Source of the DNA: Gemmatimonadota bacterium
GTDB lineage: Bacteria > Gemmatimonadota > Gemmatimonadetes > Gemmatimonadales > GWC2-71-9
Direction of reading: 5' to 3'
Assembly: GCA_036679605.1 (NCBI GenBank)
Contig: JAZDCZ010000419.1
Coordinates: forward strand, 128,001 to 192,000
DNA: 64,000 nt
The notes below the pieces were generated by a model. That model saw only the letters and a list, made by a program, of their open reading frames with translations, had not been told where the DNA came from and searched no databases. Shown here in pieces: positions 1-64,000 of the stretch. The position numbers were made by a program, and so were the translations under genes. Numbering within the stretch: position 1 is the stretch's first letter; each line of letters opens with the position of its first letter.

Positions 1-1952
1 GTTTCCCCCGCGCACGCGGGGATAGACCGGCCTTGGGTCGTACGAGCGATCCCCTGCCCTGGTTTCCCCCGCGCACGCGGGGATAGACCCTGACTGTCGC
101 ATTAGCGCTCGAGGCCTCAGAGGTTTCCCCCGCGCACGCGGGGATAGACCCTTCTTTCACGTCTTCGAGCACGAGCACCTCCGGTTTCCCCCGCGCACGC
201 GGGGATAGACCCCATTGACGTACATCCAGCTCCCACCATCCTACGTTTCCCCCGCGCACGCGGGGATAGACCCGTTATGCAAGATGGCCCTGTCTCGATC
301 TTTAAGTTTCCCCCGCGCACGCGGGGATAGACCCCAGAACGGTGAGAGAGCCAGATGACGTATACCGTTTCCCCCGCGCACGCGGGGATAGACCCAGCAC
401 GCCAGACTGACTCCTCGACCCCTTGACGTTTCCCCCGCGCACGCGGGGATAGACCGTGGTATTAGTGGCGGAATTGAGGCGGGACGTGGTTTCCCCCGCG
501 CACGCGGGGATAGACCTACGGCGAAGCGGATGCGGTTGACTGGGCCAGAGTTTCCCCCGCGCACGCGGGGATAGACCCTATCATGCCGCAATCCTAAACG
601 GTGAGGAGATGTTTCCCCCGCGCACGCGGGGATAGACCGTAGCCGGAGTCGACCAAGCGCCGAAATGATCGGTTTCCCCCGCGCACGCGGGGATAGACCC
701 TAGGTGTGGCCGGTGGGCCGCATACCGGGACGGTTTCCCCCGCGCACGCGGGGATAGACCCTCGCCTCCCTGGTGCATCGACCCGCAGACGTAGTTTCCC
801 CCGCGCACGCGGGGATAGACCCGTCCCTGTCTCTCGATGTACTCCCCGATCCTCGTTTCCCCCGCGCACGCGGGGATAGACCCGCGACGCGTGGGAGCGC
901 GCCCAGGAGAAAGCGGTTTCCCCCGCGCACGCGGGGATAGACCCACATCCAAGGTGCTCAAGCTCAATAATGCTGCGTTTCCCCCGCGCACGCGGGGATA
1001 GACCGTGGAGCGGAAGAAGGCCAACGAACACACGCCCGTTTCCCCCGCGCACGCGGGGATAGACCCTAATAGCATCTTACGCCACGTCTCCAACCATAGT
1101 TTCCCCCGCGCACGCGGGGATAGACCGTCTAAATAGTTGACCGCTCGATCACGACGTAAGTTTCCCCCGCGCACGCGGGGATAGACCCAGAACATCTTGG
1201 TCGCCTTCGGACAGATCATGGTTTCCCCCGCGCACGCGGGGATAGACCCGTGGTTGGCAATGGACTCTTACTCGTTGGGGTGTTTCCCCCGCGCACGCGG
1301 GGATAGACCGTGTTTCGGTTACGCGAGCTACGGATCTAATCCGTTTCCCCCGCGCACGCGGGGATAGACCCCAGAGAGAGCTGGACGTGGCGAACGCCTT
1401 CACGTTTCCCCCGCGCACGCGGGGATAGACCGTATACGAACCAACTTGGAAAGTGGCTGCCCGGGTTTCCCCCGCGCACGCGGGGATAGACCGTCCAAAC
1501 CTCGGCCCTGGACTGGGTGATCGTGGTTTCCCCCGCGCACGCGGGGATAGACCGTTTGGTCGACGCGATTCAAACAACGGCGTTAGGTTTCCCCCGCGCA
1601 CGCGGGGATAGACCCCAGACACTTTCACCCTCATACCCAGAATCCCAGTTTCCCCCGCGCACGCGGGGATAGACCCTCAGCGGCGGTTATTCCACCCACG
1701 GCATACGTGTTTCCCCCGCGCACGCGGGGATAGACCCCGTGATAGTGTGATGGCCGAGCGGGACTCTGTGTTTCCCCCGCGCACGCGGGGATAGACCCCA
1801 AGCAGAGGCAACGGCATGGTCTGACAATCCGTTTCCCCCGCGCACGCGGGGATAGACCTTGTATTGCCGCCCGGGGTGTCCCCAAATTGAGGTTTCCCCC
1901 GCGCACGCGGGGATAGACCCTTCTCAGTCTGTAGGTCCTTGAGGGGCGTCCC
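1..1952 (+). CRISPR. Type I-E-like CRISPR array, 32 identical repeats GTTTCCCCCGCGCACGCGGGGATAGACC with 33-nt unique spacers; probably continues upstream of the window
   Basis: Repeats start at 1, 62, 123 ... 1892 (exact 61-bp period). Hairpin CCCCGC-GCAC-GCGGGG. Resembles E. coli-type I-E repeats in transcribed orientation. Confidence 0.98.
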
Positions 1953-2049
1953 GTTTCCCGCTCGCACGCGGGCGTGGATTGAAACACGGTGATTGGCCGC
2001 TTTGCCAGCTCCGCAGGTCGCCCGCTCGCACGCGGGCGTGGATTGAAAC
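1953..2049 (+). CRISPR. Two 33-bp type I-C-like repeats (first is an I-E/I-C hybrid) with a 31-nt spacer, fused to the end of the I-E array
   Basis: 1953-1985 GTTTCCCGCTCGCACGCGGGCGTGGATTGAAAC; 2017-2049 GTCGCCCGCTCGCACGCGGGCGTGGATTGAAAC. GTCGC...GTGGATTGAAAC is the typical I-C repeat signature. Confidence 0.9.
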
Positions 2050-2289
2050 GGTATGCGTAGTCTCCTAGTTCAATTGTCGATGGCCAGATCTGTGTAGTTT
2101 TCGATGGCCGGTGACAGGGATAGAACCATTTGACGGTGGAGCTTGCACAATGGGTAGACGTTCGCCCCGCGCCCGCTGGAGCGGTGGTGAGCTCGTTTCT
2201 TGCCGTGAACGTATATCGTTCATGCCGTGAAACATCTCGCCACGTCGGCTGCGTCAAGCCGTGTTGGTCACCGATGCCAACCCTCCGCA

Positions 2290-2691
2290 TCAGACCACGT
2301 CAGCTACACCCAACCCCGCGATCCGCTCGGCGAGCCTACGGTCCGCCGTCACCAAACGGCAACCCAACGTGAGCGCCAGAGCCACGTAGCTCGCATCGTA
2401 AACGGTGATCTCATGCGTAAGGGCGAGGTCAAGCGCGGAGCGGTATTCGCGGTCGCCCAAAGCGAAGGTCTCCACCTCGAGTCCCGCGAACCGCTCGTAA
2501 CCCGAGCGCGCAGCTTGTGAATCCAGCGAAGCACCGCACGCCAGGACATTCGCGACCTCGTAGTGCAAGAGTTCCGGCGCCGCCGCCGCCACCCGCCCGC
2601 TCACATGATCGCCCAGAAGATCCTGGTAAGATGTGGGAAGCGGTTCCCGCAGGAGCCACCCCAAGACTACCGAGGCGTCCAGCACCCTCAC
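2290..2691 (-). CDS. vapC: VapC/PIN-domain toxin
   Basis: VLDASVV, E-VAN, VYDASYVALA and LVTADRRL PIN motifs. GTG start overlaps the antitoxin stop (GTGA). Confidence 0.9.
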   Translation of the reverse strand: MRVLDASVVLGWLLREPLPTSYQDLLGDHVSGRVAAAAPELLHYEVANVLACGASLDSQAARSGYERFAGLEVETFALGDREYRSALDLALTHEITVYDASYVALALTLGCRLVTADRRLAERIAGLGVADVV

Positions 2692-2960
2692 CGTCGATTC
2701 CGGTCGTCTCGAACGAGCCCGACGGGATCCGCCTTCGCGATCCGGGAAGCGTATTCCGCCCGCCACTCGGCCACGCGCGCCGCCGCCGCATCGAGCCGCT
2801 GCACCCTGGACGAGATACCCGTCTCGTACCGCTCGGCCGGCACCAGCACGACCAGCGGCCGGTTGCGCCGAGTGATGAGAACCGGCTCGCCACCATCAGC
2901 AACATCATCCAACACCCGCCCAAGCTGCCTCCGCAAAGCCAATGCACTGACACTCTTCAT
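2688..2960 (-). CDS. Phd/YefM family antitoxin
   Basis: MKSVSALALRRQLGRVLDDVADGGEPVLITRRNRP; directly upstream of the PIN gene. Confidence 0.9.
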   Translation of the reverse strand: MKSVSALALRRQLGRVLDDVADGGEPVLITRRNRPLVVLVPAERYETGISSRVQRLDAAAARVAEWRAEYASRIAKADPVGLVRDDRNRR

Positions 2961-3005
2961 AATATCTCCATATATAATATATAATATTAGCTATTATATG
3001 ATATA
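2961..3005 (-). promoter_or_regulatory. AT-rich TA promoter/operator with inverted repeat ATATAATA-N5-TATTATAT (2979-2999)
   Basis: Very AT-rich patch directly upstream of the antitoxin ATG, containing a perfect 8-bp inverted repeat. Confidence 0.55.
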
Positions 3006-3157
3006 CCAGCGCGCTGTGGCAAACGGCTGCGTGGTGATCTTGGAAGCGCGCTGCGGCGCCCAGGGCTTCGACTCTCGGAGAACCTAGCCTTTCAACGACC
3101 GCATCGGGTCGGCGGACCCGATCCCGTAAAGGCACGCAATTGCACAGATCGGTTCCC

Positions 3158-3547
3158 CTATTTCGTAACGTCAGGCCCCGGGCTCGCCAACATCGCGACG
3201 AGCACGGACCACAGCTCGGCCAGCTCGAACGGCTTGGCCATGTAGCGGGCGCCGTTAACCCTCGCGAGGTCCTGCGGAGGCCCCAGCGCGCTCATAAACA
3301 ACACTCGAACCGTCATTCCGGGCCGCTCTCGCCGAATCGCCTGCCACATTCCGAACCCGTCTAACAGGGGCATCGATATATCCGACACGATGGCATCAAA
3401 GCGCTCCCGGCGAAGCAGCTCCAGCCCCTCAAGACCATGCTGCGCCTCTCGAACGTCGCAGCCTTTCAAACAGAGAAAGCGCACAAGTACCCGCCGCACC
3501 GCGTTGTCGTCCTCAACTACGAGAATCCTCGGACTCGCTGGGGTCAC
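3158..3547 (-). CDS. Single-domain response regulator (receiver)
   Basis: ILVVEDD, SDISMP..DG, MSA and KPF motifs. Start placed at GTG 3547 (uncertain). Confidence 0.88.
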   Translation of the reverse strand: MTPASPRILVVEDDNAVRRVLVRFLCLKGCDVREAQHGLEGLELLRRERFDAIVSDISMPLLDGFGMWQAIRRERPGMTVRVLFMSALGPPQDLARVNGARYMAKPFELAELWSVLVAMLASPGPDVTK

Positions 3548-3615
3548 GAAATGCTCCGGACAAGTCGAAACTGCACAAACTGCACGCCGAGAATACCCTC
3601 GGCGCCCGCGCCGAG

Positions 3616-4032
3616 TCAACCCTGAGCGTCGCCGGGTCGGTCGACCCGGTAGTGGCGGACCAGTTCGCGGACCCAGCGGGGGGGCGGGACCCGCTGTCGC
3701 TCATATGCGTCCAGCAGCAAGCGACTCACTTCCTGACCCAAGGTAGCGGCTTCACGAGGGGGGAGGTCGGGCGTGACATTCTCCAGGAGCCGCAGGAAAC
3801 GGCGAAGCGTGGGCGCACTGCCTGAGGCCGGTCTCGTGGCGAGCCAGCGCTCGATGCGCGCTCGCGTGCTGCGGCGTGGTGTGGACCCGCCAAGGAAGTT
3901 GCGCAATGCGTTCGGGCTCAGACCGATCTCACGCGCAGCCTGCCGCAGCGAGATCCGCGACAACTCACGCTCCACGGCTCCACGCAGTACTGCGATGGGG
4001 AGCGTCGGGGTAGACAACGTCCGGCCGCTCAT
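3616..4032 (-). CDS. Hypothetical protein with HTH-like N-terminal region
   Basis: SLRQAAREIGLSPNALRNFL resembles a helix-turn-helix. Confidence 0.7.
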   Translation of the reverse strand: MSGRTLSTPTLPIAVLRGAVERELSRISLRQAAREIGLSPNALRNFLGGSTPRRSTRARIERWLATRPASGSAPTLRRFLRLLENVTPDLPPREAATLGQEVSRLLLDAYERQRVPPPRWVRELVRHYRVDRPGDAQG

Positions 4033-4469
4033 CCGGAACGGCGAGACTGTGCAGTTTGTGCAGTTACGGGTCCGTTACACCGCCAATGCTAAGGCAGGCA
4101 ATCGGACCTTGCAAGGCCTGGTGCTCTGATGCCAATCTCACGCAGACTCTCCCGAACCACGCTAGTCACACGAAACCCGCAACCAGTCCGGCCCGGCTCC
4201 GTCACTACAGACCAGCACCAATTGAAAAAATCCAGCAACGACGTCTAACGCTCATTTTCCGATACGCCAAGCCAACTCCTACAAGAAATAAGTGCATGGC
4301 GCATCGGGAGCAACAGGAGCCAAGCTGCACGCAAACTGAGCATCGGCATGCCAGTCGAGAACATCGAGCCATCCGCTCCAGGGCCGGGGCCTTGTCATAT
4401 AAATCGTCCGCGACCGCCACTCATCTACCGGAAGTGCAAAGGATCCATGCCAGAGCCATCTTTCACCGG

Positions 4470-4988
4470 ATGAGGCCAGATGACCTTAGGGGAGAACTGG
4501 AGCGCAACCACGCTGACGCCTTCGGCTGGGCACTCGCTTGCTGCCGCTGGGACCGCTCGCAGGCCGAGGACACCTTGCAGGCGAGCTACTTGAAGATCCT
4601 GGACGGCCGTGCACGGTGGGACGGCCGCTCTACGTTCCGCACCTGGCTCTTCGGCGTGGTGAGACGAACCGGCGCCGAGCATCGGCGCAGCGTATCGCGC
4701 TATCGCAGGCGACTCGAACGTTGGATCGCACGTGGCACAACCGCTGCCGCATCCACCAACTCCAATCCCGCTGAACAGATGGTGAGTACCGAGATGAGCC
4801 GAGCCCTGATCCAAGCGCTGAACCAGCTACCGCAGAGGCAGCGCGACGTCCTGCATCTCGTGTTCTATCAGGATCTCACAATCGCCGAGGCGTCGGATGT
4901 ACTGGGCGTGTCGCTCGGCACTGCGCGCACCCACTACGAGCGCGGTAAAACGACGTTGCGCCGACTACTCGATGGAAGAATCGACTGA
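4470..4988 (+). CDS. ECF RNA polymerase sigma factor
   Basis: AEDTLQ, F-TWLF and LPQRQRDVLHLVFYQDLTIAEAS motifs (regions 2 and 4). Start placed at ATG 4470. Confidence 0.92.
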   Translation: MRPDDLRGELERNHADAFGWALACCRWDRSQAEDTLQASYLKILDGRARWDGRSTFRTWLFGVVRRTGAEHRRSVSRYRRRLERWIARGTTAAASTNSNPAEQMVSTEMSRALIQALNQLPQRQRDVLHLVFYQDLTIAEASDVLGVSLGTARTHYERGKTTLRRLLDGRID

Positions 4989-5359
4989 TGACCGACCGCA
5001 ACCACGATATCCACGAAGACGGACTGGCTCATTCGTTCCACCGCTTGCGCGACGAAATCGGCGCGCGCATACCGAGCTTCGCAAAGATGCTCGCGTCACC
5101 CCGTCCAGTCGCCCGGCGACTTTCTCCCGCATGGGCCGCGATCGTGCTGGTCGCGATCGCAGGTGGAACGACGCTGTGGCTCGCGAGAGTGGATAGCTAT
5201 CCCAGAATTCCGGATACCTACAACGTAGCAGTCTGGCGCGCACCAAGTGATTTCCTGATGAACTCGCGAAGTCGTGAGATGTTGAGCGAGGTACCCGCCG
5301 TGGGGGAGTTGAGCATTCCGCTTTACCGACCGAATCACTTGGGAGCTCAAAATAACTAA
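4988..5359 (+). CDS. Putative membrane anti-sigma factor
   Basis: Translationally coupled to the ECF gene; one TM segment; WRAPSDFL motif. Confidence 0.65.
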   Translation: MTDRNHDIHEDGLAHSFHRLRDEIGARIPSFAKMLASPRPVARRLSPAWAAIVLVAIAGGTTLWLARVDSYPRIPDTYNVAVWRAPSDFLMNSRSREMLSEVPAVGELSIPLYRPNHLGAQNN

Positions 5360-5388
5360 GATACGGCAACACAAGGGAGGATGTAACC

Positions 5389-5904
5389 ATGAAACGATAC
5401 GCCGCAGTTCTGATCTCGCTTGCTGTAGGAAGTACGGTTCCCGCATTGGCCCAAGAGGGTATTGAGGAACACGTCTTTCCTCCCGAAGTCGTAATGCAGG
5501 CACGGCGACAAATCGATCTCCAAGGCGAACAGCGCGACGCAATCACCAAAGTGATTCGCGAATTCCAGCGGGAACAACTCGAACTCGACTGGGATCTCCA
5601 AGATCAGACGCAGAAGCTCACCGAACTCATGAGCCCGGCCAAGGTAGACGAGAAGGCGGCAATGGAGCAGGTCGCTCGCCTGATGCAGGCCGAAGAACAG
5701 ATGAAGCGCGCGCACCTACGCATGCTCATCAGGATCAAGAATCTCCTAACCGAAGATCAGCAGATGAAGCTGCACAAGGTGATGGCCGAGCGTCACCGAC
5801 AAGGACAGGTCAGACACCAAAAAGAACTGCACGACCTCAAGCTGAAGATGACCAAACAGGAATTACACGAACAACACCTAAAGGAGAAGCTGCCCCATGA
5901 ATAA
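5389..5904 (+). CDS. Periplasmic Spy/CpxP-like helical protein
   Basis: Signal peptide, helical Q/E/K-rich body, LLTEDQ (LTxxQ) motif, good RBS GGGAGG. Confidence 0.75.
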   Translation: MKRYAAVLISLAVGSTVPALAQEGIEEHVFPPEVVMQARRQIDLQGEQRDAITKVIREFQREQLELDWDLQDQTQKLTELMSPAKVDEKAAMEQVARLMQAEEQMKRAHLRMLIRIKNLLTEDQQMKLHKVMAERHRQGQVRHQKELHDLKLKMTKQELHEQHLKEKLPHE

Positions 5905-6144
5905 CGCGAATAACTGCCGCTGTGCTTACCGCCCGCGCCGCAACCGCGAGTCGATGCCCGAACTCGCCATGGGGATGCCCCACCCGCCATGGGACAGCAT
6001 CCAGCCAATTGGATCGTGAGTCGAGGCCTAACGAGGCCTCGCTCGGCTGCTTAGTGCCGGAAGTGCGTCCTGTAAGGACGCTTTTCTTGGCCGAGCCGGC
6101 CCTCGTCAGGGCTGGACTCTCATAGCCGGAGATCGGGCGTAGGG

Positions 6145-6522
6145 TTACAGTTTGATCAACGCTACGACCGTCCCTAGAGTACCCACCCAGAAGAGGAACA
6201 TCCACTTGATGAGCCTGCTCTCAAGTCCCGAGAGCTTAGAACTAAAATCGGCCCGCAAAGCCGCGATCTCCTCACGCAGCTCGGCTTTGAACTCCACAAG
6301 CCGCTGCTCCAGCGCCGCGATCTCCTCGCGCAATTCGGCCTTAATCTCCGCAAGCCGCTGCTCCAGCTTCGCATCAAAACGCGCGAAGTTGACCTCGAAC
6401 AACTCTCTGAACTCTGAGCGGTACGTCGCGTCCACTTTGTTGAACCAGTCTACCAGCTCGTCGGCGATGCCATGGCCGAGCTTAGCGTAAAACTCTTTAG
6501 AAAACTTGGCAGCAATTGGCAT
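6145..6522 (-). CDS. DUF1640/CCDC90-like coiled-coil membrane-anchored protein, long copy (125 aa)
   Basis: Head, coiled coil and C-terminal LIKWMFLFW anchor; paralog at 8303-8560. Confidence 0.75.
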   Translation of the reverse strand: MPIAAKFSKEFYAKLGHGIADELVDWFNKVDATYRSEFRELFEVNFARFDAKLEQRLAEIKAELREEIAALEQRLVEFKAELREEIAALRADFSSKLSGLESRLIKWMFLFWVGTLGTVVALIKL

Positions 6523-6610
6523 CTTTCCCTCACAAATCTTGTGTTGCTGCCACAGTACCAAGATACCCTCGGCATGGCATAACCGAAATGCCGCAAGGTG
6601 GTACTTGATT
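6145..6610. repeat. Direct repeat copy 1 (gene plus ~88-nt upstream leader)
   Basis: High nucleotide similarity to 8303-8647. Confidence 0.9.
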
Positions 6611-6691
6611 CCGCATACGGTTGAGGGTGCGCCGGGGCTGGATTCGTAACATCAGCGGTTCGTTGAACCAACCGACATTTTGTGGCTTGAT

Positions 6692-7390
6692 TTAGCCAGC
6701 GAGTGCGGCAACGACCGCCGGCACCTCACTGATAGCCTGCACGCTGGCAAATTCGTAGGTCCGTATGACGTCATCCGGAACCGTTTCATGCACCCATACG
6801 GTGGCGTAGGGAACGTGGATCGCGCGTCCGCCCGCATCGATCACCGGCAGGATGTCCGACTTGAGTGAATCACCCACCATTAGAAACTCCTGTGGCTCGA
6901 TTCCTCTCTTGGCTGCGATCCCTTCGTACGTGGCCTGGCTCTTCTCGGTTACGACCTCGACATCCTTGAAGAAGTCACCCAAGCCGGATCGCGCGAGTTT
7001 CGATTCCTGATCGAACAGATCCCCCTTGGTCACCAACATGAGATCGTGGGACTCGGCAAGCTGGGATACCGCCTGCTCCACGTCATCAAGCAAGCACACG
7101 GGAGCTTTCAGCATGTCCGTGGTAAAGTTCATTATCTCTTGGATCTCGGAGCCACTGACGCGCCCTTCGGTGAGTTCGATGGCCGTCTCGATCATGGAGA
7201 GCGCAAAACTCTTGATGCCGTACCCGAAGTGCCGGAGGTTCTTGATCTCCGTCTCGTACAACCGTTCCTCTATCCACTCTGGCGAGTGGTATCCAGCCAA
7301 CAAATCGCGAAAGCGGTTCTTCGTCTCTGTAAAGAGCGGCTCGTTGTGCCACAGGGTGTCGTCGGCGTCCAATGCTACGACCTTGATCAT
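6692..7390 (-). CDS. HAD family hydrolase
   Basis: DADDTLW, TKGD and VGDSLKSD motifs. Confidence 0.92.
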   Translation of the reverse strand: MIKVVALDADDTLWHNEPLFTETKNRFRDLLAGYHSPEWIEERLYETEIKNLRHFGYGIKSFALSMIETAIELTEGRVSGSEIQEIMNFTTDMLKAPVCLLDDVEQAVSQLAESHDLMLVTKGDLFDQESKLARSGLGDFFKDVEVVTEKSQATYEGIAAKRGIEPQEFLMVGDSLKSDILPVIDAGGRAIHVPYATVWVHETVPDDVIRTYEFASVQAISEVPAVVAALAG

Positions 7391-7535
7391 GGCGAAAGGG
7401 TAATCCAAGGTATCGATCCGAGCAAACGCTCGCGCGGCTGGGACGCACGCTCGGAACCTGCCAACAATTCCGCTGACGCATTCCTTTTCCTATCCAAGAG
7501 AACGCCTCTATCGTGCTGAGAACTCGCCACAAATC

Positions 7536-7584
7536 GACCAACTTGACCAACTAGAGGGAAACGAGTAGATTGGTCAAGTTGGTC
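7536..7584 (+). promoter_or_regulatory. Sigma70 promoter TTGACC-N17-TAGATT overlapped by a perfect 15-bp inverted repeat operator
   Basis: GACCAACTTGACCAA (7536-7550) and TTGGTCAAGTTGGTC (7570-7584) just upstream of the antitoxin RBS. Confidence 0.8.
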
Positions 7585-7593
7585 AGGAGAACT

Positions 7594-7839
7594 ATGTCCA
7601 AGCCAGTCAACATTTACGAGGCCAAGACCCGACTGTCGGAGTTGGTCGAGCGCGCCGCTTCAGGCGAGGAGATCATTATCGCCCGGGCCGGCGAGCCACG
7701 CGCACGCCTGGTGCCAATGCCCGGCACAAACGGCCCACGGATGCCCGGGGGTTGGGAGGAAGGCGTGTGGGTGGCGGATGACTTCGATGCACCACTCCCG
7801 GCCGATATTCTCTCCGCGTTCGAGGGTGGCGAACCCTGA
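7594..7839 (+). CDS. Phd/YefM family antitoxin
   Basis: VNIYEAKTRLSELVERAASGEEIIIARAG, DDFDAPLP; RBS AGGAG. Confidence 0.93.
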   Translation: MSKPVNIYEAKTRLSELVERAASGEEIIIARAGEPRARLVPMPGTNGPRMPGGWEEGVWVADDFDAPLPADILSAFEGGEP

Positions 7840-8210
7840 GCCTCCTGCTCGACACTCATGTTTTCATCTGGTGGCGCCAGAAAGCCCCGCAACTGAGCGT
7901 GGAGGCACGGGAGGCCATTGCGGGTGCCGCACTCGTATATGTGAGCGCCGCATCTGCCTGGGAGGCCGCCATCAAGATTGCTCTGGGTAAGCTTCGGATT
8001 CCGGGATCTTTTGGGCAGGCTGTCCAAGACAGTCAGTTCAGCAAACTGCCCGTGGACTTCGACCACGCGGCTGCCGCCGGCTCATTGCCCACCCACCACA
8101 CCGACCCGTTCGACAGAATGCTGATCGCTCAGGCTCAGTTGGAAGGTCTCGCGATCGTGACGCACGACCGCAACTTCGGTCAGTACGACGTGCGCGTGGT
8201 TTGGACGTGA
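7836..8210 (+). CDS. vapC: VapC/PIN-domain toxin, apparently starting at CTG
   Basis: (M)SLLLDTH, SAWE and HHTDPFDRMLIAQA motifs; CTGA overlap with the antitoxin stop. Confidence 0.88.
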   Translation: MSLLLDTHVFIWWRQKAPQLSVEAREAIAGAALVYVSAASAWEAAIKIALGKLRIPGSFGQAVQDSQFSKLPVDFDHAAAAGSLPTHHTDPFDRMLIAQAQLEGLAIVTHDRNFGQYDVRVVWT

Positions 8211-8302
8211 CGTTCAGGGCAACTTGACGTTCAACCCAAACACAATGTTATCGCCAAAGTCCCCCGCGTCTTGCAGGAGAAGATCGCCTGAGCGGTATGG
8301 CA

Positions 8303-8560
8303 CTAGAATTTGAGTAACGCTATCACAGTCCCCAGAGTCCCCACCCAGAAGACGAACATCCACTTGATGAGCCTACCCTCAACCTCCGCAAGCCGCTGCT
8401 CAAGCTTCGCATCAAAACGCGCGAAGTTGACCTCGAACAACTCTCTGAACTCGGAGCGGTACGTTGTGTCCACTGTGTTGAACCAGTCTACCAGCTCATC
8501 GGCGATGCCGTGGCCGAGCTTGGCGTAGAACTCTTTAGAAAACTTGGCAGCAATTGGCAT
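8303..8560 (-). CDS. DUF1640/CCDC90-like protein, short copy (85 aa)
   Basis: Near-identical N- and C-termini to 6145-6522 but lacks 40 aa of coiled coil. Confidence 0.75.
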   Translation of the reverse strand: MPIAAKFSKEFYAKLGHGIADELVDWFNTVDTTYRSEFRELFEVNFARFDAKLEQRLAEVEGRLIKWMFVFWVGTLGTVIALLKF

Positions 8561-8647
8561 CTACCCTCTCAAATCTTGTGTTGCCGCCACAGTACAAAGA
8601 TACCCTCGGCATGGCATAACCGAAATACCGCTACAGGGTACTTGATT
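8303..8647. repeat. Direct repeat copy 2 (gene plus leader)
   Basis: Similarity to 6145-6610 ends at GTACTTGATT. Confidence 0.9.
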
Positions 8648-8687
8648 TTGCAAACGGCTGATGTGCCGGCATTAAGAAAGGAGCAGA

Positions 8688-10109
8688 TCAACGAAAGAAA
8701 ATCCCGATATTCGCCTTCGGCACGGGTTGCGTAAACCTCGACACCACTACGAAAAGAATCAAACTCGTTGCGACACCTACCTCAACGGCGTCTATGCCAT
8801 GGGACGCAAACCCCGCCTGCCCGGTGAACTCCCAGATCAGGCAAGCCAGGAACCCGCCGAGCATCGCCGACACAGCACCAGCCGCCGTACCGCGCCGCCA
8901 GTTGAGACCGATCACGACTGGCACGAAGAAGAAACTCGCAATGAACTTGGTTTGCTCCACCACGATGGTCTGCACGTCACCATATTTTTGAAGCGCAAAG
9001 TAGATTGGGATCAACGCCAAGACCACAATGCTGATGCGGTTCACCATCACCAGGCGACGCTGGCTCGAACCGGGCCGCACAAACTTACCGTACAGATCGT
9101 GTGCGACCGACGCGCCGGTAACCAAGAGCACCGAGTTGACGGTGGACATTATGGCACTCACCATGGCAACTATGAGCAATGCACCAACCAACGGCGGCAG
9201 TACCTCGAACGCCATGACAGAACTGGCCTGGTCAGGCGACACTAGGTTCGGGAAAAGAACCCGAGTGAGCATTCCAATAAACATGACGCTCACACCGATT
9301 ATGAACTGGAACCCGATCGAGATACCGATGGCCTGCTTGACTGTGCGCTCGTCACGCATCGAGTAGTATCGTGTCATCTCGTAGGGCGCGGCAGCGATCG
9401 AAAAGCCGAAACTGATAGCGAACGCCGCCAGTTCCTTGGGGCCGTAATACCAGCCCAACAGTCTAGGGTCGAGCGACTTCAAGAACTGCACTGACTGGCC
9501 AAGTCCGCCCGCATGACTCAGCAGCACCGGGACCGCAATGGCCAGCCCGGCTACCATGACCAGCGTTTGCATGAACTCGATGTACGAGCTGCTCCTGACG
9601 CCGCCGAGCAACGTGTAAAGCGCGGTGCTACCAACCAACACGAGCATTGCCGTCAGCGGCTGAATGCCGAAGATCGCGAGCGCAATTTCACCGCTTGCCT
9701 GGAACTGTGCTACGAGATAGATCGTGTAGGACACTACGATCAGGATCGCGGCCAGGGCACCAGCCTTCGCGCTCCCAAACCGAGCGGCAATGTAGTCTGG
9801 AACGGTAAGTGCACCGAACCGCCGGAGTTTTGGTGCGACGAAGAAGGCCGACACCAGCCAGCCAGACCACACACCGAACCAGATAAACCACCACGATACA
9901 CCCGCCAGATAATGTCTGCCGATGGTTCCCACCACCGTTCCGGCGCTCATCTGTGTAGCCGCCAATACTGCGCCGCCCACGAACGGACCGATCGAGCGGC
10001 CTGCTGCGATGAAGTCGTCTTCGGTCTTGGTTCTGAACGAACTCCACACCGCGATGCCCAACACCAGTACGAAATAGACGACCAGTACAACACCCAGGGT
10101 CAGTCCCAT
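8688..10109 (-). CDS. Sodium:solute symporter (SSS, PutP/PanF-like)
   Basis: About 13 TM segments; AGRS, SAGT, YTLLGG and SAIMST motifs. Confidence 0.92.
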   Translation of the reverse strand: MGLTLGVVLVVYFVLVLGIAVWSSFRTKTEDDFIAAGRSIGPFVGGAVLAATQMSAGTVVGTIGRHYLAGVSWWFIWFGVWSGWLVSAFFVAPKLRRFGALTVPDYIAARFGSAKAGALAAILIVVSYTIYLVAQFQASGEIALAIFGIQPLTAMLVLVGSTALYTLLGGVRSSSYIEFMQTLVMVAGLAIAVPVLLSHAGGLGQSVQFLKSLDPRLLGWYYGPKELAAFAISFGFSIAAAPYEMTRYYSMRDERTVKQAIGISIGFQFIIGVSVMFIGMLTRVLFPNLVSPDQASSVMAFEVLPPLVGALLIVAMVSAIMSTVNSVLLVTGASVAHDLYGKFVRPGSSQRRLVMVNRISIVVLALIPIYFALQKYGDVQTIVVEQTKFIASFFFVPVVIGLNWRRGTAAGAVSAMLGGFLACLIWEFTGQAGFASHGIDAVEVGVATSLILFVVVSRFTQPVPKANIGIFFR

Positions 10110-10119
10110 GGTCTCCTAT

Positions 10120-10737
10120 TTAGCCTGAGTCCGAGTGCCGCGCGCTGACGTAGCGTTGCCGCAGTAACCAGAGGATGGACGAAAGCACAATCAAGAGCGC
10201 GACCGACAGATCGGACAGCCGGTTGGTGCTCCAATCTCCCATCGCCGCAGGCAGGCGGACTACACTCGGCAGGTTCGGCAGCGTGGCCGACACCGAGCCG
10301 TCCCTATCGCGAACCAGTCTGGGGAACGCGTCGCTCAAAGCCGCACTCGCAGGAACTCCCCGAATCTTTATTGAGACCGCGCCCGTTGCAGGGTCGGTTG
10401 GAACGTCGGGATTGAGAATCGGAATTCGATCGACCTTTCCCGACACTTCGTACCGCACGCTCACGGTTCTGATTCCCGAGTTCGACGGGATCACGGTAAA
10501 CTCGTATAGGCCGGCTTTAGAGTGCACGTCGACGATCGAGCTATCACCCGGCGCGGCATCCAGTCGAATTTCTTGGCCACGTAGCTTGATCAAGACGAAC
10601 CGGACCGGGCGAGTGGCATTCACTATCTGGTAGCGCGCCAGGATTACGGCCGACCGCTCATTCAGATCTATCGAAATGTCGGACGACTCGAGCTGCCCCT
10701 GGGCAACAGCTATGACGCTGACAAGAGCCAAGAGCAC
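10120..10737 (-). CDS. Hypothetical exported protein with C-terminal TM anchor
   Basis: Signal peptide and C-terminal hydrophobic segment; sits in an operon between peptidase and symporter. Confidence 0.7.
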   Translation of the reverse strand: MLLALVSVIAVAQGQLESSDISIDLNERSAVILARYQIVNATRPVRFVLIKLRGQEIRLDAAPGDSSIVDVHSKAGLYEFTVIPSNSGIRTVSVRYEVSGKVDRIPILNPDVPTDPATGAVSIKIRGVPASAALSDAFPRLVRDRDGSVSATLPNLPSVVRLPAAMGDWSTNRLSDLSVALLIVLSSILWLLRQRYVSARHSDSG

Positions 10738-12500
10738 TAGATGTAACGCAACACCATTTGGCGAGCGCCATAAATAATGTCAGCTACTTCGTTGATATGA
10801 CGTCGTAGCCCGGCCTGAAGAAATGGTAGCTGGTCCAGCGCATTCTTGGAGCACGCCGCCAACCGAGTGATCCCATCGAGCTTAGGAATGATGCCGAGTG
10901 ACAGTGCAGGATCATGTTGGAATCGAGCACCTCGGGCATAATTCAGTGGCACCAACGCTCGCGCCAGTTCCTTCAATGCTTCATTGACAGACGCAAACTC
11001 GGCCTCAGACAAGTCTGACGCAATCTTGCGATAGAGATCGTCGAGCGCGCCTTGAAGACCGATGAGTTCCTCCCTGATGCTCGACAGATCTATTAATCCC
11101 TTGGCCTGTTGTTCGTACTCGCCTACCGCCTCGGACAGTTCTGCTATGGTCGCGCGGTAATCGAATGGCAACACGGAGGCATTCAAAACCCGCACAATGG
11201 CCGTCACATAAACCGACAGGTCTTGCTTCAGATACTTGCGGTCAGCCACATCGAGTCGATCGTCTTCAGTGTGCCACGCGATGTTTCCGCCACATCCCCC
11301 CACCGGATAGAACCCCAACTCATCGCGCAGCTCCTTGGGGATGTTGGACAGCAACATGAAAAAAGATGTGAGACCTACTTGGTTGAAAGAGTAATCTCCC
11401 GCACGTATGGGTCTGCGCCTGCCGGCCTCCAATCCTGTGCGGTCCCTTATGGCTCCGCGGCATAAGTCCCCTGCCTCGGCCATCCACATCACGTCATCGT
11501 ACCTGCTCGCTTCCCAGCATCCGGGTGAGTCTATGTTGACAGCCGCAACACAACGCTTGCGCAACTCTAGCCCAAACTCGTCAGCATACCAGGTGGACCC
11601 CGCGTAGCGGCCCATCGAGTGTCCCGGCCACCATGCCACCTTGAGCGTCCGGCATAAGTCGTCCCGGTGTGTATGGAATATGCGCGCCAACTCGAGCAGC
11701 GTGGCGTCACCCACGGCGTTGTCACCAATTCCCACATCCCAGCTGTCATAGTGCCCATGCACCAGGAGAAAATCGTCCGACTTACCACGAATCGTAGCGA
11801 CCGGAATTTTGCACTTGAACCATCCTTCGTCCAGCGAGGCCCGCACGGTCAGATTCTGCCGACCGTTCGACAAGAGCGCCTTAATCTCCTCGCCGTCGCT
11901 GCGATTCACGGCAACCACTGGAGTCTTGGGTTTCTGACCAAGGTTCTCGTCGGTGGGCATGCCCCAGATGGGCGTACATATCCCCCAATGGATGTTCTTG
12001 CCGGCATTCACATAGATCTGTCCTACTGCACCGGCCCGCTCGAATCGCTGAACCGAACCCGGCATGGCGTATCCGTCCGTAACGACGATCTTACCGCGCA
12101 CAGCCTCGTCACCGCTGACCTGCTTGGTCTCAAAGAGTTCGTCGATGTCCTCGATGGGAGGCGCACTCAGATACACGGCCTCTGCTGTGAGTCCATCCGA
12201 TTCCGTAGGTACGGCAAAGGCCGGCGGCTTAGCACGATATTCCTTGCCGTCGCTACCCGGCACGATCACTGCCGACTCGCGCGGCAGGGACAGGTATAGC
12301 TCGGGCTCGTACACGACGTGCTCCACTCCCAGCCGCTCCAGCTCATCAACGATATATTGGGCCGCTGCATGCTCGTCCGGCATCCCAGATTCCCGCCTCA
12401 ATTCGGCGAACCGCTCTAGCAATTTCCAACCGACGTCAACGGAAACGTCGGCAAGCAGTCTTGATTCCACGTTCGTGAGCGTATCACCTCTAGCAGTCAT
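10737..12500 (-). CDS. M28 family peptidase with PA domain
   Basis: HGHYDSW, GDNAVG, NIDSPG and WHT..D motifs; WPGHS replaces the usual EE. Confidence 0.85.
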   Translation of the reverse strand: MTARGDTLTNVESRLLADVSVDVGWKLLERFAELRRESGMPDEHAAAQYIVDELERLGVEHVVYEPELYLSLPRESAVIVPGSDGKEYRAKPPAFAVPTESDGLTAEAVYLSAPPIEDIDELFETKQVSGDEAVRGKIVVTDGYAMPGSVQRFERAGAVGQIYVNAGKNIHWGICTPIWGMPTDENLGQKPKTPVVAVNRSDGEEIKALLSNGRQNLTVRASLDEGWFKCKIPVATIRGKSDDFLLVHGHYDSWDVGIGDNAVGDATLLELARIFHTHRDDLCRTLKVAWWPGHSMGRYAGSTWYADEFGLELRKRCVAAVNIDSPGCWEASRYDDVMWMAEAGDLCRGAIRDRTGLEAGRRRPIRAGDYSFNQVGLTSFFMLLSNIPKELRDELGFYPVGGCGGNIAWHTEDDRLDVADRKYLKQDLSVYVTAIVRVLNASVLPFDYRATIAELSEAVGEYEQQAKGLIDLSSIREELIGLQGALDDLYRKIASDLSEAEFASVNEALKELARALVPLNYARGARFQHDPALSLGIIPKLDGITRLAACSKNALDQLPFLQAGLRRHINEVADIIYGARQMVLRYI

Positions 12501-12602
12501 GTTCGCCTCTGGTTTGTCATAGCGATGCAGGAAATTTGACGGTCCGATTACTCACCAATGTTCCCGTCAGCACCCTAGCGGGCAAGTGGTAGCGGTGTAG
12601 CT

Positions 12603-12746
12603 TCAGCGCTCGACCTTGGCGGTGTCGCGTGCCATGATCGAATCGGGTGGACGCTCCGGTGCGTCCTGCTCGTTCCCCTTTTGTGGATCGCGGTCACGAC
12701 ACCCTGTCAGGGCCATAACGATGAGAAAGCAACCAATGACACGCAC
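12603..12746 (-). CDS. Putative small lipoprotein
   Basis: (M)RVIGCFLIVMALTG-C lipobox followed by a short hydrophilic tail. Confidence 0.45.
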   Translation of the reverse strand: MRVIGCFLIVMALTGCRDRDPQKGNEQDAPERPPDSIMARDTAKVER

Positions 12747-12818
12747 GGCGTGTAAATTACCCTCCATGAGCAGCTCATTCCAAACGTGGCATCGTCGACC
12801 TACCATGATGGCTTGCAA

Positions 12819-15104
12819 GTGACCGACCGCCGTAGCTTTCTGTCGGCGCTCAGCACCTTTGCCGGTACGGCGATCGTTAGCGGTAGCCGCGGAGCAACAC
12901 CGGATACGCCCATCGTTGACGCCGAGTCCACCATCTTCTATTCCCACCCCGACGGTTCCAAGAACCTGGTGCGTTTTCAGATCCAAAACATCGATGTGCC
13001 CGCTGGGCGACTCAGGGTCTACAACGGGAGTCGAAAACTACTGGGCACGGCCGGTGTTCTACGCACCGGCAACGTTCTCCTCGGAGAACTCTGGCTGGAG
13101 GTGAACCGCCCGACGGGCATAGTATCTGAGCTGGAAGCGCCCGGACTGCGGCGGCCGCTCCGCACGACTCATCGCCTGGTGCCCAACCGCCGGTGGACAC
13201 TCAATCTCCTCATTGCAGTCGACGCCGCATCGATCCTGCAGGAGATTGAAACACTTTCGCCGATCCGCCGCGCTGTGCAGGCAGTCACGTACCGGCGGGC
13301 AAATGTAACGGTGAACCCACTTCCCACCTCATTGGACCTCGATCACATGGATCACCTTCCGTTCCTCCGGATGGCGGTCCCAGCGATGGAAATCGAACGC
13401 AGATTCGGAATCCCGGTCAGTAGCGTGACGATTGTTCCAGATGGATGGAGGTTGTCCCAAACCAGCGCGATGGCTCTATCGGGATCGGGAGTTCGAATCC
13501 TGGCACTAGAACAACGCGGTGGCGAACCATCGCAAATCTGGAACGTGCCTGGAGGAGGGAAATTGCTCGTCGTAACCGTTCCGTGGAACGGTACACCAGG
13601 TGACTTGAAGTTCGGTGCATCCTACGACGAAATGCGAGGCGCCGTCGAGAAATGGCTCACAACGTCACCTCTTCTGCTCTCGCCAACATACGACTCGGAC
13701 ATCGCCTACCTCTTAGGCACGGTAGCGGAGGAAGCCGTGACGAAAATCCCCGCCGCGGTGGCTGCATGGAACGCCCGCGTGGCCTATCCCAAGCTAGTCA
13801 TAGGCGACACCGCCGAACTCCGGGAGCGCGTCGAACGGCGAGCCTCTGCCGTACCCGTTCCGAAGCTCGAGCCGCGGTCGGCAGACGACCTTACGCCGGC
13901 ACAGCTGGCGTCGATAGCGACTTTGCGCGTTGCGGCGCGAACCGACCGTGCAAACAACATGATGGCGGTGCTCGGCGGAATCGCAGGGATCACGTCAAGG
14001 ATCCCCGTAGTGATTCCTGGCACTCTGGTTTTCAACTCGGCGCCATATGCTAGATCGGGCCTGGTCCGCATGACTGATGGTACCGATCAAATCGCTACCG
14101 ACGTACCGGCTCTTGGATACGCGTATTTCCTTGATAGCGAGGACGGGGGCAACAGGTGGAGGACGAATGACCGCGGCAGTACGCTGGAGGGCAACAGGTT
14201 GTCGGTACGAGTCGATGAAACCACCGGCGCGCTTGCGTCCCTAATCAACAAATCAGACGGACGCGAGCTAGTATTGGACGGTTCGCCTGGATTGAACGAA
14301 CTAGAAGGATCGCAACTGGAGCGCATTTCGCGTCAACGGCTTCCTGGCGTAGCATCGCGACTCGAACTGCGACGTTGGTCACCCAACCTGGGATCTTTCA
14401 TCACCACCGTTACAGTATACGACGACCTGCCCTGGCTGGATATCGAGAACCAAGCCCAGGGCGTGGGCTCACAGGCAATGGAGTACCGCTTCGCGTTCTC
14501 TCTCGGCGAACCTCAAGTCACCTGGGAAACTCCCGCTGGATACGACGAGTCCGCAGCTCCGCTCGATCGTATCGAGCACTTGCGCTGGATTCAACTGTCG
14601 GACGACAACACGCATGTGCTGTTCCGAGGAATGACCGCTCCGATTGCATCGGTAACACGTGGGGGCATTCTCACGAGCTACGCCCCGCGCGGACTGTCCC
14701 GCTATCGACTCCAGCTTGCGTCACCCTTCTCACCTGCCGACACCCCATGGGTCTTCGGATGGGAGGCGGAACCATTTGCTACGGCGCGCATAGTTGAAAA
14801 TCGGGCCGGCAACCTACCAACGTACGGATCAATCTTCTCGGTAGACCAAGTCGGTACGGCGGTCCTTGGACTCAAACCGGCTGACGACGACCGCGGCGTG
14901 ATACTCTACATCCAGGAACTCCTAGGCGTGGACCGCGAAATCTCGATTGGCAGCGAGATTCTTAGTTTTACATCTATTAGAATGGTTGACTTCCTGGAGC
15001 GAGATTTGGCGGAACTCAGCCCACCGACGGCAGGCGTGGCTCGCGTACCGATACCAGCCAATGGAATTGTGGCGGTCAGATTACTTGGCGTGGAACAACC
15101 GTGA
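12819..15104 (+). CDS. Tat-exported GH38 (alpha-mannosidase)-like protein with degenerate catalytic domain
   Basis: TDRRSFL twin-arginine signal; VFNS, VPALGY, LEGNRLSVRVD..G.LASL and LKPADD resemble GH38 beta-domains. Confidence 0.6.
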   Translation: MTDRRSFLSALSTFAGTAIVSGSRGATPDTPIVDAESTIFYSHPDGSKNLVRFQIQNIDVPAGRLRVYNGSRKLLGTAGVLRTGNVLLGELWLEVNRPTGIVSELEAPGLRRPLRTTHRLVPNRRWTLNLLIAVDAASILQEIETLSPIRRAVQAVTYRRANVTVNPLPTSLDLDHMDHLPFLRMAVPAMEIERRFGIPVSSVTIVPDGWRLSQTSAMALSGSGVRILALEQRGGEPSQIWNVPGGGKLLVVTVPWNGTPGDLKFGASYDEMRGAVEKWLTTSPLLLSPTYDSDIAYLLGTVAEEAVTKIPAAVAAWNARVAYPKLVIGDTAELRERVERRASAVPVPKLEPRSADDLTPAQLASIATLRVAARTDRANNMMAVLGGIAGITSRIPVVIPGTLVFNSAPYARSGLVRMTDGTDQIATDVPALGYAYFLDSEDGGNRWRTNDRGSTLEGNRLSVRVDETTGALASLINKSDGRELVLDGSPGLNELEGSQLERISRQRLPGVASRLELRRWSPNLGSFITTVTVYDDLPWLDIENQAQGVGSQAMEYRFAFSLGEPQVTWETPAGYDESAAPLDRIEHLRWIQLSDDNTHVLFRGMTAPIASVTRGGILTSYAPRGLSRYRLQLASPFSPADTPWVFGWEAEPFATARIVENRAGNLPTYGSIFSVDQVGTAVLGLKPADDDRGVILYIQELLGVDREISIGSEILSFTSIRMVDFLERDLAELSPPTAGVARVPIPANGIVAVRLLGVEQP

Positions 15105-15168
15105 TTCAGACGGGATAGATTACGATGGGTCCTTCCTTAGTCATGAACACGCAAGCATACTTGGTAAG

Positions 15169-16635
15169 ATGAACTCTACGATACGAACTTTGGGTGAACT
15201 GCGGCAGTCAGAGTGGAGCGATCCACAACGGCGTGCTCGGTCTGTCAAGGATGAGATGAGGGAGAATCTCATCTGCATGCTCGAGGGCGGTCAAACGGTT
15301 TTTCCCGGCATCGTGGGCTTCGAACAGACTGCCATTCCGCAAATTATCAACGCAGTGCTCGCCAAGCACAACTTCATTCTGCTGGGTTTGCGCGGTCAGG
15401 CAAAGAGTCGACTCTTGCGTGCGTTGGCAAACCTCTTGGATCTCGAACTGCCGATCATCGCCGGTAGCGAAGTGAACGACAATCCATTCAAACCGTTGTC
15501 CAAGTACGGGAAGCAGTTGAGCGAGGAACATGGCGACAATACACCCATTGAGTGGATTTCACGCGACGCCCGCTACGTAGAAAAGTTGGCTACTCCCGAC
15601 GTGACGGTCGCAGATCTCTTGGGCGATGTAGATCCAATCAAGGCGGCCCGCGGCGGTCACGTCCTCTCCGACGAGTTAACTATCCATTTCGGGTTGCTGC
15701 CGCGCAGCAACCGTGGAATCTTCGCAATCAACGAACTACCCGACCTAGCCGGAAAGATTCAAGTGGCGTTGTTCAACATAATGCAGGAAGGCGATGTCCA
15801 GATCAAAGGGTATCCGATACGCCTCCCGCTAGATGTCATGTTGGTCTTCTCTGCAAACCCGGAGGACTACACAGCTCGCGGCAAGATCATCACCCCTCTA
15901 AAAGACCGCATCGGTAGCGAAATCCACACGCACTATCCGCCCACGCTAGCGCATGGCATGGAGATCACGCTGCAGGAAGCATGGCTAGAGCGAAACGGGC
16001 GGCCGCTCCACGTACCCGACTTCATTCAAGAGCTGATCGAACGCATCGCATTCGAGGCCAGAGAGGACAAGCGGGTAGACCGACGTTCAGGCGTGAGCCA
16101 GCGCTTACCTATTAGCGTGCTGGAAAACGTCGTATCCAACGCGGAGCAACGTGCTGTGACGGTAAAGGAAAAGCGAGTGGTGCCGCGTGTGTCCGACATC
16201 TATGCGGCACTCCCTGCGGTCACCGGAAAGCTCGAACTCGAATACGAGGGAGAAATGCAGGGAGCACTCGCTGTCGCCACTGACATCATCGGTCGTGCGG
16301 CGGGCAACACGTTTGAAGCACGTGCCGGGGGAGCCGATTGCGATGGTATAGTTGAGTGGTTCGACACCGGAGGTGCTCTCAAGGTATCGCCAAACGAGCG
16401 TTCCGACGTGTGCATTCAGGGGTTTTCAGCAGTAGACGGATTGCTCGATCTCGTTTACAACACCGGTCTCGCTCCCATGAAGGACCCGGCTACCGTGGTT
16501 GCAGCATGCGAACTCGTACTCGAAGGATTGGTTGCGCAAAAGCGCATTACCCGTAGCGACGAGCTGGGATACGGGCGCGCCCGGCCTAAGCCACCGCCGT
16601 ATGGACACGACGGGAACATGACGCTGGATGTGTAG
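15169..16635 (+). CDS. Mg-chelatase ChlI-like AAA+ ATPase
   Basis: GLRGQAKS, INELPDL and SANPEDY motifs. Confidence 0.88.
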   Translation: MNSTIRTLGELRQSEWSDPQRRARSVKDEMRENLICMLEGGQTVFPGIVGFEQTAIPQIINAVLAKHNFILLGLRGQAKSRLLRALANLLDLELPIIAGSEVNDNPFKPLSKYGKQLSEEHGDNTPIEWISRDARYVEKLATPDVTVADLLGDVDPIKAARGGHVLSDELTIHFGLLPRSNRGIFAINELPDLAGKIQVALFNIMQEGDVQIKGYPIRLPLDVMLVFSANPEDYTARGKIITPLKDRIGSEIHTHYPPTLAHGMEITLQEAWLERNGRPLHVPDFIQELIERIAFEAREDKRVDRRSGVSQRLPISVLENVVSNAEQRAVTVKEKRVVPRVSDIYAALPAVTGKLELEYEGEMQGALAVATDIIGRAAGNTFEARAGGADCDGIVEWFDTGGALKVSPNERSDVCIQGFSAVDGLLDLVYNTGLAPMKDPATVVAACELVLEGLVAQKRITRSDELGYGRARPKPPPYGHDGNMTLDV

Positions 16636-16646
16636 GGCATAGTAGA

Positions 16647-17942
16647 ATGCGCTACACGACCTACTCCAAGTATCTCCCGCAACTCCTGGACGCAATAAAC
16701 CTGGAACAACTGCTCGAGGACCTGAGTGATTTCCTCCTCCAATCCGGCTTTGCCGGCGGACCGTGGTATCACCCAATCTTCGGGCCGTCGGACGCCGAAA
16801 ATCCAGACCGATCATTGGAGGCGCTCAAGCAGGCGATCCTCCAAAAACTCATGGAGTCGGGCAGGCTCACTCCTGAAATGCTGCAAGCGCTCCGAGGCGA
16901 GTCTACAGGTGATGAGCAGCGCGACGCCCAGTTAGAACAACAGATTGCCGACCTGCTAGACCAGATAATCCAACGCCTGATAGACGAAGGATACCTCAAC
17001 ACCCAGCAGCTGCCACACATGCCCGGGAATCACCAGAAGATGGATGGAGTAGACGGGCAAGGACAGAGCGCAGCGCAGCAGGTCCAGTTCAACTTGTCCG
17101 AAAAGGGAATCGATTTTCTTGGATACCGTGCACTGAAGCACCTCATGGGAAGCGTGGGCAAGTCAAGCTTCGGCAGTCACGAAACACCGTACCTGGCCAC
17201 GGGCATAGAAGCAGATTCGATTTCGAAGCCCTACGAATTCGGGGACACCCTGAACCTAGATGTAAACGCAACGCTCTCCAACGCGATCGCCCGCAACGGA
17301 CTGCGAATTCCCCTCGAAATCGACTATCCCGATCTAATGGTCCACCAATCAGAGTACCGCTCGAGCGCGGCGACAGTCCTGATGCTCGATTGCTCACACT
17401 CGATGATTCTCTACGGGGAAGACCGGTTCACGCCCGCCAAGAAAGTATCTCTGGCGCTCACGCACCTGATTCGAACTCAGTTCCCCGGCGATTCCATACG
17501 TGTGGTTCTATTTCACGACACGGCTGAAGAGATCCCGCTTGGCAAGCTGGCTCACGCACAGGTGGGACCGTATCACACGAACACTGCCGAAGGACTGAAG
17601 CTGTCTCGCCGCATTCTCATGACACAGAAGAAGGACATGCGGCAGATAATCATGATCACCGACGGCAAACCTTCCGCTCTGACGCTGCCCGACGGCCGAA
17701 TCTACATCAATTCTATGGGGTTGGATCCCAAGATACTCCGAGAGACCTACCGTGAGGTCGCCGCGTGCAAACGGTCAGGAATAATGATCAACACATTCAT
17801 GCTGGCGCGCGAACGTGCGCTCGTCGACTTCGTCAAGAAAGTATGCGAGATCTCCCGTGGTAAAGCCTACTTCACGAATTCGATGACCTTGGGACAATAC
17901 ATCTTAATGGACTTCATGAAGCGAAAAACTCGGCGAGTGTAG
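16647..17942 (+). CDS. VWA domain protein (chelatase partner)
   Basis: MIDAS motif DCSHS, TNT and ITDG. Confidence 0.88.
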
Positions 17943-18041
17943 GGGCAATCGGTTGCCCGAGTTACTTGTCCGTGACTTCTGCTAGGCGCTCAGATATCTT
18001 CTGTCTGTGTTCACTCTCATTACCACAACCTCAGGACCTAG

Positions 18042-21000
18042 GTGTTTGAGAACGTCTTCGAAACTGTAAATTCGGGCTTCGTGCAAGCACTGTACGAAGA
18101 CTATCTCCGCGACTCAACGTCAGTGCCTTCGGAGTGGAGGGAGTTGTTCAACGCTGGACTCCACGGAGAAGCTCCTATTGAAACGCCCAACAAGGCGGCT
18201 GTTGCGCCACCGTCAGCGACGCGGTCGCAGAGCCCCATAGTAGGGCCTGCCCTCCGACTGCTAGAAAACATGGAGGCGAGCCTTGCGGTCCCAACAGCCA
18301 CGTCCTTTCGCGACATAGACGCCGCCAAACTTTGGGCCACTCGAAAAGCTCTGAATGAGGCTCTTCAGGCCCAGAGCAAGAAACTCTCGTTTACGCACCT
18401 CATTGGGTGGGCCATCGTCCGTGCCGCACAAGCGTACCCCACTATGACCCACGCAGTAGCGGAAGTAGAGGGTGTGCCACACCGAATCGACTCTGGAGTG
18501 TTGAATCTTGGTCTTGCAGTAGATGTCGAGGGCAAGGACGGCAAACGCAAACTCCTCGTACCCGTAATCAAGAACGCAGCGGCCGGGTCGTTTGGTGATT
18601 TTCACCAGGAGTACGAACGACTGGTCGCCGGTGCCCGTGCTAACAAGCTCCTGCCCGATTCGTTCATGGGCGGCACGATCACGCTCACAAATCCAGGGAC
18701 GATAGGTACCGTGGCTTCGGTGCCCCGGCTGATGAAGGGGCAGGGCTCCATAGTCGCAACGGGCGCCATCCAAACGAACTCCGGTATCAAGGTCATGACG
18801 CTCACGAGCACATACGACCACCGGATCATCCAAGGCGCCGAGTCGGGCTTGTTCTTGCAACTCATCGATAGACTGCTGCAAGGCGAGGAGGGGTTCTACG
18901 ACGAAGTCGCTGACTCAATGAATGTCGCGCTGGCCGACGCCCCAGCGATTCCTACGATTGCCCCTGAATCTCCCACGGCTGCGCTTATCCCAAGTGCGGA
19001 GTCCAAGAGTGCCTACTGGCTGTTGCCCCACGTCGCGGCAGCGATGTCCATAGTGAAGGCGCACCGTACACACGGCTACTTGGCCGCAAGTCTCGATCCT
19101 TTGGGCCGTCCAGCAGTGGGCGATCCGGCACTGCGTCCAGAGGAACTAGGTCTAACACCCGAAATAATGCACCGGATCCCTGCCGACGTGCTGCGCGTCT
19201 ACGTCGAGGGTAACACGATGGCTGAGGTCCTGCCTCGGCTACAGGAAGTCTACAGCGGCAGCATCGCCTATGAGATAGAGCACATAGGAAGCCACCAGCA
19301 ACGTTTGTGGCTCCGCGAAGTAATAGAATCGGGAAGACATCGCACCGATCTTACCGACGATGAGCGGCGGGAGTTACTCACCAGCCTAATTCGGACTTCC
19401 ACTTTCGAGCGCTTCCTGCAACGAACTTATCTGGGGCAGAAGCGTTTTGGGATCGAGGGACTGGACATGCTCGTTCCGATCCTCGAGTTGGCGCTGCGGA
19501 TGGCAGGGCGGCAGGGAGCACGCGACGTGGTCATGGGGATGGCGCATCGAGGGCGACTCAACGTTCTGACCCAGATAGTAGGTGTGCCGTACCAATCGGT
19601 ATTGGCCGAGTTCGAAGGCGGATGCGACATTCAGGATACTCTGGCCACGGGACGCGGTACCGGCGATGTGAAGTATCACTACGGTGCAAGCGGCGCGTAC
19701 AAGGTAGTGAAGGGTGACGAGGTCTATGTCGTGCTCATGCCGAATCCGAGCCACCTAGAGGCGGTCAATCCTGTGGTTGAAGGGCACGTCCGCGCAAATC
19801 AGACCGATCGGTCGGGCAAGGAGATCACTCACGACCCGAACTGTGTGGTGCCGATCCTCATGCACGGCGACGCGGCCTTCGCTGCCCAGGGAGTGGTGGC
19901 CGAGACGTTGAACCTTGCATGTCTCGAGGGTTATGACACCGGAGGTACGCTGCATATCATCTGCAACAATCAGATTGGGTTCACGACCGACCCGACACAA
20001 GCGCGTTCCACCGAATTTTCGAGTGACTTGGCCAAGGGTTTCGACATCCCGATCGTCCACATCAACGCCGATGACCCGGAAGCATGTCTGGCGGCTGTGC
20101 GGCTGGCCATGATGTACCGTGCGAAGTGGCACGACGATTGTGTGATCGATCTAATCGGATATCGGCGACTGGGCCACAATGAAGGCGACGAGCCGCGATA
20201 TACCCAGCCGCTAACCTACGCCCGCATCGACTCGCATCCAGAAGTCACCGATATATACGCCAAGCAACTCATTGCGGCCAACATCGTGACTGAGGACGAC
20301 GTCGAGCGACAGAAGCAGGATCGATATCAGGAGTTGGCCCGCGCACACGAAGCGCTCAAGAGCGAAAAGAGCCTAGATCACAGCGAAGATTTGGTTCGAC
20401 CGAGCGGAGAGTGGCGGATGGTATCTGAGCCTGTCACTGCCGTCAGCGCAGATACACTACGCCAGCTCAGCGAGGAACTCTTGCGAGTCCCAGATGGATT
20501 CACGATCAACTCCAAGCTAAAGAGAGTACTCGAACGGCGCCCCAGGGCGTTCGAAGAGGGTGGAGGATTCGATTGGGCACACGCCGAGGCTCTTGCCCTG
20601 AGTTCGATGTTGGTCGAGGGTGATTCCGTTAGAATGGTAGGCCAGGATGTCGAGCGGGGAACTTTCAGCCAGCGTCACTTGCGCTTCCACGACTCCAAGA
20701 CAGGCGAGACCTATGCTCCGATCCAGCACCTTACCGGGTCACAAGCGCCGTTCGAACTCCATAATAGCCCGCTTTCCGAATATGCTGCGCTCGGCTTTGA
20801 GTACGGATACAGCGTAGCTGCTACAGAGACCATCGTGATGTGGGAAGCACAATTCGGCGACTTTGTGAACGGCGCAGAGATAATAATCGATCAGTTCATC
20901 ATTGCTGGGCTCGCAAAATGGGGGGAGACGTCCAGGCTGGTCCTCCTTCTACCACACGGCTACGAGGGACAGGGACCGGAACATTCGAGTGCCCGGCTCG

Positions 21001-21596
21001 AAAGGTTTCTCGCTCTCGGAGTAGAGGGCAACATTCGGGTAGCTAATTGCTCGACGCCAGCCCAGTACTTTCACCTGTTGCGCAGACAGGCCAAGCATCT
21101 GCAACTCAGGCCTCTCATCCTCATGACACCCAAGAGTCTTCTGCGACATCCGAGGGCCGTTTCACCGCTATCTGATCTCACAGCAGGGGTGTTCCAATTT
21201 GTGCTCGATGATCCAACCATTCCCGGTTCGCGCGACGAGGTGACGCGCATAGTTTTCTGCACTGGAAAAATCTACTATGATACCGTCACAGCCCAGGAGC
21301 GTAGTAGAGCAAAGCATGTGGCCGTAGCCCGGATAGAACTGCTTTACCCGTTTCCGACGCAGGAAGTGGACACTCTGATCGCCAACTACCCCAACGTTCG
21401 CGAGTTCGTATGGCTGCAGGAGGAACCCACCAACATGGGTGCTCGTAAGTGGATAGTCCCTAAGCTGGAGCGGCTCGCCGCTAACGATGTTGCTGTCAGG
21501 TACGTCGCGCGCCCAGAACGATCGAGCCCGGCCGAGGGGTACCTGAAGCGACACCAGAGCGAGCAGGCGCGGCTCGTAGGCGATGCCCTGTCGTGA
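18042..21596 (+). CDS. kgd: Multifunctional 2-oxoglutarate dehydrogenase (E2-like domain fused to E1; Kgd/OdhA type)
   Basis: TYDHRIIQG acyltransferase motif followed by GMAHRGRLN, HGDAAF and PHGYEGQGPEHSS. Confidence 0.95.
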   Translation: MFENVFETVNSGFVQALYEDYLRDSTSVPSEWRELFNAGLHGEAPIETPNKAAVAPPSATRSQSPIVGPALRLLENMEASLAVPTATSFRDIDAAKLWATRKALNEALQAQSKKLSFTHLIGWAIVRAAQAYPTMTHAVAEVEGVPHRIDSGVLNLGLAVDVEGKDGKRKLLVPVIKNAAAGSFGDFHQEYERLVAGARANKLLPDSFMGGTITLTNPGTIGTVASVPRLMKGQGSIVATGAIQTNSGIKVMTLTSTYDHRIIQGAESGLFLQLIDRLLQGEEGFYDEVADSMNVALADAPAIPTIAPESPTAALIPSAESKSAYWLLPHVAAAMSIVKAHRTHGYLAASLDPLGRPAVGDPALRPEELGLTPEIMHRIPADVLRVYVEGNTMAEVLPRLQEVYSGSIAYEIEHIGSHQQRLWLREVIESGRHRTDLTDDERRELLTSLIRTSTFERFLQRTYLGQKRFGIEGLDMLVPILELALRMAGRQGARDVVMGMAHRGRLNVLTQIVGVPYQSVLAEFEGGCDIQDTLATGRGTGDVKYHYGASGAYKVVKGDEVYVVLMPNPSHLEAVNPVVEGHVRANQTDRSGKEITHDPNCVVPILMHGDAAFAAQGVVAETLNLACLEGYDTGGTLHIICNNQIGFTTDPTQARSTEFSSDLAKGFDIPIVHINADDPEACLAAVRLAMMYRAKWHDDCVIDLIGYRRLGHNEGDEPRYTQPLTYARIDSHPEVTDIYAKQLIAANIVTEDDVERQKQDRYQELARAHEALKSEKSLDHSEDLVRPSGEWRMVSEPVTAVSADTLRQLSEELLRVPDGFTINSKLKRVLERRPRAFEEGGGFDWAHAEALALSSMLVEGDSVRMVGQDVERGTFSQRHLRFHDSKTGETYAPIQHLTGSQAPFELHNSPLSEYAALGFEYGYSVAATETIVMWEAQFGDFVNGAEIIIDQFIIAGLAKWGETSRLVLLLPHGYEGQGPEHSSARLERFLALGVEGNIRVANCSTPAQYFHLLRRQAKHLQLRPLILMTPKSLLRHPRAVSPLSDLTAGVFQFVLDDPTIPGSRDEVTRIVFCTGKIYYDTVTAQERSRAKHVAVARIELLYPFPTQEVDTLIANYPNVREFVWLQEEPTNMGARKWIVPKLERLAANDVAVRYVARPERSSPAEGYLKRHQSEQARLVGDALS

Positions 21597-22165
21597 TTCT
21601 CTTGACGATCGTCAGGATGGTGGTCTTTGTGATCTTCGCATTGAGTGCCGTCGTCGCAGTCGGGTCATGGGCAGTGCGATCTCGCCGGATAGATCCTTTC
21701 AGTTCCGTCGGACAGTTGACGCGCAGGTTCACCGATCCTGTGATACAGCCATTCGAACGCTGGATACTGCAACGAGGCGGAAATCCGCAGAGCGCACCCT
21801 GGTGGGTGTTGGGAACGAGCGTCGTCGGTGGAATCGTCGCGGTCACATTCAGTCAGTGGCTTGTCGTCCAAGTGCTCCGGGCCGCCGCCGCAGGAGCAGC
21901 CGGACCGAAGGGCATATTGTGGCTCATAGTCCTTTATTCCGGCCAATTCATATCGTTCGCACTGTTCGCCCGCGTGATCGGCTCCTGGTTCGGCGTCGGC
22001 CGCTACAATCGGTGGATGAGACCCGCCTACGCTCTAACCGACTGGCTGGTCGAACCGTTGCGCAGAATCATCCCACCCTTCGGCATGATCGACGCGACTC
22101 CCCTCGTTGCATGGTTCCTTTTGCAGTTTCTCATCATGCCGTTGTTGCTCAACATCCTGCGATGA
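21593..22165 (+). CDS. yggT: YggT family membrane protein
   Basis: Two TDP/TDW..P.RR repeats and GMIDATP. Confidence 0.85.
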   Translation: MILLTIVRMVVFVIFALSAVVAVGSWAVRSRRIDPFSSVGQLTRRFTDPVIQPFERWILQRGGNPQSAPWWVLGTSVVGGIVAVTFSQWLVVQVLRAAAAGAAGPKGILWLIVLYSGQFISFALFARVIGSWFGVGRYNRWMRPAYALTDWLVEPLRRIIPPFGMIDATPLVAWFLLQFLIMPLLLNILR

Positions 22166-22443
22166 GCCCCGCGACGCCGACGGCGCTGTGGGTACACGTG
22201 CAGCCGCGAGCCAAAAAGACGGAAGTCACTGGATGGTACGGAGACGCCGTCAAGATCAGAGTTCACGCACCGCCGGTAGATGGGGCAGCAAACGACGAAC
22301 TTGTTAGGTTCATCGCGAAACGAACTGGCTTACCACGCAGCTCAGTCTCAATCGTCAGCGGTGCTGCGGGCAGGAGGAAGCTCGTCACCGTGGCAGGCCT
22401 GAAGACCAACGACGTTCTGGACGCCCTGGGACTGGGACATTGA
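22162..22443 (+). CDS. yggU: DUF167/YggU family protein
   Basis: VHVQPRA, APPVDGAAN and G..GRRK motifs. Confidence 0.9.
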   Translation: MSPATPTALWVHVQPRAKKTEVTGWYGDAVKIRVHAPPVDGAANDELVRFIAKRTGLPRSSVSIVSGAAGRRKLVTVAGLKTNDVLDALGLGH

Positions 22444-22501
22444 ACCCAAACCTCTTCCGCTTTGCCGGCCGAGCCCATATATTTGTCTGCAACAACTGAG
22501 T

Positions 22502-22553
22502 AACGTGGTGATTTGCAGCGTATTGCGGCCACGCTAAACAAGTCGCTAAAAAG
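22502..22553 (+). ncRNA. SAM-II riboswitch aptamer
   Basis: CGTGG-TGATTT-...-TTGC-GG-CCACG-CTAAACAAGTC-GCTAAAAA matches the SAM-II pseudoknot consensus; directly upstream of metH. Confidence 0.88.
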
Positions 22554-22556
22554 CTC

Positions 22557-22590
22557 GCCCCGATGCCCACAAGCGACGGGGCTTTTTTTA
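22557..22590 (+). terminator. Intrinsic terminator (riboswitch expression platform)
   Basis: GCCCCG...CGGGGC followed by T7, about 20 nt before the metH start. Confidence 0.8.
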
Positions 22591-22609
22591 TCTACCAGAC
22601 GGAATTGCC

Positions 22610-25600
22610 GTGGAAACAATTACAGATCGCATAGAGATGCTGCGCAGTTGTGTCGAAGATCGCATTCTGGTACTCGATGGTGCGATGGGTACGATGATCC
22701 AACGCTACGAATTGGATGAATCAGACTTCAGAGGCGAGCGATTCAGTGATCATGCCACTTCCCTCAAGGGTAACAACGATCTGCTCTCACTGACCCGCCC
22801 GGATGTGATTGAAGCAATTCATCGCGCATATCTCACAGCCGGCGCCGACATTCTAGAAACCAACACTTTCAACGGTACGGCTATATCGCAATCCGACTAC
22901 AACGTCCAATCCGCGGTACGGGACATCAATGTTGCCGCCGCAAGCATCGCACGTAGAGTGGCGGACGAGTTCACGGATATGCAGCCAGACAAGCCTCGCT
23001 TCGTGGCGGGTAGTATCGGACCGACGAACCGCACAGCATCCATGTCGCCTGACGTCAACAACCCAGCGTTTAGGAACACGACGTTCGACGACCTCGTGGT
23101 TGCATACACTGAGCAGGCAAGGGCGTTGATCGACGGTGGCGTCGACCTGCTACTGATTGAGACAGTGTTCGATACACTGAATTGCAAGGCGGCCATATTT
23201 GCCGTCCGGCAGTTACTGGACAACGGCGGTGGCGACGGTCCACTAGTTTGGATTTCCGGAACTATCACCGACGCCAGTGGTCGCACATTGTCCGGTCAAA
23301 CAACAGAGGCATTCTGGTATTCCATAAGCCACGCCAATCTGTTCAGTGTAGGACTCAATTGCGCACTCGGTGCCAAGGATCTACGACCGTACGTGGAGGA
23401 ACTCTCGTCTATCAGCGATACATACGTGAGTTGTCATCCGAACGCCGGACTGCCCAACGAGTTCGGCCAATACGAACAGGAGCCTGACGAAATTGCCGAG
23501 ACGTTGCGGGAATTTGCGCGTAGCGGATTTCTGAATATTGTGGGCGGATGCTGTGGTACCACCCCGGATCACATAGAGGCAATAGCGCAGGCAGTAGCTG
23601 ACGTAACTCCTAGACCGATACCCACCATTGAACCTCTCACGCGTCTCAGCGGCCTCGAGCCACTCGTGATCGGTCCCGACAGTCTCTTTGTCAACATAGG
23701 GGAGCGCACCAACGTCACCGGCTCGTCTCGATTCGAGTCATTGATCAAGGATGGAGACTATGAGACTGCGCTCGAGGTAGCCCGCCAGCAGGTCAGCAAC
23801 GGTGCCCAGATGATTGACATCAACATGGACGAAGGTCTGCTGGATTCCGAGAAAGTCATGGTGGACTTCCTGAACTTGATAGCCGCAGAACCTGATATCT
23901 GCAGGGTGCCTATTGTCCTAGACTCGTCGAAGTGGAGTGTGATCGAGGCTGGCCTCAAATGCGTGCAGGGCAAATGCGTCGTCAACTCGATCAGCCTCAA
24001 AGAGGGAGAGGATTCCTTCATCGAACACGCCCGACAAGTCCGGCAGTATGGTGCAGCAGTGATCGTGATGGCCTTTGATGAACAAGGCCAGGCTGACACA
24101 GCCGATCGCAAAGTCGCAATCTGTGAGCGCGCACATCGTATCCTAGTCGAACGCGTAGGCTTCAAACCGCAAGACATAGTCTTCGATCCCAACATTTTTG
24201 CAGTAGCCACCGGAATCGAGGAGCACAACGATTATGCGATGGCCTACATCGAGGCCTGTAGACAAATAAAGCAGAAACTGCCCAACAGCCTGGTGAGCGG
24301 CGGTGTCAGCAACCTTTCTTTTTCATTTCGCGGCAACAATGCGGTTCGCGAGGCGATGCACGCGTCGTTTCTCTATCATGCAATCGGCGCCGGCATGGAT
24401 ATGGGAATAGTCAATGCAGGACAACTAACCATCTATGACGACGTTCCCAAGGAACTATTGACGGCGGTCGAGGACGTTCTCTTCAACCGCAGTCCGGATG
24501 CAACAGACCGGCTCACCGATATTGCCACCCGTGTGCAGGGAACTACCAAGACCAAGGAAGCAGATCTAGAATGGCGGCAAAAAGGTGTCGAGCAAAGACT
24601 CTCGCACGCACTGGTCGAAGGAATCCTCGATTTCATAGTGGAGGACACCGAGGAGGCCCGTCAGGCATGCGAACACGCAGTCCAAGTAATCGAAGGTCCA
24701 CTCATGGATGGCATGAGCATCGTCGGCGACCTGTTCGGGAGCGGTAAGATGTTCCTGCCTCAGGTAGTCAAGAGCGCTAGGGTGATGAAGAAGGCCGTAG
24801 CACATCTAGTCCCCTATATTGAGAGCGAAAAGGCGGGAACGGGCGCAGGGATTTCTAGGGGCAAACTAGTACTAGCTACGGTCAAGGGAGATGTCCACGA
24901 CATCGGCAAGAACATCGTGGCTGTCGTGTTGGGTTGTAACAACTACGATGTAGTAGACCTGGGTGTCATGGTACCCGCAACCAAGATCCTGGCGACTGCG
25001 CGGGAGGTCGGCGCGGATATCATTGGGCTCAGCGGGCTCATAACACCATCCCTAGACGAGATGGTACACGTAGCAAAGGAAATGCAACGTGAAGGCTTCG
25101 ACATCCCGCTCTTGATCGGCGGTGCAACTACTTCCAAGGTTCATACCGCGGTCAAGATCGAACAAGGGTATAACGGGCCTACCGTGTATGTCGAGGATGC
25201 GTCACGCAGCGTGGGAGTGGTGGGAAGTCTACTCAGCAAAGACAAGCGTGATGAATTCGTCCAGAAGACCGCGACTCGCTACGCGGGAATTCGGGATTCA
25301 TATGGCGATCGAGTGAGCCGTACCAGGCTCATTCCCATAGGCACAGCGCGCCAACGAAAAATGCAAATTGACTGGAGCAACTACGAACCGGTAACTCCCA
25401 ACCTCGTGGGCACCCAACCGATAGATGACTGCAGGCTTGCAGATCTGGTCAACTACATCGACTGGTCACCATTTTTCAAGGTCTGGGAACTGCGTGGTAA
25501 CTACCCGGATATCTTGGATGATCCGAAGACCGGGACCGAAGCCAAAAAACTGCTTGATGACGCTAGGGAACTCCTGCAACAAATCGTTGAGCAGGAGATG

Positions 25601-26320
25601 CTCCTTCCTCGTGGCGTCGTGGGCATTTTCCCGGCCAACGCAAGGACAGATGATATCGAAATCTATGCCGACGACTCCCGATCCCAGGTCCGCGGCGTAA
25701 TTCACAACCTTCGGCAGCAGATAGACAAACCGCCCGGACGAGCCAATTATTGCCTCACCGATTTCATTGCGCCACGAGAGAGCAACGTCCAAGATTTCAT
25801 CGGCGCCTTTGCTGTGACCGCGGGTAACGGCATCGACGAGCTGTGTGCCAGATTCGAACGCGAATACGACGATTATAACAGTATCATGGCCAAGGCCCTC
25901 GCAGATCGGTTGGCTGAGGCCTTTGCTGAGCGGTTACACGAGCGTGTCCGTTGCGAACTGTGGGGCTATGCCTCTGCCGAATCGCTTTCCAACGAACAGC
26001 TCATCGGGGCGAAGTACCTCGGCATCCGCCCCGCCCCCGGTTATCCTGCGTGCCCCGACCACCGAGAGAAACGAATCTTGTTCGAACTACTCGATGTGAC
26101 GACACACAGCGGTATTACGCTCACAGAGAGTTGCGCGATGCTGCCGGCCGCATCAGTAAGCGGGTGGTATTACGCCAATCCAGAGTCGCTCTATTTCGGA
26201 CTTGGGAAGATCAATCGCGATCAAGTGGTTGAGTATGCCGGACGCACCGGAACGGGAGTACTCGAAGTAGAGCAATGGCTCGCACCCAATCTCGGTTACG
26301 ACGAGACTGAGGAGCGATGA
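22610..26320 (+). CDS. metH: Cobalamin-dependent methionine synthase
   Basis: [26 protein letters not shown] and RPAPGYP motifs; 1236 aa. Confidence 0.98.
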
Positions 26321-26324
26321 AACA

Positions 26325-28163
26325 GTGAGCAACATACTGTCAGACCTGCTATCGGATGGCCGCGTCCATGTGATGGACGGCGCTATGGGGACAGAACTCT
26401 ACAACAGGGGCGTATTCGTCAACATCTGCTATGACGAATTGAACCTAACCAATCCGGATCTCGTCCGGGCGGTTCACGAAGAGTATGTCGCTGCCGGCGC
26501 GGAGATAATCGAAACCAACACCTTCGGCGCCAACCCGGTAAAGCTTTCAGGATTCAACCTGGATGATCGCACCGAAGAGATAAACCGCGCAGCCGCCAAG
26601 CTCGCCATCGGCGCTGCCACTAGGAACGTGGCGGTACTAGGAGCGGTTGGACCACTCGGAATCCGGATAGAACCGTACGGACCGACATCTCGAGACGAGG
26701 CAGTTGAACTTTTCAATCGGCAAGTTCAAGGTCTAATTGAAGGTGGAGTTCACGGGTTCGTTCTGGAGACATTCTCGGATCTTGACGAGATCCATGCTGC
26801 TTACAGAGCTGTCCGAGAGCTATCCGACCTCCCAATTATCTCCCAAATGTCATTCGGCGACGACGGCAACACTTCCTACGGTACGAGCGTCGAGACTGCA
26901 GCCCGCAAGCTAGCAGATTGGGGCGCCGATGTCGTTGGACTCAATTGCTCGGTGGGCCCTGCCGCAATGCTTGACGGTGTTGTGAGGATGGCACAGGTGA
27001 CAGATCTTCCGATTTCGGTTCAGCCCAACGCGGGACTGCCGCGAAACGTAGGTGATCGCAAGATCTATCTGGCAGCTCCGGAGTATATGGCTCGGTACGC
27101 CGCGCGGATGATCGAAGCAGGGGCCCGCTACGTTGGTGGATGCTGCGGAACTACCCCTGACCATGTTAAGACGATCGCAAACTTCGTGGCCAGCGTTCAA
27201 CCTCGCCAGACATCGGCCTACGTCTCGCGTGAGGACACAGAGACACCAGTCGGCGTAACATCAATCCCACTCGAGCAACGCTCCAAGTGGGGAGAGAAGA
27301 TTGCCACTGGCAAATTCGTTACAAGCGTCGAGGTAATTCCGCCTCGCGGCTGGGCGGCAGAGACAATGTTGGAGCAATGTCGACTGCTCAAGGGCGCAGG
27401 CGTAGACGCGGTGACTGTGCTGGACGGCCCCAGGGCACAAAGCCGAATGGGCGTTCTTCCGTCTGCCATCATCATCGAGCGCGAAGTCGGTATAGAAGTC
27501 GTCATGTCGTACACGTGCAGAGACCGCAATATGCTTGGAATGATAAGCGACTTATTGGGTGCCGCAGCGGCAGGACTGCACAACATCGTCATCGTGACCG
27601 GCGATCCTCCTTTGATTGGACCGTACGGTTCCACGGGAGTGTTCGACATCGACAGCATCGGCCTCACAAATGTCGTCTACCAACTGAATCACGGTCTAGA
27701 CCCCGGTGGTAACGCGATAGGGGAGGCCACCGAGTACGCGATTGGCGTCGGGGTTAATCCGTGTGCAGTGGATATGGAACGCGAGTTGAATCGGCTCGCT
27801 TGGAAGGTAGATGCCGGTGCCGAATTCGCCATTACTCAGCCAATCTTCGATGTTCCCGGTTTCGAGGTTTTTCTGCAAAGCGTCGAGGGTCATGGAATCC
27901 CCATCATCGCCGGCATCTGGCCACTGCGTTCACTGCGAGGTGCAGAGTTTCTCGCCAACGAGGTGCCAGGAGTCGTCGTACCGGAGTTCGTCCTCAATAG
28001 AATGCATTCGGCGCAGGAAGCGGGTCCGGAATCCGCAGCTGCCGAAGGCTTGGCTATTGCGATGGAGGTCCTTGCGCAGGTAAGAAAATCAGCACAAGGA
28101 GTGCAAGTGAGCGCGCCGGCGGGGAACACCGAATTCGCGCTTCGGGTGCTAGACGGAGAGTGA
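26325..28163 (+). CDS. Bifunctional homocysteine S-methyltransferase / methylenetetrahydrofolate reductase (YitJ-like)
   Basis: DGAMGT, GLNC and GGCCG followed by SVEVIPP, TCRDRN, TGDP and ITQP. Confidence 0.93.
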   Translation: MSNILSDLLSDGRVHVMDGAMGTELYNRGVFVNICYDELNLTNPDLVRAVHEEYVAAGAEIIETNTFGANPVKLSGFNLDDRTEEINRAAAKLAIGAATRNVAVLGAVGPLGIRIEPYGPTSRDEAVELFNRQVQGLIEGGVHGFVLETFSDLDEIHAAYRAVRELSDLPIISQMSFGDDGNTSYGTSVETAARKLADWGADVVGLNCSVGPAAMLDGVVRMAQVTDLPISVQPNAGLPRNVGDRKIYLAAPEYMARYAARMIEAGARYVGGCCGTTPDHVKTIANFVASVQPRQTSAYVSREDTETPVGVTSIPLEQRSKWGEKIATGKFVTSVEVIPPRGWAAETMLEQCRLLKGAGVDAVTVLDGPRAQSRMGVLPSAIIIEREVGIEVVMSYTCRDRNMLGMISDLLGAAAAGLHNIVIVTGDPPLIGPYGSTGVFDIDSIGLTNVVYQLNHGLDPGGNAIGEATEYAIGVGVNPCAVDMERELNRLAWKVDAGAEFAITQPIFDVPGFEVFLQSVEGHGIPIIAGIWPLRSLRGAEFLANEVPGVVVPEFVLNRMHSAQEAGPESAAAEGLAIAMEVLAQVRKSAQGVQVSAPAGNTEFALRVLDGE

Positions 28164-29033
28164 GTCGTTCGTCAGCGCCGACAGAATGCTCTCGTAGCGG
28201 CGATATACGTGACGAAATCCTAGGTTGCTAAGGTAGATCTTCTGGGCTCCTACATCGCGCAGGGAGCGTATTGTAAGAGCGCAAATTTCTTCGGCAGTAA
28301 AACCAGATTCGAAATCGCGCGCGATGCCGCGAGCCGGCACGGGGAAATAGTTGCTCAACCGCTCGAGCGTCTTCGGGTTGGCACTCCGATAATAGAACAC
28401 ACCGAAAACACCTGGGTACGGTACTTCACGTCGTGCGGCCTCGGCCAGAAATTGCTCTACTTGGCTGATAGTGTGGTGTGAAACAATCTGGGTCAGGTAA
28501 AATTCTGCCGTGTAATCGTCGCGGAGCACAAAATCGACCTGCTCTGAAGGATCCCGATGAGTATTCACCCACCCCCCCAACCTGAGAGACGGAACTTGCT
28601 CTCTTATGGCTCGCCGAAGCTCAAACGCATGCGGCACACAACGTGGTGCTCCTAGCGATTTGTCCCCTCCCAAAACTGCCAGGGCACGTATGCCCCGCGA
28701 CGCAGCCCTCTTGGCATACATCAAACAGTAGTCCAGCGAGTGCTTACAGGTCAAAAACGGCACTACCTTCGCCGGATCGAGTTCGCCGGCAAGGTTCGTG
28801 GTCAGGTGTTGAAGATTCTCCTCTTCGGACTGCCCGACCGCATTGTCCGTGATGAGGACAAGGGTATCGTCAGCGGCGAGCCGGCGAAGGGAGTGATGCA
28901 TGTCGATCCACGTATCCATACTATCGGCAGTCGACAGGTCCGCACGCGGTGGACGCAGCTCGACCGAGATCAGGGGATCCTGGCCTGCAAGCCCGTCCAA
29001 CGGTTCTGCCCGAGCCGAGTTAGGGATCGTCAT
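28149..29033 (-). CDS. Methylenetetrahydrofolate reductase-like protein
   Basis: SVELRPP, ITD, LTCK, LGGD and LTQ motifs typical of the MTHFR barrel. Confidence 0.7.
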   Translation of the reverse strand: MTIPNSARAEPLDGLAGQDPLISVELRPPRADLSTADSMDTWIDMHHSLRRLAADDTLVLITDNAVGQSEEENLQHLTTNLAGELDPAKVVPFLTCKHSLDYCLMYAKRAASRGIRALAVLGGDKSLGAPRCVPHAFELRRAIREQVPSLRLGGWVNTHRDPSEQVDFVLRDDYTAEFYLTQIVSHHTISQVEQFLAEAARREVPYPGVFGVFYYRSANPKTLERLSNYFPVPARGIARDFESGFTAEEICALTIRSLRDVGAQKIYLSNLGFRHVYRRYESILSALTNDSLSV

Positions 29034-29203
29034 GGGCAGAAGAAGGTACACCTTGTAGGGCTACCGCGCCACGAGATCTACAGCAATACGCGCTGCGGTT
29101 GCCAGCACCCGCCCAAGGCACCATTTTTGCTTCCCGTTGGAACCGATTACCCTTAACAGGGGTTCAAGGCTTGAAGCCCACAGACGATAGGCGGAGGGTA
29201 GAT

Positions 29204-30796
29204 ATGAGGCCTCGAAAAATTGCGCTCGGTGCAGTTGTCATTTTCCTCGCGTTCCTGTCGGGCGGATGGTTACTACAGCGCCCGCCTGCATCCGAACGAG
29301 ATGTCAAGGACAAGGCACAGCTCTTCCGGCAGGTGCTGAGCTATGTCTCCGAATATTATGTCGACACCCTCGATAGAGCCGACCTCTACGATATGGCGAT
29401 CGAGGGGCTCCTCGACCGCATCAACGACCCCTACACCTCATACCTGCGCCCCGAGGCATTCGAGGAACTCAACCTCAGCACGACCGGTAATTATGGAGGA
29501 GTAGGTATTCAAATCGACACTCGCGACGGCTGGATCACGGTTGTGACTCCGCTCGCCAACACTCCGGGAGAGAGAGCCGGCCTGTCATCGGGTGACCAAA
29601 TAAGAAGCATTGATGGCCAGTCCACCGAAGGCTGGACGACCCAACAGGCCGCCAACGTAATGCGAGGGGTTCCGGGAACCGATGTCCATCTCTTGGTGAC
29701 ACGCGTAGGCCTGCCTGAGCCTGTGCCGTTCAGCATTACCCGCGCTCGAATCCACGTGAATTATGTCGAGACACCAATGATGCTTGCACCAGGCATCGGG
29801 TATGTCCGGATCACCTCCGTGAGTCAGTCTGCGGGCGAGGAGTTAAGGCAAGCTATCAATCAGCTCCGGCAGGACGGCGCCCGCGCGCTCATCCTAGACC
29901 TACGTGGTAACCCGGGTGGAATCCTAGAGCAGGGAGTGGCCATAGGCGATCTGTTTATCGACCGCGACGATATCGTAGTAGAGATGAAAGGGCGCGCACC
30001 TCGCGCATCGCAGGTTTATGTCGCGGAGCATACGCAGGCGTGGCCGGACATGCCAATCGTAGCACTGGTTAATCGCGGCACCGCCAGCGCTGCAGAGATC
30101 ATTGCGGGAGCGCTCCAAGACCACGACCGTGCGCTCATCCTGGGAACACGTACGTACGGCAAGGGAGTAGCCTACGTAGTTCTGCCGCTTTCGAGTAGCA
30201 GGAAGGAGGCGCTAAGCGTAACGACATCCAGATGGTATACGCCCAGCGGCCGCTCCATCAACCGTCCCCTATACCGCAAACTGAGCCAGCGCCAAGCAGA
30301 GGCACTCCGAGACAGCGCACTAGCTGATTCCGGTGTGACCTTCCTATCCGATGCCGGCCGGATTTTGAAGGGCGGCGGCGGGATCATGCCTGACATTGAG
30401 CTGCTCGATACTCTTTTGACATCGGAACAAGCGTTCGCGCGCGCGCTGGGCACCAACACACAGAAATATCGCGATGCCATGTCACGCTATGCACTCGATC
30501 TCAAAGGCGCCCAGACAATTACGGATGAGCAGTTTTCCGTAACTGATGATATGGCAGGTGAGCTGCTCGTACGTTTGAGGCAGCGTGGTGTAGAGATGCC
30601 TGACTCAATATGGAACGGCGCAAGCAGCTACATCGCGCAACAGTTGGGCTTCGAAGCCACCCGCTACGTGTTCGGCAGACCTGCTGAGCTTAGGCGGCGA
30701 GCCCGTTCGGATATCCAGATCAAGCGCGCAATCGAGCTGCTGACGCAAGCCAAAACTCCGGCAGAGGTGTTCGCCTCCATGAAAAAGGGGAACTGA
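29204..30796 (+). CDS. S41 C-terminal processing protease with PDZ domain
   Basis: DPYT, GVGI, DLRGNPGG, TASAAEI and TYGKG motifs. Confidence 0.95.
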   Translation: MRPRKIALGAVVIFLAFLSGGWLLQRPPASERDVKDKAQLFRQVLSYVSEYYVDTLDRADLYDMAIEGLLDRINDPYTSYLRPEAFEELNLSTTGNYGGVGIQIDTRDGWITVVTPLANTPGERAGLSSGDQIRSIDGQSTEGWTTQQAANVMRGVPGTDVHLLVTRVGLPEPVPFSITRARIHVNYVETPMMLAPGIGYVRITSVSQSAGEELRQAINQLRQDGARALILDLRGNPGGILEQGVAIGDLFIDRDDIVVEMKGRAPRASQVYVAEHTQAWPDMPIVALVNRGTASAAEIIAGALQDHDRALILGTRTYGKGVAYVVLPLSSSRKEALSVTTSRWYTPSGRSINRPLYRKLSQRQAEALRDSALADSGVTFLSDAGRILKGGGGIMPDIELLDTLLTSEQAFARALGTNTQKYRDAMSRYALDLKGAQTITDEQFSVTDDMAGELLVRLRQRGVEMPDSIWNGASSYIAQQLGFEATRYVFGRPAELRRRARSDIQIKRAIELLTQAKTPAEVFASMKKGN

Positions 30797-30808
30797 ACCG
30801 CCAGCCAG

Positions 30809-32122
30809 CTAGAGTCGTCCTCGTCGCTTGAGTTCGAGATACTTCTCGACTACGGCGGCACTTGCCCGCTCTGGAGGTACGTCCAACACAACAGCACCGG
30901 AGCGGCGCATCCGCGTTAGCGCCTCATCACGGGCGGAGAGTAGCTCCTCCGCTGCAGCCTTACGATAGGCTGCTGCCACCGTAACCGGTCGCGCCTCAGC
31001 AACTTGATCTAGCTCAGGATTCCGCAGTGTAACGACGAGAGGAAGGTGTCTCGGGCGAAGAGATCCGACATTGGCCACTAACGCCTCCGAGGCCGTTCGA
31101 TCGATCACGTCGGTGAAAAAAACTGTTAGCGCTCGCTTCCGGTTCCTAACTGCCAGGTAGCGAAACCCCGCAGGATAATCGGATTCGACCAGCCTGGGTT
31201 GAACCACTGAAAGCACCTCTAGTACTTGCCGCAGCCCTCTTCGCCCTCGCTGTGGCGTTACGTAATGCATCACTTCGTCGGCCAGCGTCATGACCCCGAT
31301 GTTGTCATCGTGCCGTGTCGCTGCCAGAGCAAGTGACAGCGCCGCCTGAACCACATACTCCATTCGTGCTCGGCCAGCAACCTCAGCAGTGAGAAGACGG
31401 CCGGCGTCTAGCACCAGCAGTACTTGCTGACGGCGCTCCGCTTCGAACTGACGTGCGATAACCTTGTTGCGTCGTGCGCTGGCCTTCCAATCGATGTGCC
31501 GAGTGTCGTCGCCGGGTACCCATTCCCTGAGACTCTCGAACTGGCGGCCCTCTCCCAAGCGGCGAAGTTGACGGAGACCGGCCTCGCGACGCCGAGTGGC
31601 CTCTGCGATCGAAGCCTTGAGTCGTGACACTGGAAGACTTGGGAAGATTATTACCGCCCACTCGTGGGCGACTCGCCTCTGCCGCTGGCCCAGACCGAGA
31701 GGTCCGTGGCTACGGATCGCGAACCAGCCCGCCGTCTCCCGGCCACGTAGGACTGGTACTGCCAACTGTTCTTCACGCACCATACTCTTGGCGCCGATCA
31801 CCAACTTGCGAGACGGCATGACACCCCCTAGCAGACGAGGACGGGTCTCACGAATCAGCAGCCGAGCCGTTCGCACAAGTGGATTAGCCCACCGGTAGGA
31901 GAAGGCAACATTCTGGCCTACCGAAAAACTGTTTTGAGCAACGCGGGAAACCGACAGTCGCGCAGGATCGACGGCAAGCTTGGCGTCACTCCAGACGGCC
32001 AGAAACAACGCCACATCGACAGCCAACATCAGATCCAACGCGACGGGTGACAAGAATCCCAGTAGACCTATCGGAGCGGCGCATGCAAAGACTACGAGCG
32101 CCCTCGGAGTCGGAAGTATCAC
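30809..32122 (-). CDS. DUF58 domain protein
   Basis: LREWVPGDDTRHIDWKASAR. Confidence 0.92.
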   Translation of the reverse strand: MILPTPRALVVFACAAPIGLLGFLSPVALDLMLAVDVALFLAVWSDAKLAVDPARLSVSRVAQNSFSVGQNVAFSYRWANPLVRTARLLIRETRPRLLGGVMPSRKLVIGAKSMVREEQLAVPVLRGRETAGWFAIRSHGPLGLGQRQRRVAHEWAVIIFPSLPVSRLKASIAEATRRREAGLRQLRRLGEGRQFESLREWVPGDDTRHIDWKASARRNKVIARQFEAERRQQVLLVLDAGRLLTAEVAGRARMEYVVQAALSLALAATRHDDNIGVMTLADEVMHYVTPQRGRRGLRQVLEVLSVVQPRLVESDYPAGFRYLAVRNRKRALTVFFTDVIDRTASEALVANVGSLRPRHLPLVVTLRNPELDQVAEARPVTVAAAYRKAAAEELLSARDEALTRMRRSGAVVLDVPPERASAAVVEKYLELKRRGRL

Positions 32123-33075
32123 GTTGTAGGAGCCTCTATCTGCTCCAGAATCGCTTGCAAGGCGCGATCAGGTGTTACACCCTCGAGTTCCAATTCCGGT
32201 GCGACCGTTACCCGGTGCCGAAGCACGGCAGGCGCAAGCGTTTTGACATCGTCTGGGATCACGAAATCGCGATCACCGAGAAGGGCTAGCGCCTGGGAGG
32301 TTCTTAGCAACGCCACACACCCGCGCGGGCTCGCCCCAAGCGTCAGCGACGCAGCATCCCGCGTAGCCCGAACTATCTTCGTAATGTATTCCGTGATCGA
32401 AGGCTCCACTCTCACCGCTCGCACCGCTTCACGCAGTTTTTCTAGCCCACCGCCGTCGATCACAGCGCTAACCCCATACGTATCTGGAATATCTGCTTCA
32501 AATCCCCCTAGGTACTTCGACAATATTTCTTGCTCAACATCTTCCGACGGGTAGCTCACTACCACTTTTAGCATGAAACGATCAAGCTCTGCTTCTGGAA
32601 GCGGATACGTGCCTTCAAATTCAATGGGATTTTGGGTCGCAAAAACAGAGAAAACACTAGATAGCGGATGGCTCTTGCCGTCCACTGTCACAGTGCGTTC
32701 CTGCATTGCCTCGAGCAGTGCAGCTTGCGTTTTCGCCGGAGCGCGGTTGATCTCGTCCGCCAAAACCAAATCGTGAAAAATCGGACCCGCCTTAAACACA
32801 AACTCATGTCCGCCGGTCAGCACAGAAGTGCCGGTTATGTCCGATGGCATAAGATCGGGCGTGAACTGGATGCGTGCATACCCGACGCTGAGCGCCTGCG
32901 CCAGGGTTCGCACTAACAAGGTCTTGGCTGTGCCCGGCACTCCCTCCAATAAGACGTGACCGCGGGCCAACAGCGCGATTACACAATCACGGGTCGCCTC
33001 ACTCTGCCCGAGGACCACGCCGCGAACAGCGGCTAGGATCCGCTGTGCTTGCTCCCTAATCTCATTGCTTCCCAC
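32119..33075 (-). CDS. MoxR family AAA+ ATPase
   Basis: GVPGTAKT, QFTPDLMP, DEINR and ATQNPIEFEGTYPLPEA. Confidence 0.96.
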   Translation of the reverse strand: MGSNEIREQAQRILAAVRGVVLGQSEATRDCVIALLARGHVLLEGVPGTAKTLLVRTLAQALSVGYARIQFTPDLMPSDITGTSVLTGGHEFVFKAGPIFHDLVLADEINRAPAKTQAALLEAMQERTVTVDGKSHPLSSVFSVFATQNPIEFEGTYPLPEAELDRFMLKVVVSYPSEDVEQEILSKYLGGFEADIPDTYGVSAVIDGGGLEKLREAVRAVRVEPSITEYITKIVRATRDAASLTLGASPRGCVALLRTSQALALLGDRDFVIPDDVKTLAPAVLRHRVTVAPELELEGVTPDRALQAILEQIEAPTT

Positions 33076-34301
33076 ACGTCCTCCACTGATGTTGCGACAT
33101 TGAGCACACCGACTTTGCCGCTTGGTTCATTGATCAACTCCCTGAGGCGTTTGATCTTCTCTCGCGCATCTGTAGTGTGCACCGCCAGATCCAAGTTCTC
33201 TAGCCAACCGGACCCGCTGCCCTTTCTCTTTCGACCTACGCTGCCGCTACGGCCCAACCGCCTCCAAAGTCCAGATACTATGAGGTTGATTGCAGTCGTG
33301 CGTCCGTCTGCCCGCTCCAAGCCCGCGGCCAGTGCTTCCACATGTTCTATCGGCGACCGCCTCCTCCGTTCTATTACCTTGATCGCCGGCCCAAATCGGA
33401 CCGCCACAAATGCCAGGGCAACAAGTCCGGCTGCTGAGAGCTGCAAGATGGACCATCCTCCCGGAGTAGCCAGGATCCAACGCCAGGCAGCGCCAAAGAT
33501 GGAAGGGTGCTCACCGAAACCCTGGTGATATTCGTCGACCACCACTCTCGAAGGGCGAACCTCCAAGATCCAACGCACCACGAGCCGGCCGACATCGGTT
33601 TCCTTCAGCAGACGGTTCGATACCAAGCGCGAGTCTGCCAGTATTGTTACCTGTCCTCCACCGACAAAGCCGAGCCTCATAACGACCGGTGTACCTTCGT
33701 CGGTCGCCAGCAGCGTGTCGGTCTCAGTCGGAAGGAGCACTGGACACCCTACCTGGTCGGGAGCATCTGATACAATTGTAGAATCGTGGGGCACTCTCTC
33801 GAGCACAGCTCGAGCAATGACAGTCGTGTCCGAAGAGAGCTGCAGCGTGCGGGCGGGATCGCTCTGAAACGAGGCAAACTGTCGCACTCGATATCTGAAG
33901 CAGCGTTCGACTTCATTTTGTCCCGCAAGTAGGAGCGAGCCGCCCGCCGCAACATAGTCTCGCACAACACCTAGTTCCACATCTGTAAGAGCAGACCCAA
34001 CGTCGAGCAAGGTTAGGAGTTCAGAACCGTCGCCTACGCTGTCAGAACTCCGGCCCCAGTCGAAAAGCGCTGTTCGACGGGCAACAACGGGCACACCCAG
34101 TTGCTCCAACGCGTCAGCCAGACCTTTCGATCCCCCGGGGCCCGTGAGCAAGATCGACCGGCGCTGGTCTCGGAGCGCCTCTCCGCTCGTTCCCCTACTA
34201 CTGAGCAGTACGGCGGCGATGATACCGAGTGCCGCGAGCGGCAGCAGCAATAGTTCATTGCGTCGCAACGCGGTGCTCCAACCTAGCAGCCGACTCGTCA
34301 A
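33033..34301 (-). CDS. DUF4350-like membrane-anchored protein
   Basis: N-terminal TM, DEYHQG and RFG motifs; canonical position upstream of moxR. Confidence 0.75.
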   Translation of the reverse strand: MTSRLLGWSTALRRNELLLLPLAALGIIAAVLLSSRGTSGEALRDQRRSILLTGPGGSKGLADALEQLGVPVVARRTALFDWGRSSDSVGDGSELLTLLDVGSALTDVELGVVRDYVAAGGSLLLAGQNEVERCFRYRVRQFASFQSDPARTLQLSSDTTVIARAVLERVPHDSTIVSDAPDQVGCPVLLPTETDTLLATDEGTPVVMRLGFVGGGQVTILADSRLVSNRLLKETDVGRLVVRWILEVRPSRVVVDEYHQGFGEHPSIFGAAWRWILATPGGWSILQLSAAGLVALAFVAVRFGPAIKVIERRRRSPIEHVEALAAGLERADGRTTAINLIVSGLWRRLGRSGSVGRKRKGSGSGWLENLDLAVHTTDAREKIKRLRELINEPSGKVGVLNVATSVEDVWEAMRLGSKHSGS

Positions 34302-34875
34302 ACCTCACAGCATCATGTTCCGCGCACGACAATCCTCCGAAGAGATGCTTGTAGAGAACCTCGACTAGATCTCCCAACATGCCCTTGTCGGCTTTGCCTA
34401 ATCGGGCCTCGGCAAGATATTCAGCGGGAGTCTTGGAAGGATGAAAACTGAGCGCATGACGTCTGTTGAGAATCAGGGCCATGGCTCTGAAACGATGTGC
34501 CATCGCCTCGACAAATCGACCATCTGCAACTGCACGTTGTGATTCACGAAGATACCAATCTATATCTCGTATCGGCGCCGCCTTCTGCATCGTAAGTCGC
34601 TTCTTCCCGTCGAGAGGGTGGAACACGCGCCACAGGATGTATCCAAAGTGCGAGAGAATTGCGATCAAGACTACGGTGAGTACACCCAGCAAGACCCAAT
34701 ATGCGATTGGATGTGCGTTCTCTAGTGCTCCAAAGGCCGCCATGACGCTACCCCAATACTCACCCAGTTTGCTGAGCAGATTCGGGCTCCGCCACTGGTA
34801 CTCAGGCGCCATGAATACGTCAGCTAGAACGGTCTCGATGGAATCGGATGTCACCTGCTGTGTGAGCAACGTCAC
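34255..34875 (-). CDS. DUF4129-like membrane protein
   Basis: TM segment, KTPAEY and YKHLFGG; cluster context. Confidence 0.75.
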   Translation of the reverse strand: MTLLTQQVTSDSIETVLADVFMAPEYQWRSPNLLSKLGEYWGSVMAAFGALENAHPIAYWVLLGVLTVVLIAILSHFGYILWRVFHPLDGKKRLTMQKAAPIRDIDWYLRESQRAVADGRFVEAMAHRFRAMALILNRRHALSFHPSKTPAEYLAEARLGKADKGMLGDLVEVLYKHLFGGLSCAEHDAVRFDESAARLEHRVATQ

Positions 34876-35708
34876 TCCCCGAATGGATCAAGCCCGAGCT
34901 GTTGCCCAAGGTGTTCTATATCGAAGGCTTCATGCCGAACACGTAGATCGTAGTAAAGCAGCGTAAACGTGCAGGCAAAGATGGGATAGATAATAAGTTG
35001 GAGAAAACCCCCTGCCGCGGTGATAACAACCTCCAATGCTGGGACGAGCAATACTAGAACAGTTGCTGCCAAATAGGGGACAGTAAACAGCATCAGCAGA
35101 ACTACTCCGAGTCCGAACGCCTTCTTCTTGAAGCCCTTAGTAAGAGACCACGATCTACCTAGTGCACCCGTCGCCGAGGTCTCCTCCTCCAACACGACTG
35201 CCTGCGTGACGACCGCATAACCGGAAGCGATGACGACGGCAGCCACTAGACCCAAGACGCCTGTCACTAACGCTACTATCCCCCCGAGCACCGAGGCTCC
35301 TCCGACCGCAACGGTAACGCCGCCAACTAAGATGGGAACCGCGGAGACCAACACGATAACCAAGTATTTGGCGAGGCCCGCAATAAATATCTTCGACATC
35401 TTGGTGAGCGCGAACCGCAGTGCCTCGCCAAACCTAGGGTCAACACCCAGATACACTTGCGAGATCACTAACACCGTTGCGCCGGCGCCGATCAACCCGC
35501 CAACACTCAGTAGCAGCACCCAAAGCAACAGGATGAACGGATTTACAAACTCGAGACCGACGGCCGTAACATAGACGTTCAGAATCGTCGGAATACCCGT
35601 TGTCACAACCGCAATCCCTACCAGAAGTGCAAAGTTGCGGCGATAAATGGCGAACGCTCCATCGATGATCTCACCGAAGGACATCTCACGAATCTCGTAA
35701 CTGGCCAT
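34872..35708 (-). CDS. Integral membrane protein of the MoxR cluster
   Basis: MSFGEIID.AF, ALGRSWSL and LLYYDLRVR.E.FD motifs. Confidence 0.8.
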   Translation of the reverse strand: MASYEIREMSFGEIIDGAFAIYRRNFALLVGIAVVTTGIPTILNVYVTAVGLEFVNPFILLLWVLLLSVGGLIGAGATVLVISQVYLGVDPRFGEALRFALTKMSKIFIAGLAKYLVIVLVSAVPILVGGVTVAVGGASVLGGIVALVTGVLGLVAAVVIASGYAVVTQAVVLEEETSATGALGRSWSLTKGFKKKAFGLGVVLLMLFTVPYLAATVLVLLVPALEVVITAAGGFLQLIIYPIFACTFTLLYYDLRVRHEAFDIEHLGQQLGLDPFGE

Positions 35709-35739
35709 GATCCTCCTCTCGCGATAAGATGCAAGCTAT

Positions 35740-37539
35740 ATGGCGCGAGCGCGACCCCCTGTTCACCCACAGTTCTCCCGTCGAATAGCGGTCGAGACAC
35801 CCGAACATGTTGTCCTTGAATTCGAGTTGGCAGGTCTTGGGTCACGTACCGCCGCCGCGCTATACGATTTTGTAATCCTGCTGACGATCCTGTTCATAGT
35901 AACTGTCATAGCCGCATTGACCGACCTTCTCACCGGAGCATCGAGCGGCTGGGCAACCGCCGTACTGATTCTTATCTCCTTCATGCTGCTCTGGGGATAT
36001 TTCGTGGTGTTTGAGGGTTTGCGGCACGGCCGCACACCCGGAAAGAAATTGCTTGGCATCCGAGTCGTAATGGAGACTGGCCATCCCATCACTTTTCAGG
36101 CGGCCGTGACCAGGAACCTTTTGAGACTCGTCGACTTCCAGCCCGCAGCAGTCCCCTTGGTCGGATTGCTCCTGCTGTTCTTCCACCGGCACAACAAGCG
36201 GCTGGGCGACATCGTTGCGGGAACCATCGTAGTTCGTGATCAGCCCATGAACGCGATGATTCCCTCACCTAGCCCAACCGCGCAGTTGGTGCTCGAAGCC
36301 GGCGCTCCACTGCTTTCAGATCAAGAGTTCCGTTTGCTCGAACAATATCTTAGTCGTATCGATTCCCTGGCTGCTCAGGTGCAGATTCGCCTCGGTGTTG
36401 ACCTCGCGAGACGGTTTGCCGATCGATTTCCCGAGCGCGATCCGAGAACGAAGGTCTTTCTTACAGAACTTTACGACACAGAGCGGCAAAGACGGACCAG
36501 CCTCAGCGCCACACGAAAAACGAAAGGGTCTGCACACGTAGCGGCAGCAGCGGAACGGTTTGTAGCTGCACGACAACATGAATGGGATCTCTTCCTTAGT
36601 CGCGCCAACCGGTTGCAGAAAGCTGGGCTCAAACAGCTAAACGGCAGCGAGGTGGTCAAGTTTGCCACGCAGTACCGCGAAGTGGCTGCGGACCTAGCTC
36701 GAGCAAGAACCTACGGGGCCGACAGAAAGGTCACTGAATATCTCGCGCGAGTAGTAAGCACGGGCCACAACGTTCTCTACGGCCTACGCGGGGTTGGACG
36801 CATATCCATCGCAAAGCTGGTCTTTCAGAGTTTCCCTGCTGCCGTCGTAGAGGCGCGCAGCTATGTTATCGCTGCATTCCTGTTGTTCGCAGTCTCTGGG
36901 GTTACTGGTTTCGCCCTGATACGAGAACGACCTTCTCTTGCCCGGCAGATCATGCCGCCCATCGTTGTGGCCAGGGCCGAGGCCGGAGCCCAACAGCAGT
37001 CAAAGGGGCGCGGCTACGCGCAGGCCCCATCTCCCTATCTCCCTGTTGTAGCATCCAGCATTGTGGCCAACAATGTCCAAGTGGCATTCGGCGCCTTCGC
37101 TTTCGGAATCACGGCCGGAATAGGAACGCTTATTGTACTGGTGTTTAACGGCTTGTTCTTCGGTTCGGTCATCGGCCTGTTTGCCAATTACGGTCTAGCC
37201 GGTTGGCTGCTGACTTTCGTGGCGGCCCACGGCGTACTCGAGCTGTCAGCCATCTTCATAGCCGGCGGCGCGGGGTTGCTAATCGGACGCGCAATCATAG
37301 CGCCCGGCGACAGCACCCGCGGTGACGCCCTCGTCCTACACGGCCGACAGGCCATAAGAATGGTGGGAGCATCGACCTCTCTCCTCCTTCTAGCCGGCAC
37401 AATAGAAGGTTTCCTTTCGGCCAGCGACGAGTCCGTAGCAGTGAAGCTGGCAGTGAGTGCCGCGACTACCCTATTGCTCACACTCTACCTTTTGGCAGGC
37501 CGATCGGCCCTCATCCGAGATATTCGCGCAGGCCGCTGA
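35740..37539 (+). CDS. RDD domain fused to SpoIIM (DUF95) domain
   Basis: TPE, GRTPGK and RLGDIVAGT (RDD) followed by NN, NG and HGVLEL (SpoIIM). Confidence 0.88.
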   Translation: MARARPPVHPQFSRRIAVETPEHVVLEFELAGLGSRTAAALYDFVILLTILFIVTVIAALTDLLTGASSGWATAVLILISFMLLWGYFVVFEGLRHGRTPGKKLLGIRVVMETGHPITFQAAVTRNLLRLVDFQPAAVPLVGLLLLFFHRHNKRLGDIVAGTIVVRDQPMNAMIPSPSPTAQLVLEAGAPLLSDQEFRLLEQYLSRIDSLAAQVQIRLGVDLARRFADRFPERDPRTKVFLTELYDTERQRRTSLSATRKTKGSAHVAAAAERFVAARQHEWDLFLSRANRLQKAGLKQLNGSEVVKFATQYREVAADLARARTYGADRKVTEYLARVVSTGHNVLYGLRGVGRISIAKLVFQSFPAAVVEARSYVIAAFLLFAVSGVTGFALIRERPSLARQIMPPIVVARAEAGAQQQSKGRGYAQAPSPYLPVVASSIVANNVQVAFGAFAFGITAGIGTLIVLVFNGLFFGSVIGLFANYGLAGWLLTFVAAHGVLELSAIFIAGGAGLLIGRAIIAPGDSTRGDALVLHGRQAIRMVGASTSLLLLAGTIEGFLSASDESVAVKLAVSAATTLLLTLYLLAGRSALIRDIRAGR

Positions 37540-37560
37540 GCAGACCAAAGGTTCTCATCT

Positions 37561-37684
37561 TGTTCGCTTCTGGGACGCACTATCCCAATAGCGGACGGAA
37601 CTCCCCTGAGCCCGCCGCGGAACAGTCACGTAACTATTTATAAATCAACAAGTTATAGTAGAGCCCGAATGGCACATTGGTTGC
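37561..37684 (+). promoter_or_regulatory. Sigma54 promoter with IHF site and paired enhancer sites
   Basis: TGGCAC-ATTGG-TTGC at 37670-37684; IHF consensus AATCAA-CAAG-TTA at 37643-37655; UAS pair at 37561-37597. Confidence 0.85.
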
Positions 37685-37757
37685 CAATGAAACCATTACC
37701 ATACTTGCCACGTCAAACTAGACAGATGGATCGGAAACCGAAGGAGAAGTCTCCCTG

Positions 37758-39011
37758 ATGGACATTGCAAGAGAACCGCCCCCGAAGCGAAAGAAATACA
37801 TCCCCGTCGGCATCGCGTTCGCCGCCGTGGTTCTGACTACGATTGGTCTGTCCAGGCTCAAGCCGGCAGCCCCAACCGTTGACGGAGCTACCATCTGGAT
37901 GGACACGGTCGAGCAAGGGCAGATGCTGATCCAGGTTAGGGGACCCGGCAATTTGGTGCCGGAGCTGATCCGTTGGATCCCTGCCGAAACAGCGGGCCGG
38001 GTAGAACGAAAGCTCGTGCAACCCGGCACCGAGGTCACGGCACAGACGCTGCTGGTCGAGTTGAGCAATCCTGATGTCCAGCTGCAACTGCTGGAGTCGG
38101 AGCGACAGTTGTCCGCGGCCCAACAACAACTCGTGACGCTCCAGGCAAACTTGGAGACGCAACGTCTTAATCAAGAGGGCCTCATTGCACAAATGCGTTC
38201 GCAGAGAAACGAGGCGAAACGCAATGCTACCGCGCTGCAGGAATTATCCAAGAAGGGTGAGGGATTCGTCTCGGATACAGAACTTCAAAACGCTCTCGAC
38301 CGAGCTGTGGAGTTCGAGACCCGCCTCGGACTCGAAATAAAGCGTCATGAGGTTATGCAGAAATCCGAAGAACCTCAGCTTCGCGTACAACGCGACCAGA
38401 TAGAAAGACTGGACGGCATCGTAGCGTTCCAGAAACAGCGCATCGAATCGATGCAGGTCCGGGCCGGTATTGACGGTGTCCTCCAAGAAATGGATCTAGA
38501 GGAAGGCCAGTGGGTGCAGAATGGACAGACATTGGCACGTGTGGTCGTGCCAGGTCGATTGAAGGCGGAATTGCGGATTCCACAAACTCAGGCAAGAGAC
38601 ATCGCGCTCGGACAGCTGGCGCTTGTTGATACACGAACCGATTCCATCATGGGCCAAATCGTCCGCATCGACCCCGCTGCCGCAGAGGGAGTCGTGGTGG
38701 TCGATGTGGCGCTACCGAGAGACCTTCCACGGAGCGCGCGCCCTGGTCTAGCAGTTGAGGGAATTGTGGAGATAGCGAGGTTGGATGACGTGTTCTACGT
38801 CGGACGACCGGCCTACGGTCAGGCTCATAGCACCGTGGGAATATTCAAGTTGGTGGAGGGGGGGAGTTACGCTGAGCGTGTCAACGTGAAATTGGGCCGT
38901 AGCTCGGTTAGTACCGTTGAAATAACCGCCGGACTCAGAGTTGGTGACATTGTCATCCTTACGGACATGTCACAGTGGGACGCATACGATCGTGTGCGAA
39001 TCGGCGGATAG
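37758..39011 (+). CDS. Efflux periplasmic adaptor (HlyD/MacA-like)
   Basis: N-terminal TM, coiled hairpin and lipoyl-like motifs. Confidence 0.92.
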   Translation: MDIAREPPPKRKKYIPVGIAFAAVVLTTIGLSRLKPAAPTVDGATIWMDTVEQGQMLIQVRGPGNLVPELIRWIPAETAGRVERKLVQPGTEVTAQTLLVELSNPDVQLQLLESERQLSAAQQQLVTLQANLETQRLNQEGLIAQMRSQRNEAKRNATALQELSKKGEGFVSDTELQNALDRAVEFETRLGLEIKRHEVMQKSEEPQLRVQRDQIERLDGIVAFQKQRIESMQVRAGIDGVLQEMDLEEGQWVQNGQTLARVVVPGRLKAELRIPQTQARDIALGQLALVDTRTDSIMGQIVRIDPAAAEGVVVVDVALPRDLPRSARPGLAVEGIVEIARLDDVFYVGRPAYGQAHSTVGIFKLVEGGSYAERVNVKLGRSSVSTVEITAGLRVGDIVILTDMSQWDAYDRVRIGG

Positions 39012-39046
39012 AGAATTCAATCACTGGAAGGAATAGGGAAATCGTC

Positions 39047-39796
39047 ATGGAGAATCAGAAAGAGTCGCTGATCAAGCTCGATGGAGTAAAGAAGGTATTT
39101 TACACCGACGAAGTAGAGACACACGCACTCGCAGAAATCCACCTGGATATCCGCGAGGGTGAGTACGTCGCCATCGCGGGCCCCTCGGGTTGCGGCAAGA
39201 CCACACTCCTGTCGATTCTTGGTCTACTCGACACGCCTTCGGATGGGCAGTATACCCTAGCCGGAACCCCGGTCGCCAACATCTCGGCTTCACAGCGCGC
39301 CCGAATCAGGAATCGCCAGATCGGCTTCATCTTTCAGGCATTCAACCTGATCGGCGATCTGACCGTGTATGAGAACGTCGAGCTACCGCTCACCTACCGC
39401 GACATGCCTTCGGCTGAACGGAAAAAGCGCGTACAGGAGGCGCTCGAAAAGGTGGGCATGTCTCACCGCATGAAGCACTATCCGTCTCAGCTCTCCGGTG
39501 GTCAGCAGCAGCGCGTAGCAGTCGCCCGCTCGGTGGCCGGTGATCCAGCAATTCTGCTGGCCGACGAGCCTACGGGGAACCTGGACTCGACTAACGGCGA
39601 GGCTGTGATGCAGCTACTGAGCGACCTACACCGCGAAGGAGCAACCATCTGCATGGTCACACACGATCCACGTTACGCCGAGTACTCCGACCGCGGTATC
39701 CACTTGTTCGATGGTCGGGTTGTCGAGGACGAATCAGGCGACCGTGCGAAAGAGCACGAAAAGAAGCTCGAGGAAAGCGGTTTTGAAATGGCTTGA
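39047..39796 (+). CDS. ABC transporter ATP-binding protein (LolD/MacB-like)
   Basis: GPSGCGKT, LSGGQQQR and DEPTGNLD. Confidence 0.96.
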   Translation: MENQKESLIKLDGVKKVFYTDEVETHALAEIHLDIREGEYVAIAGPSGCGKTTLLSILGLLDTPSDGQYTLAGTPVANISASQRARIRNRQIGFIFQAFNLIGDLTVYENVELPLTYRDMPSAERKKRVQEALEKVGMSHRMKHYPSQLSGGQQQRVAVARSVAGDPAILLADEPTGNLDSTNGEAVMQLLSDLHREGATICMVTHDPRYAEYSDRGIHLFDGRVVEDESGDRAKEHEKKLEESGFEMA

Positions 39797-39867
39797 ACAA
39801 GAGCGGGCCACAGGGAGGGTAGCTCGCAGGCAATGGCCGCGGGCTGCCGGCTCGCTCCCAATCAATC

Positions 39868-39904
39868 AAAACAGCCACCGGCATTTCAACCGGTGGCTGT
39901 TTTG
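39868..39904. terminator. Bidirectional intrinsic terminator
   Basis: AAAACAGCCACCGG-N8-CCGGTGGCTGTTTT between convergent genes. Confidence 0.85.
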
Positions 39905-39935
39905 GCAATTGACATAACCGCTGCTCGAGGATGTC

Positions 39936-40541
39936 CTAACCGGATGCCTTGAGCGCAACCTTTACCTGCGTATTCTCCCACTCAAGCAACAATGTAGCCT
40001 CTCCCTCCGATTTGGCCTCCAAACGCATGGTGAACTTCTCTACGTGGTGCTCGAGGTGAGTGCTCATGACTTTGATTCGGCCGACCTCCTGAGTCTGGAC
40101 TTCCTCGGTGTAGTTGCGCTCGGCACCCCACTGAGTGAGAGAGCGGTTAACAATCACCTCCCACTCATGCTCACCCGGAACTGTGTAGAACGAATAGGTC
40201 CCCGGACCAACGTGCACGTCACCAATATCAAGCCCAACCGTGGTATGGACCATGGTCGGCTCGTTGGCACCCGTTCTCCAGATCTCGCCGAACGGCACAT
40301 TGGCACCACCAATCATCGTGCGACCCCGAGCTGACGGACGGCCGTAGCAGACTTTGACTGATCCGCCACCAATCCTCAGCGAAACGGAATCCAACGGACT
40401 TGGACGGCTATCGAAGCCTCTTGTGTTCATGATGATACAGGCTGTATCGGCCGCCGCTGATTCGAGATCGAACGCCAGGTGTCCGCCTCCCACGGCGGAG
40501 GCCGAGAAGAGCGACAAGGCCATGCTAATTGAAATCAACAA
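39936..40541 (-). CDS. DUF2911 domain exported protein
   Basis: RPSP, YGRPSARGR, WRTGANEPT and WENT motifs. Confidence 0.85.
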   Translation of the reverse strand: MLISISMALSLFSASAVGGGHLAFDLESAAADTACIIMNTRGFDSRPSPLDSVSLRIGGGSVKVCYGRPSARGRTMIGGANVPFGEIWRTGANEPTMVHTTVGLDIGDVHVGPGTYSFYTVPGEHEWEVIVNRSLTQWGAERNYTEEVQTQEVGRIKVMSTHLEHHVEKFTMRLEAKSEGEATLLLEWENTQVKVALKASG

Positions 40542-40631
40542 AACCTCCAGGGTGAATCACTTGGACATCACAATCGGAGACGGCAAGGGAAACTAGCCGC
40601 GCAGACCCTTCCCTGCCAACACTGCCGTTGG

Positions 40632-40757
40632 TGTCCGTTATTGGGACAGCATGATTCCGGGATCGGACAAGGTGGTCAATGGATGCTCGTTGTGAAACCA
40701 TGTAAGTGTAGGTTACGTAGGGCGTTATGTGCAACCCGAAGCTGGCACAACCTTTGC
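40632..40757 (+). promoter_or_regulatory. Sigma54 promoter with paired enhancer sites
   Basis: TGGCAC-AACCT-TTGC at 40743-40757; UAS pair at 40632-40669. Confidence 0.8.
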
Positions 40758-40813
40758 CTCTTGAGGCAACAGCTAGAATTGAGACGCAGACTAGACAGAA
40801 GCATGAGGAATAG

Positions 40814-41800
40814 ATGGTTATTGAGAGTCAGGCCTTGAAGAATGCGCGACAGCGGGCGAGCGGAGCAACTTCGCCGGCTGTCGCGCACCTATTGGCCCGA
40901 CTTTCCGATCGCTACGCCGTTGACCGCAAGCTCGGTCAGGGGGGAATGGGAGTTGTCTATTTGGCACGTGATGCCAAGCTAGGCAGACGCGTAGCTGTAA
41001 AGGTTCTCGATCCCGTGGTGTGCCAGCAGATCGGCCAAGATCGGTTCCTCAGAGAGATCAGGCTGACAGCGAGTCTGCAGCACCCTCACATTCTACCTGT
41101 CCTCGACTCTGGCTGTATTGATGGTGTTTTGTACCATATCACGCCGTATGTAGCAGAGGGCTCTCTCTATGCCCTTTTGCAGCGGACTGGTCGGCTGTCA
41201 CTCGAACGCGTGAAAGGGATCGCGTTAGATTTGCTGGGGGCACTCGATTATGCCCACGCCGAGGGAATCGTTCATTGCGACATCAAGCCAGAGAACATTC
41301 TGCTGTCCAATGGCCACGCGATTCTCACCGACTTCGGGATAGCCCGCACCATGAGTTCACTATCACCAAATGAGAATGGCGATGTTTGGGGTAGCCCGGT
41401 GTACATGAGCCCGGAGCAGGCGAGCGGAGAGATGGACCTCGACGGTCGGAGCGACTTGTACAGCCTGGCCTGCGTGATACACGAAATGCTCGTGGGTTCA
41501 CCGCCGTTCACGGGAGGCAGTGCCCAGGCGGTCATCGCGAAGAAATTCAGCGCTCCTGCGCCCGACTGCAGTGCGCTTGCTGCCAGGGTCCCACCTCTAG
41601 TTGCCGCAGCCGTAGTCCGTGCCTTGAGTGTAGATCCGGCTCATAGATTCACCACAGCTGACGCGTTCGCAGCCGGGCTCGCTAAGCGCGCAGAGAAGCT
41701 TGCTTGGCACCAACAAATGTCGTTCACCAGGTGGCGACCAGTGGTGGCCAGTGTCCTCGCGTGCGCCACGTTGGCCGCAGCACTGTCGTTCCTAGCCTAA
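40814..41800 (+). CDS. Hanks-type Ser/Thr protein kinase with C-terminal TM anchor
   Basis: LGQGGMG, VAVK, HCDIKPEN, DFG and YMSPEQ. Confidence 0.94.
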   Translation: MVIESQALKNARQRASGATSPAVAHLLARLSDRYAVDRKLGQGGMGVVYLARDAKLGRRVAVKVLDPVVCQQIGQDRFLREIRLTASLQHPHILPVLDSGCIDGVLYHITPYVAEGSLYALLQRTGRLSLERVKGIALDLLGALDYAHAEGIVHCDIKPENILLSNGHAILTDFGIARTMSSLSPNENGDVWGSPVYMSPEQASGEMDLDGRSDLYSLACVIHEMLVGSPPFTGGSAQAVIAKKFSAPAPDCSALAARVPPLVAAAVVRALSVDPAHRFTTADAFAAGLAKRAEKLAWHQQMSFTRWRPVVASVLACATLAAALSFLA

Positions 41801-41900
41801 TCTAGCTGTAGCGGCCTGGCCTGATTGCCTCGGGCCGGCAAACGGTTTAGCGTCCTCATGTTAACCACCAATAAGATTCTGTCCCTCGCGAGGATTGAGA

Positions 41901-42563
41901 ATGATCACGCTCAGCAACATTGAGAAATTTTACCCCCTTGGTGCGACCAAGCAGTACGTGCTCCGCCAGATTAATCTCACGATTCAAGAAGGCGAGTTTG
42001 TTACTATCATGGGACCATCGGGAGCAGGCAAATCCACGCTTCTTGGCATTCTCGGGATGTTAGACGGAGCATGGGCCGGTGAGTTCTACTTATACGATGA
42101 GCCCGTGCATCAACTCAAGACCAAGGCTCGAAATGCGCTGAACAAGAAATACATCGGGTTTGTATTTCAGCAGTACCATCTACTCGACAACCTCACGGTA
42201 TACGAAAACCTCGACATTCCGTTGTCCTATCGCGACGTCAGGAAGGCTGAGCGTCAGGCGATTGTGGCTGACATGCTCGACAGGTTCCAGATCGTCGGCA
42301 AGAAGGATCTTTACCCAACTCAGTTGTCGGGCGGACAACAGCAACTAGTAGCTGTCGCACGGGCGATGGTGTCGAGTCCCACGATCATACTTGCCGACGA
42401 GCCAACCGGTAGCCTGCACAGTTCACAGGGTGTCAAAATCATGGATCTCCTGAAAAAGTTGAATGACGATGGCACGACAATCATTCAGGTTACCCACAAC
42501 GAAGACTATGCCAAGTACGGCAACCGAATCATCGAACTGCACGACGGCTGGCTGGTGAACTAG
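41901..42563 (+). CDS. ABC transporter ATP-binding protein (LolD/MacB-like)
   Basis: GPSGAGKS, LSGGQQQ and DEPTG. Confidence 0.95.
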   Translation: MITLSNIEKFYPLGATKQYVLRQINLTIQEGEFVTIMGPSGAGKSTLLGILGMLDGAWAGEFYLYDEPVHQLKTKARNALNKKYIGFVFQQYHLLDNLTVYENLDIPLSYRDVRKAERQAIVADMLDRFQIVGKKDLYPTQLSGGQQQLVAVARAMVSSPTIILADEPTGSLHSSQGVKIMDLLKKLNDDGTTIIQVTHNEDYAKYGNRIIELHDGWLVN

Positions 42564-42582
42564 CCATCGTGACCGACTAGTT

Positions 42583-43950
42583 GTGTCGCACTCCTCTCGA
42601 ACTCCGCGCGTCCTAGTGGCCGACGATCAAAAGGACGTCCTCGAAGCACTGCGTCTGCTACTGAAGGGTGAGGGATATCACATCGAAACTGCCGCGTCAC
42701 CAGGCGGAGTGCTGCGACTGGTAGAGGATAAGGACTTCGACGCCGTCCTAATGGATATGAACTACACGCGCGATACGACCTCCGGCTGGGAAGGGATGGA
42801 CCTCCTTTCTCGCCTGAAATCGATGGATTCCAGTCTTCCTGTAATTGTCCTAACGGCTTGGGGTAGCGTCGATGGCGCTGTAGAAGCAATGCGAAGAGGT
42901 GCGAAGGACTACATAGAAAAACCCTGGGATAACTCTCGCCTCGTCGCGACACTCAAGATCCAGATTGAACTGCGTCGTGCGCTACGCAAGAGCCAGTTGT
43001 TAGAGGACGAGAACCGCATCCTCCGAAAGGACGGTGCGCCCGACCTGATCGCGCAATCACGGGCGATGCAGCAGGTCCTCAAGATCATCGACCGCATCGG
43101 ACCGTCCGACGCAAACGTGCTGATTACCGGAGAGCACGGAACCGGCAAGGAAGTGGTCGCTCGATGGTTACACGCTGCATCGGAAAGGTCGGCTCAAACC
43201 CTCGTTGCCGTCAATGTCGGAGGGCTCTCGGAGGGTGTGTTCGAAAGCGAGCTGTTCGGACACGTCAGGGGTGCATTCACCGACGCGAAGAGCGAACGAG
43301 TGGGCAGGTTCGAGCTGGCGGACAGAGGCACTCTCTTCCTGGATGAGATCGCCAACGTTCCTCTCAAGCAACAAGCGGCCCTGCTGCGAACCTTGGAGCG
43401 AGGTGAGGTGCAACGGGTCGGGTCGTCGAAAACACGTCATGTCGACGTTCGCGTACTGTCGGCGACGAATGCCAACATCCAGAAGGAGGTGGCCGACGGC
43501 CGGTTCCGAGAAGACCTTCTATATAGGCTCAATACTGTTGAGATTCACCTTCCCCCACTGCGGGAACGAAGAGAAGACATTCCGTTGCTTGCTGCACATT
43601 TTCTCAAACTCCATACGAAAAAGTATCGTAAGCCGGTGAGCGGATTCTCGGCCGACGCCACACAAGCGCTCCTCGAACATCGGTGGACCGGTAACGTTCG
43701 TGAACTCGAGCACGCTGTTGAGCGCTCGATCTTGTTGGCGCACAACGAACTGGTTGGAGTGCAGGACCTTGGACTCGTCGGCCCAACTGAGAGTGACGGA
43801 TTCATGGAGACCATGACTCTTCAGGAGGTCGAGAAAACTTTAATAGATAAGGCGCTGCGGCGGCATGACGGCAATGTGAGTCAAGCCGCGGAGGCGTTGG
43901 GCTTGAGTCGCAGCGCACTCTACCGGAGGCTCGAGCGACACGATCTATGA
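42583..43950 (+). CDS. Sigma54-dependent response regulator (NtrC family)
   Basis: Receiver domain, GEHGTGKE, GAFTDA and Fis HTH. Confidence 0.96.
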   Translation: MSHSSRTPRVLVADDQKDVLEALRLLLKGEGYHIETAASPGGVLRLVEDKDFDAVLMDMNYTRDTTSGWEGMDLLSRLKSMDSSLPVIVLTAWGSVDGAVEAMRRGAKDYIEKPWDNSRLVATLKIQIELRRALRKSQLLEDENRILRKDGAPDLIAQSRAMQQVLKIIDRIGPSDANVLITGEHGTGKEVVARWLHAASERSAQTLVAVNVGGLSEGVFESELFGHVRGAFTDAKSERVGRFELADRGTLFLDEIANVPLKQQAALLRTLERGEVQRVGSSKTRHVDVRVLSATNANIQKEVADGRFREDLLYRLNTVEIHLPPLRERREDIPLLAAHFLKLHTKKYRKPVSGFSADATQALLEHRWTGNVRELEHAVERSILLAHNELVGVQDLGLVGPTESDGFMETMTLQEVEKTLIDKALRRHDGNVSQAAEALGLSRSALYRRLERHDL

Positions 43951-45299
43951 CCAGGGACGGGAACGATAGATCAAGAATCTCGTTCGACTATTTGATCCCG
44001 GTCCTGGCGCTCTTGGGCGGCCTCCCGGGAGTCACCATAGCTCTCATCCTACTCTGGACTGGTGACTTCACTTCCAAAGTACAGTGGACTCTCACAGCCC
44101 TCATAGCAGCATCGTCGATCGGATTTGCCTTTGCCGTGAGAGAACGCGTAATGCGCTCGCTCCAAACCCTCTCCAACATGCTGGCCGCGCTCCACGAGGG
44201 TGATTACTCGATACGGGCTCGACCTTCAAGAGCTTCCGATTCGCTCAGTTTGGCTATGATGGAGGCAAACACCTTAGCCGAAACACTGAAGCAGCAACGG
44301 TTGGGCGCGCTCGAGGCTACCGCTCTACTGCGGAAGGTCATGGAAGAAATCGAGGTTTCTGTCCTGACGTTCGACAGCGACGGAAAACTCAAGTTGGTGA
44401 ATCGCGGAGGCGAGCGGCTCCTCGGTAAGCCTGCCAAGCGTCTGCTTGGGCTCAGCGCGCACCAACTGGGGATCGCGGACTGCCTGGAGGGAACTACGCC
44501 GCGCATAGTAGAGCGTACCTTTCCGAGTGGAGCCGGCAGGTGGGAACTGCGGACCAGCATGTTCCGTCAGGACGGCCGGTCACATCAGTTGCTGGTACTG
44601 TCAGACCTAACCCGAGTGCTGCGTGAGGAAGAACGGACGACATGGAAGCGCCTTATTCGTGTGCTGAGTCACGAGATCAACAATTCTTTGGCGCCGATTC
44701 GCTCCATAGCCGACAGCTTGCACAGTTTGCTAAATCAAGAACAACGTAGATCGGACGCAGAAGACGATCTGAAGAAGGGCCTGACAATTATCGGCTCTCG
44801 AGCTGAAGCGCTTAGCAGGTTCATGGGATCGTATGCGCGTCTTGCACGATTGCCCCCTCCAACTCTTTCCTCGTTGGATGTGGGAACGTGGGTTCGGCGT
44901 GTCACGGCACTGGAAACTCGACTTCCTGTCAAGCTTACGCCGGGTCAAGAACTGACAATTCTGGCCGATGGAGACCAACTCGATCAGTTGCTCATCAACC
45001 TAGTAGACAACGCAGTAGACGCCGCACTGGAGACCAATGGCAACGTGGAGATCAGCTGGCATACAGTCAACGGAAATCTCGAGATTGTTGTGGCGGATGA
45101 AGGTCCCGGTCTACCCACCACCTCTAATCTGTTCGTGCCGTTTTTTACAACCAAGGAAAAGGGCTCAGGAATCGGGCTGGCACTTTGCCTCCAGATAGCC
45201 GAAGGCCATGGCGGTACGATCGAACTTACCAACGGAAACGAAGGACACGGCTGCAGAGCCGTGCTACGCCTCCCGATTAGAAATGCCCGAATAGAGTGA
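43947..45299 (+). CDS. Sensor histidine kinase (PAS + HATPase)
   Basis: HEINN, N box, DEGPG, FFTTK and GSGIGL. Confidence 0.95.
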   Translation: MTRDGNDRSRISFDYLIPVLALLGGLPGVTIALILLWTGDFTSKVQWTLTALIAASSIGFAFAVRERVMRSLQTLSNMLAALHEGDYSIRARPSRASDSLSLAMMEANTLAETLKQQRLGALEATALLRKVMEEIEVSVLTFDSDGKLKLVNRGGERLLGKPAKRLLGLSAHQLGIADCLEGTTPRIVERTFPSGAGRWELRTSMFRQDGRSHQLLVLSDLTRVLREEERTTWKRLIRVLSHEINNSLAPIRSIADSLHSLLNQEQRRSDAEDDLKKGLTIIGSRAEALSRFMGSYARLARLPPPTLSSLDVGTWVRRVTALETRLPVKLTPGQELTILADGDQLDQLLINLVDNAVDAALETNGNVEISWHTVNGNLEIVVADEGPGLPTTSNLFVPFFTTKEKGSGIGLALCLQIAEGHGGTIELTNGNEGHGCRAVLRLPIRNARIE

Positions 45300-45520
45300 C
45301 CCTCGTTGAAAGCCCCGGTTGTGATCCAACACACGTTTCCGGAGCCGCAATAGGCTAGATTCCATAGCCAATCGCTAGGGTAAGTACGGTATCGTGCCAA
45401 TCGAGCCTGGTGAGCTAAGAACTTGTGTTACAGTTAGTTAGATATGCTATCCGACAATCTGGGCGAGGCTGGTCTGACTCTTGCCCTTTTTAAGTGCTCG
45501 CCGAAACGGGACCACGCTGC

Positions 45521-45970
45521 ATGCGATCAAGCCAATCCGGGTTCACGCTTATCGAACTTGTAGTGGTGCTCAGCATCACGGCAATCCTCATGTCCATAGC
45601 GATTGTCAAGGTCGGCCCTTCGGTCGAGCGGGCGCGGGTACGGCGTTCGGCAAGTCTGATAGCGGCCGACATTCAGTATGCACAAATGATCGCCGCTAGA
45701 CAGCGCAAGCCGGTCGTCATCATCACCAGCGAGAAACTCAAGAGCTACATAATTCGAGATGCTTCCAGCACGACCATCTTTAGAGAGCGATATTTTGGCG
45801 CCGATACTCCCTTCGAACTCAACAAACTGAAAGCTGATCAAAAGAATCTCGTGGTTTTTCCTAACGGTGTGGTGCAAAAGAATGCTAAGTTCGAGGTGGA
45901 GGTGAACACGTACAAGTGGGAGGTCAAACTCACCCGTGCCGGACAGATACGCCTCAAAAAGAAGCCTTAG
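45521..45970 (+). CDS. Type IV minor pilin / pseudopilin (FimT/GspH-like)
   Basis: G|FTLIEL prepilin cleavage motif. Confidence 0.85.
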   Translation: MRSSQSGFTLIELVVVLSITAILMSIAIVKVGPSVERARVRRSASLIAADIQYAQMIAARQRKPVVIITSEKLKSYIIRDASSTTIFRERYFGADTPFELNKLKADQKNLVVFPNGVVQKNAKFEVEVNTYKWEVKLTRAGQIRLKKKP

Positions 45971-46367
45971 GCTCGGGAACGCCAAGGGCGTCTCTCTGAT
46001 CGAAGTCATGCTGGCGCTCAGTATCCTGAGTGTCGCGCTATTGGCGATGGATGCCCTCATGTTCCAGGTTGCGCGCTACAACAGGCGGTCCGCTGTGGCG
46101 TCCTACCGCAGCGCGGCAATGGAGTCCGCGGCCTCTTGGGTACACGGCCTTCCCTGGGATAGCATACCATCTGCTGTGGGGTGCACGGACAGTCTCAATA
46201 CGGGAGCGCTCCAGTATACCCGCTGTGTCGAAATCGTCAGCAGCACCCCACGCTACCGCTTGACGCGTGTGATCATCACACCGACCGGCGCTCTTCAGGC
46301 GCGTGCCGACACAGTATCGGTAGAGCGAACAAAGACGAGGTCGCCATCACCATTCAGCATAAATTGA
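45936..46367 (+). CDS. Minor pilin (PilV-like)
   Basis: G|VSLIEV motif; start uncertain. Confidence 0.75.
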   Translation: MPDRYASKRSLRLGNAKGVSLIEVMLALSILSVALLAMDALMFQVARYNRRSAVASYRSAAMESAASWVHGLPWDSIPSAVGCTDSLNTGALQYTRCVEIVSSTPRYRLTRVIITPTGALQARADTVSVERTKTRSPSPFSIN

Positions 46368-47179
46368 CCAGCCGCGGTTTTACACTGGTCGAACTCCTCG
46401 TTGCGTCACTCGTCGCAGGGATACTGGTCACGGTGCTGACTCGCATCGTAGTGAGTGACTCAAAATTCGTGAGCCGCCAAGATGCGATGATGTCCGCCCG
46501 CCAGACAGCTCGCGCCAGCCTCAACGTGTCGGCCGTGGAACTCAGAATGGTATCTTCCGGGGGGCTCATCGCGGCAGCACCTGATAGCATATTGGTGCGC
46601 GTGCCCTACGCCTTCGGAATGTCGTGCGGGACATCGTCCGGGTTCACAATCGGATCAATGATGCCTGCCGATTCAATGATGTACGCTGACGCGGTGCCGG
46701 CGGGCATGGCACGTCTTCAATTGGACAATACCTATTCGTTTTTGCCTGGCATCACCTTGACGGGATCGGCCGATGTAGCTGCGTGTACGGCAGAGGACAT
46801 CAATGTCGTTCCCGGCGGCTTTCTCATCGCCGTTACCCCGCCAAATGCGGCCGGCGCCGGAGCCATCTTCTACCTCTACGACATCGTGGGCTATCGATTC
46901 AGGCCATCGGCTGATCTTCCCGGCCGCATTGGCCTGTGGCGACGTTCCGGTACCGCCGCCTACTCAGAACTCGTTGCACCCTTCGATGCGAGTGCGAGGT
47001 TCCGTTTTCTCGTTGGGCCCAATCTCCAGGTGACCGATACACCGCCGGCAGATTTGACCACGGTGAATGGACTCGAACTCAAGTTTGTAGCGGCCAGTAA
47101 TTCTCCGCCACAGGGCCAGTCCACATATCAAAATTTCGACCTGCCCCTCCAAGTCGTGTTCTTCAACAAGTCCAATTGA
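46364..47179 (+). CDS. Minor pilin (PilW-like)
   Basis: TTG start in a TTGA overlap; RG|FTLVELL. Confidence 0.8.
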   Translation: MTSRGFTLVELLVASLVAGILVTVLTRIVVSDSKFVSRQDAMMSARQTARASLNVSAVELRMVSSGGLIAAAPDSILVRVPYAFGMSCGTSSGFTIGSMMPADSMMYADAVPAGMARLQLDNTYSFLPGITLTGSADVAACTAEDINVVPGGFLIAVTPPNAAGAGAIFYLYDIVGYRFRPSADLPGRIGLWRRSGTAAYSELVAPFDASARFRFLVGPNLQVTDTPPADLTTVNGLELKFVAASNSPPQGQSTYQNFDLPLQVVFFNKSN

Positions 47180-47184
47180 TCAAA

Positions 47185-48234
47185 ATGACTGCGCGTGACG
47201 AACGAGGTTTCGCCCTTCCATTGACCCTATTGATGCTCACCGTGGTCACAGTCCTGCTGGCCTCTGCGTTCGTGCGGGCACGAGCTGAGCATCAAACCGC
47301 TCAAAGCAATGCCTCGACCGTCGACGCCCTGGCGGTGGCACAGAGCGGACTCCAAAGATACCTCGCGTTCTACGACTCCTTGAACACCAGACCGCCCGAC
47401 GGAGACTCGCTCCGAATAAACGTGCCCGACGGATACGCCGATGTCGTAACTCAGGTGGTCCGCAGCCCGGCGGACACGATGGAGCCCGAGATACATATAG
47501 TCCGCTCGACGGGCCACGTGATTATGCCCGCATCCGGCGCCGACCCGCAGGCGCAGCGCACGATCGCTCAGTTCGCCCAATGGCAAAGTGCCGGCATGAA
47601 GGTGGCTGGATCCTTCACCGCAGCCAACGGATTGCAGGTCAACTCGAACGTAACGGTACGTGGAGTCGACCAGTGCGCTACACCGGTTGCCAATGTTGCG
47701 GGGGTACGGGTGACGGCAGCAGATGCGCCTGCATCAGGCGATTTCTCCTCGCTCAATGGCTCGCCCCAGATCGACGCGGGGGGAGGTGGCTCAGCGGTCG
47801 CTAACGACACTGGAGTCGACTGGGCCGGCATTGTGGCAGGTCAGTTCGAGGCCGACTACACCACTTTCCAGTCGTGGGACGTCACGTATCCGTCAATGCT
47901 GATAACCGGTAATCTTACCCTCAGCGATGCCGGCGGATACGGGCTTCTAATCGTGACCGGCGATCTCGAAGTAAAGAACACGTTCTTCTCGTGGCGCGGC
48001 GTGGTCTTGGTAGGCGGCAAACTCAAACCTGAAGCAAACTGGGTCATCGTGCGTGGTACGATCGCCACCGGTCTCAACGAAGCAATTGGTATAGACGAAT
48101 CAAAGACCAAGCTAGGTGGCCAATCGGGACACTTCTTTTCTTATTACGACTGTGAAATCAAGAACGCGCTCGGTTCTCTAATTGGGTTCGTTCCCATCGA
48201 GAACGCATGGATCGATAATTGGGCGACGTATTGA
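47185..48234 (+). CDS. Minor pilin (PilX-like)
   Basis: ERG|FALP without Glu5; A..VAQSG motif. Confidence 0.78.
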   Translation: MTARDERGFALPLTLLMLTVVTVLLASAFVRARAEHQTAQSNASTVDALAVAQSGLQRYLAFYDSLNTRPPDGDSLRINVPDGYADVVTQVVRSPADTMEPEIHIVRSTGHVIMPASGADPQAQRTIAQFAQWQSAGMKVAGSFTAANGLQVNSNVTVRGVDQCATPVANVAGVRVTAADAPASGDFSSLNGSPQIDAGGGGSAVANDTGVDWAGIVAGQFEADYTTFQSWDVTYPSMLITGNLTLSDAGGYGLLIVTGDLEVKNTFFSWRGVVLVGGKLKPEANWVIVRGTIATGLNEAIGIDESKTKLGGQSGHFFSYYDCEIKNALGSLIGFVPIENAWIDNWATY

Positions 48235-48253
48235 CACTTCGGTCGTCGACCAA

Positions 48254-48889
48254 GTGATCGAAAAAACCACATCCCGCTTGCTCACAGCCGTCGTCGTATC
48301 CATATCGATGGTTCTAGTATGTTGCACAGGCAGCGGTGCACCCAGACCCGGAGAACTGCGGGGCTCGTTGCTGGATCACGCCATCCCCAAGCCCAGTTTG
48401 TCCCTCACGAGCACTTCCGGCCAGCCCTACGAGTTAATACCGAACACCGAAGGCTTCGTAACCCTGCTCTTCTTCGGTTATACCAACTGTCCGGACGTGT
48501 GCCCGATACACATGGCCAATATCGCAGCAGTCCTGCACCAGCTCCCACCAGACGTTGCCGATCAGATCAAGGTGGTGATGGTCACCACCGACCCCGACCG
48601 CGACACTCTGGAGCGGCTGCGTGAATGGCTGGACAAGTTCGACCCCAAGTTCGTGGGGCTGAGAGGGAGCCTAGACGAGGTCAATAAGATCCAGCGTGAC
48701 ATGGGCCTGCCCCAGTCCGTCCGATCGAACTCGGAGAGTGACTATCTCGTCGGACATGCGGCGCAGGTCATAGCCTTCACCAAAGACGACAGCGCACACG
48801 TGGTGTATCCCTTCGGCACTCGCCAGAGCGACTGGGCACACGATCTACCTATTCTCGTGCGTTCCCCCGGAAACAAGTCGGCGCAATGA
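48254..48889 (+). CDS. SCO1/SenC copper chaperone
   Basis: FGYTNCPDVCP, DPDRDT and conserved His. Confidence 0.93.
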   Translation: MIEKTTSRLLTAVVVSISMVLVCCTGSGAPRPGELRGSLLDHAIPKPSLSLTSTSGQPYELIPNTEGFVTLLFFGYTNCPDVCPIHMANIAAVLHQLPPDVADQIKVVMVTTDPDRDTLERLREWLDKFDPKFVGLRGSLDEVNKIQRDMGLPQSVRSNSESDYLVGHAAQVIAFTKDDSAHVVYPFGTRQSDWAHDLPILVRSPGNKSAQ

Positions 48890-49731
48890 CATGGTGGTGC
48901 TCGGCCCAGGGAGGAGTGTGGAGCTGGAACTGGCAGCCGTACATCGGCGTTTGGCTGATGGTCCTGATCTTGATCGTCGCACGCATGGCGGCTCACAAGA
49001 AATGGCCGCCCGAGAAATCGGAATCACGCAAACTCCCACTCTATATGCTGGGGGTTTTCGTGCTGTGGATAGGAGCGGATTGGCCAGTAGGCCCGCTAGG
49101 AGCAGGCTATCTTCTGAGCGTACACACAGTCCAGTACCTGCTCTTTACCTTCGTTGCTCCACCGCTCTTGATAGCAGGCACCTCACCTCGAATCTTGCGC
49201 CTACTGCTACGGCGTCGATTGTCATTTCGCATCGCACGTACTTTGAGCAGACCACTCGTAGCATTCGTAATCTTCAACACCGTACTGCTGGCCAGCCATC
49301 TTCCAGCGGTGGTCGACGGACTAACGGTCTCTCAATTCGGATCCTTCGCTATAGACATGTCATGGCTGCTGTCCGGGTTGATTTTTTGGTGGCCGGTCCT
49401 GGGACCGCTTCCCGAACTCGAGCCCATGCCGTATCCAGGACGGATGGTATACCTCATCATGAACGTTTTTATTCCAACTGTCCCCGCAGCATTTTTGACC
49501 TTCGCACGCTACCCCATCTACTCGCTCTATGAGTTGGCCGCACCCGTCGCAAGCATATCGACCGCACACGATCAACAGCTCGCTGGAATACTCATGAAGA
49601 TAGTAGGCGGTTTTATCATCTTCGGAACCGCGTCGGTGATGTTTTTCAAGTGGAGCAGACTAGAGGAGGATCCTATCGACTTGCTCGAGCCCGCGGACTC
49701 GAGTTCCGCGGGCTCGAGAGCAGTATTCTAG
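48886..49731 (+). CDS. ctaG: Cytochrome c oxidase assembly protein (CtaG, caa3-type)
   Basis: H.VQ..L...APPLL, FWWP and DQQLAG motifs. Confidence 0.85.
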   Translation: MTWWCSAQGGVWSWNWQPYIGVWLMVLILIVARMAAHKKWPPEKSESRKLPLYMLGVFVLWIGADWPVGPLGAGYLLSVHTVQYLLFTFVAPPLLIAGTSPRILRLLLRRRLSFRIARTLSRPLVAFVIFNTVLLASHLPAVVDGLTVSQFGSFAIDMSWLLSGLIFWWPVLGPLPELEPMPYPGRMVYLIMNVFIPTVPAAFLTFARYPIYSLYELAAPVASISTAHDQQLAGILMKIVGGFIIFGTASVMFFKWSRLEEDPIDLLEPADSSSAGSRAVF

Positions 49732-51800
49732 CTGGCTACTTTGCGCGCAACTCTGTAGAGCCACATCGAGAAAAACGCGAAGGCTGCTATCCCCAAGATG
49801 TTAGCGACCGTGTCAAAACCTTCGGGAGCGAAAGCCAGTACATCGGTGCTCTGGGCTGCGGCAAACGGGATGGCCAGCGCTATGCCTACCAGGGCCTCAC
49901 CGGTTATTAGACCCGACGCGAATAACAGTCCGTTCCTACTCGCCGCTTCGGCATCCACCTGCGATGCCCCACGGCTCTTCAGCGCCCGCCCTGCCATGAA
50001 CGCGATGACCCCGCCGACGAAGATTGGTACAGAAAGTTCAATCGGTAGGTAGATACCAACGGCAACGGCAAGCACTGGAGTGCGGAAACTACTCTTCCGT
50101 GCTTCGAGCATCTTGTCCAAGACGATTATTACAACCGCAAGCGCGACGCCGATCCACACCATGGTCCAGGGCAGGTTTCTTGTCAGCACACCGTCTGCAA
50201 CGGAACTCATCAGTGTAGCCTGCGGTGCCTTCAGCGCTTCTGAAGCATCCATGCCGGCCCTCGGCAAAACATCACCCAACCCGTACGCCGAGAACAGAAG
50301 TTGGAGCACAGGTGCAATCACGATGGCCCCAGCTACGACACCTATGATCTGCATGATCTGCTGTTTGTAGGGGGTAGCCCCAACTATGCGTCCGGCCTTC
50401 AGATCCTGCATGTTGTCGCCCGCTATCGCCGCTGCACAGCACACCACAGCTCCGACCAAAATCGCTGTCGCAGCCGCTGCCGTAGCTCGGCTGCGGTCCA
50501 CAACGAAATCGATCTGACCTCCCAACATCCATAGCAAGATGAGTGATATGCTGAGAATCGTGGCTATTGTTACACCAGAGATAGGGTTGTTGGACGACCC
50601 TACCAGGCCAGCCATGTATCCTGCAACTGATGAGAAAAGAAAACCTGCGAACAGTGCGAACAGGACACCGAACACGACGGTACCTGCGTAGAGTGACGTC
50701 GATATTCCCAAGGCATCTCTGTTCACGACAAAGAGAAAGACAACGAAGATTGGAATTGCAAGCAACGCAGTCCCAACCAGAACCATGTTGATCGGCATGT
50801 CGCGTTCAGTGCGCGGGATTGCCGAGGTATCTCCTGACCGTGAGGCGCGGAGTGCCTCCAGCGATGACCGAATGCCGTCCCGGACCGGCTTCATCAACGA
50901 CAACAGAGCCCAGAGTCCGCCCGTTGCCATCGCACCAACACCCAAGTAGCGGATTCTCGCACTCCACAGTTCTTCCGCAAGCTCATAGCCATGTGCGTCG
51001 CCGGCGATGGACTGGAGATCCGCTTGGCTGGCAAGCGCGGTGTAGATAGGAATCCCCAAGAGCCACGAAATGAGGCCACCTGCAAACACGAGAATGGCGA
51101 TGTTCAAGCCCACTATGTATCCGACGGCAAGGAGCGCGACGCCCAAATCGCTCCCGAAACCAAAAACCGACTTGCCGACGGTGACGGCGCCGGTCGCACT
51201 CCCGGCCGCAATCTTGAAACCTGTCTGGCACAACTTCAAGATCGCGCCGGTAATGCCCGCGACGGCGATCATGCGGGCACCCTGCCCCCCTTCCGCCCCC
51301 GCTTTAAGCACCTCGGCGGTCGCCACCCCCTCGGGGAACTGCAACTTGGCCTCGACAATCAGGGCACGACGAAGTGGAATGGTGAACAAGACCCCCAGAA
51401 TGCCGCCCGATAACGCGATGGCGAAAGTCGGAAGGAACTTGAAACCTTCCCAATACTGCAGCATGATGAGCGCCGGAATCGTGAAGATCACCCCGGCGGC
51501 CAACGATTCGCCGGCCGAAGCAGCGGTCTGGACAATGTTGTTCTCGAGAATATTCGAATTCCGGAACAACTTGAGAACGGCCATTGAGATGACAGCAGCA
51601 GGGATTGATGCCGAGACGGTCAGCCCCACCTTGAGACCAAGGTACGCGTTGGCGCCGGCCAATGTAGCAGACAACACCACACCCAACACTACCGCCTTTG
51701 CTGTTATCTCTGGTAGAGTCTCAGACGCGGCGATGTAGGGGTTCTCCACCTCACCTGTGCTAGATCCTCCGGACTCCACGGCTGAATCCCTAGATTCCAT
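49728..51800 (-). CDS. Oligopeptide transporter, OPT family
   Basis: NAYLGLKVG, ENNIVQT, FPEG, NPISG and APQA. Confidence 0.95.
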   Translation of the reverse strand: MESRDSAVESGGSSTGEVENPYIAASETLPEITAKAVVLGVVLSATLAGANAYLGLKVGLTVSASIPAAVISMAVLKLFRNSNILENNIVQTAASAGESLAAGVIFTIPALIMLQYWEGFKFLPTFAIALSGGILGVLFTIPLRRALIVEAKLQFPEGVATAEVLKAGAEGGQGARMIAVAGITGAILKLCQTGFKIAAGSATGAVTVGKSVFGFGSDLGVALLAVGYIVGLNIAILVFAGGLISWLLGIPIYTALASQADLQSIAGDAHGYELAEELWSARIRYLGVGAMATGGLWALLSLMKPVRDGIRSSLEALRASRSGDTSAIPRTERDMPINMVLVGTALLAIPIFVVFLFVVNRDALGISTSLYAGTVVFGVLFALFAGFLFSSVAGYMAGLVGSSNNPISGVTIATILSISLILLWMLGGQIDFVVDRSRATAAAATAILVGAVVCCAAAIAGDNMQDLKAGRIVGATPYKQQIMQIIGVVAGAIVIAPVLQLLFSAYGLGDVLPRAGMDASEALKAPQATLMSSVADGVLTRNLPWTMVWIGVALAVVIIVLDKMLEARKSSFRTPVLAVAVGIYLPIELSVPIFVGGVIAFMAGRALKSRGASQVDAEAASRNGLLFASGLITGEALVGIALAIPFAAAQSTDVLAFAPEGFDTVANILGIAAFAFFSMWLYRVARKVAS

Positions 51801-51934
51801 TTCAACTCCTTCGGCTTTAGCGGCGGTATTGGAGAAAATTCGGCACGTCGCAGCCAACCCTATGAGGGTGCACTTGCACTGTCAAGCACACACTGTAGCT
51901 TTTCGCGACCAAGCATCGAGTCAGTTGATCAGGT

Positions 51935-52162
51935 TCAGTGCGTCCGAGCGCTGTCAAAGAGGCGGCGCATGGCCTCGGCGTCCAGGTCCTCCAGATTCCC
52001 GACACCTTGGGACAGTGTCGCATAGCGCCGGCTCGACCGATCGTCGAGAGACGAGAACTGAACCACTGGGCGGTGCACCTTCGGGTTGAGGTACGCCGAT
52101 GTTCGGCCGTGACTGACCACCTCAACCCGCCATGCACGCCCGTCCTGATCGACAAATAGCAT
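51935..52162 (-). CDS. Small hypothetical protein (75 aa)
   Basis: MLFVDQDGRAWRVE...LFDSA; fills the intergenic gap upstream of OPT. Confidence 0.55.
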   Translation of the reverse strand: MLFVDQDGRAWRVEVVSHGRTSAYLNPKVHRPVVQFSSLDDRSSRRYATLSQGVGNLEDLDAEAMRRLFDSARTH

Positions 52163-52229
52163 GCTGCTAAATGAATACCTGGTATAGAGTTGATACTTTG
52201 TTGATACCTTGTTCGTATGATAACTCGCC

Positions 52230-53297
52230 ATGAATGAAAAATCTCTCGTATTCTTGAAGCGATTGCTGGATTTGCCTGGCCCTTCGGGGTTTGAGACCGC
52301 CCCTGCGCGTGAATGGCGCAACGAGGCGGCGAAATTCGCGGACGAGGTGACGGCGGACGTAAGTGGCAACTCGTCTGCCCGCATCAATCCAGACGGTGGC
52401 CCCCGCATCATGTTTGCCGGGCACATCGACGAGATCGGGCTGATGATCATCCACGTCGACGACAAAGGCTACCTCTACTTTTCCACGATTGGCGGATGGG
52501 ACCACCAGGTCCTGGTCGGCCAGAGAGTGTTGATCGCCACAAAGCGCGGTCTCGTGGACGGCGTGATAGGCAAGAGAGCAATCCACATGTTGGACGAGGA
52601 TGAGAGAGACGAGGTTTCTAAAGCGTCCTCGCTATGGATCGATATCGGGGCGAAATCCAAGAAGGACGCACTGCGCAAGGTACGCATAGGCGACGCCGCC
52701 GTTCTGGCCGCGCCGTCGCTGGAACTGCCCAACGGACGGCTGGTCTCGCGCAGTATAGACAACAGAATCGGCGCGTTCGTCGTTCTGGAAGCGCTGCGCC
52801 TGCTATCGCGCCGCCCGCCCAAGGCAGCTGTGTTCGCTGTGGCAACGAGTCAGGAGGAGATTGCCTGGACTGGCGGCGGTGCCAGGACTAGCGCAACCAG
52901 CATCGCTCCCGATGTAGCCATAGTCGTCGACGTTACTCACGCGACCGATCACCCGAGCGCAGAAAAAAAGCTTCATGGGGACTTCAAATTGGGTGGTGGG
53001 CCTGTGATTTCGCGCGGATCGTCGGTGAATCCCCGAGTGGCAGATCTGCTGATAGACGTCGCGGAAAAACGAAAGATCCCCTACACCCTGGCTGCCGCGC
53101 CCAGCGATACCGGGACCGATGCCGACGCCATCTTTTCAGCCCGGAGTGGTATAGCTACAGGGTTGGTATCCATTCCCAATCGCTACATGCATAGCCCCAA
53201 CGAGATGGTGGATATGGCTGATCTGGAAAGGACCGCTCGGTTGCTAGCCGCGTTCGCCCGACGCGTCACTCCTCAAACAGACTTCACGCCGCGGTAG
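52230..53297 (+). CDS. M42 family aminopeptidase
   Basis: GHIDEIG, DNR, QEE, DVTH and RYMHS. Confidence 0.95.
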   Translation: MNEKSLVFLKRLLDLPGPSGFETAPAREWRNEAAKFADEVTADVSGNSSARINPDGGPRIMFAGHIDEIGLMIIHVDDKGYLYFSTIGGWDHQVLVGQRVLIATKRGLVDGVIGKRAIHMLDEDERDEVSKASSLWIDIGAKSKKDALRKVRIGDAAVLAAPSLELPNGRLVSRSIDNRIGAFVVLEALRLLSRRPPKAAVFAVATSQEEIAWTGGGARTSATSIAPDVAIVVDVTHATDHPSAEKKLHGDFKLGGGPVISRGSSVNPRVADLLIDVAEKRKIPYTLAAAPSDTGTDADAIFSARSGIATGLVSIPNRYMHSPNEMVDMADLERTARLLAAFARRVTPQTDFTPR

Positions 53298-53414
53298 TTC
53301 ACAGTAGAACCTGCACTCTCCAAGTCGCGCCATGGATCTAGAGCCCCCGCGATCATGGGGCTAGAGTCGACATCTTGTTAAGTTTAGGCCTTCTTTCATT
53401 GAGAACCTGTCGCC

Positions 53415-54674
53415 ATGGAACCTGCAAGAGTTAGCATCACGATTCTAGTAGCCGGCCTGTTGCTGACGAATCATCTTGTGGCACAGACAGACGTCGAAAG
53501 GATAGGGTCCGACGTTCGTTATCTGTCAGCTGACGCTCGCATGGGGCGCGGCGTGGGGACGGCCGGCCTCGATTCGGCCGCATCGTACGTGGCACGCAAA
53601 TTCGAGGAGGCAGGTTTGCAACCTGCGGGCACTGACGGATTCTTTCAACCGTTCCTCGTTGATCCGACCGCGCCAGCGGCGGGCCACTCGGGCCTAGGGG
53701 GCGCTTCCGTCAAAAATGTCGTGGGAATCTTGCGAGGCAGAGGAGACTTGGCTCGCGAATCCATCGTCATTGGTGCGCATTACGATCATCTAGGACTTGG
53801 CGGGTTTGGAAGCCTCGAGCCCGACAGTACGGGCGTCGTCCACAATGGCGCCGATGACAACGCATCCGGCACGGCCGCCCTGATAGCATCCGCTCGTCTG
53901 CTCAGCGGCCTTAAGGCCCCCAATGTGCGAACCATTGTGTTTGTCGCCTTCACGGGTGAAGAACTCGGCCTCATTGGATCCAGCTATTATGTGAAACACC
54001 CCGCCCTCGCCAACAGCTCTACCTCCGCCATGATCAACTTCGACATGGTTGGACGGCTGAGAGACAGAACGATGCTGGCTATCGGCACGGGCTCGGCCAG
54101 CGAACTCCCGGAGTTGCTCGATTCATTGAGTGCCTCCCACGGAATCTCCGTAAAATCTCTCGCCGACCCCTGGGGCAGAAGCGATCACTCGTCGTTCTAT
54201 GGAGCGTCGATCCCCGTCGTTCATTTTTTTACCGATACGCATGCGGACTATCACCGCACCACGGACGATTGGGACAAGATCAACAACCGTGGCATCGCTG
54301 AGATTACCGAATACGCCGCGTCGCTCGCTTGGAGCCTGGCGCTTCGACGCGACAGGCTGACATTCCTGGACGTTTCCCCCCCTGTCCAGTCTGCCGGCGG
54401 AGGCTACGGGGCCTATCTCGGTACGATTCCCGACATGACGGGATCTCCCGGAGGCGTCAAGTTGACCGGTGTCCGAGGTGGCAGTCCTGCTGATGTAGCC
54501 GGTATCCGTGGGGGCGATATCTTGATACGGCTGGGTGAGTACGAGATAGCAGATCTCTACGATATGACCGCCGCGTTAAGAGCGCACAAACCCTCCGATG
54601 TAGTAACCGTCATCGTCATGCGGAATGGTCAGAGACTTTCGTTCGAGGCAACGCTCAAGAAGCGCGGTGGCTGA
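53415..54674 (+). CDS. Exported M28 peptidase with C-terminal PDZ
   Basis: GAHYDHLG, GADDNASG, GEELG, SDH and YLGTIPD. Confidence 0.94.
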   Translation: MEPARVSITILVAGLLLTNHLVAQTDVERIGSDVRYLSADARMGRGVGTAGLDSAASYVARKFEEAGLQPAGTDGFFQPFLVDPTAPAAGHSGLGGASVKNVVGILRGRGDLARESIVIGAHYDHLGLGGFGSLEPDSTGVVHNGADDNASGTAALIASARLLSGLKAPNVRTIVFVAFTGEELGLIGSSYYVKHPALANSSTSAMINFDMVGRLRDRTMLAIGTGSASELPELLDSLSASHGISVKSLADPWGRSDHSSFYGASIPVVHFFTDTHADYHRTTDDWDKINNRGIAEITEYAASLAWSLALRRDRLTFLDVSPPVQSAGGGYGAYLGTIPDMTGSPGGVKLTGVRGGSPADVAGIRGGDILIRLGEYEIADLYDMTAALRAHKPSDVVTVIVMRNGQRLSFEATLKKRGG

Positions 54675-55131
54675 ACCACTTCTCAAGGCAGAGCCCATCG
54701 TGCGGGCACTGCACGCAGCATTTTGCCGTGATGCTGACCGCCAAGAGTTGTTGGACATGGCGGCTACCCGGATCCGCGAAGCTGGGTCCCCTTACAGCGG
54801 TGTGTACATGTACATGCTGACACAAGACGGCGTACTGAAGCTAGAGGCCTTGAATGGTCGACCCACTGAACTTACAGAGATTCCAGTCGGCCAAGGTATC
54901 TGCGGCCGTGCAGTGGCGGACGCTACCGATATCACCGTCGCCGACGTGTCGGCAGATCCCGATTATCTCTCGTGCAGCATCGAGACCAAATCGGAATTGG
55001 TCGTTCTAATCCGGCGCAATGAAGAGATCCTCGGTCAGATAGACGTGGACAGCGATGTGTTGGATGGATTCGACTCAGCCGAGCAGGCGGCTGTCAAAGA
55101 AATCGCGGACGCGCTGGCTACTCTTCTTTGA
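54667..55131 (+). CDS. GAF domain protein (MsrC/YebR-like)
   Basis: GQGICG, YLSC, SELVV and IDVDS. Confidence 0.85.
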   Translation: MAEPLLKAEPIVRALHAAFCRDADRQELLDMAATRIREAGSPYSGVYMYMLTQDGVLKLEALNGRPTELTEIPVGQGICGRAVADATDITVADVSADPDYLSCSIETKSELVVLIRRNEEILGQIDVDSDVLDGFDSAEQAAVKEIADALATLL

Positions 55132-55982
55132 CCCCGGCGGAGCAGGCAACGATCGAGATACTCCGAGTGAACGGTCAGAGGTTGTTCACGCGGAGCATCG
55201 GACATGGTCCCGAGGTTGTAGTGCTTCATGGTGGACCGGGCGCCCACCACGATTACCTGCTGCCGCAATTCGATGCCCTAGCAGTTGGCCGAAGGCTCCA
55301 TTACTACGACCAGCGCGGAGGTGGACAGTCGGCGGTCGCGCGAGACGTATCTGTCGAGTGGCAAGAGCACGTACGTGACCTCGATGGCCTAATCGACCAT
55401 TGGGACCTCGTACCTGCCACCTTGCTTGGCTACTCATGGGGTGGCCTACTAGCTATTCTCTACTCCATTAACCATCCAGATAAGGTCGGACGCCTGGCAC
55501 TGGTATCACCGGCGTCTATCACCGTGGACGAGCGAGCGGAGTTCGAGAGACGCTTTGCCGCACGGGCTCGAGATCCGCAAATCTCAACACGCCGGACCGA
55601 ACTCAAGGAATCCGGCCTGCGCCAGCGTGATCCGGCGGCGTATCGGCAAGAGGCCTTCGAGTTGTCCGTCGCACCGTACTTCGCCGACGCCAAGCGAGCC
55701 CGAGACCTCACTCCCTTCCGCGTAACCGGCCGCACTCAGCAGGCAGTGTGGCAAAGTTTGGCCGCGTACGACCTACGAGACGATATGGCACAGCTCTCCA
55801 TCCCAGCTATCGTGGTCCATGGAAGACACGACCCGATTCCACTGTCCTCCTCAGAACTCATCGCCTCCCTGTTAGACGCGCCGCTGGAGGTTTGCGAGGA
55901 ATCCGGCCACGTACCCTACATCGAAAACCATGAGCGATTCGTGCGTGTCCTAGACGAGTTTTTGCCAAGTTCGGCTCGGTAA
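55128..55982 (+). CDS. Alpha/beta hydrolase (proline iminopeptidase-like)
   Basis: HGGPG, DQRG, GYSWGG and SGH. Confidence 0.9.
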   Translation: MTPAEQATIEILRVNGQRLFTRSIGHGPEVVVLHGGPGAHHDYLLPQFDALAVGRRLHYYDQRGGGQSAVARDVSVEWQEHVRDLDGLIDHWDLVPATLLGYSWGGLLAILYSINHPDKVGRLALVSPASITVDERAEFERRFAARARDPQISTRRTELKESGLRQRDPAAYRQEAFELSVAPYFADAKRARDLTPFRVTGRTQQAVWQSLAAYDLRDDMAQLSIPAIVVHGRHDPIPLSSSELIASLLDAPLEVCEESGHVPYIENHERFVRVLDEFLPSSAR

Positions 55983-56029
55983 AGCCACGACTCGCATTAG
56001 CCCAACACCTGGCGTAGCTTCAGTACACT

Positions 56030-57646
56030 ATGAACAAGGAAAATGTGGACGCCATCATCGAAGAGATCGCAGCCTATCTCGAGCTGAAGGGCGAGAGCAG
56101 CAGCCTCCCCTCCACTCAGGACATCGTCTCCGAGTTAGCGAGCACGGGGTCCAGCCAAACGCTTGAGCGCTTGCGACAGGAATTCCCACCCGGACTGGTC
56201 GAAATGTTTCAGATCTCGGGGCTCGGGGCAACCAAGATCCGTCAGATCTACCAAAGGCTCAAGGTCGATTCACTCGCGGAACTTGAAAATGCCGCCAGGG
56301 ACGGTAGGCTTGCCGGCCTTCCAAGATTCGGTAAGAAAACGGCGGAAAAAGTTCTCAAGAGCATCGAGCAGTTGAAAAGAAGCAGCGAGCCCCGCTTGTT
56401 CCATCACGCCTTTCGCGAAGCTGAGGAACTTGCGGCGATACTTGCCGACATACCCAGAGTTGCCCGGATCGAGATTGCGGGAGCTGTGCGCCGGCGGATG
56501 GAGATAATTAGAGGTCTTGGCTTCGCCGTCGCTTTGAAGGGGTCTCCTAATGATCTCATTAAGCGCCTCGGTGCTGTGCCTGGAGTAAGTGAGTTCGTTG
56601 CAGAGACGGACAACGCTCTTTCTCTGCGATTTGCGAGCGGGACAGTCGCTGATATCCATTGGGCACCAGCAGCGCAGTTCGGCTTTCAGTGGTTGCGCGC
56701 CACGGGTAGCGAGGGCCACATCGCTCAACTTCGCCAACTCGCCGAAAGTAGGGGCCTCTCATGGAGCGACCGAGGCCTTGTAAGTGACACCTCGTTTCTC
56801 AAAACCCCCACCGAACTCGATGTGTATGCTGCGTTGGACCTGCCATACATTGAGCCAGAACTCAGGGAAGGTCGCGGCGAAGTGAACGCCGCGCGTTCAG
56901 GGAAGCTGCCCGTTTTGATAGAGCAAGAGGATATTCGTGGATTCCTCCACTGTCATTCCACATATTCGGACGGTACGAGCACGGTTACGGAATGGGCTCG
57001 TGCCTGCCGCGACGCCGGATACGAGTACCTGGGAATCACAGATCACAGCGAGCGTGCCACCTACGCCGGCGGCATCTCAGAAGATCAATTGCGATTACAG
57101 CACGCCGAGATCGACGCCGTCAATAAGCGCCAGTCCACCTTTCGTGTTCTCAAGGGTATCGAGGCCGACATCCTCGAGGACGGGTCACTGGATCTCGTGT
57201 CTGAGACGAGCGCCACGTTCGAGTTCGTGATCGCGTCGGTGCACAGCAGACTCGAGATGAATGAATCTCGTATGACAGCACGCATCCTGAAGGCCATGGA
57301 AGATCCTAGAATGACGATCCTAGGCCATCCCACCGGTCGACTGCTGCTATCTCGGAATCCGTACCCCATGAACACCGACAGGATCTTCCAGCGAGCAGCC
57401 GAGCTGGGCGTGGCTATGGAGATCAATGCAGATCCCCAAAGACTCGATCTCGACTGGAGACTTCTGCGCGAAGCAGTCGACGCCGGTGTAACGATTTCTA
57501 TCGGAGCAGACGCCCATCATGTCCATGGCATGCTAAACATGGCCATAGGTATTGGTATAGCTCGCAAGGGCTGGATCAGCAAAGAGCATGTGCTGAACAC
57601 TAGGTCGGTAGACGAGTTCCTCGATCACTCACGGGCGAGGATGTGA
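56030..57646 (+). CDS. polX: PolX-PHP protein with altered polymerase active site
   Basis: HhH motifs, TGS..H, PELREG and an intact PHP domain (HCH, DH, E, H, H, DAH). Confidence 0.9.
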   Translation: MNKENVDAIIEEIAAYLELKGESSSLPSTQDIVSELASTGSSQTLERLRQEFPPGLVEMFQISGLGATKIRQIYQRLKVDSLAELENAARDGRLAGLPRFGKKTAEKVLKSIEQLKRSSEPRLFHHAFREAEELAAILADIPRVARIEIAGAVRRRMEIIRGLGFAVALKGSPNDLIKRLGAVPGVSEFVAETDNALSLRFASGTVADIHWAPAAQFGFQWLRATGSEGHIAQLRQLAESRGLSWSDRGLVSDTSFLKTPTELDVYAALDLPYIEPELREGRGEVNAARSGKLPVLIEQEDIRGFLHCHSTYSDGTSTVTEWARACRDAGYEYLGITDHSERATYAGGISEDQLRLQHAEIDAVNKRQSTFRVLKGIEADILEDGSLDLVSETSATFEFVIASVHSRLEMNESRMTARILKAMEDPRMTILGHPTGRLLLSRNPYPMNTDRIFQRAAELGVAMEINADPQRLDLDWRLLREAVDAGVTISIGADAHHVHGMLNMAIGIGIARKGWISKEHVLNTRSVDEFLDHSRARM

Positions 57647-58290
57647 GCCCCAAGGTGAGACCCGCAAAAGACCGAGTGCGTTCGGTCATCCAAAAACTCA
57701 AGAAGGCTTTTCCCGATGCCAAGTGTTCCCTAAGGCATAGGAATCCCCTTGAATTACTCGTCGCCACCATTCTGAGCGCACAGTGTACGGACAACCGCGT
57801 GAATATCGTCACTAAAGAACTGTTCCGCACCTACAAGACGGCAAAGGACTATGCCAACGCTCCACCCGAACTCATGGAGTCCCAGATCAAGTCCACTGGA
57901 TTCTACCGCAACAAGACAAAATCAATCGTTAACATGGCCCAGCAGCTCGTCGAGCGACATGGAGGTAAGGTTCCATCTACAATGGACGATCTCGTCAAGC
58001 TGCCCGGCGTAGGTCGCAAGACGGCCAACGTCGTCCTCGGAAACGCCTTTGGAATCGACGAGGGAGTGGTAGTGGACACTCACGTCAAACGCATCACCAA
58101 CCGTCTGGGGTTTACCAAACAGTCGGATCCCGAAAAAATAGAGAAAGATCTAACCAAACTCATACCCAAATCTGAGTGGACCGTCTTTCCACACCTCTTG
58201 ATTCATCACGGTAGGTCGATTTGCCAGGCACGCGTTCCAAAGTGTGAAATCTGTCCAATTGCGGTCCTGTGCCCGTCGTCCAGCATATGA
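57643..58290 (+). CDS. nth: Endonuclease III
   Basis: LSAQCTD, LPGVGRKTAN, VDTH and the four-Cys Fe-S cluster motif. Confidence 0.97.
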   Translation: MSPKVRPAKDRVRSVIQKLKKAFPDAKCSLRHRNPLELLVATILSAQCTDNRVNIVTKELFRTYKTAKDYANAPPELMESQIKSTGFYRNKTKSIVNMAQQLVERHGGKVPSTMDDLVKLPGVGRKTANVVLGNAFGIDEGVVVDTHVKRITNRLGFTKQSDPEKIEKDLTKLIPKSEWTVFPHLLIHHGRSICQARVPKCEICPIAVLCPSSSI

Positions 58291-58312
58291 CATTCTTTCC
58301 CGTGGCGCCGCG

Positions 58313-58741
58313 ATGAAAATCGATTTCGCCGTCATCTGCGATTACGCGATTCTCGACCAGTATGGCAAGCTCTCGGTAATGGGAATCTTCCAGCACATCT
58401 GGGTTGCTCAATTTCCAACAGTGCACCCCAGGCTTCATCTGGTATTGAGGCTCAGAGGAAGTCGGACTGAAATCGGCAAGCACGATGTCAGTATCCAGCT
58501 CACTGATCAGGACGGTATTGAGATCATCAGTGGCAATGGTTCAGTGGACCTTGCCGAACCACCTGCTGGAATTCTGGAGGTAGAGTCGGGAGCAGTGCTA
58601 GTGTTTGACGTTCCGTTCGCGCATGAAGGTCGTTACGAATTTGCTATCACGGTGGATGACGACATCTCCGCAACCGTCCCGGTAACAGTGTCGCTTGGCC
58701 CGAACTTACCTTCGTCCGGCATCAACCAATCCCTCAACTAA
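58313..58741 (+). CDS. Conserved hypothetical protein (DUF6941-like)
   Basis: ICDYA...GKLSVMGIF and G.Y motifs. Confidence 0.7.
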   Translation: MKIDFAVICDYAILDQYGKLSVMGIFQHIWVAQFPTVHPRLHLVLRLRGSRTEIGKHDVSIQLTDQDGIEIISGNGSVDLAEPPAGILEVESGAVLVFDVPFAHEGRYEFAITVDDDISATVPVTVSLGPNLPSSGINQSLN

Positions 58742-58755
58742 CTCCACCGCCTCTG

Positions 58756-60468
58756 TTGCTCACAGTGACACACACACGAAAACTGATCCCGATCATTTGC
58801 CTCACTATGTGCGTCGCAGCTCTCTCCTACGACATTGCCGGTTATCCCCTATTGGATCCGGACGAAGGTCGCAACGCGGAGATAGCTCGTGAGATGGCTA
58901 GCACGAACAACTTCATCTTGCCTCACTTGAACGGTGTGCCATATGTAGACAAACCCGTGCTATACTTCGGCACTGTTGCGGCAGTCATGAAAGTGCTGGG
59001 TCCAACTGTCTTTGCAGCCAGATTGCCTTCCCTCCTGTTCACATTTCTGACACTTGGCGTAGTGTTCCTGTTCGGCCGGAAGGTGTTTGGAACACGGGCG
59101 GCATGGATCGCCACGATCGCGACGGCCGCTACACCATTTACCGTTGCGTACTCTCGCACGGTGATCTTCGACAGCATGCTCACGTTTCTCACCCTATTAG
59201 CCATCATGAGTTTTTTTATGGCCATCGAGAACTCTGCACGAGCCCCTGGCAAGTCGCTACGTGACACGGGGTCGGACTGGTGGATGAGTATGGCATGGAC
59301 CGCGATGGCTATCGGAGTACTCACGAAGGGACCAATCGCTTTGGCCCTCCCCCTGATGATTGCGATACCATACGCAATACGCCGACGGGCGTTGCGATCG
59401 CTGGGCGATGTTCTCTCCATTCTTCTCTTCGTCGCGCTAGTCTCGCCGTGGGTGATTGCCGTATCACGCCATGTGCCGGATTTCCTGCACTACGTGGTAG
59501 TAACCGAAACCATCGGACGATTGACCACCGATGAACTGCACCGAACAGGCCCATTCTGGTACTTCTTGATTATCCTGCCTGCGGCCTCTCTACCCTGGTC
59601 GCTTGTCTTGCTCGCGGGGCTATGGCGTGGACGGCCATGGAGAAAAGCAGACGGTCGGATTGACGACCGTGTGATCTACCTCCTGCTTTGGATCGTCGTT
59701 CCCTTGATCTTCTTTTCATTTTCACAATCCAAGCGTCCTCAATATGTGCTCCCGCTAGTTCCCGCGGTCGGCCTTCTGCTGGGTTCTCTGTGGACTACTG
59801 TGCACGAACGTGCCTACGGCGCCCGCATTGCGGCTGTGATCGTCGGCGGAATGGGCGCCGCCCTTTTAGCTGCTCAGAAGACAATATCCGATCTAGTGCC
59901 GGTCGGACCCGCAATCGCCGCTGCAATACCGTCAGCCGCGATACTGATTGGAGCTTCCAGCATGGTTGCAGCAGTGATCGCCTACTTCTGGGACCGAGAA
60001 CGCGAGGTGCTGCTGCTGGCGTTCTCGCTACCTATCCTTATCATCCCGCTCGTCAGCGGGACGATCATGGACGAGATCGGCGGTGAGCGATCGGCCGCGA
60101 AGATCGCTACGGCATTGGGACCTCGACTCTCACCAGATATACAAGTAGTAGGAGTACACGCTTTCCCACCGTCATTGCCTTTTTATCTCCAGCGGCCACT
60201 CATCCTTTCGACCGACGACGGCTCCGAACTGACAAGTAATTATGTCGTCCGACACCTCGACCGCTGGGCAGAATCCAGCGTGCTGCGGGGTTCCGATTGG
60301 TGGAGAGAAGCACTTATACGCTGTACGCAACCCCGTATCTTCGTGGTCAAAGGTGACGATGATGATGCCCGCCAGCTCCTCGCGCAGCAACTCGATCTGG
60401 TAATCGACACCGGCAAGTATGCGGTGTACGGTCCGTGCGGATTCTCCAATTTAGCCGCAGCCAAGTAG
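58756..60468 (+). CDS. ArnT/PMT-like GT-C glycosyltransferase
   Basis: DPDEGR, DKP, TKGP, H..PFWY and KRPQY. Confidence 0.9.
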   Translation: MLTVTHTRKLIPIICLTMCVAALSYDIAGYPLLDPDEGRNAEIAREMASTNNFILPHLNGVPYVDKPVLYFGTVAAVMKVLGPTVFAARLPSLLFTFLTLGVVFLFGRKVFGTRAAWIATIATAATPFTVAYSRTVIFDSMLTFLTLLAIMSFFMAIENSARAPGKSLRDTGSDWWMSMAWTAMAIGVLTKGPIALALPLMIAIPYAIRRRALRSLGDVLSILLFVALVSPWVIAVSRHVPDFLHYVVVTETIGRLTTDELHRTGPFWYFLIILPAASLPWSLVLLAGLWRGRPWRKADGRIDDRVIYLLLWIVVPLIFFSFSQSKRPQYVLPLVPAVGLLLGSLWTTVHERAYGARIAAVIVGGMGAALLAAQKTISDLVPVGPAIAAAIPSAAILIGASSMVAAVIAYFWDREREVLLLAFSLPILIIPLVSGTIMDEIGGERSAAKIATALGPRLSPDIQVVGVHAFPPSLPFYLQRPLILSTDDGSELTSNYVVRHLDRWAESSVLRGSDWWREALIRCTQPRIFVVKGDDDDARQLLAQQLDLVIDTGKYAVYGPCGFSNLAAAK

Positions 60469-60472
60469 CGAC

Positions 60473-62329
60473 ATGTGCGGGATCTACGGAATGGTGTCGC
60501 CCAGCGGTTCTCCACTCGGATGCCCTCAGGTCCTCGATACCATGGGGGCCCTGCTCCGACACCGCGGGCCTGATGCACACGGCGTCGTTCAATGTATCCA
60601 TGGCTCCATCGGCGCCGAGCGACTGCGTGTCATTGATCCGTCAACCGCCGGAGATCAACCGTTCATCGACCCGGCCGAACAAGTGTGGTTAGTGCTGAAC
60701 GGCGCAATCTATAACGCCCAGGAGATTCGACGGCGGTACCGCGATTATCCGTTTCGGTCTGCCTCAGATGCCGAAAGCTTGATGCCGCTCTACCTGGATC
60801 GCGGTTGCACCGGTTTTGCGGACGTCGATGGGATGTTCGCGCTCGCGATCTACGATCTCAGAACCAGGAAGCTGCTACTTGCTCGCGATCGCTCAGGAGA
60901 AAAGCCCCTGTTCTATTCGCATGTAGGGGATGAGATATGGTTCGCCTCCGAGATGCAGGCCCTGCTCAAGCCAGTGAAACAGCAGCGCGAGCTAGATCAC
61001 TATGCCCTAAGAGATTTCATAACGTTCGGATACGTCAGAGAACCTCGCACGATGTTCGCAGATATCAGTAAGGTCGAATCTGGAACTGCGATGCAGTTTT
61101 GTCGTGACGGAGTCCAAACTCAGCGGTACTGGAATCCCGATGTGATAGAAACTCAAGTGAATTCACCCCATGACGCAGTCCAGCAGCTGGATCATTTGAT
61201 CCGTGAAGCCGTTGCCAAGCAACTCACCGCCGACGTTCCTATCGGCGTGTTGACGAGCGGCGGGGTAGATTCGTCTCTCCTCGCCGCTGTCGCCGCCCAC
61301 ACGGCTGGTGCCGATAAGATCTGCACTCTGAGCGTCGGATTCGACGATCGACCATTCGACGAGAGTGTATATGCCCGGCAGCTCTCCACCCTGCTGGGGA
61401 CTCGGCATGTCGAGATTAGCGCCAGCGACGAGATGCTGCTCGATGCACTCCGAACGGTTACAACGGAGATGGCCGAGCCAATCTCCGATCCCGCAGTTCT
61501 CCCTACCCTTCTGCTGGCGAATGAAGCCAAGAAACACGTGACAGTGGTTCTGAGTGGCGAAGGGGCGGACGAACTGTTTGGTGGTTATCCGACATATCTC
61601 GGCCACCTGATGGCTCCGCACTACCAACACCTACCCAAGTTGATGCGCACGACGATAGATCAATTCGCTGCCTGGATTCCCCCCTCCCCTCAGCGTAAGG
61701 TATCCACCTCCCATCTATTCAAACGATTTGTCTCCGCCGCACGACTGCCGCTTGCAGAACGACACATTCAGTGGTTTGGAAGCCGACTCCATCCGCGTGA
61801 ACTACTTATCGACAATTCCGAACTTGAAGTATGGACGAACGATTTCCCATCAACGGGCGATCCTCTGCGACGGGCCATGCTATTTGACTACCGCACCTAC
61901 CTGCGCGACGATCTGCTTCCGAAAGTGGATCGGGCAACTATGCTTCGATCTGTCGAGGCACGCTCTCCTTATCTAGATGAGGCGGTGATTCGATTTGCGC
62001 TGGCACTGCAACCTTCGCTGAAGGTCCGGAGTATGACGACCAAGTGGCTATTGAAGCAGGTCGCCCGCAAGTGGCTGCCCCGTTCCATCGTGAACCGGCG
62101 CAAGCGAGGATTGAGTGTTCCGGTGTCCCAATGGATAAATAGCGGCCTGCGAGAAGAAGTAGACCGTCTCTTGGACCGGGAGCGGATTGCTGACCGGGGG
62201 CTGTTAGACGCGGGCCTGATACATCAACTTCTTTCACAGCACCGACGCGGCTCAGCTGACCACGGTCGGGCACTTTGGACAATCATCATCCTGGAGTATT
62301 GGTTCCAGCACTGGTTTGCGGAGGCATAA
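60473..62329 (+). CDS. asnB: Asparagine synthase (glutamine-hydrolysing) family amidotransferase
   Basis: MCG, HRGPD, SGGVDS, SGEGADE and E.RSP. Confidence 0.95.
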   Translation: MCGIYGMVSPSGSPLGCPQVLDTMGALLRHRGPDAHGVVQCIHGSIGAERLRVIDPSTAGDQPFIDPAEQVWLVLNGAIYNAQEIRRRYRDYPFRSASDAESLMPLYLDRGCTGFADVDGMFALAIYDLRTRKLLLARDRSGEKPLFYSHVGDEIWFASEMQALLKPVKQQRELDHYALRDFITFGYVREPRTMFADISKVESGTAMQFCRDGVQTQRYWNPDVIETQVNSPHDAVQQLDHLIREAVAKQLTADVPIGVLTSGGVDSSLLAAVAAHTAGADKICTLSVGFDDRPFDESVYARQLSTLLGTRHVEISASDEMLLDALRTVTTEMAEPISDPAVLPTLLLANEAKKHVTVVLSGEGADELFGGYPTYLGHLMAPHYQHLPKLMRTTIDQFAAWIPPSPQRKVSTSHLFKRFVSAARLPLAERHIQWFGSRLHPRELLIDNSELEVWTNDFPSTGDPLRRAMLFDYRTYLRDDLLPKVDRATMLRSVEARSPYLDEAVIRFALALQPSLKVRSMTTKWLLKQVARKWLPRSIVNRRKRGLSVPVSQWINSGLREEVDRLLDRERIADRGLLDAGLIHQLLSQHRRGSADHGRALWTIIILEYWFQHWFAEA

Positions 62330-62913
62330 TGATGACGCGTGATGAAGCTCTGGCCCTAATGCACGAATACACACCATCGGACGCGCTACGTAAACACATG
62401 TACTCAGTGGAAGCTGCCATGCACGCATACGCGGAGAAGTTCGGAGAAGATACCGCAGAGTGGGGTCTCGTGGGCCTACTGCATGACTTCGATTATGAGC
62501 GCTACCCCAACAAGGAGCATTCGGCCACTGAGGAGCACCCCGCATACGGAGTGGCTGTCTTGCGCGAACGCGGATTGCCTGAGCACATGTCCCAAGCGAT
62601 CCTCGGACACGCGACCTACACTGGAGTCAAGCGTGAGACGATGCTGGCGAAAAGTCTGTTCGCGGTGGACGAGCTGTGTGGATTCTTGGTTGCATGCGTT
62701 CTGGTACGGCCGTCCAGAAGTTTCTCCGACCTCAAGGTGAAGAGCATCAAGAAGAAATTGAAAGACAAGGGCTTCGCTCGGGGCGTCAATCGCAACGAAG
62801 TCTACCAAGGCACAGAGGAGCTAGGCGTACTGCTCGATGAACATATTCAATTCGTTATTGACGCGCTGAAACCGATCGAGAGTGATCTCGGGCTTGGTCA
62901 GCCGGCCACGTAG
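62329..62913 (+). CDS. HD-domain hydrolase
   Basis: RKH, LLHDFD and AVDEL. Confidence 0.88.
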   Translation: MMTRDEALALMHEYTPSDALRKHMYSVEAAMHAYAEKFGEDTAEWGLVGLLHDFDYERYPNKEHSATEEHPAYGVAVLRERGLPEHMSQAILGHATYTGVKRETMLAKSLFAVDELCGFLVACVLVRPSRSFSDLKVKSIKKKLKDKGFARGVNRNEVYQGTEELGVLLDEHIQFVIDALKPIESDLGLGQPAT

Positions 62914-62966
62914 GAATGACACCTCGGTCGGATCAACGCAATCGGTCTGTAGTGCGTAGGACTAGT

Positions 62967-63518
62967 ATGACGGATGCCGAACTCGCAGCCCGAGCACAAG
63001 CCGGGGACCGAGAGGCGTTCGGTGAGTTGGTGCAGCGTTACGCCGGCCAAGCCCGCCGGGTGGCGAGGGCGGCCTTGGGAAACGAAGCCGATGCAGACGA
63101 TGCCGCACAGGATGGTTTTCTAGCGGCGCTGCGCAATTTGGGGCGCTATGACCCCAAAAGACCTTTCGGCCCATGGCTGATGCGGATTGTCGCAAACGCA
63201 GCAACCGATAGGAGAAGAAGGCGGAAGGTCCGGGCCACGCAGGAGATACCTCCGCAGACTCCGTTCATGGGACCGGCAACTGACCGGGCAGCTCTACGCG
63301 GAGATTTTCGAGAAGCTCTCGAAAAGGCTCTGGCAGCGCTCCCGGAACGGCGTAGGCTGGCGGTAGTGTTGTTTGACGTTGAGGGATATTCGCACAAGGA
63401 GATCGGGGAGATTCTGAAAGCGCCAGTCGGAACCGTGCGGTCGGATGTGTTCCATGCCCGTCGCGCGCTGCGTACTGCACTTGGCAGATTCGAGGATTTG
63501 AAAGAGGAGATCATATGA
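62967..63518 (+). CDS. ECF RNA polymerase sigma factor
   Basis: GDREAF, DDAAQ, F.PWL.RI and EGYSHKEI; alternative start at 62916. Confidence 0.93.
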   Translation: MTDAELAARAQAGDREAFGELVQRYAGQARRVARAALGNEADADDAAQDGFLAALRNLGRYDPKRPFGPWLMRIVANAATDRRRRRKVRATQEIPPQTPFMGPATDRAALRGDFREALEKALAALPERRRLAVVLFDVEGYSHKEIGEILKAPVGTVRSDVFHARRALRTALGRFEDLKEEII

Positions 63519-63910
63519 AGGCGTCAGCGTTTGATCACCGACCAGATCGTGAGTTGGGTAAGGCTTTGAGAGCCATCCTGTCGGCAGAGGACGATGCAGC
63601 ATTCTCCAGTCGAGTCGTGGACAGGGTAGTGGAGCTACGAGTACAAGTGCCTAGTAGTGGTGAGCCGTGGGAAATATTGAGCCGCTGGGCCGGACCCGGA
63701 CTCGCTGCCGCCGCGTTAGGACTAGTGGCTGGTGCGGTTATTTGGGTTAGCGGTGTGGGGGTTGGGAACGACATCGCCGTGGTTAGCAATATCGCCCTTG
63801 GTGATCCGCTACAGCAGGTAGATGCGGCAGAGGTTCCGCCGGCTCTCCTGACAACGAATCAGATACCGGACGTGGATGCCTTTTTGGCCTTTTCACTCGA
63901 GAACCAATAA
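63515..63910 (+). CDS. Putative membrane anti-sigma factor
   Basis: ATGA overlap with the ECF gene; one TM segment. Confidence 0.65.
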   Translation: MKASAFDHRPDRELGKALRAILSAEDDAAFSSRVVDRVVELRVQVPSSGEPWEILSRWAGPGLAAAALGLVAGAVIWVSGVGVGNDIAVVSNIALGDPLQQVDAAEVPPALLTTNQIPDVDAFLAFSLENQ

Positions 63911-63960
63911 TGCTGGATGATTTCCTAGCTATCGCAGTCGCAATAAAGGTGGTGAAGTAA

Positions 63961-64000
63961 ATGCTCAATCGATCGAAGTTATGGGCGGTCCTCCTGCTGA
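63961..64000 (+). CDS. Start of a probable exported/membrane protein (truncated by window edge)
   Basis: ATG preceded by AGGTGG; MLNRSKLWAVLLL. Confidence 0.45.
   Translation, partial: MLNRSKLWAVLLL

Follow-up and report, generated by a model that had tools for sequence, protein, structure and literature searches.

The stretch of DNA analysed here, referred to as the window, is 64,000 nt long (G000:C357:128001-192000) and lies on a 266-kb chromosomal contig of a metagenome bin (G000) of 6.7 Mb in 434 contigs, with a completeness of 96.5% and a contamination of 6.3%. Upstream of the window we found an intact type I-E operon, cas3-cas8e-cse2-cas7e-cas5e-cas6e-cas1e-cas2e, followed by a short leader (operon and leader at about C357:116480-125195) and the array. 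All 8 of the 8 operon genes scored above the NCBIfam cut-off, cas3 by way of its core and HD domain models. As located by array detection and gene profiles, the array comprises 78 identical 28-nt I-E repeats, the last 32 of which, with their 33-nt spacers, occupy positions 1..1919 of the window on the forward strand; 76 of the 77 spacers are 33 nt long. The full gene set, together with a 28-nt hairpin repeat of 61-nt period behind a leader, places the system in type I-E. Since the operon and leader are located upstream of the array, the tail in the window is the trailer end, at the opposite end of the 78-repeat array, as the initial annotation had proposed. Among the first bases of the spacers (n = 77), C was the most frequent (48), ahead of G (17), T (11) and A (1), which suggests that the resident I-E PAM ends mostly in C, unlike the PAM of the E. 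coli system, which ends in G according to the section cited (PMC8482600).

A de novo array search detected no second array in this genome. Two additional cas1 genes were observed: one encodes a 796-aa RT-Cas1 fusion (L003:97-2753, on G000:C130), behind which stands a 90-aa ORF, possibly cas2 though with no family match, and no array was found near it on its 5.4-kb contig; the other is a solo cas1 homolog, 482 aa long and extended at its C terminus (L004:1018-2466, on G000:C365), with no cas neighbours in the stretch read. We considered these genes as possible signs of a second effector and rejected them, as in the stretch read neither has an array or I-C genes beside it.

The final perfect I-E repeat, at 1892-1919, is followed by spacer A (1920..1952, forward strand, 33 nt), the last one in the I-E register. 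Exactly 61 nt on stands a hybrid repeat (1953..1985, forward strand), in which 7 letters are as in the I-E repeat and the last 29 as in an I-C repeat, with a 3-nt overlap. The hybrid is succeeded by spacer B (1986..2016, forward strand, 31 nt), for which no target was found, and by an intact 33-nt I-C repeat (2017..2049, forward strand), giving an I-C period of 64 nt. These elements lie where the initial annotation had placed them, and the identities it had reported were reproduced on recomputation, the hybrid matching the I-E repeat at 21/28 positions and the full I-C repeat matching it at 19/28. The hybrid and the full I-C repeat show 2 differences in 33 positions and have 29 contiguous identical letters in common. 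The sequence described earlier as common to all the repeats is present as a 10-mer at positions 11-20, which is also the longest contiguous stretch common to the I-E and I-C repeats, though the crossover lies outside it, in the CCC overlap at positions 5-7. At this locus taken by itself, the hybrid call depends on two letters that stand in the exact 61-nt register.

The full I-C repeat is predicted to form a canonical hairpin with a 7-bp stem, a 6-nt loop and an 11-nt 3' handle, and the hybrid is predicted to fold otherwise, with the I-C stem lost. Cas5d is expected to require the I-C stem, and Cas6e its own hairpin and an 8-nt handle. The intact repeat is identical at 32/33 positions to the array repeat beside an I-C-like operon with cas1c in one relative (G417), and at 29/33 to that of another relative (G007), where it belongs to a canonical cas3-cas5c-cas8c-cas7c-cas4 locus. 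Its 64-nt period is within the 62-66 range of I-C arrays of the same family, and its best plasmid matches were arrays of Nitratidesulfovibrio vulgaris (4 of 5 records). Judged from these matches, the foreign tail repeat is of the type I-C class. The I-C-like operon of G417 (L148:6832-18277, on G417:C9) is itself divergent: its cas5c and cas7c fell under the cut-off, its 737-aa large subunit had no NCBIfam match, and two ORFs without an assignment, of 428 and 259 aa, stand before cas3, cas4 and cas1c.

Beyond the intact I-C repeat lies a stretch of 67 nt (2050..2116, forward strand) that matches nothing in the other loci fetched; it is too long for a single spacer and may represent the flank of a lost I-C locus or fused spacers. 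It is followed, all on the forward strand, by a decamer matching the 3' end of the I-E repeat at 9/10 positions (2117..2126), by spacer D (2127..2159), which at 33 nt is in exact I-E register, and by a decayed terminal I-E repeat (2160..2187) that matches at 17/28 positions, with 16/20 over its first 20 letters (2160-2179). Aligned as a single repeat, the 2160 stretch was marginal, its score being reached in 12/500 shuffles. The decisive result came from a paired in-register test of the decamer, 33 nt and the 5' part, which was designed after the sequence had been inspected: the site scored 25/30, a value reached in 0/2000 shuffles, and was the best in the genome outside the array (the next scored 23), while spacings of 31-35 nt otherwise gave 18-21. 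A contig from a run of a different study (X3) covers 2024-2422 at about 92% identity, with 33 differing letters. With the 25 of these 33 differences that were listed, the decamer becomes 10/10 and the first seven letters of the terminal repeat go from 5/7 to 6/7; the other 8 could fall near either end. Spacer D differs in the X3 contig at 6 or more of its 33 positions and, by this comparison, is not conserved. The decamer fits the ending of the resident I-E repeat, an ending found in only 1 of the 21 other I-E arrays fetched (G543 left out), and seven further I-E arrays listed for the family have other endings. The distal piece is thus probably the resident array's own old end. Read from these repeat matches, the order of the tail is I-E, I-C, I-E, and the return to I-E beyond the I-C unit is new here.

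In the related strain represented by X3, 28 other letters with a hairpin are joined to position 8 of the I-C repeat, beside the crossover point of the window. We considered these letters as another repeat family and rejected this, as no array with the motif was found in 301 family genomes, which contained 4 single two-mismatch matches, with 1 control match. To the right of the tail, on the reverse strand, are a PIN-domain (VapC-type) gene (2290..2691, PF01850), a Phd-family antitoxin gene (2688..2960, TIGR01552) and a response regulator gene (3158..3550), at which homology to a genome of the same genus, G001, resumes. Toxin-antitoxin pairs stand on both sides of the CRISPR cassette, Phd-VapC (2290-2960) and MntA-HepT (L001:3761-4412). 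In an uncontrolled count, 8 of 33 other junction loci also had toxin-antitoxin-type genes at a distance of about 1 kb or less.

Typing of the cas genes, which the initial annotation had recommended, showed that the genome holds the full I-E set, and neither profiles nor tblastn detected cas5c, cas7c, cas8c, cas4 or cas1c. Among the profile matches there was no Cas7 of the I-B/I-C kind, no Cas8c and no I-G Csb1, and the sole Cas5 was Cas5e; the PF09709 and PF09617 profiles matched none of the control genomes either. When the genome was searched by tblastn, 6 query proteins taken from G007 and G001 had no match in it, and 8 taken from G417 had two weak matches, one of them to a stand-alone cas1. 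As the assembly is fragmented, genes may be missing from it. No other copy of the I-C repeat was found in this genome at 5-6 mismatches. The I-C part of the tail is also without a leader of its own and has, in place of a multi-spacer array, one spacer fused to the I-E array.

We also compared the locus with that in relatives. In G001, the left flank matches that of the window genome: the formate dehydrogenase genes are 82-84% identical at the protein level, a TPR gene is 41% identical, and a 217-nt segment matches up to 100 nt before the cas3 of the window genome. After this left flank G001 carries a type I-G csb1, broken off by the contig end, indicating that the slot carries different subtypes within one genus. 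The right flank of G001, with the response regulator and its neighbour, is on a separate contig, without the array and without the toxin-antitoxin pair. We found no relative in which an intact I-C locus occupies this slot.

Junctions between subtypes were found to recur in many microbes unrelated to one another; genomes marked unpublished (G114, G543 and G580) underlie none of the conclusions. A forward scan with one exact pattern (an I-E end, 45-65 nt, and an I-C-type end) over 185,579 species genomes returned 18 loci, 15 of which were true switches from I-E to I-C-type repeats; L027, L030 and L038 were dropped by eye as chance or unclear. Six of the 15 have in-register hybrid repeats, as judged by reading, and nine are joined within a spacer. 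Ten loci retain one foreign repeat, three retain two and two retain seven, and at every junction locus the foreign repeats lie on the downstream side of the switch. The reversed pattern, run over metagenome contigs, returned 74 loci, of which 31 were true by reading (24 distinct ones after removal of duplicates) and 43, including L040, L097 and L109, were left out by eye as chance or unclear. In 12 of the 24 distinct loci the hybrid, again by reading, is I-C-type in its 5' half and I-E in its 3' half; some of the upstream repeats there are 36-37 nt long and possibly of a type other than I-C. As the two scans covered different collections, their rates are not comparable. Overlaps of 3, 6, 9 and 4 nt were seen at four junctions, and 3 of the 7 measurements gave no clean overlap. 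The reciprocal junction that a single-crossover integration of a circle would be expected to leave was found in 0 of 16 genomes, including the window genome.

Among the 15 forward genomes, most of which are incomplete bins, cas5c was found in 4 and cas7e in 6. G069, G075 and G065 have an I-E operon upstream of the array on the same contig, as does the window genome. Two of 16 forward loci, namely the window and L032, go back to I-E past the foreign repeats. Two single-contig genomes with an I-C system elsewhere, G063 and G068, carry cas-less mixed arrays of 6+7 and 4+7 repeats (L127:12400-13250 and L128:12070-12800, respectively); G063 has both cas5c and cas7e, and the two arrays are candidates for dual reading. 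The hybrids of L026 and L077 stand out of register, with repeat halves present twice, a pattern that fits crossovers at short overlaps. L030 and L038 are unrelated I-E arrays, each with a 33-nt spacer that starts with the 12-nt end of an I-C-type repeat; these spacers look as if they had been acquired from another CRISPR array.

Taken together, these results suggest, with a probability that we put at about 0.7, that an entire I-C locus was once at this place, that recombination between look-alike repeats removed it and that the two I-C repeats are its non-working relic. What we observed directly is the anatomy of the tail, a genome with no detectable I-C genes, junctions that recur, and another subtype at the slot in a relative; from these we infer the order of events, the route of recombination and the lack of function, as follows. 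An I-C locus would have come to stand, in the same orientation, before the final I-E unit, which, cut off in this way from its array, would have decayed. Later, an I-E repeat would have recombined with a look-alike I-C repeat (21/28 alike) by a crossover at the 3-nt overlap, removing the I-C genes, the leader and most of the I-C array; the I-E array would thereby have become attached to the final I-C spacer and repeat. This step may have been a deletion within one chromosome or a swap with DNA of a relative; in the latter variant the exchange would be anchored in the common left flank, as in homology-facilitated illegitimate recombination (described in the cited part of PMC6382021). Today, cleavage of the pre-crRNA by Cas6e is presumably confined to the 78 I-E repeats, with the tail carried along as an uncut passenger.

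Several observations lead to this lost-locus interpretation. The I-E operon upstream is complete, the tail repeat belongs to a class that serves I-C loci in relatives and resembles the N. vulgaris plasmid arrays, and we found in the genome no effector gene of I-C or I-G and no further copy of the repeat. Decay is layered, the proximal I-E repeats being perfect in 78/78 cases, the I-C copies identical over 29 nt and the distal I-E repeat reduced to 17/28, and the distal decamer fits the resident repeat ending. Junctions recur in both directions, with 13 of the 15 forward loci keeping only 1-2 foreign repeats, and short overlaps are present at the 4 junctions given above. The I-G csb1 behind the common left flank in G001 and the odd 67-nt stretch following the I-C repeat also fit. 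Against the same interpretation stand the two-letter basis of the hybrid call, the 3 of 7 junctions without a clean overlap, the lack of a relative with an intact I-C locus at the slot, where the G001 contig ends inside csb1, and a fragmented assembly in which I-C genes could be missing, with two profiles (PF09709 and PF09617) that matched no control genome. In addition, as only 2 of 16 forward loci return to I-E, the nested history may not be general. The initial annotation had suggested that an I-E locus displaced an I-C locus by recombination within the repeats. The recombination relic itself is supported by the missing I-C genes, the two-way recurrence and the other subtype at the slot in G001, whereas simple displacement is incomplete as an account because of the decayed, resident-variant I-E pair beyond the I-C unit.

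The main rival to the lost-locus interpretation is that two illegitimate crossovers put a short patch, about 160 nt of an I-C array, into the next-to-last I-E repeat in place of its middle part; the donor would have been a neighbour or a mobile element, the I-C operon would never have been at the slot, and the tail would again be non-working. Such an event would account for the I-E letters 1-7 to the left of the insert and 19-28 to its right, as if one repeat had been split, and for a distal ending that fits the resident variant. L032 likewise returns to an I-E ending, and a contig of run X1 contains the I-C repeat with other flanks, so that a donor of this type existed in that community. However, none of the 15 forward loci shows the upstream array continuing intact behind the foreign repeats (patches inside an array may be lost more quickly), and at the slot in G001 the whole subtype changes. 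The I-C repeats are also undecayed, yet the X3 contig already has most of the full I-C repeat with the same flank at about 92% identity. On balance we regard a short patch as unlikely, though as deserving more weight than any other rival.

We next consider that the tail may be functional, either as a mixed array serving two effectors or as a crRNA-like regulator or decoy of the cas operon or of the adjoining toxin-antitoxin genes. The canonical predicted fold of the full I-C repeat is in favour of a function, as is the use of common arrays by co-occurring systems elsewhere (in the account given in PMC8482600), and the mixed array of G063 combines 6 I-E repeats with 7 others, 5 of them identical to the main I-C repeat of that genome, with cas7e elsewhere. 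But in the window genome the effector genes found were those of I-E only, and the hybrid is without the I-C stem. The suggestion in the initial annotation that one pre-crRNA feeds two Cascades is therefore unsupported here, none of cas5c, cas7c, cas8c, cas4 and cas1c having been found. Its suggestion of a regulatory crRNA fared no better: in 0 of 16 tests (four spacers by four promoter regions) did the match between spacer seed and promoter exceed that of shuffles, an earlier set gave 0/4, and the tail spacers lack the match to a cas or toxin promoter expected of a regulator of the CreA/crlRNA type. Spacer D, differing at 6 or more of 33 positions in the X3 contig, also argues against a conserved role. 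Neither a promoter-like nor a terminator-like site was found in the tail, and its fold was no better than that of shuffles (z = -0.8). Matches of the tail spacers to their own genome included nothing convincing as a self-target among those listed; no exact 19-mer of spacer B was found in viral contigs, phages gave one weak repeat-level match, and exact matches of the I-C repeat and of the junction pattern in viral contigs numbered 0 and 0. A function of the tail in this genome is accordingly judged quite improbable, and the feature is most likely inert. Dual use may hold in G063, where cas5c and cas7e are both present.

We consider it more improbable still that the tail is an assembly chimera of the arrays of two organisms in one metagenome. 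The source is a metagenome bin with measurable contamination, and the I-C repeat is present in another contig of run X1, which may be the source sample. In X1, however, a 92-nt contig over 1895-1986 spans the junction at a depth of 18.9, in line with its neighbours (15.6, 18.4 and 18.1), and no alternative joint was among those listed. This evidence is at the level of contigs rather than reads; runs X2 and X4 gave scattered cover only. Moreover, the I-E and I-C repeats have at most 10 contiguous letters in common, both flanks of the locus match the same-genus G001, and spacer B is absent from all other arrays fetched. Lastly, terminal repeats of CRISPR arrays are commonly degenerate, but ordinary decay of terminal I-E repeats into a chance likeness of I-C is ruled out by the identity to real I-C arrays (32/33 to the repeat of another genome), by the 29 identical letters common to both copies and by a 33-nt length with a clean I-C fold.

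Among the instances of this recurrent recombination scar between CRISPR subtypes, the tail is one of the fuller ones. How one subtype replaces another at a locus has mostly been deduced from gene trees. Subtype junctions of the present kind are the breakpoints themselves; they can be found by a simple two-motif search, and they tell which system came last. For annotation, it follows that an odd terminal repeat may be foreign rather than worn. We raise, as a tentative possibility that is more doubtful than the lost locus itself, that look-alike hairpin repeats serve generally as crossover points by which entire CRISPR-Cas systems move into and out of one slot, the array tails layering earlier systems (I-E, I-C and I-E here, with I-G in the sister genome). 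If this is true, then in genomes that retain both effectors, perhaps including G063, a single transcript of a fused array could supply two Cascades. The probable inertness of the tail limits the importance of this particular locus.

A literature search, covering mainly openly accessible main texts, returned no account of arrays that switch subtype. In their cited parts, Ou and McInerney 2022 (10.1101/2022.05.19.492656) and Kupczok et al. 2015 (PMC4524480), to both of which PMC12282179 gave the route, describe array histories reshaped by deletion and by recombination between repeats, with the ends retained. The recombination documented there is between near-identical repeats of one system, differing as point variants, whereas the window junction unites two subtypes at 19-21/28 identity, with a whole system missing. 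Homology-facilitated illegitimate recombination, as reported in the cited section from transformation experiments in other bacteria (PMC6382021), combines a homologous anchor at one end with a microhomology crossover at the other, and would yield the window junction if the I-E cassette came from a relative; nothing in the window favours that route over an internal deletion.

CreA, crlRNA and Racr are crRNA-like regulators or solitary repeat units. The tail resembles them in being a short, partly degenerate repeat-spacer unit beside cas and toxin-antitoxin genes, and differs from them in that it has no promoter match, no conserved spacer and no promoter-like site of its own, and in that its repeat was not found in viral contigs. 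With type I-C (Dvulg) loci it has in common the 33-nt repeat length, the 7-bp stem and the 11-nt 3' handle, but it is without I-C cas genes or a leader, has one spacer, and its first copy is stemless. Arrays common to co-occurring systems (PMC8482600) and the Vibrio III-B/I-F hybrid locus (PMC6360697) are, as far as the cited passages describe them, alike in that two subtypes meet at one locus; there, one repeat type serves two effectors or the genes are mixed, in contrast to the two repeat types in one array and the one effector found here. The relevant part of a further report (10.1101/2020.01.15.903914) concerns separate arrays. For type V-A in Francisella, the cited part of Shmakov et al. 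2023 (10.1101/2023.03.03.530964) describes a terminal repeat that remains after loss of the locus and is proposed as a target for recapture through recombination. The window remnant is alike in being a leftover terminal repeat; in the Francisella case the same system returns, whereas the remnant described here is fused in register to the live array of another subtype.
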